NCBI GenBank assembly: GCA_033442325.1 | Contig: JAWQFM010000026.1 | Coordinates: 185,568-226,188, forward strand | Direction: 5' to 3' | DNA from: Salpingoeca rosetta | Taxonomy: Eukaryota; Protista; Choanoflagellata | DNA length: 40,621 bases | Part shown: one piece after another, positions 1 to 40,621 of the stretch | Numbering within the stretch: the first letter of the stretch is position 1 | How the letters are laid out: every line of letters begins with the position of its first letter | The notes under the pieces: model-generated | Seen by the model: the letters and a program-made list of their open reading frames with translations, nothing else | Told to the model about the DNA's origin: nothing | Databases searched by the model: none | Translations under genes and position numbers: made by a program

Positions 1-66
<66 letters not shown>

Positions 67-69
67 CAG

Positions 70-164
<95 letters not shown>
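1..164. repeat. (CA)n microsatellite, representative of dozens of (CA)/(GT), (TGAG)n and (GACA)n tracts in the window
   Basis: Seen directly; on the FANCL sense strand it is a (GT)n tract just after a splice donor. Confidence 0.99.
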
Positions 165-165
<1 letters not shown>

Positions 166-172
166 GCCGCAC

Positions 173-339
173 GTTGGTGTGAATGGGACGGGCAGGGCTG
201 TAGTGCACTTGGGTGGGCGCTGTGGATACCCCGTGGACAGATGCACCGTACACATGTGGCGGCGGCCCGCCTTGTCGATCACCTCAAGCTTCAAACCGTG
301 GCCCAAAGGGGACATGCGTTCAGCAAAGCGTGCACGGGT

Positions 340-410
<71 letters not shown>

Positions 411-413
411 TGA

Positions 414-445
<32 letters not shown>

Positions 446-1394
446 GTGTGTGAGGAGACAAGGAGGTATTCAGGAGAGGATGAGGCTTCATCTCCCTTGC
501 GTTGCCCCCTCTCCGGTCTCCCGGGCTCCTCGCTGACGTTGCGATCCAGGAACACCTCACCTTGACCTCGTGGAACGAGTCGGATATGGCTGTAATATGC
601 TGTGGCCCGATGGCCTGCAGCTCCGTCAGCAACTGCTGCACCGTGGCTGAGGACGGCCCTTCATTCAGCGCCCGCGAACTCACCTGCAGAGAGAGTGAGT
701 GAGTGAGTGAGTGAGTGAGTGAGTGAGTGAGTGAGAGTGAGATGAGAGACAGGGAGCGAGGGTGAGAGCGCGCAGGGCACACACACACGGGCGCGCACAC
801 ATACAGTGTCCCAGCCCTTGTCTTCACCACCGCCTCTGCCTCCTTTACACTTACGATGCGCTCTGTGAGTGTTTCCAGCTGCGCAAACACTTGTTCGGGC
901 TCACTGCTCGACTTCAAAATGCGCGCCACTTCTCGTTGTGCATCACGCAGCAGCTCCTCCAGCCGCCACTCTGGATACAGCCTGTCATGAACGTGCGGCG
1001 TGTATGTGTGTCGTGTATGTATATATGTGCGTGTGAGTACATCTTGTTGGTGCACCAACAACAAAGCGCTTCACAGCCTCAGCTCATCCCATACACAATC
1101 CCAACACCAACACCAACACCAACACAATCCCCACAGCAACAGCAACGAAACCCGCACTCTGTCTTTGTTGGAAGCCATGTCAGGGTGAGCCAGAACTGTC
1201 CTGCCGACGTCTCAAGCACACCAGAGTACCTTGTGTTGCATTGTGTGTTTTTACATGTGCATGTGTGAACGTTTGAACGTGCATGGTACAAAGGTCAGAT
1301 CATGTGCAGGTGGCGGCGGTCCACTGTCCGCTCGCATCCACAAGCACATCTGAACCACAAACCTGTTGTGTCCTTCCTGTTCCACAAGCAGCAT
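173..1394 (-). CDS. FANCL: E3 ubiquitin ligase FANCL, 5' part (ELF domain and first RWD-like domain); gene continues off the left edge
   Basis: Phase-compatible exons 1394-1363, 1229-1158, 981-~830, 683-561, 288-173 give MLLVEQEGHNRYSGVLETSAGQFWLTLTWLP..LYPEWRLEELLRDAQREVARILKSS..GPSSATVQQLLTELQAIGPQHITAISDSFHEVKLEVIDKAGRRHMCTVHLSTGYPQRPPKCTTALPVPFTP. This aligns by eye with animal FANCL (LIEEIGTLGWDKLVYADTCFSTIKLKAEDASGREHLITLKLKAKYPAESPDYFVDFPVPF). The RING domain is not in the window. Confidence 0.8.
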
Positions 1395-1566
1395 CTCTTC
1401 CGCTGAGTCAGCAAAATAAAATTGGTTGTGTTTTGGTGACGCTGCTGTCAAACCTGACAGGCGGGCCGCCGCAAAATTCAAATCCGTCAGCCCGCAAAAA
1501 CTGGACGAGCGAGTGGTTGTGAATGCAGCCACCAACAGCACCCACCAACCAACCATCCACCCACGT

Positions 1567-1632
<66 letters not shown>

Positions 1633-1967
1633 CACACACACACACACACACACACGCCACACAGCCAACACCGGGTCGAGCACTGCGCTGCTTGACAAAG
1701 AAGAACTTGCTCCAACAACGATAAAGCAAGCGGGGGCGCTTGTGTGTTTCGCATCGGGGATAGCAACCCAGCTTTTTCTCTCTCCCATCGACAAGCAATT
1801 TGCTGTCGTCGCTGGTGCTGAGCCGCTGGAACAACAACGACAACCACAACTGCAACGCCCAATACACACACACACCCGTCCACACGTAGCTGTACACGTC
1901 CACAGCCACACACGTCTACACATAGTTACACAAACGCACACCCACGCACACGCCCACAACACCAGCC

Positions 1968-2148
1968 ATGCCCATCACAAACTACCTCAAGACGGTTCCT
2001 GCCAAGCTGCAGGAGGTCTACGATGACAAGCTGGCCAACTATGTGGCCGAAGAGTTTGACACCAACATGACCTATCTCGAGGAGATCCTGCCCGAGATTG
2101 CCAAGCACTTTGACGCGGCACAGCAAGACAACCACACCTCGTGAGTGC

Positions 2149-2179
<31 letters not shown>

Positions 2180-3352
2180 TGTGTGCATGTGTGTGTGTTT
2201 GTTTGTTATTTGTGTGTGTGTGCGTGCACGCGCGCGTGTGTGCATGTGTTGCTGTGCATGTTGTGTGCTTAGCATGTGCGTGGAGGAGATGTTGCTGTGC
2301 TCCCCTTTTGGTTGCATCCTTGCATCCACACACGCGTCTTGGCATGTTCAGCACGCACTGACACAAGTGTTCATCTGTATCACCACCATTCCCGTGTTGT
2401 TTACACATGCCAGACATGCTGACGATGAGGAGCACAATGATGATGACGCCTCCCATCACGAGCGAGTGGTGCTGCCAAAGACGCCATCACACAAGAAGCG
2501 CCAGCGCCCGCGCTTTGCCGGACAGAAGAAGAAGATGCCTGTTCTTGACGACAACGCAAGCTCACATGAGGTGGGTTTTGTGCTGGTTGTTCATGCGTGT
2601 GTGCGTGTGGGCGTTTGTTGGGGTCGAAGGGAAACATCGATCGTGGGTGTCTTCATCACACACACGCACATACACACATGCACACACACACGCACGCACG
2701 CGCGCGCGCACACACACACACACACGCATACATGCACACGCACACGCACGCAACGACACACCCACACACCCACACCCTCTTACACACTTGCTCACACATA
2801 CGTAACTACTACAGCCGTCCCCGATTCGCACGCGCGCGTCTCTGCTGTCGGGCGCACTCAACAACTCCACAAACGCATCGCCCTGCCACCTCAATGGCGG
2901 TCGTGCAAAGCCCAAGCGCGCAGCCGCCGTCGCCGCCACACAGCGCATGCAAACCCGCGCCTCAATCGCTGCTGCTGCTGCTGCAAGCAATGCCGGCACA
3001 CCCTCCCCGCGCAAGGCCGTGCGCGCTGCCAGTACGTCATCGCCAGCACCCGCAGCATCCCCATCCCAAGATGATGCGCCTGCAACTGTCAAAGCAACGC
3101 GCAAGCAGCAACAGCAATATGCACATGCTGATGACGACACAGAGCACGACTCGTGTGCCACATCGACTGCTGTGACGTCGCCGGCAGAGTCTCACACGTG
3201 CTCTCCTGCATCGTCCCCTCTTGCATCATCAGCATCGTCCTCGTCTGTGTCGTCCACAAGTAAGCAGGGCAGGCGCAAAGCCACCAAGGCAGCATCACGC
3301 TCCAAGAACACACAAAACCGCACACGCAAGACCCGCAAGCAGACGTCCAAGA

Positions 3353-3383
<31 letters not shown>

Positions 3384-6300
3384 AGCGGACGATGACAGCG
3401 ACTCTGACTTTGAGCCGGAGACGGCTGTGAAGCAGCGACCACGCCGCACAACACGCACGCGCGCAGGCCGCAAGAAGAAGGCAGCGGAAGAGACCGACAA
3501 CACCAACGCTGCTGCTGACGTTGGCGAGTCGCCATCAGCATCAGCATCATCGTCGTCGTTGTCGTCGTCGTCTTCGTCTGGAAGTGGCCGCAAGACGCGA
3601 AAGGCAAAGACGGCCGCAATGAAGAAGACGAAGAAGGCAACAACCACGACCACCAAGAGCGGACGTACACTACGCGCCAAAACCACACGCAAGGCCACAC
3701 GCGCTGCACTGCGATCATCGGTTGAAGAGTCTGCAACGGACACGTCATCTGCGTCGTGGGCATCCTCCCGCACCTCCATGGCGGAGAGTGAGTTTGCGAC
3801 ACCAACGTCGGGATCGCCCGTGTCATCTGCAGCATCAAGCGGACGCGTAACGCGCGCGTCATCTCGCGCCGGTGCGCGCCATCGCACCAACAGCAGCAGC
3901 AGCAGCAGCAGCAAGAAGGCGGCTGGTAGGAAGAGTGCATGTGATACCGAAGAGCGCGTCGTAGATGAGGAGAGTGATGAGGAGGCTGTGTCGACAGTCA
4001 CGCGCGTGCAGCCCAACCGTCGCCGCATTGCTTCCATGTCATCCTCAGACGAGGATGGTGACGATGAGGCAGAGGAGAACGAGCAGAGTGACGACAACAG
4101 TGACAACAATGATAACGATGACGATGTTCGGGTGTCTGCAGCAACTGATGCGACGACGGCCGCCGTGCGCGAGGAAGTGTCGCCATCAACAGCCAGCAGC
4201 GTCTTTGCCACTCCAGTTGACCACACAACGGCGAGCTCACGCCTCGCTACCGCTGCTGGTGATGCTGACACGACAGTTGCCAACACCGATGAGAGCGTCG
4301 CTTCAAGCGCAGCATCTGCGGCAACAGCAAACAGCAGCGCAACCATCTGTGCATCTAATGCATCCACAGCTGCTGATTTGTCCTCCGTTGATGATGCTGC
4401 CTCCTCTTCGGCAACATCATCGTTTGTGTCTGTGGATGAGAGCGATGAGACGACACCTGCTGCGTCTGCCGCTTCGCTCCTGTCCACGACACTCGACAGC
4501 ACGGCCACCACGACAACGACAGCCACCACCGACGCTGACACCACCACCACCACGACAACGACAACCACGAGAGGCTCCACGCTGAGCGAGGACACAAGCA
4601 CAGCGCCATCGCGCAACGCAAGCATCATCAGCACAAGCAGCCGCAACACGTCAATGGCCTCTGCTCGCGAGCCATGCACACCAACGTCGCGTGTTGCAGG
4701 CGGCAGGAACATCCGGCAGGAGTGCCCCACGCCATCCACGGTAAAGAAGACAGGCCAGTTTACGCCCATTGCCAAAACAGGCACGTCCTCCATTGCGCGT
4801 GGGCGATCGAGCACGCAGCGCACGAGCTTCCGGCAACTGGAGAAACTCGGCGCCGTCAAGCAGCGCCTGCAGAATTTGCAGCGACAGCATGAGTTGCGGC
4901 AGCAACGGACACGCCAGTTGTCGCACACACCCACCCCTGGTGGAGGCAAGGGCCGACCAAAGCCCAAGATTGATCGCACGGCGCTACGCAACATCCCAGA
5001 GGATGACGTCATGCGCACGCCCGTGTCGTCTGCAGCCAACCGGGTGCGCTCCCGCTTTGGCGAGGCAGCTGACAACGCCACCAGCAGCAGCAGCAGTGCT
5101 GATGGCACGGATGCTGGCAACACATCGGCCATGTCGCTGTCGTCGTCCACTTCCTTCTCGTCTGCCGTGTCGTCGTCGACAGCCGGTACTTCATCCACGT
5201 CTGCGTCTGCTGCGCGTGGTGCTGGTGTTGGCGCCTATCGCTCCCGTCTGGCATCGGGAAGCAGCAGCGTGTATGGCAACCGCGCGCACCCGCGCATCCC
5301 CTCCGCATCCAAGTTTGGCGACAGTGACAGCGACGCAACGGTGCAGGCCTCTGACCACACCAACAGCACCAGCAGCGGCAGCAGCAACGCGGGCAGCGCT
5401 AACGCGGCCTCCCGTCTGCCTGGCAACATGTTTGCCAACGGGCCGCTGGGCAACGAGTCGCACGCGAGCAGCAGGCCCGGTGACATGTCATCGTCTTCGT
5501 CCACGGGTGTGAACAGCACCAACAGCAGCCGAGTTGTGGATGAGGCGTGGACCTCTGGCCTGTCGCTGTCATCATCGTCAGCATCGTCATCCTTCACCTC
5601 TGGCAACAAATCCAAGCTGCCAAGTGCATCTGACACCAGCAACAGCAGCACTGGCAAGTCTGGAGAAGAGAATGTGACGTCCTCCATGCTCATGTCATCG
5701 TACTCGTCCATTTCGTCATTCGCCGCCTCACAGGCCAAGTCGCTGCTGCGCGCGTTCTCGTCGGACACGTCTGCCACGAGCGACCAGGAGGCAGGCAGGA
5801 CCGCAAGTCCTGCCGAGTCCTCCTTCTCGGACGATGGGCGGTTCCACCCGAACGCGGCCAAGCGGAAGAGTGATCCCGCTGAAGAGAGCGAGAAGCGCGC
5901 CAAGGCGAGCACCCAGACACGTGCAGCACCACTCTCCAACATCGTCAGGTGTGTGTGTGTGTGTGTTATGTGTGTGTGTATGTTGTGTGTGTGTGTGTGC
6001 GTGTGAGGGAGGGAGGCGCTTGAGGGCGCTTTCTTGCGTCGTATGTGTATGTGTGTGTGTGTGTTGTTTTGAGATGTGTGTGTGTGCGTATGTGTGTGTG
6101 TGTTACTGGTTTCTTTGAAGCAGCTCACAGGATTTGGTTTTTGCATTCATCGTTACAAACCACACCTTTGATAGGCCCAGCAAGGCTTCAAATGCTTCGT
6201 CTTCGAGTGCAAACGGCCGTGTGGTTCCGGGCAACTTGGCAACAAAAGCGATGTCGTTCATCAAACCCAAGACCGCGCCAAAGCCGCAGCAGAAGCCCAA

Positions 6301-6645
6301 GCCACAGATCAAGGCAGTGGCCCAGGCACAACGCGCAAAGGAGGCGCAGGAGAGGCGGGCGTAAGTTTGCATACATGTGGGTGTGTGGGGGGGGGTACAA
6401 CGTATGTTCATGCATGTACGCAAGAATGCACGCTTTGTGTTGCAACTCACTGGTGTCCTCAATTGCATGTTCATGTGCAGGCGTGAGCGCGAAGAGAAGC
6501 GGAAAGCAAACGAGGCCCGTCGCCGCGCACAGCAGGAAGCGCAGGCACGACAGCAGGCCAAAGAGGCACAACGACAGAAGCAGGAGGCCATGGTATGTGG
6601 GAGCCGGCTTGAGAGTGAGTGAGTGTGTGTTGTGTGTGTTGTGTG

Positions 6646-6689
<44 letters not shown>

Positions 6690-7402
6690 GTGTGTGTTGT
6701 GTGTGTGTGTGTGTGTGTGTGTTGTGTGTGTTGTGTGTGTGTGTGTTGTGTGTGTTGTGTGTGTTGTGTGTGTGTGTGCGTGTGTGTGTGTTTGTCGTTT
6801 TGTTTGTTCTTGATGCTCACATGCTCCCATGCTTGCTGACGGTATGCCGTAGCGTGCTGCTGAGATGAACAAGTTGCGCAAGGAGAAGCAGCAGGCTGAT
6901 CAGCTGGCAGCAAAGGCCGAGCAGGTGCACTTGTGTGTGTGTGTGTGTGTGTGCGGCGGTGAACAGTCGTTGTTGCAGGTGGCGTGTTGTGTACACATTC
7001 TTGCTCACTCATGGCGTGGCATGTATGTATGTCGTGACTTTGTGATAGAACCGCCGGTTGCGCGAGAACATGAGTCAGCAGCGCGCAAAGCTGAACGAAA
7101 AGCAGAAGCTGAAGGAGGAGCAAGAGAACAAAGACCGCCCACGCGGACTCCGCAATCTCGTGAGTGAGAGAGGGTGCGTGTGAGTGTGTGTATGTGTGTG
7201 TGAGAGCTTGGGTTGCGTTGACTGAGTGTCACTGTTGCTGCAAGTGTGCCGTGTCCTCTTACACGCCGCCACACCTCCAACACCAACATTATGCAGACAC
7301 AGCACCAGCAGTGGGCGCCATCATCGCCTGTCGTTTCGCGACCGGAAGACAACTACGATATCAGCGGCATGCGCAGCGACGACGACACAGACGACGAGGT
7401 GC

Positions 7403-7440
<38 letters not shown>

Positions 7441-8010
7441 ATGTAAGAAGTGGCGAGTGTACGCTTTCCGTACTTATCATTTCTTGTCTCCACCTGCTCC
7501 GCCTCACACCTCCACCGTCACCACCATCCTCATCACGATGACTTGCCCTCCCCTCAGAACGATCCCCGCCATGCCGTGCCCTCGTGGGCGCGCGACCACG
7601 CGCTGCGCACAGCGCTCATTCGCCAACACAACGCGGGCCAGAACCCGTACCACATTTTCCCGCCAGACGACTTCCAGCCCATCAAGCTCTCGGAGGTCTT
7701 TCCAAACCACTCCAAGCCAAGGTAAAGGGGTAGGGTGTTTGTTTTAGTGTTATATGTTGTTGTGACTGGTTGTTGTGGTTGGTAGGTTGCTGTGGGTGGT
7801 TGGTTGGTTGGTTGGTTGTTGGTTGACAGGATTGGGTGCGTGTACATCAGTGTTGAAGCGCTTCCCCGGATCAAGAATTCAACGTGGCTGCTGTGGTCCG
7901 TGTGCTCACACGTGTGTTTGTGTGCTGCTTACAGATATGAGAGGCGCACGAGTTCAGCGCTGTGGGAAAACAGCCCACGCAACCCCGGCTCGCTCCGAAA
8001 AGTGCTTTGA
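1968..8010 (+). CDS. INCENP: Inner centromere protein INCENP (chromosomal passenger complex scaffold), multi-exon
   Basis: N-terminal exons LQEVYDDKLANYVAEEFDTNMTYLEEILPEIAKHF..VLPKTPSHKKRQR resemble the Survivin/Borealin-binding CEN box plus the conserved PKTPS motif. Then a ~1000-aa S/T-rich exon (~2815-5948), E/R/K/Q-rich helical exons (~6330-7160), and a C-terminal IN-box DNYDISGMRSDDDTDDENDPRHAVPSWAR..LSEVFPNHSKPRYERRTSSALWENSP with the Aurora B TSS motif. Stop TGA at 8008-8010. Confidence 0.92.
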
Positions 8011-8356
8011 GCCGAGATGTGGTGGTGCTTGTCTGTGGATGTCCAGAAAACAGAGTTGCTTGCTTTGTACGTTTGCACGTTGAATTGAGTGATAGTTGCC
8101 GCAATGTTGGCTGCGTTGTGTTGCTTTCAGAAAGCCTCGTTGGTTGAGGAGAAGATAACAGTGGTTGGCGTGTTGAGTGAGGGTGAAAGGAAGAGGGGGT
8201 TTGGTCTTTTTTACACAATGAATTGCTTTCAATATGAAACACACGTGAGATGGTGTCACGAAGAAAGCAAGGCTGGGAGCGAAAAGGGAAGTGAACAGAC
8301 GAACTTGGGTTGAAAAAGTACGCAAACAAGCAAAGCGTCACAAGTTACCTACCACA

Positions 8357-8546
8357 TCAGTCATCACCACCTTCATCGTCATCACCCCCATCACCACCAT
8401 CATCACCACCATCATCATCACCTTCATCACCTTCATCACCATCATCCGCAGCATCCAAGTCATCGTCCAGATCAAGGTCGAGGTCGTCGTCTTCACCGCC
8501 GCCGCCGTCTCCCGTCTCTGCAGGCACAGCAGGCGCGGCTATGGTG

Positions 8547-8626
<80 letters not shown>

Positions 8627-10300
8627 GTGTGTGTGTGTGTGTTGTGTTAGTGTGTGAATGGAAAGAAAGAAGGAAACAGGTGGTGGGTGTGAGACGAGCA
8701 AGCAGGGACAGCGTTCAGGAGCATGGTACATACCTGGTGCCTGCGGCATCTCGCCTGTCTTCTTGTACAATCGGTACGACTTGACGCCAAGGGACTGTTT
8801 GGGGGGAGTAACGGAGGGCAGTGTTGTCGGTGATGGCGTGGGTGAGGGGGAAAGCGCCACGCACACGTGCGCTCGGAGGCTGCAAAATGTACGTATATGC
8901 AACACGTAAACGTTCACACAGAGAGAGTGTGTGTGATGATGTAGACACAAGTGAACGAGACGGTACCTTCAGCAGATCCTTCTCTCGAATGTGTTCTGCA
9001 TCTATATCGGCAAGCTCCTGACGCTGTCCGACCAATATGCGCTCAAGGCCAGTGTCAACAAGCTCCTGTGACGGCAAGAAGATGGAGGGAGGGGTTTGGG
9101 GAAGTAGGGAGGTGGGGAAAGCGGTGAGGACAGGCTGCGCATGCAGACCCGCGAGCATACCATGTTTCCCTCATGCCCGCAAGTCTGTGCGTGTGGGCAG
9201 ACATGTAGGCGCACAGAGAAGTGCAGACACACACACACATGTGCACACACACACACACAAGCGCGCGCACACACACACACCAGCACACACACACACACCA
9301 CATACAAGCGCGCACACACACACACCACATACAAGCGCGCACACACACACACATGAACACACAAGAACACACAAGTACACACACACAAGCACACACACAC
9401 CCCACATACAAGAACAGATACGCACCAGCAAGCCACCGCCGTAGCACTTGTTGATTTTGGGTTGTGCGCAGTAGTCGACAGAGCCGTTGTCCTGCAAGTC
9501 CATGGCAATGGCAAGCGTCTCCATGTTGTCCTTGCTGTGTCCAAACTGCGTGAACACGTCCACAGCCTCCTCAACAGACACAGATCCACTTCCTAACAAG
9601 GGGACGCGAACGAGGGGAGGGGAGAGGAGAGAGTGATGGCGTGTTAGCCATTATCAATCTCACAGGGGTGGCTGGGAAGACAGACGATTGCATGCAGAGA
9701 TGCATGCAAGCGGTGGTTTCACACAAACGCCCACCAACCACAAGGACAGCAGAGCAAAAAACACAGGTACTGCTGTGCGTGTTGTGACTGACCAATCTTG
9801 TCGACGCCACGAAGCTCATCAAAGACGCGGGCCACATTCTCCTTGAACCATTCGCGACAGGGCTCTAGCCATTCCACAGACAGAAGGCTCTCGTCTCGTT
9901 TGCGCGACGCTGTGTCATCGATGATCTGCTGCATGCGCAGCTGCAAAACGCAAGCGCATCACGAAGCAAGCGAGGGGCGTGGATAGGACATGAATCAGGG
10001 GGTGAGAGATGCATCGGTGAAGGAAACATGCGGATCATGCACGCAGATGGACACCAGCAGAAACAGGAAACGGCAACAACAACAGTGGGTGTGCTGACCA
10101 GTAGTGGGTCGGCGGAGGAAGCAGACTTCTTTCCCTTCTTTCCCTTCTTCTTTCCCTTCCCTAATCATGCAGGCGTGCAGGAGGTTGAGAAGCAGCAGTG
10201 AGGTGGGGCTGGGGTTGGGGGTTGGGAAAGAAACGCACATGATCGCACGAACGCACGTCTGCACACGAGCACGCGCCTGCGTACCTTTCTTCTTTGGCAT
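8357..10300 (-). CDS. Uncharacterised EF-hand protein with K/G-rich N-terminus and acidic D/G tail (~7 exons)
   Basis: ATG at 10300: MPKKKGKGKKKGKKGKKSASSADPLL|LRMQQ..WFKENVARVFDELRGVDKIGSGSVSVEEAVDVF..AMDLQDNGSVDY..|ELVDTGLERIL.. First EF loop DKIGSGSVSVEE is canonical in length; a second loop is DLQDNGSVDY. Final exon GGGGEDDDLDLDLDDD..GGDD*. 3' exon boundaries are approximate. Confidence 0.65.
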
Positions 10301-10852
10301 GGTGGGGTTGGTGGTGGATTGGCAGAGGGGTAGAAGGAGAGAGAGGGGGTGGGAAGAAGGTAGAAGGCTGGTGGTGGTGGCGGGAACCGGAACGGGGAGA
10401 GAGCAAGAGAAAACACCAACCGAGCAGGGAGGTCTGGAGGTGTGCGCCAGAAAAGGAGAGCAAAGGGAGAACAAAAACGGAAAGGAGAGACAAGAAGGGA
10501 GCAAGCACGCACAAAGGGGAGCAACAGAAGCAAGAAGGCGACACTGCAACAGGCTACGAGCGACGTGTAGTGGAGCGTAGAGTGCAAGAGTCTACATAAG
10601 AGAGTGCAAGACACAGCACAGCCGATGGGCAGTGAAGTCAGTCCAGCCACACTACCTAGGTAAGGAGGGAGCGAGAGCAGGACTGGGAGACTGGGAGACT
10701 GGCAGAAGGAAAGGAGGGAGGAGGGAGGAGAAGGAAAGTGCAAAGAGAGACGGTGGTTGGTGCTATGTGTGGTTGTTGGTGGTGTGGACGTTGAGAGTGA
10801 GTTGAAGCTTTTGTGACTTTGTGACTGGCTTGTGGTAGGTTGTGCTTGTGTG

Positions 10853-10866
10853 GTTTCCAAGGCAAG
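10853..10866. promoter_or_regulatory. RFX X-box-like element (GTTTCCAAGGCAAG) upstream of the EF-hand gene; second copy at 16205-16218
   Basis: Near-palindromic match to GTTNCC-NN-GGNAAC with the last base mismatched. It sits where an A/C-rich, 5'UTR-like sequence begins on the minus strand. Confidence 0.3.
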
Positions 10867-10962
10867 AAGCAAGGCAGGCGATTGGGAGGAACAAGAATGG
10901 GAGGAGCATTCATGTTCGCAAAAAATCGCACGAGAAGCAAGGAAGCGCAAAAGCCTCCAGTC

Positions 10963-11035
10963 GACTCCGTGGCGCAATTGGTAGCGTAATGGACTCCAGT
11001 TCCATGGGTTGCGAGTTCGAGTCTCGTCGGGGTCA
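10963..11035 (+). tRNA. tRNA-Trp (anticodon CCA), intronless
   Basis: Cloverleaf: acceptor GACTCCG/CGGGGTC + A; D arm GCGC-AATTGGTA-GCGT; anticodon stem ATGGA/TCCAT with loop CTCCAGT; T arm GCGAG-TTCGAGT-CTCGT. Confidence 0.95.
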
Positions 11036-11042
11036 CGGTCGA

Positions 11043-11050
11043 TTTTTTTT
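11043..11050 (+). terminator. Pol III oligo-dT terminator of the tRNA-Trp
   Basis: T8 run 7 nt after the tRNA 3' end, followed by a second T6 run; mirrored as A-runs at ~16013-16028 for the second copy. Confidence 0.8.
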
Positions 11051-11385
11051 CCTTTTTTGCGTTTTGCGTTCAGCAGCAAGAACTGCAAGCAAAACAACAA
11101 AGTGCACAAACAACTCACCGACTGCTGTCTCGCACACAACTAACAACAACACAGCGGAAGTGTGCCGACCAACTGAGCAACTGCTGCCTCCCAAGCAAGC
11201 AAGCACCAAAAGAACTCAATCCTGTCTACCACCACCCACAGCACGACAGCACAGCACACTAGCACAACCCGCAAGCGCAGAACACCCGCAGCGGCAACCA
11301 CAAAACTTTATCAAAAGATAACTCTGCTTCTGAGGGCAAACCAAACAGACACAGACACTCACCAACCAACACCAGAATACCAGCC

Positions 11386-11494
11386 ATGACTGCCCTCATT
11401 GATGCTTGCGAAGCAGGAGACCTCGACCGCGTGAAGCGGTTGCTGTTGCTTGCTTGTCTGTGTGATCGCCGCCCTCCAGCAAAGGCAGTTGTCG
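11386..11494 (+). pseudogene. 5' fragment of the ANK-Roco gene (exon 1 remnant with internal micro-inversion)
   Basis: MTALIDACEAGDLDRVKRLL is identical to the start of the gene at 15685(-). Reverse-complementing 11440-11482 restores LLEGGDHTDKQATAK, versus LLEGGDHTDKGAAK in the other copy. No downstream exons are visible. Confidence 0.7.
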
Positions 11495-11976
11495 CCTTGA
11501 CTACGACCAGAGTGGCGTTTCGACATGAGGACGTACTGTGGGTCTCTGGGTCTGTGGATGCACAGTATCATAACGTGGGAGGTTGTAACAATGTAATGTG
11601 CAGCAACAACTGCACGTATGCGAACAGTAGTAAACGAAGAAGTAAACGCAGCAACTGATCGATGGATGAGAACCAAACGCAACGACATCTAGGTATCTCA
11701 ACATGGTGTCAACAACACGGTGAACGGCGGAAAAGGCAACAGAGCAGTGGAAAGATGAAGTGATGTGAGATGGCGCCATCTCACGTTTCACAGCACCTCA
11801 AGTTGTAACGTAACACGTGCACAACAAAACTCGCCCACAGCAGACAGGGACAATGACGCTCACAGTGACCAACAGCAGCACACAGGTGCCCTGCAAACGC
11901 AACTAAGGGAAACACAATGCCAGTCGATGAAAACCACGCGAGCACCAAGGGCAAGGCAGGCGCACAGATATCCTGA

Positions 11977-13197
11977 TCACGCAGTGCTACTGTCAGCGTG
12001 ATGCTTCTTTGCCAAGCGGATGAGCTTGTTCGCGCACCCCATCTTCACACCCGTGGCCATCAGCACTTTAACTGTGAGAATGTCCTCCGTGACAAGGTCG
12101 AGCAAGTCTTCAATCGAGTGGATGCCGTGCTCTTCAAGTGCCAATTGCACGTGTTCCAACAGCGAGTGGCGGGTTAGCCACGCCGTCAGCTCTGGCTCAA
12201 ATGGGGAGGAGGAGGAGGAGGGGGAGGAGGGGGATGGAGGGGCGGGAGGTGGTGTAGCAAGGATTGCGGCGGTGGTGGAGGAGGAGGAGGAGGAGGATGA
12301 CTGCAGCGCAGATGAGCAAGAGGGTAAGGTGAGACACGGCGTGGGCACCAAAGCGAAGGCGACAAGGAAAAGGTATGAATGGACATACATTCACGCACAC
12401 ATGCACACACACACACACATGCACACACTATCACACCTGCGTGGATCGCCGTGCAGTTGCTCCTCCATTCTTCGCTTGCTCCTCGCTTCTGGCAGAAACT
12501 ACAACCTGGCGCACTTTCTCTGCAATTTCATGCAGCTGCGACCTGCGGTCCACAGCGGCATCCAGTGCAACCACGGCGTCAATGTCAAACAGGGACAGTA
12601 CCACTTGACGCACGCTCTTGTGCCGCTGTGGCGGTGGCAAGTGTAGCACCTGCGTGAAATACTGATCGAGGGCTGCTGCTGTTTGCTTGCTAACGGCATC
12701 TGGCAGCGTCATCGCCAACTGCTTCATGTTGTCGCGTGAATCGTACTCGCCCGCTTCCGCCCCGCTCATGCCGCTGTCGTTCGCGTTGTGCCACGTGCTG
12801 CCAAGAATCACGGGCACAATGCGATGGAGGCGGATTTTGGCGTGCTGCTGCTCCTTCTCATCTTCTTCATGCGCGCGCTGGTACTCGCGCAGCGCCAGCA
12901 TCGTCATCCACTCCAGCAGCACGTTGTCGCAGTAGTCGCTGTGCTGCAGCTGCCTCATCTGCATGATGGTGGCAGCAGAGACAATGGGGCAGGCCACCAG
13001 GCTCAGCCCAATCGCTGTCATGAACGACAACTTGAAGTTGAGGCCCGTCTCCAGGTTGTTGGCGTCCAGAAACGCAACCAGGTTACGCTGCTCCAAGCGC
13101 GGATGCAGCGCCACCAGCCCACTGCTGGCCCGCTGCCTGTGGTGATCGTGGTGGTGGAGGGAGAAGGGGGATGAGCGGGGTGTTGGCGTGGGACGAT

Positions 13198-13280
<83 letters not shown>

Positions 13281-15685
13281 CGCACACACACACACACACG
13301 CACACACACACACACACGTACACACACACACACACACGTCTCACCGGTAGCTGATGAAGACGTCGTACTTGTCCTGCAGGCCAAGGACTGGCAGGAGGGG
13401 CCTATACTTGGTGATCAGGTCATCGGGTGACAGCAGTTGTTCGTCCACCCACATGTCCTGCTTGCTCTTGTGGTGGTGCAGCACATCCTCGAAGAACAGC
13501 AGCGTCTTGTCGTCGAATGGCAGCAGCAGGTTGCTCTTCAGCTCGGGATAGCGCTCTCTGGCGGCCTCGCTGATCATGGTGGGCAGCATGTGCAGCATGG
13601 CCCGTGGCTGCGCGCTCGTGATCTTCATTTTGATGCCGCCAACAGCCGGCACAAGCTGCAGCTCAAGCTTGGTCGACTCCATGAAGCAGACGGCGTGGGT
13701 GCGGCTCAGCTTGGGCTCCTGTGATGCGCCGTGCTGTGCGTGCGCCATTACATGCGCCAACACCACTGTGAACAGTCCTTCTGGCAGGAACGACGCGTGC
13801 TGTGCGTGCTCAACTTGCACGCTTGCACTTTGCTTGAACTGCTTCAGGCTGAAGGCGACATACGCTGTCTTCTCCTCGTGCCCAACAAATGGGTTGACCT
13901 GCTGTGCTGCTGTCGTGCTCAGCGACACGGATGCCATCGCGCTGTTGTTGTGGCGAATCGTCATCGGCAGAATGGGTGGGACCAGGTACTGCTGCTCTCG
14001 CGCGCGTGTGTCAACACCCTCGCTGCCATCAGCACTATCACCGTGACCGGAGTTGGCACGAATGAGCGCTTTGCGGCTGTCGACCAGCTTGGGTGGGGAA
14101 TACTCAATGCACAGCCCATACTGCATCATCAGGTGCAGGAACGGGTCAACCAAGTTGCTGTCCACGTCGTTCCACAGCACTTCCAGCAGGCGACGGTGCA
14201 GGATGCCGCGGTCAACGAGGTCGTCCCACAGCTGCGCGCCAACGGCCCTCGCCTCGCTATCCCGCACATCACGATGCAGGTCAAAGTTGCGGATGACGCG
14301 CGTCATCATGTCCACAGCCCACTGCGGACTCAGGATCACATAGTCCTCCATGCCAGGCACGCTGTCATAGTACAGGACCATGGAATACAGGTGCAGGAAC
14401 TGAAGGCAGGCTCTCGTCTCCCGACGTGTACGCAGCCCACATGTGCGTGCAATCTTCACCACCTCGTCAAACGTGAGCAGCGGCCGTTTCTCGTCGCGGG
14501 CAATGGCGTTGAGCTTGTCGTAGAGGTGGAGGTATGGCACAGCCACCTCCTGGCTCACGTATTCCTGCCAGTGCTGTGGAGGAGATGGTCTGGCGCAGGT
14601 CCTGAATCACGGGGCCATTGGACTTGGTGTTGTCAACGGGCCAGAACCACAGACCGTGCTTGTCGTTGTGAATGACACCAGGAAAGGCTGGGTTGTGGCG
14701 CAGGCGACTGTAGATGTCGCGTGAGATCTGCTCGTGCTGCTTCCGCTTGCTGACCACATCAGCGAAGGTGCCGACGATGAGGCCGGGTGCACCCTTGGCG
14801 TGGAGGTGAAGGGAGGAGAGCCAGTGCTCCATAAACTCCCACGTCTCTGCCCGCTTGCTCTCGTCTTGGTGCAGCAGGTCCTCCATGGAGAACACCAGCA
14901 GGTACACCGCGTGCCTGGTGTGGGAATGTTTGGGCGGGGTGAGGTGAGGTGAGGAGGGGAGGGGAGGGAGTGGGGTAAGTGGGTGAGGGACAGCAGTGTC
15001 GTTCCCTGGTGCTCCCAACGCACAACAGCATCACGATACAATGCCACATTGTCAAATCAGAGACACAACACACAACGTGTAACGCAGCACAGGATATCCC
15101 CACATCGCACTTGCCTTGTGCACACGCATATTCTTGTCGGTTTGGTTGACGTCTGCGCCCTGTTCAAGCAGAAACCGCACAATCGCCTCATGGCCGTTCT
15201 TGCTCGCCACGTGCAACGGCGTGGCACCCTGAAGCCAACACACCACAGGCACAGAGAGAGAGAGTGTGTGTGTGTGTGTGGGTGTGTGGTGTGTGTGGTG
15301 TGAGAGAGAGAGAGTGTGTGTGTGTGTGTGAGGGAGTGTGTGAAACTAGAGATCAGCAACACACTCACTCACTCACACACACACACACGCGCGCGCGCGC
15401 GCAGTGTCAGCAGCAACACAATAGCGCGTGGAGAGGTTCGAGTCACAGAGGAGAGGTGTCACACGCCTGCGCCGATACCGCTACCAGCACCACCACTGCA
15501 GTACGCACGACAAGCTACCAGACACCCAGATGTCCAACAAATCACAAGGGGACTCTCACAGTTTTGTTTCGCTCGTTAACGTCTGGCTTTGCTGCGCCCT
15601 TGTCCGTGTGATCACCGCCCTCCAGTAGCAACCGCTTCACGCGGTCGAGGTCTCCTGCCTCGCAAGCATCAATGAGGGCAGTCAT
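11977..15685 (-). pseudogene. Roco-family gene, ANK - (partial Roc) - COR - TIR - SAM, carrying inactivating lesions
   Basis: Exon 15685-15560 (MTALIDACEAGDLDRVKRLL..DVNERNKT); 15228-15130 (ANK: GATPLHVASKNGHEAIVRFLLEQGADVNQTDKN); 14914-13345 (Roc C-half HAVYLLVF..HWLSSLHLHAKGAPGLIVGTFAD; COR CLQFLHLYSMVLYY..VILSPQWAVDMMTRVI..FLPEGLF; TIR start YDVFISYR); 13136-12437 (TIR: LVAFLDANNLETG..CDNVLLEW..RIVPVIL); 12300-11977 (SAM-like ELTAWLTRHSL..LEEHGIHSIEDLLDL..GVKMGCANKLIR). Lesions: donor reads AT instead of GT at 15129, Roc P-loop/G3 absent, frameshift at ~14566. Confidence 0.8.
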
Positions 15686-16759
15686 GGCTGGTATTCTGGT
15701 GTTGGTTGGTGAGTGTCTGTGTCTGTTTGGTTTGCCCTCAGAAGCAGAGTTATCTTTTGATAAAGTTTTGTGGTTGCCGCTGCGGGTGTTCTGCGCTTGC
15801 GGGTTGTGCTAGTGTGCTGTGCTGTCGTGCTGTGGGTGGTGGTAGACAGGATTGAGTTCTTTTGGTGCTTGCTTGCTTGGGAGGCAGCAGTTGCTCAGTT
15901 GGTCGGCACACTTCCGCTGTGTTGTTGTTAGTTGTGTGCGAGACAGCAGTCGGTGAGTTGTTTGTGCACTTTGTTGTTTTGCTTGCAGTTCTTGCTGCTG
16001 AACGCAAAACGCAAAAAAGGAAAAAAAATCGACCGTGACCCCGACGAGACTCGAACTCGCAACCCATGGAACTGGAGTCCATTACGCTACCAATTGCGCC
16101 ACGGAGTCGACTGGAGGCTTTTGCGCTTCCTTGCTTCTCGTGCGATTTTTTGCGAACATGAATGCTCCTCCCATTCTTGTTCCTCCCAATCGCCTGCCTT
16201 GCTTCTTGCCTTGGAAACCACACAAGCACAACCTACCACAAGCCAGTCACAAAGTCACAAAAGCTTCAACTCACTCTCAACGTCCACACCACCAACAACC
16301 ACACATAGCACCAACCACCGTCTCTCTTTGCACTCTCCTTCTCCTCCCTCCTCCCTCCTCCCTTCTGCCAGTCTCCCAGTCTCCCAGTCCTGCTCTCGCT
16401 CCCTCCTTACCTAGGTAGTGTGGCTGGACTGACTTCACTGCCCATCGGCTGTGCTGTGTCTTGCACTCTCTTATGTAGACTCTTGCACTCTACTTACTCT
16501 ACGCTCCACTACACGTCGCACATACGTCTACACGTCGCTCGTAGCCTGTTGCAGTGTCGCCTTCTTGCTTCTGTTGCTCCCCTTTGTGCGTGCTTGCTCC
16601 CTTCTTGTCTCTCCTTTCCGTTTTTGCTCTCCTTTTGCTCTCCTTTTCTGGCGCACACCTCCAGACCTCCCTGCTCGGTTGGTATTTTCTCTTGCTCTCT
16701 CCCCGTTCCGGTTCCCGTCACCACCACCAGCCTTCTACCTTCTTCCCACCCCCTCTCTC
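15627..16759 (-). repeat. Right arm of ~1.1-kb inverted duplication
   Basis: Reverse complement of 10339-11445; carries small insertions around 16490-16535 (including a short tandem duplication of ctacacgtcgc) that the left arm lacks. Confidence 0.95.
16036..16108 (-). tRNA. tRNA-Trp (anticodon CCA), second copy
   Basis: Exact reverse complement of 10963-11035. Confidence 0.95.
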
Positions 16760-17114
16760 CATCCCAATCCACTCCATCGCAACTGTTCAATGGTAACGGG
16801 GCGAGCTCGGTCAACGACGAACGGAAGAATGGAAGATGAAGATAAAGCACACCTAAGCAAGAGAGAGTTGTCAATGATGTGGGGACCGGGCTGCGTTGCA
16901 ACAACGGAGGGGAGAGAATAAGGCACAACCTAAGGGGTAGAACGAGCTGAAGTGGCGCAGAAACCAGTGCGGGGAACGGGCGAATGTAACAAGCGGGCAA
17001 AAATCAGGCAAGGCAAAGGAGGGAAGCGAAATGAAACGAAGGGTGACGGGGTAGTGCGCGCTGTGGCAATGTTTGTGCGTGCAACCGTCATTGTTGTACG
17101 TGTGAGGCGCAGGT

Positions 17115-17563
17115 TCAGCTTGGGGTCAGGGCGTCACAGCCTCGCCGAAGAAGGACCGTGTAAGTGTGTTCCATGCCACCCTCCTCACCTAATGCATGCG
17201 AACAAGTGCGTTTGGGCACGTGTGAGACACGGGCAAGATGGACGTTGCGCTGAACATGAAAAGGAAGAACACGGGAGGCAAAAGACCAAAAAGAGCAAAG
17301 ATCTCGACACACACACACACACACGCACGCAAAATACTCACTCTGGACTGTGAATCGGAAGGCAGCCTGGGAGGTTGGCTCGATGGAACGAACAAACGAC
17401 TCCTGTGAGAGCACGACGGCATCAGAGGAGTGGGTCTGCATGACACCCTCGCAGCCAGCCGTCCACTCCTAAATCCAAGCGCAGCCGTATCAGTAGCCGT
17501 CGTGGTTCAAGAAGTGACCTCAAAATAAATTACAGTCAAGTCCCATCACGAGTGCACACACAC

Positions 17564-17614
<51 letters not shown>

Positions 17615-18334
17615 CGCACACACACACACACAGACACACGAACGCACCTCGACGAGGGTGAGGGTTGCATCTGGCCAGAAGGGGCGGGCGAGGATAACGG
17701 CGTCAACGGCTTGTGTGTCGAGTGCGGACGGAGCATCCACAATGAGCGCATATGTCGGCACGTCGAAGCGCCAGGGCGTTGCCGGGACGATGGAGAATGA
17801 GTCAGCAGGGATGGCGAGGGCCTCCACGTTGGCCAGATACGCGTTGCTTGACGTGGGAAGGGCGCACCTGACGAGCATAACACGGAGCCCGTGGATGAAG
17901 ATGGGAACACGTGGATGAGGATCGGTTGTTGAGACCGCGAACAAAACGATTGGAGCAAAGGAATCAAGTTTTGGCACGAACAGAGAGGCGGCAAGACCAA
18001 ACAGAGCCACAAAGAGCAACACACAGACACACACACACACACACACACACAGACAGACACACACACACACACAGACACACACAGACACACGCGTACAGGT
18101 GTCCGTCCCAGCCAGGCTGGCAGGCGCAGGTGGAGGGGGCGGTGCTGAGGGTGCAGTTGGCACGGCCTTGGAAGCAGTAGTCGCTGCACCAGTCGTAGTT
18201 GCTGGTGTAGCACTCATTGAACTCATTCACGCCAAACGCACACACGCACTCCCCTGCAAGCAGTGAACAATGCAACGTGAGCCAACGCAGACAAACACAC
18301 ATATTGCACCAAATGAGCAAACACACACACGCAC

Positions 18335-18383
<49 letters not shown>

Positions 18384-18526
18384 CACACACATACACAGCG
18401 TCATCACGCACCATCAATGCACGTCTCGTGGTCGCCACAGCCGCCAATGCACTGCACGGTGGATGGACGTCAAGCAAGAGAACACAAGCGTGTGAGATTG
18501 GCAAAAAGCATAGTAGTTTCAACCCT

Positions 18527-18566
<40 letters not shown>

Positions 18567-19638
18567 CGCACACACACACACACACACACCGTCGTCGTGC
18601 TGGTGGTGGTTGACGCAGCGGTGGTAAGGGCCTGCGAGACAGACGACAGAAAGGTGGAAAGCGAAGCAGTAACGATCGTCGTTGCTGCCACTGCCGCTGT
18701 CGTGCTCGCATCGCTCAACCCTGTTGCTGCTGCTGTTGTTGTTGTTGTTGTGGAGAGAGCACCGACGCCATCAGCCACGCCCATGCCCAGTGAAACGGTC
18801 GTGCTGGTGGATGATGTTGCGTTGACACCGTGGCTGCCACTGTTACTGCTGCCATCGTCGCTGTTGTCGTTCGAACGAATCAGAACAGCGACGCCAACAG
18901 CCAAGACAGAGGCAAGCAGCACACACAGCGTCAGCCACGCAAACATCTGCAGATACGGAAACCGCTTGCGATACACGACAGCCCCGTCACTCAGTGTCGC
19001 CTGTTCGTATGGTGGAGGACTTGGCTCTCCCCACAGCGCTTTCGTGGGCGGAGGGCCTGTGCCAGTGCTGGTGTTGGTGCTGCCACGACGGCTGTTCCCG
19101 CCATTCCCCTCCATGCTATCGTATGCATACCCGAACCCATGATACACCTCGTCATCAACACCGCTGTGGGTGCTCTCGTGGCTCTGGTGGCGGCGATGGC
19201 GGCGGCGGCGGCTGATGGTTCGCTGGCGAATGCGCTGGTTGAGCTCCTCCAACTCCTTGATGCGCAGCTCGAGGTGTTGTGTCATCTTTGACAGCTCCTG
19301 CACGGCGCCTACGCTCTCCATGAACACGCGGTCCTTGTTCACCACCAGCAGGTCGTCAATCTCCGTGCCGTCGTCAAGGGCAACGTCTCCGCAGGACTGC
19401 ACTGCGTCAGGGAGGACTTGCTGCAGCTCTTGCGCAACCACGCCCATCTCGTGTCGGTCGTCGCTGCTGCGCCCGGCCTTGCGGGCCCATTCCTCCTTCA
19501 AGTCGTACTCGTACAGGGTCATGCGGTTGACGTTGTCGAGGTGCCGCTTCGTGCTTGCAGCGTGGATGTTCTCCTTCACCCTCTTGTCCGACGTCTGCAG
19601 CAGATGTCCAGTCACCCTGCACGAGCGTGCGTGCGTGC

Positions 19639-19708
<70 letters not shown>

Positions 19709-22700
19709 AAGTGAGTGCAAGTGAGTGCGGGTATGTCGGCGTGTGCGGTGGCAAGATCAGTCGTGGCGTCTCACCCGAATTGCCTTTCCCTAACCCTTCC
19801 CCAACACACACACACACTCTCTCTCTTTCTCTCCTCCAACCCACCAAGCCCTTCCTCGCACTGACCTGATGTTGCCGGCGACGGAGAGCGCTTCCTGCGG
19901 GTCATCGACGTTGATGCCCACCTGGCCGTGGTGCACAACTGCCGACTGGGCCTTGCCACGGCTCCACTGCGTGTCCACCTCGCTGCTATATTGGCCGGGG
20001 TTTGACGCGCGCACGATGATGCGCTGGCACTGCGCGCCCTGCACAACCACGCACTGCCCAGACGACGTGTGTGCACGCAGCATGACGGCAAGCTTGAAGT
20101 AGCGCTGGTCCGGGTTTGGTTTCCCGCGCTTGCGCATGTTGTTGGCGGTTGTGGAGGTGAAGTGGAGGCGGGCAAGCCTGTGCACGCGGCGCCCCAGCAA
20201 CTCTGCAGCCGATACAACCAAGGGCTCGAACGAGGTCTTGGTGCGGTCTGTCTTGCTCTGCTCAATCGCAACAAGTTGCTCGTGGGCCTCCAACTGCAGC
20301 AATTTGAATATGTGTGTGTGTGTGTGTGTGTGTTGTGCGTGTGTGTGTGTGTGTGTGTGAATGCGACGTGAACATGGTGAAACAAAGCAGCGGTCGAGGC
20401 GAGATGCATGTCACATCATCACAACAACAGCGCACACCACACGATTAACACACGCGTCCCCATGCGCACAGACCACAACAACAGCCCTCAGCCCCTGGTC
20501 GTCCTCACCTTGAGGCCTGTGACGGAGATGGAGAGTTGAGTAACGTCGTGCAACGTGTCGTCAATCTTGACCGTCTTTGGCTCGCGGTCGCACGCCACCA
20601 GCACAGACAGCTGCATGCGCAGGGATGGTAGTTGTGTGCGTTTGAGTCGTGTGTGGCATGGGTTCAAGCAGGCCATCAAGTTGCTCCCCGGTGCGCTGTC
20701 GCACACACACGCACACAGACACACACACACACACACATACACATACGCACGCACAAGTGAACACACACTCTCACACTCTTCGCTCACCTGAAAGTGGTTC
20801 TTCTTCTGACACACAAACGCCTCGTCCATCGGGGAGTACGAGAAGCCCTTGTCCGCGCGAACCTGCAACGCACACACACACACACACACACACACAGAAG
20901 TGCGTGATAAGTTGGCGAGTGAAGTCTGTGCCGCGATCACACCCACACACGCACACACACGCACATATACGCAACCACCCCCCCCCCACACACACACACA
21001 CGCGAACTCACGTTGACGGTGAGGGGGATGTGCCTGCCTGCAGCGTCAAATACGGGACAGCGCTCTGTGTCGTCGCTGGTCTTGAAGACGAGCATGGGCA
21101 CATCAGACGGTACCTCCCCCGTCATCTCAAGCAGGTCCTGGGTGTCTGTGGTTGACCCTTTTTTCTTGCGACCACTGCGTCCCCCGCGCTTCTTGCCCTT
21201 GCCTTTGCCCGTGCTGCCCCGCCCGCCCTTCGCAGAGCTGCGTGAGGCAGATGTGATGCGTGCGCGCTTGTGCGTGTCCAGCCCACTGTTGCTGCCGTCC
21301 TCATCATCGTCGTCGTTGTTGCTGTCGCCGTTGCTGTTTGCGCTGTTGGTGCCGGGCGGGGAGGTGGCAGACGCAGACGCCGACCCCGATGACGAAGATG
21401 ACTTTGACGAAGACGACACGCGCGCAGCTGCAGCAACATGCCGCCGCTTTCCCGTATCTGCAGCACGAATGGCATGTGTGTGTGTGTGTGCGTGTGCGCG
21501 CGCGCGTGTGTGTGTGTGTGGCGGGGTCACACATATGTGCACGCGAAATTATTGTCTATCCATCCAAACTATCTTCCTTTTCCCTTTTTCCACATAACGA
21601 CACAGAACACTCAGCAACACAACAGCACAACAGCTCAACTCTACACCAGTCTACCCTTCTACCACCTTAAGACCTTACCACCGCACCGTCACCAGATCCC
21701 CCACAGCACAAACATGCGCACGAACCGCGTGCGGTGGTGTCAAAGGGCTGGAGGTGCAGGGAAGATGCAGGCTGAGGAAAGCCCATGTGCGCCATGCCCG
21801 ATTGATCTGGAATGCCATTTCGCGGGTGTGGCGGTGTTGGTGGTGGTGGCGGCGGCGGCATCTGCTGCCCAGAGGCTGCGCTGGTGTTGAAGGCTGCCTG
21901 ATAGAAGGCGCCCGGGGCGATGGTCGAGTGGGACGATGCGGGGTGCTGCTGGTGCTGCCTCTGCGGCGCACTCGGGACATACGCGTGCGTCAACGGCTTG
22001 GGCTGCTGCTGGGAGAGGGGCGGCTGCTGGTGCTGGTGGTGTTGCAGCCGCGTGTCAAACGGGAGCGAGGTGCCGAGCTGCGGGAAGAAAGGCTGCAGCG
22101 GGGGCGCAGGCTCCTCCGTGCCGTCCATGTCATGCTCGCCAGCGAGTGTCAGCGACATGGTTGACGTCGGCAGGTGCTGGAACCCTCCCTGCCCGCCGTC
22201 ATCCTCTCCACCGTCGTCACCAAGAGCAGTGTGACCGTGCCCCGAGTGCCGGCCGAGGCGGTGTTGCTGGTTCTGCTGGTGCTGCTGCTGGTGCACGGCG
22301 AGGGCAGGGAACGAGGCGGCTACATCGTCTTCGAGGGACGATGGGTTGGCGTTGCCACCCAGGGTCGGGTCCGTCATGACGGCGCCTGCAAGCATCAGCG
22401 CCTCTGTGGATGCGGTGAGGGAGTTTGGCGCGTTGGTGACGCCCGTGCTTCCGGGGAGATTGAAGGTCTCTGGCATGCCTGTGTTGAGTGCCTCCGTGCT
22501 GTCGTAGAGGGGATTCGTCTTGCTCTCCTGCCCGAGAGAGTGCAGGCCGAGGTGATCCGCACCACTCTGGTAGTGGTGGTGGTGCTGATGCTCGTACTCT
22601 TGCTGCCTGCGATGCGACTCGTACAGATGGTATCGGTGCAAGGGAGGCTGGCGCTGGTGCTGTTGCTCTTGTTGTTGCAGTTGGTGTTGTTGTTGTGGCT

Positions 22701-23319
22701 GTTGTGGCTGATGATGGATGTGGGGGTGGTGTTGTTGTTGTTGGCGCTGGTGCTGGTGTTGTGGTTGTGGTTGGAATTGTTGTTGCAGAAGGGATGGGTG
22801 GCGAGGGGATGCGCGCGTGGAGTGGTAGGGCGAAAATGCGCTTGGGGTGGTCGCAAAATGGAGTTGGGAAGCATCTCCGGCCATGGTGGAGCTCGGCATG
22901 TGCGGCATGAAGTTGACTTCATTGCGCAGGCCTGACACTGCTGCACTTGCTGCGCTTGTTGTTGCAGTCGTAGTGGTCGTTGTAGTCGTAGTGGTGGTGG
23001 TGGTGGCAGCACTCTTGGTGCGTGCACCTTCGTCGTTGTTTCCTGGGGACGGAGTGCCTGTGGACGGCATGGACGTGCCAGTCAGGTTCTCGGACGATGG
23101 ATCGCCCCTTCTTGTTTCAAGCACACAGCACAGCAAAGCAAAGCAAAGCAAAGCAACCACGACAGGACATGAGCCGCATGGGGACGCGTGGTGTCGAAAA
23201 TAGAGAGTGCAGTGGGATCAAAGGAAGGCACCGCATTTGACACATGAACGTCAGCAAAGCCAAGGAAAATAGCAGCAGGAACAAAGCACTTTGTGGCACA
23301 CTCACCGCTGAGTCGCCAT
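17115..23319 (-). CDS. MYRF: MYRF-family membrane-tethered transcription factor: Q/H/P-rich N-terminus, NDT80-like DNA-binding domain, ICA (peptidase S74) auto-cleavage domain, coiled coil, TM helix, Thr-rich stalk, 2 EGF-like modules, cadherin-like beta-sandwich
   Basis: DBD motifs VRADKGFSYSPMDEAFVCQKKNHFQ, IEQSKTDR, RLHFTSTTANNMRKRGKPNPDQRYF, IIVRASNPGQY. ICA motifs VTGHLLQT/SDKRVKENI, GVVAQELQQVLPDAV, LVVNKDRVFMESVGAVQEL. TM FAWLTLCVLLASVLAVGVAVLI. Probable start exon MATQR at 23319-23306; last exons 17435-17342 and ~17188-17115. Confidence 0.93.
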
Positions 23320-23962
23320 GCCTGCGGGCAGGGCGTGTGTGTGTGTGTGTGTTGTGGGTTGGACACAAGCTCACTCACAACAACAACACAAGGTCGTTGT
23401 TTTGAGTGTGGTGTGAGATCTGGCTTCCTGCTTGTTGCTTGGATTTTGCCTGCAGGCAAAGAAATACACCACCAACTTCTTCCCTTTCCCTGTCCCTCCG
23501 TTGTCCTGAGAGATGAGGGCGGGGGGACGATAGGATGATGGTGATGAGCAACACACAAGTGCACCGCGGTGACTTTGAGATCCGCAACGAAGGATGCACG
23601 CCTCGCACACAAACACAAACAAAAACACACACCAAACAAAGGAGAGGAGGGTGCAGCTTGGCTGTTGAGCAAGAGGGCAAACTCAACGCGCGATATCCCC
23701 AGCCTCTGCAACAACAGAACAACAGATGACGGCAGGCGGTGCCTGTTAAATGCACATCGAATCCATTACAGAATAATCTGTTGTTGATGATGGAAGTTGT
23801 TGCGGTCATCATTGCCGGTCACGCTGATGTCACATTGTGCCACATCACACAACAACAACAAGCGGCAGTGAACACACAAGACACAAGACACACAAGAAGA
23901 CACAACACCACACCCTACAGCCACACCCTACAACCACAGCCACAGCAACAACACTCAACACA

Positions 23963-25936
<1,974 letters not shown>

Positions 25937-25997
25937 TGATGGTGGACACACGGACGTGTGTTTGTGTACATACAACACACACACACAGACACACACA

Positions 25998-26044
<47 letters not shown>

Positions 26045-26434
26045 ACACAACGCTGCTTGTTCGTTATCGCCCGCCGAAAATAAATGGAAATCTTCATCGA
26101 ATTTTCAAGCCAAAAGAACCGACAATCGCCTTTCTTGCTTCTCCTTCTCATTCATGTCAACACCAAGAAGCCCACTCCACTCTCTCGCTGCTGCTCTGTC
26201 ATCCATATCCAGTATTTCGTGTCCACTCGCACCTCCCTTGGGGATAGCACACACGAGCATCACCAATAAGTCTGATACCAGCGGTGGTCTATTGACTCGT
26301 CATTGTTTGTTGTTGCCACTCCATTGCTGCAATTCAAAGTCAACGACAAGCACAAGCAGCGTGCTACTGACACAAGTTTTCATCGACAAACAGCCACACA
26401 CACACACACATCAACAACAACAAACACAACGATC

Positions 26435-26586
26435 ATGGCGGAGGAAGAACTTGTGCGCGTGCCCAACTTGGACGTTGCGCAGACCCTCTTTGAACTCTCC
26501 TTGCCCGAAAGCGATCAAATGGCGCTGGAAGCTGCCTTCCTCGACGCTGTCAAGAAGGACGGTGCGTGTGCATTTGCGCGTTTGCA

Positions 26587-26649
<63 letters not shown>

Positions 26650-27886
26650 ATTCGTGTGCATTCGTGCGTTTGCATTTGTGTGCGTGCGTGCGTGTGTGCA
26701 TTCGTATGCGTGCGTTTGCATCTGTGTGCATTTGTGTGTGTGTGTGTGCAATCGTGTGCATTCGTGCGTTTGCATCTGTGTGCGTGCGTTTGCATCTGTG
26801 TGCATTCGTGTGTGTGTGTGTGTGTTGTTCATTTATATCTGTTGTCGTGTTGTTGTACGTGCACATGTTATCTTCGCCCACTCATGCTTCCTTTTGCATC
26901 CTTTGTGTTGATCGTCCTCCTTCCTTGATTGTCTGGCGTGCATTCTTGCACAGGCATGGCGCCCGTTTACGACCAAGCGTGCAAAGACCACGACCTCTCA
27001 CACGACGCCGCACTCAGCAAACAAATGCACGCTGACAGCGCCGAGAAGCTCAAGCAGCTGGACGCCAACATCAAAGGTGCGCGTGCATGAGCGCTTCGCC
27101 TTGGTAGAAGTGTGTGAGTGTGTGTACGTGTGTGTCTGTGTCTGTGTGTAGACCTGCGTGCTTACACATGCACTCACACGTATGGTCAAACACACGTTTT
27201 TATCCTCAGATGCGGAAGAGAACTTGGGTGAAACAGAGATTCGCGACGCATACATGGCAAAGGCACAACACTACGCGCGCATTGGCGCAAAGGTGCGTGT
27301 GCGTGCGTGTGCGTGTGTGTGCGCGTGTGTATGTGCGCGTGTATGGGCACGCATTTCCACACATGTCCACTTGCATGTGCACTGTTGCATCTGTTCCACT
27401 TTGGATTTTCGCCGTGCCCCATCGTGACCACCCCTTGTTCCTCTCTCCCGCCGCTCTTTACGTCTCACCCCTCATGTGACATGGCAGGAGGAGGCTGAGG
27501 CGGCCTTCCGTCAGGTGTACGAGAAGAGCATCTCTGTTGGCCAGCGCATGGATGTCGTCTTCTATCTCCTCCGCATCGGTTGGTTGTTGCTGCTGTCAGT
27601 ATGGGGCAGGGGAGTACTTGTGGCTGCATGAGACGAGAACTGTCGGAGTTGGTGTTCGAACACGTACACGCGAGGCTCTCTCACATACACACACACACAC
27701 ACACACTCGTACGCGCACACACACACACACACACACACTCTCTCTCACACTCATACTCACAAACACAAACACTGTACACATACACACACACACAGGCTTC
27801 TTTTTTGACGACAAAGAGCTGATCACGCGCAACCTGGAGAAGGCCGAGAGTCTGCTGGAGGAGGGCGGCGACTGGGAACGGTGAGA

Positions 27887-27931
<45 letters not shown>

Positions 27932-29343
27932 CACACACACACACACGTGCGCTCATGAAGTGCCTGCACTTTTTCTTCTCCTCGCTGATACGAAATCGCA
28001 ATGATTTACACTCCCTTCACACACACACACACACAACCACACATGATCCACCTTGCCCTGTTGTCGCGCAGCCGCAACCGACTGAAGGTGTACAAGGGCT
28101 TGCATCTGCTGACCATGCGCGAGTTTTCGCAAGCAACGTCGCTCTTCCTGGACACGGTGTCCACCTTCACGTGCGTCGAGCTGATGCCGTACAACGACTT
28201 TATCGGACTCACCGTCCTGGGAGCCGTCTTTGCTCTGCCCCGCACAGAACTCAACAAGAAGGTGCGCGCTGTGTGTGTGTGTGTGTGTGTGTGTGTCTGT
28301 GTGTGTCAATGTGTCTGTGTGTGTGTGTGCGTGTTAGTGTGTCCATGCTTATATACACACGCTCGCCTTCAACGCAATCTCATTCACCGTCTCCCCCCCC
28401 CGTCTCCAACGTTACCATCACCATCACCATCACCATCACCACCCCCTCCCCCAAATCTCGTTTGCAGGTGGTGAAGGGCCCCGAGATCCAAGAGGCGCTG
28501 CACGATTTGCCGCTGCACAAGCGGCTGCTGTCGTCGCTGTACGGGTGCAAATACGCCGACTTCTTTGCCGCGCTGGCGGAGGTGGAGGGCGTGTTCAAGA
28601 CGAGCCGCTACCTCGCCCAGCACACGCGCTTCTATGTTCGCGAGCTGCGCATCAAGGCGTACCAGCAGCTGCTGCAGTCCTACCGCAGGTCCGTGCTGCT
28701 GGTGGTGTGTGTGGTGGTGGTTGGTGTGTGAAGGTGGTGTGCGTGGTGTGCTTGTGTGTGCGCCTCTGTGTGGCCCTGTGTGTTGTATTGCTGGTGTATG
28801 TATTGTTGCTCGTGTGCATTTGTCTTGCATTGTTTCGCGTTGGGATTCAGCACCACCGATGACTGCTGCCCGTGCCTCACATTCCCTTGACGCCTTCGTA
28901 TCAATGGCAGCGTGACGCTTGCGAGCATTGCGTCGTCGTTTGGGGTGACAGAGGCGTTTATTGACGCCGAGTTGTCGCGCTTCATTGCGGCGGGGCGCCT
29001 CAACTGCAAGATTGACAAGGTCGCCGGCGTCGTCGAGACGACCCGCCCAGACCACCGCAACGCCCAGTACCAGGAAATCATCAAGAAGGTGTGTGTGTGT
29101 GTGTGTGTGTGTGTGGATGTGTGTGTGTGTGTAGATGTGTGTGTGTGTGTGCGAGTCAGAGTGAGAGAGTGTGCATGCATGAGCCATCTCTGTCCCATTG
29201 TCTGCTTCAACCACGACACGAACTCACGCGATTGTTCAAATCACCACCACCACCATCATCGCCACCATCATCGCCACCATCATCGCCAGGGGGACATGAT
29301 GTTGAACCGGCTGCAGAAGCTTGGCCAGGTCATCAGCATCTGA
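26435..29343 (+). CDS. PSMD6: 26S proteasome regulatory subunit RPN7 (PSMD6), multi-exon
   Basis: [126 protein letters not shown] (PCI domain). Confidence 0.97.
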
Positions 29344-29788
29344 GGCACCGCCAACCATTCAGCCCGTTCCACCATCCGTGTGTTCATGTTGCGTGAGCAT
29401 CACTTGTTCGCCCCTCTCCCGTGTGCATGTGCGCGCGGTGTACTTGCTTGTTGTGTGTTGTCCTTCTCTGTGTGGTCTTGATTGTTGTTGTCCTTTTTCC
29501 GTTGTGCGTGTGTCTCCGTGTGTTGCATTGTTGCGTTTGTGTGACGTGAAGTGTGACAGCGGCAGAAGTACATGTGTGCAGTGCTGAACCTTCATTGTTT
29601 ACTGCAAAGGACGGCACGCCGCCAAGGAGAAATTAACACCGCATCGTATCCAACCACGGGGACATGCCGCAGAGCATCTTACAACCCAGACACAGACAGA
29701 GAGAGAGACAGAGAGAGACAGACACACACAGAGACACACACACACACACACTCAGACACAGACACAGACACAGACACACACACACACA

Positions 29789-29829
<41 letters not shown>

Positions 29830-29863
29830 ACACACACACACAGACACACACAAGAACGCCACC

Positions 29864-30571
29864 TCACTTGTGTCCCGTTTGCGGGAGTGTTGGCTTTGGC
29901 GCGGGCTGGCTGGAGGGGTGACTGTACATGAAGGTGGATGCGACAACGAGCATGGTGCCGACAGCAAAGTACATGGTGAAGCGCACGTCTCCAAGGAGGA
30001 GATAGGAGAGGAGGCCCGTGAGGATGATGGAGATGCTGTTGGCAAAACCCTTCAGGATGTTGTCGGCAAACCTGCAGCCGCGCAGCAGGGAGGTAAAAGG
30101 GGGGGGGGGAGGGAGGGAAAGAAAAAGTGGTGTGGGGGATGTAAGGACGACAACGTAGCAAGCATGATGAGGACGATGGCAGGCAAACAGACACAGACAA
30201 ACAAACACACACACATACAGACAAACAAACACACACACACACACACAATGAGTAGAAACGGACTTGATGACGGCAGCGATGATGAGGCCGCCAAAGGCCT
30301 GGAGAGAGATTGCAATCCAGGTGACGGTGGAGTAGTACTGGAAGAACCCTCCCTCTGCCACGCGGTCACCATCGTTCACAACGACGCCAATCAGCCCGAG
30401 CACAATGGAGAAGAGGCTCAGCTGAATGTTGCGCAGCCACAGCGATTGCCTGGTGGAGGAGGAGGAGATGGTGATGGTGGTGGTGGCAATTACAACACGT
30501 GGGCGGAGGCACGGGTGAGTATTCATGTGTAACGCACGCAAACAGACACACACAGACACACACACACACAG

Positions 30572-30648
<77 letters not shown>

Positions 30649-30758
30649 GACCGACCGANNNNNNNNNNNNNNNNNNNNNNNNNNNNNNNNNNNNNNNNNN
30701 NNNNNNNNNNNNNNNNNNNNNNNNNNNNNNNNNNNNNNNNNNNNNNNNNNNNNNNNNN

Positions 30759-30849
<91 letters not shown>

Positions 30850-31103
30850 CCGCCCGCGACCGACTTTGTGCCCTTGAGGATCTTCTCAAAGTAGACGCCG
30901 GCAAAACCGGAGGAGCAGCAGGCGGAGAGCACGGCAACAAGGCCGACAAACTGGTTCTTGTTCGCGTCCTCGGGCATAGTCGCATCGCCGCTGCCGTCGT
31001 CAGCAGGCATCTGGTGGTGGTGACGTGAGTTTGGGGGGGGGGGGACGTGAGTAGAGCTGTTCTCTCCATTTCAGCAGGAGTTAAAGACACAACCATGATC
31101 CAC

Positions 31104-31136
<33 letters not shown>

Positions 31137-31197
31137 GAGGCGGACAGACAGACAGACAGACACACACACAGACACACAGGCATCACACACACACACG

Positions 31198-31259
<62 letters not shown>

Positions 31260-31276
31260 CACACACATACGCACAT

Positions 31277-31319
<43 letters not shown>

Positions 31320-31621
31320 AACCCCTACCACCTGCCCATAACGAGACCTGGACGAGGGCGACGCCGGCCATGAGGAGAACGAGCGAAATCCACTGGCGGG
31401 AGGAAATGACTTTGGAGAGCATCGTCACGGAGAACACAGCCGTCGTCAGGATCTTCAGCTGGTATGTCACCTGGTACAGGCAGCAGTTACGATGGAAGGG
31501 GGGACGTGAGGAGGTACGATGTAAAGTGCAGTGCAGGCACACGGAGAGCAAGGTGCAGCACAGAGACAGACACACAGACAGACACACACACACACACACA
31601 CACAGGCAGGCAGACAGACAG

Positions 31622-31657
<36 letters not shown>

Positions 31658-32529
31658 ACGACGGCACCTGGTATGTGGCAGCGGAGAGGTTGCTGAGGGC
31701 GATGAAGAGGAGGTTGTTCTGGACGGTGTAGAGCAGTGCGGGCACCGACAGCTTGAGCGTGCCCTTCCAGTTGCCCATAATCTCCCCATACATGTGGCGG
31801 TACGTCTGCACGAGCCCAAGACCCGTCTCCCGCTGCAACAGGAAGAACGAGCCCACCAACTGCAGAACACCCATGGCAACGCACATGATGGTGTCAGTGA
31901 ACGAAATGGATGCATGGCAATGGCAACCGCAACGTCGCAAACTCTTCTTCGTACTCAAGCAGTATCAATTGCGCTGTGTGTGTGTGGACTTGTGTGCACA
32001 CCTTGAAGCACTCTGACATGACGACGGCGGTCGTGGAGATGTAGTGGCCCCCGTCGCCGTTGACTGTTCTCGAATACCGCAGCACCAGGATGCTGCTTGT
32101 AGTCTGCACCATCAGCAACAGCTGTTATCACACCAACCAGGAAAAAAACAAAATAGGTGAAATGCATGAGCTGTGAGTGAGTGTGTGCTTGCGTGCGTGT
32201 GTGCGTGTGAATGTGTGTGTGTGTGATTGTGCGCGCGCTTCGCGCATCGCGCATCGTGTGCATTGTGACATGCAAGATCATCAGCACATGTGCAGGTGTT
32301 TCAGCCGTGTGTTGCACTTACCAGCGCGATGTATCGGTAAGGGAAGAACATGGCACCCACTAGCAACGACAGCAGATGCAAGTGATTGGCAGCGTCAGCG
32401 ATATGCTCAAACGGCAAGAGAGAAGGCCAGGGAGGGCCAGGCAGGGCACATCCCACCCACACCCCATCTACACAGCCCACCGCATCGCAATCGCTCGTGA
32501 CAAAGCCACCAAACATGTGACCACAGACA

Positions 32530-32599
<70 letters not shown>

Positions 32600-32662
32600 T
32601 GCACCACAGTTGGCGCGCATTCACCACTCACTGTGGATGCCAGGAAGCGGCTCTTGCGCCAT
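29864..32662 (-). CDS. SLC35A: Golgi UDP-GlcNAc/UDP-Gal nucleotide-sugar transporter (SLC35A2/A3 family)
   Basis: [101 protein letters not shown]. One intron contains an assembly gap. Confidence 0.95.
30659..30758. other. Assembly gap (100 N) inside a (CA)n tract in an SLC35A intron
   Basis: Run of n between microsatellites; the flanking exons join sensibly (KGTK|QSLWLRN). Confidence 0.99.
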
Positions 32663-33019
32663 GATCCCGGTCGTGCGTGTGTGTGTGTGTGAGTGTGTGT
32701 GTGGTTGTGTGTGCGTTTCACCAGCACGGGTGCTGAGGCGCGGCGATCCTGTGCAAGAAACAACACTATGGTGAGGGGCGAAGGTGTGTGTCTGTGCAGG
32801 AGAACAAGCCAGCGATCAGGGTAAGCACCACCACCCGCACAGCACAGCACAAAACAAAACAGCACAGCACAGCACAGCACAGCAGAGCAAGCATCGCCCC
32901 ACTCACTTTGTTGGGTTGGTAGTGAGAAAAACGGCCAAAGGCAAAAATGACTTCTTGGTGAAGGCAGAATTGACTTTCAAGGCGAACGCACACACACAAA
33001 GCAGACCAAGACTCGCAAG

Positions 33020-36342
<3,323 letters not shown>

Positions 36343-36555
36343 CGATGATGATGATGATTGATGATGGTGGTGTGAGGTGGCATACACATGTGTACATGTG
36401 CATGTACGTGTGCGTGTGCAAGTTCGTTCGTATGTGCCTTCACTCCACAAGCACTTGTCCCACAAAGTAATGAACACCGATACAAGCCAACCGCAACACG
36501 GAAGGAAGCGTATCAAATCTCACCTTGGGGCAAACGTGAACGAGAAGGCAGCACC

Positions 36556-36650
<95 letters not shown>

Positions 36651-36840
36651 GCAGCACAACGACAACAACAGCAGACGACACTGAAACAGCAACATAACCA
36701 GCAAACCCTACGACTTCCGAAAACAGCCACCCATCCCCATCCCCCCACCACCACCACCTTAACATCACCACCACCAAGCATCCCCCCATGATCACCACCT
36801 CATCACCACCACCAATTCACCATCACCACCACTCCCATGA

Positions 36841-38460
36841 TCACCAGCGGGCGCCCTGGTCCATGCTGCCAGCGACCTTCTGCTGTCGCTTCACGCCCGT
36901 CGAGCGGGGTTTGTCGTATGGTGCGGGGGGCGTGTCGCCATACACGTCCTGCTCAGAGGCAGGGGTGCCGTAAGGGGCGGGGGCCGGTTCGCCGTACACG
37001 TCGTCGTTGCTTGCAGGCTCGCCGTAGATGTTGGACGGCATGGCAAATGACATGAGCGAAGCGTGGCCCGCCTCTGTGTTGTACTCATCGTCGGCGGCCG
37101 TGTCCCCGTACATGGGCTGCGACTCGCCAGCGCGGATGTCCTGTGGAAGCGAGTATGTCACCTGCCCTGCCCGACTGTTGGCCTTGTTGCGGGGCATGTC
37201 GTACAGCTCATCGGACGTGTTCTTGCGGTCGCGCCCTGCTGCTGACGACGACGAGATTGGTGGCGGCATTGCGCTGTTGCCCGGCCGCGTGGTGCCCATG
37301 TCTGCGTCGCCGTACAGGTTCGGCGTGTCGTCGTCTCCGTAGATGTGTGAGTCGACGGCCTGTGGCGCGTCCCCGTAAAACGCATCGCCATACACGCTCT
37401 CCGTCGCCTGCGTGACCGTGGTCCTCGTGGCTGGTGCTGCTGTGGTGGCAGTGCCCATGCGGCTGTTTGTGCCGGTGCCCTGGTATGGTTTGGGCACTGC
37501 TGGTCGTGGTGGCGGTGGTGCGGCGCTGTCGTCGCCATACAAGTTCTCGGCCGCGCCCGTGTCACCATACATGCCGTCGTCAGCATCGGCGTATGCGCTG
37601 TCGCCGTACAGGGAAAGGTTTGCCATGGGCGCCGCCATATCCCCATATGTGTTGTCCGGCTGGGCCACGTCACCGTACCCAACAGCGGGCTTGGTCAGCT
37701 CCCCCTCGTACCCGGCTGTCGGCGCAGTTGCAGATGTGGACGGGCGGCGATGCGAGGGCACACGCAGGATGGACCCGCCAACGCGCGACGAGGTCGACGC
37801 AGGCGCAATGCGCTGCTGCTGCTGCACAACAGCGGGGGCGCCCGTGTCCCCGTATGTGGCATCGTCGATGTCGTCGTATGTTGGGTCGCGGGCAGGCCCT
37901 CGCTGCTGATGCTGCTGCTGCGGCTTGGAGCCGACGCGTTCAGGCAGTGCGCCCTGAGACACCATGTGCCGCTGGTGGTTGGTGGTTGGTGGTTGGTGTA
38001 GTATGTGTGTATTTGTGCGAGTGAGTGTGTCGTGAAAGAGTGTGTGCGTGTTGTGTTGTGAGTGAGGGGGAACGCGCGGTTGTACTTGCTGCATGCAAGG
38101 CGGGCTGTGTATGCCACCGTACGCACCACCAACACGAGCACCCTCCTCACCCAAGTGACACAGCAGCTGCTGCAGCTGCTTACCTCGGCAGACTCGATGG
38201 TCTCGTACATGCTGTCGGCGACAGGAACCTCGTGAGCCGGTGGGGCCATCAGCCGCGGCATGCGCACGCCGTGGATGTGGGGATGCCTGGCATTGGCATG
38301 GTGTGGTGGGGGGGGGGGAGGGATGAGAAAGAGGCGAACGAGATACACACACATACACACACGTGCACAAAGACAGACAGATATACACACAAGTGCACAA
38401 AGACAGACTGATACACACACAAGTGTACGAAGACAGACAGATACACACACACGAAAACAT

Positions 38461-38502
<42 letters not shown>

Positions 38503-39155
38503 CGCTTACATGCGGGTGAGGGCGACGTGGCCATTGCCTTCGTCTGGGAACGGATGCGTGTAGAAGAAGTCAAGCATGGTCTCCAGGCTCTCAAAGGCCT
38601 GGCCTGTGCCGAGCCCAATCTGGCCCATGCCAAGGTCCATAATCTCGTAAGACTTGATCGTCTTCCCCTGCACAACGGTGACGGCATAGTTGCCGGGAGA
38701 GCTCTTCGATCGGCGCAGGATGAATGACCCTGTTGAAACAAGCAGCAGCAACACCAGGGCAGAATAACCAGAATCAGCGTGTGTGCGTGTGTGTGTGCAA
38801 GATCGAGCACAACATGTTGGCGCAAATGGCAGTGCTGCGGACAGACCTGTTGGAGCCAGGTGTGGGGTGGTCAGGCTCTTCTCTGCCTGTAGGGTCATAG
38901 GGAAATCAAGGAACGAGTGAGTGAGTCAGGAAGTACGATGCGTGTGTACACAGGGCACTGCAAGCCGTGCAAAATGCACACGAGAATGGCGCAGCAGTAC
39001 GAATGGCGCAGCCACGAAACACAACAACCACCAATGCACGCAAGAAGCAAGCAGCGTCCTTGTACCAGCTGGCGAGGGATGTCAACCGAGAGCCAAAACC
39101 GCAACAGGTCATCCTGTGGGCCACCGTAGATGTCCTCACGCAGGCGAACAGACAT
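36841..39155 (-). CDS. SH2-domain adaptor with a long disordered tail of Tyr (YGD/YGE/YxxP) motifs
   Basis: Spliced SH2: FWLSVDIPRQL|AEKSLTTPHLAPT|GSFILRRSKSSPGNYAVTVVQGKTIKSYEI..FESLETMLDFFYTHP. The last exon (~37953-36841) has 23 Tyr, including 12 YGD, 2 YGE and a PPPPRP motif. Confidence 0.85.
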
Positions 39156-39331
39156 GGCTTGCGATGTGGGTGGCTGTGTGTGTGTTGAAGGAGGCAACAA
39201 AGCGTGTGTGCGTGTGCGTGTTTGCTGGATGTGGAATAAGTGTGAAAGGCAATTTTGACCTCTGGATCGATCAAAAGCAAAATTGACTTTAGCACGTCAC
39301 AATTCGCTGACACACAGCAGAGAGAGAAGAG

Positions 39332-39428
39332 ATGGCAGCAGCGAGGAGGCCGGAGCTTGTGCGCAAAGGTTGGTCTGTGTTTGAGTGAGTGAGTGAGTGA
39401 GTGAGTGAGTGAGTGAGTGAGTGAGTGA

Positions 39429-39460
<32 letters not shown>

Positions 39461-40433
39461 GTGTGTGTGTGTGTGAGTGTGTGTGTGTGTGTGTGAATAT
39501 ATGTGTGTGTGAATGAGAGAGAGAGTGTGTGTGTGTGTTGTATGCACTGCACCACCCACGCACACACGCACACTGCACCATGCACACACAACCACAACCA
39601 CTGCACTGCACCACCATCTCCATCCATCACCCCCCCCCCCTGCCCAATCTATCACGCGCTCGCGCTCACACTCACCCATGTGTGCAGTGCTGGACCAGTT
39701 CCGGTCCACGCAGCGCGTGGGCCGGTTTGCGGTCAAGGGCGTGCGGCCAGTGGACGAGTACAACATGTGTGCCGTCCACCTCATGCACGAGCCCACAAAG
39801 GCGGAGGTGCTGCACTTTGCCCGCCCAGACAACAACAACGCATTTGCTGTCGCCTTTGCCACCCTCCCCACAGACGACACGGGCGCGCCCCACATCCTCG
39901 AACACACCGTCCTCTGCGGAAGCAAGAAGTACCCCACCCGCGATCCATTCTTCAAGATGCTCAACAGGTGTGTATGTGTGTGTGTGTGTGCGTTGAAGCT
40001 GCCGGTTCTGATTGCTTTCTTAGCTGATTGAGCATGCACACATTGCAAAGCACACTTCACAAACGAACTACATCCTAACCCATACAACCACACATGTCTA
40101 CACACTCTCTTCTCATTCGCCTCTTTTTCCGACTTCCCAACCGCTGCCCAGGTCACTGTCCAACTTTATGAACGCGCTGACGGGCCCCGACTACACCATG
40201 TATCCGTTCTCCACCACCAACGCTCAGGATTTTGCCAACCTCATGCACGTGTACCTCGATGCAGCGTTCTTCCCAAACCTCAACGAGCTCGACTTCTGCC
40301 AGGAAGGATGGTGCGTTATGCGTTATGTGTGGTGTGGTGGTGTACTTGTGTGTGTGTGCGTGTATGTGTACTTGTGCGTGTGTATGTACTTGTGCGTGTG
40401 TGTGTGCGCGTGTGTATGTGTATGTGTGTGTTT

Positions 40434-40465
<32 letters not shown>

Positions 40466-40529
40466 GGTTGTGTCAGGCGGTTGGAGCACGAGAACGTTCA
40501 CGACAAGTCGTCTCCCCTGCAGTTCAAAG
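39332..40529 (+). CDS. PITRM1: Presequence protease (pitrilysin M16C; PITRM1/PreP/Cym1), 5' part; continues off the right edge
   Basis: [91 protein letters not shown]; inverted zinc motif HXXEH (HILEH). The start exon (39332-39368) is tentative. Confidence 0.93.
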
Positions 40530-40534
40530 GTTGG

Positions 40535-40621
<87 letters not shown>

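Follow-up and report, generated by a model that had tools for sequence, protein, structure and literature searches.

PTSG_08560 of Salpingoeca rosetta, most likely a young pseudogene in a family of repeat-Roc-COR-TIR-SAM proteins

Salpingoeca rosetta encodes a family of proteins built from repeats, a Roc-COR GTPase, a TIR domain and a SAM domain, and one copy of that family, within the 40,621-nucleotide stretch of DNA analysed here (the window), is in pieces that cannot give one protein. The locus is PTSG_08560 (UniProt F2UK16), at about 197,500-201,300 of GL832978.1; the three exons of its public protein are 100%, 99.6% and 100% identical to the window. From the lesions seen in the assembly we judge it to be a disabled family copy, most likely a young pseudogene, with a probability of about 0.7. 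No single frame runs from start to stop through canonical splice sites, because exon 2 is followed by AT where a donor should be, the phases of the remaining exons disagree, and a 2-bp deletion shifts the frame. The first-pass annotation had seen in this locus a candidate ANK-Roc-COR-TIR-SAM receptor. Sequence and Pfam bear out the domain pieces that it listed, with their coordinates and order, all on the minus strand; it passed over the lost exon 2 donor, the shift of frame between Roc and COR, and the lack of any one frame that joins the pieces. The pieces and their surroundings are as follows:

15560-15685, minus strand: exon 1, comprising the ATG and 42 codons, or half an ankyrin repeat; GT donor at 15559
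15130-15228, minus strand: exon 2, encoding a full ankyrin repeat (Pfam Ank, E 1.7e-12)
14973-15129, minus strand: hybrid intron containing the deletion junction and similar in its 5' part to ankyrin introns
14566-14914, minus strand: C-terminal half of Roc, from HAVYLLVF, including the G4-like GTFAD
14565-14568, minus strand: site of the 2-bp deletion; paralogs read CTGGCGCAGGAG, the PTSG_08560 copy reads CTGGCAGGAA
13344-14565, minus strand: COR-A (E 1.6e-19) and COR-B (E 0.039), then TIR strand A (YDVFISYR)
13137-13343, minus strand: phase-2 intron, mostly (GT)n, that interrupts the TIR behind strand A; the splice agrees with the public protein
12437-13136, minus strand: remaining TIR, including the catalytic-position Glu421 of PTSG_08560 (in CDNVLLEW), plus a helical extension
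11977-12300, minus strand: last exon, a Ser/Pro-rich linker and a five-helix SAM domain; stop at 11977-11979
15627-16759, minus strand: right arm of an inverted repeat, containing the upstream region, a tRNA-Trp (16035-16108) and the opening 59 nt of the coding sequence
10339-11444, plus strand: left arm, containing a second upstream region, a tRNA-Trp (10963-11036) and an ATG plus 59 nt

The 5' end of the locus is recognizably that of an ankyrin-headed family member. The product of exon 1 is 71% identical to residues 1-36 of PTSG_13160, a paralog in which Pfam finds Ank in four matched stretches and whose exon 1 is likewise 126 nt long, with the donor GTGAGT; length and phase are as in the PTSG_08560 locus. 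Searched against Pfam, exon 1 of the latter matches Ank at E 0.0029, below the cut-off. One full and one half repeat are all that the locus has by way of ankyrin, and this is no multi-repeat stack. The 25 codons that follow exon 2 were considered as the remnant of a third repeat and rejected, since they have no Pfam match and their DNA aligns to ankyrin introns.

When this DNA is aligned with the PTSG_13160 locus, the donor position of exon 2 (15129-15128) is occupied by AT, GT standing at that point in four ankyrin exons of PTSG_13160, and the sequence beyond it is homologous to ankyrin introns. At 14972, homology to the intron preceding the Roc second-half exon begins. Every exon that should separate ankyrin repeat 2 from the second half of Roc is absent, and with these exons have gone the P-loop and DLGGQ: motifs G1-G3 are missing, and the G domain survives only from HAVYLLVF onward. 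The deletion would thus have run from intron to intron, taking the remaining ankyrin exons and the half of Roc that bears G1-G3. The junction is free of N gaps, the window's single run of Ns being at 30659-30758. No Roc N-terminal exon or P-loop-like ORF was found in 14973-15129, and no other Roco fragments across the whole 40-kb window. Splicing around the gap would not mend matters. Exon 1 (126 nt) and exon 2 (99 nt) both end in phase 0, and the Roc exon requires two preceding bases, which at the PTSG_13160 locus come from an upstream exon ending AA/GTGAGT; the exon phases left after the deletion, 0 and 2, are mismatched.

The 2-bp deletion follows at the border of Roc and COR. It is evident from three-frame translations, from DNA alignments to two paralog loci and from tblastn, in which the segments for Roc and COR overlap by 2 nt in every paralog. 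Beyond it the Roc frame meets a stop at 14467-14469, and COR lies in another frame than Roc instead of directly after it in one polypeptide. Without G1-G3, and frameshifted, the Roc-COR of this copy cannot gate its TIR, and the locus is not a working example of the architecture. Lastly, one codon has been lost from TIR helix A that is present in all of the 25 relatives aligned. The coding chain would therefore be cut at four points (the exon 2 donor, the intron-to-intron deletion, the 2-bp deletion between Roc and COR, and the helix A codon), and translation from the true start codon would end long before COR.

The second half of Roc has no Pfam match when searched alone; its identity to the most similar S. 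rosetta paralogs in that stretch is 78-93%. COR, TIR and SAM together comprise 745 codons without a stop, and PTSG_08560 agrees with its family at all 40 invariant columns of the TIR-SAM alignment, the catalytic Glu among them. Open, conserved frames of this kind fit a recent disabling. They also account for the public model, a protein of 686 aa that the annotators called from an internal Met in COR (ATG at 14381); its residues 1-346 are 100% identical to 14381-13344, and the public annotation has no gene over the ankyrin and Roc exons.

The TIR and SAM assignments were checked by fold as well as by profile, and both hold. The spliced PTSG_08560 protein matches Pfam TIR_2 at E 0.0012, below the Pfam cut-off; in Foldseek its AlphaFold2 TIR model (pLDDT 77) recovers SARM1 at E 1e-3 and, with probability 1.0 and E values of 1e-5 to 1e-4, the TIR domains of RUN1, L6, SNC1, RPS4 and RPP1. 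The family profile, built from 26 TIRs, matches SARM1 at E 7.5e-6 and sets the Glu of LLEW opposite E642. The proposal that this Glu occupies the catalytic position is thereby upheld: it is invariant in 26 relatives and aligns to E1118 of F2UB80, a family member whose TIR is listed as active. The tail of PTSG_08560 gives Pfam matches below the cut-off (SAM_EPH, E 1.3e-3; SAM_2, E 0.022), and SAM_2 is matched by 13 of 22 family tails, with a best E of 3.8e-8. Its AlphaFold2 model has five helices and a pLDDT of 91.5. Foldseek alone returned no significant match between the isolated SAM model and known structures; among the top 30 matches from VIA-align almost all are SAM domains, with top Z scores of 8.1-7.2 (p73, Z 8.1, rmsd 1.8 over 61 residues; EphA5, Z 8.1; tankyrase, Z 7.4; SARM1, Z 7.2).

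Could the 3' part be a working gene in its own right? Such a gene would make a protein of some 686 aa, COR(partial)-TIR-SAM, from an internal start. The protein would act without a GTPase, for instance as a free NADase subunit, or else as a partner or decoy that full-length paralogs take up by way of its SAM and TIR domains. We think this unlikely, yet the case is not empty. The COR, TIR and SAM frames are open and could, over their whole stop-free length, still be in use, which counts against a dead gene; the invariant columns and catalytic Glu are intact, the TIR and SAM models are confident, and the public annotation calls the ORF. Substitutions specific to this lineage number 25 nonsynonymous and 23 synonymous, compared with 102 and 139 summed over six paralogs, and the odds ratio of about 1.5 is a rough estimate that is not significant. 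These counts do not separate neutral decay from constraint, and a pattern that is not clearly neutral suits a gene still at work. On the other side, the annotated gene range is simply the CDS, has no UTR and starts in mid-COR-A (the Pfam match begins at profile position 54), as an ab initio call might rather than a transcript-backed one; the helix A codon is lost from PTSG_08560 alone; and the protein's 90% cluster has no member from transcript-derived sources. A bolder version, in which the surviving fragment would co-assemble through SAM and TIR with full-length sensors as a shared executioner or brake, strikes us as a long shot. If true, such a subunit might be compared to the helper or truncated TIR-only proteins of plant immunity.

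The other alternative blames the draft assembly of 2011: had copies of this multi-copy family been collapsed or joined into a chimera, and 2 bp been miscalled, an intact ankyrin-Roc-COR-TIR-SAM gene would look broken. Two more of the family's loci are interrupted by Ns in this assembly, over 7.3 kb and 4.4 kb, which indicates that the family is hard to assemble, and a near-perfect 1.1-kb inverted repeat, of a pattern that assemblers can create, flanks the gene. We nevertheless consider an assembly error quite improbable. The four lesions are independent and differ in kind, with no N gap where the exons are missing, and the sequence around the deletion junction is ordinary and intron-like, homologous to ankyrin introns on one flank and to the Roc intron on the other. 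The arms of the repeat align over 1134 nt at 96.8% identity; they differ by 7 mismatches and 3 gaps, and a 27-nt flipped piece adjoins one of the repeat's junctions, which are at 11444/11445 and 15626/15627. These features are more in keeping with a genuine rearrangement than with a read pile laid down twice. Sixteen sequencing runs from across studies contain 68-79% of the 31-mers sampled from the stretch, a figure that is not specific to the junctions. The frameshifted Roc ORF of 183 aa, used as a query against 5.8 billion proteins in search of an independent assembly, matched none. A young pseudogene remains our preferred reading. The inverted repeat was also considered as an invertible switch and rejected: flipping the cassette re-creates the same junctions and leaves the coding potential unchanged. 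In the left arm the gene breaks off after the ATG and 59 nt.

The family to which PTSG_08560 belongs is large: the S. rosetta genome has at least 30 paralogs, and two other choanoflagellates have relatives. Intact paralogs exist in S. rosetta with the ankyrin-Roc-COR-TIR-SAM order that the first-pass annotation described; they carry a P-loop, G(Q/E)GRAGKT, and DLGGQ upstream of FLTKY/AVYLLVF, with a low-complexity insert of about 200 residues between P-loop and DLGGQ. PTSG_09991 (900 aa), in which exon 1 is joined to the second half of Roc, looks like a copy with the same truncation, and was dismissed as one because a 7.3-kb N gap lies exactly there. One such member is PTSG_12359 (F2UB80), an intact LRR-ankyrin-Roc-COR-TIR-SAM protein of 1352 aa. 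It and PTSG_08560 are 92% identical in the second half of Roc, 68% in COR and 61% in TIR, share an identical CDNVLLEW motif and both end in a SAM tail; PTSG_12359 has an LRR head, a longer run of ankyrin repeats and both the P-loop and DLGGQ, all of which the frameshifted PTSG_08560 lacks.

According to Table S4 of a 2026 preprint (bioRxiv 10.64898/2026.04.20.719644), the TIR of PTSG_12359 (residues 1034-1255, Glu1118) is active in Escherichia coli and its product is cADPR. The text of the preprint adds that the activity of active TIRs depended on the catalytic Glu in all cases, and Roc and COR are among the domains in a figure legend; F2UK16 does not appear among the rows listed in its tables. 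The accessions PTSG_08560, PTSG_12359, F2UK16 and F2UB80 do not occur in the searchable main texts of papers. The notion that the architecture had escaped description must be given up all the same: these proteins are already in GenBank and UniProt, and with so many paralogs, relatives in two further choanoflagellates and one family TIR put to the test in the preprint, ankyrin-Roc-COR-TIR-SAM is not new.

Intact members probably work as a relay. Their repeats would sense something, the Roc-COR GTPase would switch the oligomeric state, the SAM and TIR domains would cluster, and the clustered TIR would cleave NAD+ and make cADPR; the TIR step alone has been put to experimental test. SARM1, an NAD+ hydrolase of the form ARM-SAM-SAM-TIR, is the best match among solved structures to the family TIR profile, and its TIR NADase is activated by SAM-driven assembly. 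Its SAM domains precede the TIR, whereas in the family the SAM follows it; inhibition comes from its ARM domain, and it contains no GTPase, where the family has Roc-COR; and it lacks the helical extension of about 100 residues that is predicted for the PTSG_08560 TIR. DAPK1 (kinase-ankyrin-Roc-COR-death domain), LRRK2 and the Chlorobium tepidum Roco protein all have repeats and then the Roc-COR tandem, as the family does, with the differences that the family's output is TIR-SAM and not a kinase or death domain, that its Roc carries the low-complexity insert, and that PTSG_08560 has only half a Roc. PMC5714945 describes a nucleotide-dependent monomer-dimer cycle for the bacterial homologue. By structure, the TIR model is matched best by plant TIR-NB-LRR proteins (RUN1, L6, RPP1, Roq1), with a Foldseek E of 1e-5 and a probability of 1.0. 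These proteins share the logic of sensor repeats, nucleotide switch and enzymatic TIR, but their switch is a STAND ATPase instead of a Roc-COR GTPase, their domain order is different and they have no SAM.

In this family, then, a Roco GTPase occupies the place that STAND ATPases fill in the NLRs of plants and animals, and is coupled to an enzymatic TIR. Choanoflagellates are the closest living relatives of animals, and they have dozens of these receptor-like Roco-TIR genes. PTSG_08560 itself adds little beyond a view of how the family turns over, its members being born and lost by rearrangement, deletion and frameshift, and a warning about the public model: as the fragment of a broken gene, that model ought not to be listed as a COR-TIR-SAM architecture in its own right. 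Over the 3' part (second half of Roc, COR and TIR) its closest relatives are PTSG_10661, PTSG_05418, PTSG_12865, PTSG_10437 and related paralogs, at 85-92% protein identity. Paralogs of the PTSG_10661 type begin with a different first exon (MSGGEKRA..., an LRR head), whereas exon 1 of PTSG_08560 matches that of ankyrin-headed PTSG_13160, and from this comparison of sequences the copy may be a mosaic.

By sequence reading, and by scanning its pieces against Pfam, the locus lies on the minus strand and carries the domains, in the order and at the coordinates, that the first-pass annotation had set out: ankyrin, Roc, COR, TIR and SAM, at 11977-15685.

Exons and domains of the locus, in window coordinates
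15685..15560, minus strand: exon 1; ATG, 42 codons and a GT donor; half an ankyrin repeat
15228..15130, minus strand: exon 2; one ankyrin repeat (Pfam Ank, E 1.7e-12)
14914..14566, minus strand: second half of Roc; 78-93% identity to the closest S. rosetta paralogs
to 13344, minus strand: COR, its end forming TIR strand A (YDVFISYR); COR-A E 1.6e-19, COR-B E 0.039
13343..13137, minus strand: (GT)n intron, from the sequence
13136..12437, minus strand: remainder of the TIR, by fold and profile evidence
12300..11980, minus strand: Ser/Pro-rich linker and SAM-like domain (SAM_EPH, E 1.3e-3)
11977-11979, minus strand: stop codon, after the SAM-like domain

The second half of Roc, scanned alone, has no Pfam match. 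The intron within the TIR holds about 180 nt of near-pure (GT)n, and long (GT)n/(CA)n microsatellites are abundant in the introns of the window (e.g. 9200-9430 and 17540-17650); the numerous spurious ORFs listed with CVCVCV or HTHTHT sequence are products of such tracts. A 100-nt run of Ns, an assembly gap, lies at 30659-30758, within a different gene.

Most likely, this locus is a pseudogene of recent origin, belonging to a family already known. Frame translations place Roc and COR in different reading frames, and two bases are missing at about 14566 when the window DNA is aligned with two paralogous loci. In tblastn, each paralog gives two segments that abut in the protein, residue next to residue, but share 2 nt of the window; read past the frameshift, the Roc frame meets a stop at 14467-14469. 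Intact paralogs have both the P-loop, G(Q/E)GRAGKT, and the G3 motif, DLGGQ, ahead of ..FLTKY/AVYLLVF. The Roc exon of the window begins at HAVYLLVF, and nothing similar to the missing part was found anywhere in the 40 kb. Past exon 2, the sequence is alignable with introns of the PTSG_13160 locus (L004), those downstream of ankyrin exons with a single repeat, and from 14972 it is homologous to the intron that precedes this Roc exon in the paralogs; the deletion thus spans from intron to intron, with no N gap at the junction. In the alignment with the PTSG_13160 locus, the exon 2 donor reads AT, versus GT after four paralogous ankyrin exons. The first two exons end in phase 0, and the Roc exon requires two preceding bases (at L004, the upstream exon ends AA/GTGAGT); a forced splice from exon 2 to the Roc exon would still be out of frame. 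Across 26 aligned TIR-SAM regions, only the window copy is one residue short in TIR helix A.

Some caution is called for here because two other family loci in the assembly have N gaps of several kb inside the gene: 7.3 kb at PTSG_09991 (L006:5342-12667) and 4.4 kb at PTSG_13160 (L004:5809-10167). The 900-aa model of PTSG_09991, which joins its first exon to the second half of Roc, we reject as an annotation artefact on account of that gap. Counts of family architectures from the 2011 assembly are unreliable.

When codon changes unique to each copy were counted against six paralogous loci, the window copy had 25 nonsynonymous and 23 synonymous, and the six other copies, summed, 102 and 139. The excess is small and, by rough estimate, not significant. 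Either the copy was disabled recently, or gene conversion has kept it similar to the others, or its 3' part is still used.

The gene is flanked by an inverted repeat, whose arms align over 1134 nt at 96.8%, and at 100% near the gene.

Arms of the inverted repeat, in window coordinates
10339-11444: left arm; tRNA-Trp, upstream region, ATG and first 59 nt of exon 1
15627-16759: right arm; tRNA-Trp, upstream region, ATG and first 59 nt of exon 1

Of the two, only the right one runs on into the gene. At 11453-11479, beside the left junction, lies an inverted copy of the 27 nt (15599-15625) that follow the right arm, an arrangement that suggests a fold-back event, or inversion in place with duplication of the breakpoint, either of which would fit better than an assembler artefact.

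In the TIR-SAM alignment of the family 40 columns are invariant, and the window copy conforms to every one, CDNVLLEW included. The best solved relative of the family profile is SARM1 (E 7.5e-6), and the profile sets the Glu of LLEW opposite SARM1 E642, where the first-pass annotation had placed it. An AlphaFold2 model of residues 333-686 (pLDDT 77) matches plant TIR domains (E 1e-5) and SARM1 (E 1e-3) in Foldseek. The tail, modeled in isolation, forms five helices (pLDDT 91.5); Foldseek returned no significant match for it, and in an exhaustive VIA-align search nearly all of the top 30 were SAM domains (Z 8.1 for p73 and EphA5, 8.0 for Caskin2, 7.4 for tankyrase and 7.2 for the SARM1 SAM). Pfam SAM_2 matches 13 of 22 paralog tails. 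The first-pass annotation is right on the domains and on the catalytic Glu.

With the COR piece as query, the top HMMER matches among 1.84 billion representative proteins were from Salpingoeca rosetta, and a word search that started from a paralog brought up about 30 Roco proteins of this species. One, PTSG_08560 (P0174; XP_004990353.1; UniProt F2UK16; 686 aa; contig GL832978.1 of assembly GCA_000188695.1), matches the window in three exons: 100% (14381..13344), 99.6% (13141..12437) and 100% (12303..11980). Its Pfam COR-A match starts at profile position 54; the public annotation has no gene over the ankyrin exons or the Roc half, and so the model begins at an internal Met within COR-A.

In intact members, LRRs, ankyrin repeats or both go together with Roc, COR-A/B, TIR and SAM. 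A Salpingoeca infusionum relative is Rab-Roc-COR-TIR-SAM, Barroeca monosierra has relatives, and environmental data contain Roc-COR-TIR proteins as well. The architecture is not new, contrary to the first-pass annotation. That choanoflagellates have ankyrin repeats linked to intracellular TIR domains had been noted earlier by Richter et al. (bioRxiv 10.1101/211789). In a preprint in which 154 eukaryotic TIRs were expressed in E. coli (bioRxiv 10.64898/2026.04.20.719644), Table S4 entry 33 is F2UB80 (residues 1034-1255, with 1118 as the catalytic residue: active, cADPR yes), activity is reported to depend in every case on the catalytic Glu, S. rosetta is named, and the Figure 3 legend includes Roc and COR among the drawn domains. 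F2UB80 is the paralog PTSG_12359 (P0159), and its residue 1118 is the Glu of LLEW. GTP gating and SAM polymerization are putative for every member of the family.

Several members (P0161, P0164, P0173 and P0175) have CaaX-like C-termini in the TIR-SAM alignment—CCLLM, CCALM, VCVIA and RCTIC—that suggest lipid anchoring; the C-terminus of the window copy has no such motif. The Roc domains of the family carry a low-complexity, Ser/Gln/Pro-rich insert of about 200 residues that separates the P-loop from the DLGGQ switch II motif (P0160 447-655; P0167 226-427), which is unusual among Roc domains. In the close paralog PTSG_02681 (P0002; L002:10001-15927), Roc-COR is followed not by TIR-SAM but by a PNP_UDP_1 nucleoside-phosphorylase domain (Pfam E 5.3e-6, residues 1270-1492), and so the family may swap effector domains; PNP_UDP_1 is found, too, at the head of fungal NLR-like proteins.

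Follow-up and report, generated by a model that had tools for sequence, protein, structure and literature searches.

The function of the portion of MYRF that lies outside the cytosol is an open question: in mammals, cleavage of this transcription factor looks autonomous, whereas in worms the extracellular region, together with a partner protein, decides trafficking and timing. A choanoflagellate locus bears on this question. The window analyzed here, a 40,621-nucleotide stretch of Salpingoeca rosetta DNA, carries on its minus strand one gene of the MYRF family (Pfam: NDT80, Peptidase_S74 and MYRF_ICA), which an initial annotation had described as encoding a MYRF homolog with a receptor-like ectodomain. 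The homology is borne out by the Pfam domains, by tblastn and by BLASTP to MYRF relatives, and all of the peptide strings quoted in that annotation were located on the minus strand. The features of the DNA-binding, cleavage and membrane-proximal portions, in the order of transcription, are as follows.

20788..20862, minus strand: first exon of the NDT80-type DNA-binding domain (DKGF...FVCQKKNHFQ), matched in tblastn by four MYRF relatives (E 3e-7 to 5e-9), with GT-AG borders
20509..20610, minus strand: probable middle exon of the DNA-binding domain, predicted from an open frame, a CAG/C acceptor and an AAG/GTGAGG donor, with no tblastn match reported
19866..20293, minus strand: main NDT80_PhoG DNA-binding-domain exon (PF05224, E=1.8e-17, match 19793-20302; tblastn E 1e-29 to 1e-41)
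18590..19616, minus strand: exon A, with the ICA domain, juxtamembrane region, transmembrane (TM) helix and Ser/Thr stalk (Pfam Peptidase_S74 and MYRF_ICA; alignment with the MYRF relative P0004)
19574..19591, minus strand: predicted catalytic Ser...Lys motif of the ICA domain, SDKRVK, read from the translation
19007..19018, minus strand: PPPY (PPxY) motif, cytosolic side, 20 residues ahead of the TM helix
18878..18946, minus strand: single TM helix of 23 residues (MFAWL...AVLI), a hydrophobic stretch alignable with that of P0004 (E=1e-6)
18590..18877, minus strand: mucin-like stalk of 96 residues, 47% Ser+Thr by computed composition, with one N-x-T site

The NDT80/PhoG-type domain, identified by Pfam and by tblastn with the four relatives, lies N-terminal to the cleavage domain. 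Exon A itself matches Peptidase_S74 (PF13884, E=1.6e-14) and MYRF_ICA (PF13887, E=1.8e-20), and its ICA domain is 57% identical to that of P0004. The SDKRVK motif aligns with SDRRIK of P0004, and its S, D, R and K residues are invariant in a 46-sequence MYRF alignment (A1). In the translation, the Ser/Lys dyad (S-x4-K) is intact and corresponds to S578/K583, the proven catalytic dyad through which the ICA domain of human MYRF, a type II protein, cleaves itself (PMC3742443). The cytosolic N-terminal part of the protein carries both an NDT80-type DNA-binding domain and a phage-tailspike-type ICA domain.

The TM helix is preceded by RKR and followed by an acidic stretch. This charge distribution, taken with the orientation of the family, points to the type II topology initially proposed, and the Ser/Thr-rich stalk said to follow the helix is also there. 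The PPPY motif is present, and presumably on the cytosolic side as claimed, but it is not conserved in the relatives P0001, P0003 and P0109.

Beyond exon A, the predicted distal part of the gene consists of five small exons, B to F.

18412..18451, minus strand: exon B, first half of EGF-like module 1 (C-x3-C-x5-C), ending in phase 1
18097..18253, minus strand: exon C, completing EGF-like module 1 and contributing five of the six cysteines of module 2 (CxCxxGWDG), eight cysteines in all, ending in phase 2
17648..17867, minus strand: exon D, sixth cysteine of EGF-like module 2 and N-terminal part of the tail domain
17342..17468, minus strand: exon E in its long form, central part of the tail domain, containing a conserved W...C
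17115..17188, minus strand: exon F, last strand (HTYTVLLRR) and second tail cysteine, with the stop codon TGA at 17117-17115

One might suppose that exons B-F lie outside the mature MYRF message, which intron retention or early polyadenylation would terminate past the stalk, and that they are a relic or part of another transcript. Read-through into the A-B intron does meet a stop after 40 codons, and many MYRF relatives are short-tailed. These observations are outweighed by the structure of the distal part. All five introns between A and F are of the GT-AG type, and their phases chain 0/1/2/0/1 as far as the stop. The A-B intron measures only 138 nt, and neither a Met nor a signal peptide is available for a separate secreted-protein gene made of B-F. 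GC content is 0.60-0.64 in the exons against 0.50-0.52 in the introns, while the in-frame GC3 of the distal exons (0.65-0.84) brackets that of exon A (0.71). In all five distal exons the proposed frame is the minus-strand frame with the highest codon log-likelihood; at 0.12-0.22 bits per codon (0.24 in exon A, whose coding nature is proven by homology), the coding signal of B-F equals that of exon A. Furthermore, the six-cysteine pattern of EGF-like module 1 is complete only across the B/C junction, and that of module 2 only across the C/D junction. Taken together with the relative described below, in which the same exons stand behind MYRF with their cysteines and intron phases conserved, these data indicate that the predicted A-F splice model exceeds chance expectation, and they make it very unlikely that B-F are foreign to the mature MYRF transcript. 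The annotated S. rosetta protein itself was absent from a word search with exon A, which gave one foreign fragment, and from a full HMMER search, which gave 1128 MYRF relatives. Exon E has three in-frame acceptors, so that the exon could start at 17468, 17438 or 17405. The long form (17468) is to be favored on grounds of homology, since its cysteine aligns with one in the relative, and because it gives an even cysteine count.

The relative in question is represented by L170, a genomic contig (Logan SRR17161166) whose MYRF is P0109. Here too, EGF-EGF-tail exons lie 3′ of the contig's own MYRF ICA/TM exon, and the order of elements common to both species is ICA domain, TM helix, Ser/Thr stalk, EGF1, EGF2 and tail domain. 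The L170 path comprises seven exons, is fully open and has GT-AG borders throughout, and the stretch of about 240 codons preceding its EGF part contains no Met. EGF exon C matches its L170 counterpart with a BLASTP E of 2e-11 and with eight of eight cysteines aligned; the C-x3-C-x5-C of L170 EGF1 is followed by an intron at the same position and in the same phase as the one after exon B. Altogether, three intron positions and phases are identical between L170 and S. rosetta. A weak resemblance links exon D to L170:3833-4057 (phmmer P=0.006); the introns on either side agree in phase, and the two tail cysteines are kept. Beyond the EGF exon, similarity of the ectodomains is weak (P 0.006-0.05), and identity in the ectodomain is 25-30%, compared to more than 50% in the ICA domain, indicating that the ectodomain evolves fast. 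The predicted fusion of this ectodomain to MYRF is conserved, intron positions included, in at least one further species. The two proteins differ in that L170 inserts one more module, along with another stalk, between its TM helix and its EGF part, has the counterparts of exons E and F fused, and lacks PPPY. The extra post-stalk module of L170 also occurs in P0003 and P0001; the S. rosetta tail exons show no kinship to the post-stalk module of P0001, P0003 or P0109. An L170 open reading frame at 2379 with a hydrophobic run was considered as the start of a separate secreted-protein gene and rejected, as its frame stops at the next exon and the run corresponds to a T-rich acceptor tract.

The exoplasmic C-terminal part, about 300 residues by prediction, is made up of the mucin-like stalk, two EGF-like disulfide modules and the tail domain. 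The two EGF-like modules read C-x3-C-x5-C-x4-C-x-C-x9-C (module 1, split over exons B and C) and C-x3-C-x6-C-x8-C-x-C-x8-C (module 2, split over C and D). Both show the six-cysteine EGF spacing, including the C-x-C near the end, and the cysteines are conserved in L170, in keeping with the original claim of two such modules in this gene. Module 2 also fits the PROSITE EGF_2 signature C-x-C-x2-[GP]-[FYW]-x4-8-C (CACQPGWDGHL, followed by the C from exon D); module 1 does not fit it. On its own, and thus without the sixth cysteine of module 2, exon C matches only EGF families in Pfam, at 11-15 bits (E 0.026-0.5) where the cut-offs are 24-37. Its best match among PDB sequences is the EGF domain of HB-EGF (E=0.73). 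An AlphaFold model of exon C alone is of low confidence (pLDDT 52), only a central beta-hairpin being visible. Introns with (GT)n repeats translate as CVCV, and five of the six CxCxx[GP][FYW] cores in the window are artefacts of this kind. The CVC of EGF1 is itself encoded by GT-repeat-like DNA, yet it is kept as CMC in L170. No paralogs of exons C and D were found elsewhere in the S. rosetta genome.

The tail domain, encoded by exons D-F, spans about 135 residues with two conserved cysteines. It had been likened to the cadherin-like beta-sandwich PF12733. With Pfam at E≤10, PF12733 was found neither on exons D, E and F taken singly, nor on the stop-free E-intron-F frame, nor on three L170 open frames (the exon-D equivalent and the EGF exons, the coding frame of the last exon not being among them); it was absent as well from a six-frame Pfam search of the S. 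rosetta genome. A targeted, unfiltered test was then made exon by exon with a custom PF12733 HMM built from 36 bacterial domains. Exon F matches positions 80-93 of this profile, the last strand, with P=0.002, a score reached by 1 of 5000 shuffles and 9 of 5000 real fragments; exon E matches positions 42-59 (P=0.04), and S. rosetta exon D gives no match. The L170 exon-D equivalent matches positions 12-32 (hmmsearch P=3.5e-4) and, in hhalign, positions 1-50 of the PF12733 template (P=7.7e-4). The empirical null for the custom-profile matches was 5-13 of 5000. The matches of S. rosetta exon F and L170 exon D occupy collinear positions in PF12733. On these data the cadherin-like label is suggestive only.

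Other features of the tail cut both ways. The size is similar to that of PF12733, and there is a C-terminal G...TYTV..R strand; an N-terminal L-x-x-L...F-D-x-x-x-x-Y-x-x-x-V pattern stands out in L170 and survives in degenerate form in S. rosetta. On the other hand, the fit demands insertions of 10 and 5 residues, and the two conserved cysteines are not a feature of the family. AlphaFold gave exon D alone a low-confidence structure (pLDDT 62), mixed alpha/beta rather than all-beta, and Foldseek returned no match for the single-exon models (E≤0.001 for exon D). No relatives of exon D turned up in a region-option word search, two metagenome scans, PDB sequences or the ESM Atlas. The ESM Atlas matches for the L170 tail were low-sharing beta-barrel look-alikes only, taken as chance. 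On balance, we lean towards the tail being a divergent cadherin-like beta-sandwich of the PF12733 type.

This ectodomain sets the S. rosetta protein apart within its family. The protein shares with animal MYRF, including C. elegans MYRF-1, the NDT80-type DNA-binding domain, the Peptidase_S74/ICA domain with its Ser/Lys dyad and the MYRF_ICA helix, as well as a single TM helix in type II orientation with the C-terminus outside the cytosol (PMC3742443). Where the S. rosetta protein differs is in carrying an exoplasmic mucin-like stalk, two EGF-like modules and a tail domain in place of MRF_C2 (PF13888), for which no distal S. rosetta exon gave a Pfam match. Among 46 long MYRF representatives scanned with Pfam, MRF_C2 is present in 23 and EGF in none; the asserted difference from the luminal part of animal MYRF is upheld. 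Since it occurs in only half of these proteins, MRF_C2 marks an animal subgroup rather than the MYRF family. The stalk-EGF-EGF-tail arrangement was seen in 0 of 150 MYRF cluster representatives, and a search for EGF-tail exons near the MYRF relatives L171-L174, L007 and L008, or near a MYRF paralog in the S. rosetta genome (L003), gave only noise. That paralog apparently lacks an ectodomain and several MYRF relatives have short tails only, so MYRF function as such does not require an ectodomain.

We consider it fairly probable that the locus encodes a single MYRF-family transcription factor, tethered to the membrane in type II orientation, and that its ectodomain serves as an interaction and trafficking module. 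If the protein behaves like its family, it would trimerise through the ICA region and then cut itself before the catalytic Ser. The N-terminal trimer would be released and enter the nucleus, and a trimeric stub composed of the ICA remnant, PPPY motif, TM helix and ectodomain would remain in the membrane. The ectodomain may determine the location, timing and partners of the full-length trimer prior to cleavage, in parallel with what the C. elegans MYRF-1 extracellular region does together with PAN-1. In C. elegans, MYRF arrives at the cell surface first and is then cleaved in a regulated manner (PMC8099431, PMC12803276); its extracellular region is required for normal function and surface trafficking (PMC8099431), and a juxtamembrane region is able to gate the cut (PMC12803276). 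The statements on type II topology, ICA self-cleavage and C. elegans surface trafficking that accompanied the initial annotation agree with these papers and with PMC3742443.

The worm data and the retention of the fusion in two species also speak against a second scenario, namely that the protein folds, trimerises and cuts itself constitutively in the ER upon synthesis. The ectodomain would then have no control over the transcription factor, and would only aid folding or ER exit, or else act after cleavage as a separate trimeric surface glycoprotein (adhesion, matrix) with turnover through PPPY. This scenario draws on the finding that MYRF cleavage in mammalian cells is autonomous and requires no membrane integration, and that ICA cleavage proceeds without the membrane anchor and also takes place in E. 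coli and yeast (PMC3742443). The paralog apparently devoid of ectodomain in the same genome and the short-tailed close relatives are in line with it, and the fast evolution of the ectodomain fits a surface-exposed module under different constraints. We regard constitutive cleavage as rather unlikely.

Less likely than an interaction and trafficking module, and quite improbable in absolute terms, is a ligand-triggered switch of the Notch type. By this account, the one put forward in the initial annotation, the protein would be a surface receptor linking surface to genome in one polypeptide: the EGF modules or tail would bind a ligand or a neighboring cell, and this extracellular or cell-contact cue would permit or block ICA self-cleavage. 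The type II layout with extracellular EGF modules on a stalk, the C. elegans precedent of surface localization and regulated cleavage (PMC8099431, PMC12803276) and the conservation of the fusion in a second species speak for it. However, about 95 residues separate the ICA domain from the membrane, it sits on the side opposite to the ectodomain, and there is no known mechanism of transmission; regulation in worms acts via the cytoplasmic tail of the partner protein, not via ligand binding; and two EGF modules plus one small domain are common in surface proteins that are not receptors.

Here a choanoflagellate MYRF shows a recognizable extracellular architecture (stalk, EGF modules, small domain) that at least two species share, and in S. 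rosetta the coexistence of an ectodomain MYRF with a paralog apparently lacking one offers a natural contrast for ectodomain control of transcription factor release. If the ectodomain controls release, direct signaling from surface to nucleus through a membrane transcription factor that cleaves itself would be older than animals; otherwise, the locus is another case of the domain shuffling that characterizes choanoflagellate surface proteins. Should the receptor reading prove true, the protein would be a pre-animal, protease-independent counterpart of Notch-type signaling.

Notch resembles S. rosetta MYRF in having extracellular EGF modules tied to the proteolytic release of a nuclear effector. 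It differs in being a type I protein with tens of EGF repeats and LNR/NRR, cleaved by ADAM and gamma-secretase upon ligand pull, so that a co-activator bearing ankyrin repeats is set free. Apart from the generic EGF spacing, the two show no sequence kinship. In Pfam the exons gave no Notch-type domains, and the ICA domain is the sole cleavage module, in a type II topology. Teneurins, whose intracellular domain can be released to the nucleus, are analogous in layout only, as they lack both a DNA-binding domain and ICA self-cleavage, and their far larger ectodomain is unrelated to that of S. rosetta except for the EGF modules. Dictyostelium MrfA is a MYRF orthologue from outside the animals, tethered to the membrane and freed through the same tailspike-type autoprocessing (PMC3828593). 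It has no reported EGF-type ectodomain.

The EGF-bearing exons occupy the 3′ portion of an intron-rich, minus-strand gene in the S. rosetta genome (55.4 Mb in 68 contigs; window G000:C26:185568-226188). Three core domains of the MYRF family were identified by Pfam, and tblastn searches with four MYRF relatives as queries corroborated the DNA-binding and ICA (self-cleavage) exons. In BLASTP, the ICA domain is 57% identical to that of the relative P0004, and the transmembrane (TM) region can be aligned as well. The sequence SDKRVK within this domain provides the Ser and Lys equivalent to the catalytic dyad proven in human MYRF (S578/K583; PMC3742443). Together, these findings identify a MYRF-family gene, as the initial annotation had proposed, with an intact self-cleavage apparatus.

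Features of the MYRF gene (window coordinates)
19793-20302, minus strand: NDT80_PhoG domain (Pfam E=1.8e-17)
18590-19618, minus strand: Peptidase_S74 domain (Pfam E=1.6e-14)
18590-19618, minus strand: MYRF_ICA domain (Pfam E=1.8e-20)
19018-19007, minus strand: PPPY motif, within exon A (translation)
18946-18878, minus strand: TM helix, 23 residues, within exon A (translation)
end of exon A, minus strand: stalk, 96 residues, 47% Ser+Thr (computed composition)
18590, minus strand: 3′ end of exon A, phase 0 (read from the minus strand, as are exons B to F)
18451-18412, minus strand: exon B
18253-18097, minus strand: exon C
17867-17648, minus strand: exon D
17468-17342, minus strand: exon E
17188-17115, minus strand: exon F, with a TGA stop at its end

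Translation of the minus-strand exons reproduced exactly the peptide strings originally quoted. All five introns between exons A and F are GT-AG and their phases chain unbroken. GC content is 0.60-0.64 in the exons against 0.50-0.52 in the introns, with in-frame GC3 of 0.65-0.84 compared to 0.71 for exon A. A codon log-likelihood model, trained on the window's long open frames, ranks the proposed frame first among the minus-strand frames in each of the five exons B-F, at 0.12-0.22 bits per codon (0.24 for exon A). Skipping of exon B breaks the frame. The 138-nt intron between A and B contains neither a start codon nor a signal peptide, so that the disulfide-rich module can enter the secretory pathway only via the MYRF helix.

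S. rosetta's own MYRF protein was returned by neither of two protein libraries; it was absent from the 1128 MYRF relatives that a full HMMER search with exon A matched. One match, P0109, originates from L170, a 4967-nt genomic contig of a relative (Logan assembly of SRR17161166). In L170, the EGF and tail exons lie on the same strand as the ICA/TM/stalk exon, downstream from it, and a second Ser/Thr stalk terminates in C-x3-C-x5-C. One exon aligns with exon C at all eight cysteines (BLASTP E=2e-11; phmmer 5e-9); the exon D counterpart has 75 codons, the first for Cys and the last for Glu as in exon D; and the last exon represents E and F fused, both tail cysteines being kept. Three intron positions and phases are common to the two genes: the introns follow C-x-x-G (phase 1), WDG-x (phase 2) and the Glu that ends exon D (phase 0). 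The seven-exon path is GT-AG throughout, phase-compatible and open as far as the stop, and no Met was found in the ~240 codons preceding the EGF part. This independent genome supports the reading that the distal exons are real and attached to MYRF. The phase-chained introns, the lack of a separate start and the L170 layout all bear out the original assignment of the EGF exons to this gene, and a mature mRNA devoid of the distal exons is now unlikely. Beyond the EGF exon the two species show weak similarity (P 0.006-0.05); the ectodomain is thus changing at a far higher rate than the ICA domain.

Three AG acceptors are in frame for exon E (window 17405-17468, minus strand), placing its start at 17468, 17438 or 17405. 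The longest form alone includes the Cys and Trp aligned to L170 and brings the cysteine count to an even number (14); comparison with L170 thus favours this form as the probable one. The 153-nt E-F intron (17189-17341, minus strand) keeps the frame and contains no stop codon (ORF 17115-17441), so its retention would add 51 residues to the tail domain rather than truncate the protein. In relatives, an additional module separates the first stalk from the EGF part (L170:2180-2890, plus strand; P0003 residues 240-309; P0001 residues 265-340), laid out as C-x10-CP, an ISFAFSN-type strand, a helix and PGS-IKNVFFV. It has no Pfam match, and the S. rosetta MYRF gene lacks a counterpart; by eye, it resembles a SEA-type domain of mucins.

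Both six-cysteine patterns are split by introns, the first being divided over exons B and C and the second having its sixth Cys as the first codon of exon D; hence, each is present only once spliced. Exon C alone gave Pfam matches exclusively to EGF families, all sub-threshold (E 0.026-0.5), and its top PDB sequence match was the EGF domain of HB-EGF, in correct register (E=0.73). The classical CxCxxGWxxxxC signature fits module 2 but not module 1, which does have the EGF spacing. We accept both as probable EGF-like modules, module 2 with greater confidence. Long (GT)n/(CA)n tracts are found in every intron of the gene (e.g., 17530-17645, 18000-18090, 18300-18400, 18530-18590). When translated, they produce CVCV or THTH runs mimicking Cys-rich motifs, and such artefacts make up five of the six CxCxx[GP][FYW] cores across all six translated frames of the window. 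Repeat-like DNA also encodes the CVC of module 1.

The tail domain had been likened to the cadherin-like beta-sandwich PF12733. Pfam gave no match with exons D, E and F singly, with the stop-free read-through frame across the E-F intron or, for a tail domain, with the scanned L170 frames; nor was PF12733 found in a six-frame search of the whole genome. A custom profile was derived from 36 PF12733 domains of bacterial genomes, and exons were scored singly with all filters off. Exon F matched profile positions 80-93, its last strand, at P=0.002, with a score reached by 1/5000 shuffles and 9/5000 real fragments; exon E matched weakly (positions 42-59, P=0.04) and exon D did not match. The L170 counterpart of exon D, which was not part of the sequence initially annotated, matched positions 12-32 (P=3.5e-4; nulls 5/5000 and 13/5000) and, by hhalign, positions 1-50 (P=7.7e-4). 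AlphaFold models of single exons were of low confidence and gave no Foldseek match. The profile matches are weak but fall in collinear order. We lean slightly towards a PF12733-type tail domain; the cadherin-like label is suggestive only.

The TM helix is preceded by RKR and followed by an acidic stretch, charges that fit the type II topology of MYRF (PMC3742443). The initial observation is confirmed. Its interpretation finds partial support, for the MYRF identity, the stalk, the EGF modules and the type II topology. The PPPY motif on the cytosolic side is real, though missing in three relatives, and so is not a conserved component of the mechanism. It ends a cytosolic juxtamembrane region of ~95 residues (window 19020-19240, minus strand) that is Arg/His-rich (RRRRHRRHQSH) and Gly/Ser-rich. 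C. elegans MYRF has a juxtamembrane region that inhibits its cleavage (PMC12803276).

The analysis shows which domains the protein contains and the logic of its topology. As in the MYRF family, the protein would form a trimer and self-cleave at the Ser of the ICA domain, releasing an N-terminal trimer that would enter the nucleus, the membrane keeping a trimeric stub with PPPY, helix and ectodomain. In C. elegans, extracellular contacts with PAN-1 bring MYRF to the cell surface before regulated cleavage, in agreement with the initial annotation, and the juxtamembrane region and PAN-1 tail gate cleavage (PMC8099431, PMC12803276). By analogy, the most likely role of the S. rosetta ectodomain is in exoplasmic interactions governing where and when cleavage occurs. 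Rival possibilities are that cleavage is constitutive in the ER, the surface stub acting independently, or that the protein is a genuine ligand-gated receptor. The proposed regulatory role of ectodomain interactions is directly testable, the organism being tractable.

None of the best 150 MYRF cluster representatives showed an EGF signature or similarity to exons C-F. The three core domains were present in all 46 long representatives and MRF_C2, the C-terminal domain of animal MYRF, in 23; an EGF or cadherin-like match was present in none of the 46. Similar ectodomain exons are also absent from the S. rosetta paralog locus and from the contigs of further close relatives. MYRF is on record in the choanoflagellate Monosiga (PMC13294678); literature text searches found no paper on MYRF together with Salpingoeca and no description of an EGF-type MYRF ectodomain. 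The gene is a new architecture within a known family, occurring in at least two species. The S. rosetta paralog (G000:C7, ~45.1-45.8 kb; L003:9119-9809, minus strand; also L002) has NDT80 and ICA exons; its last exon encodes a TM helix, then RPR, then a TAA stop. With its apparent end three residues past the helix, this second MYRF appears to be tail-anchored, without an ectodomain.
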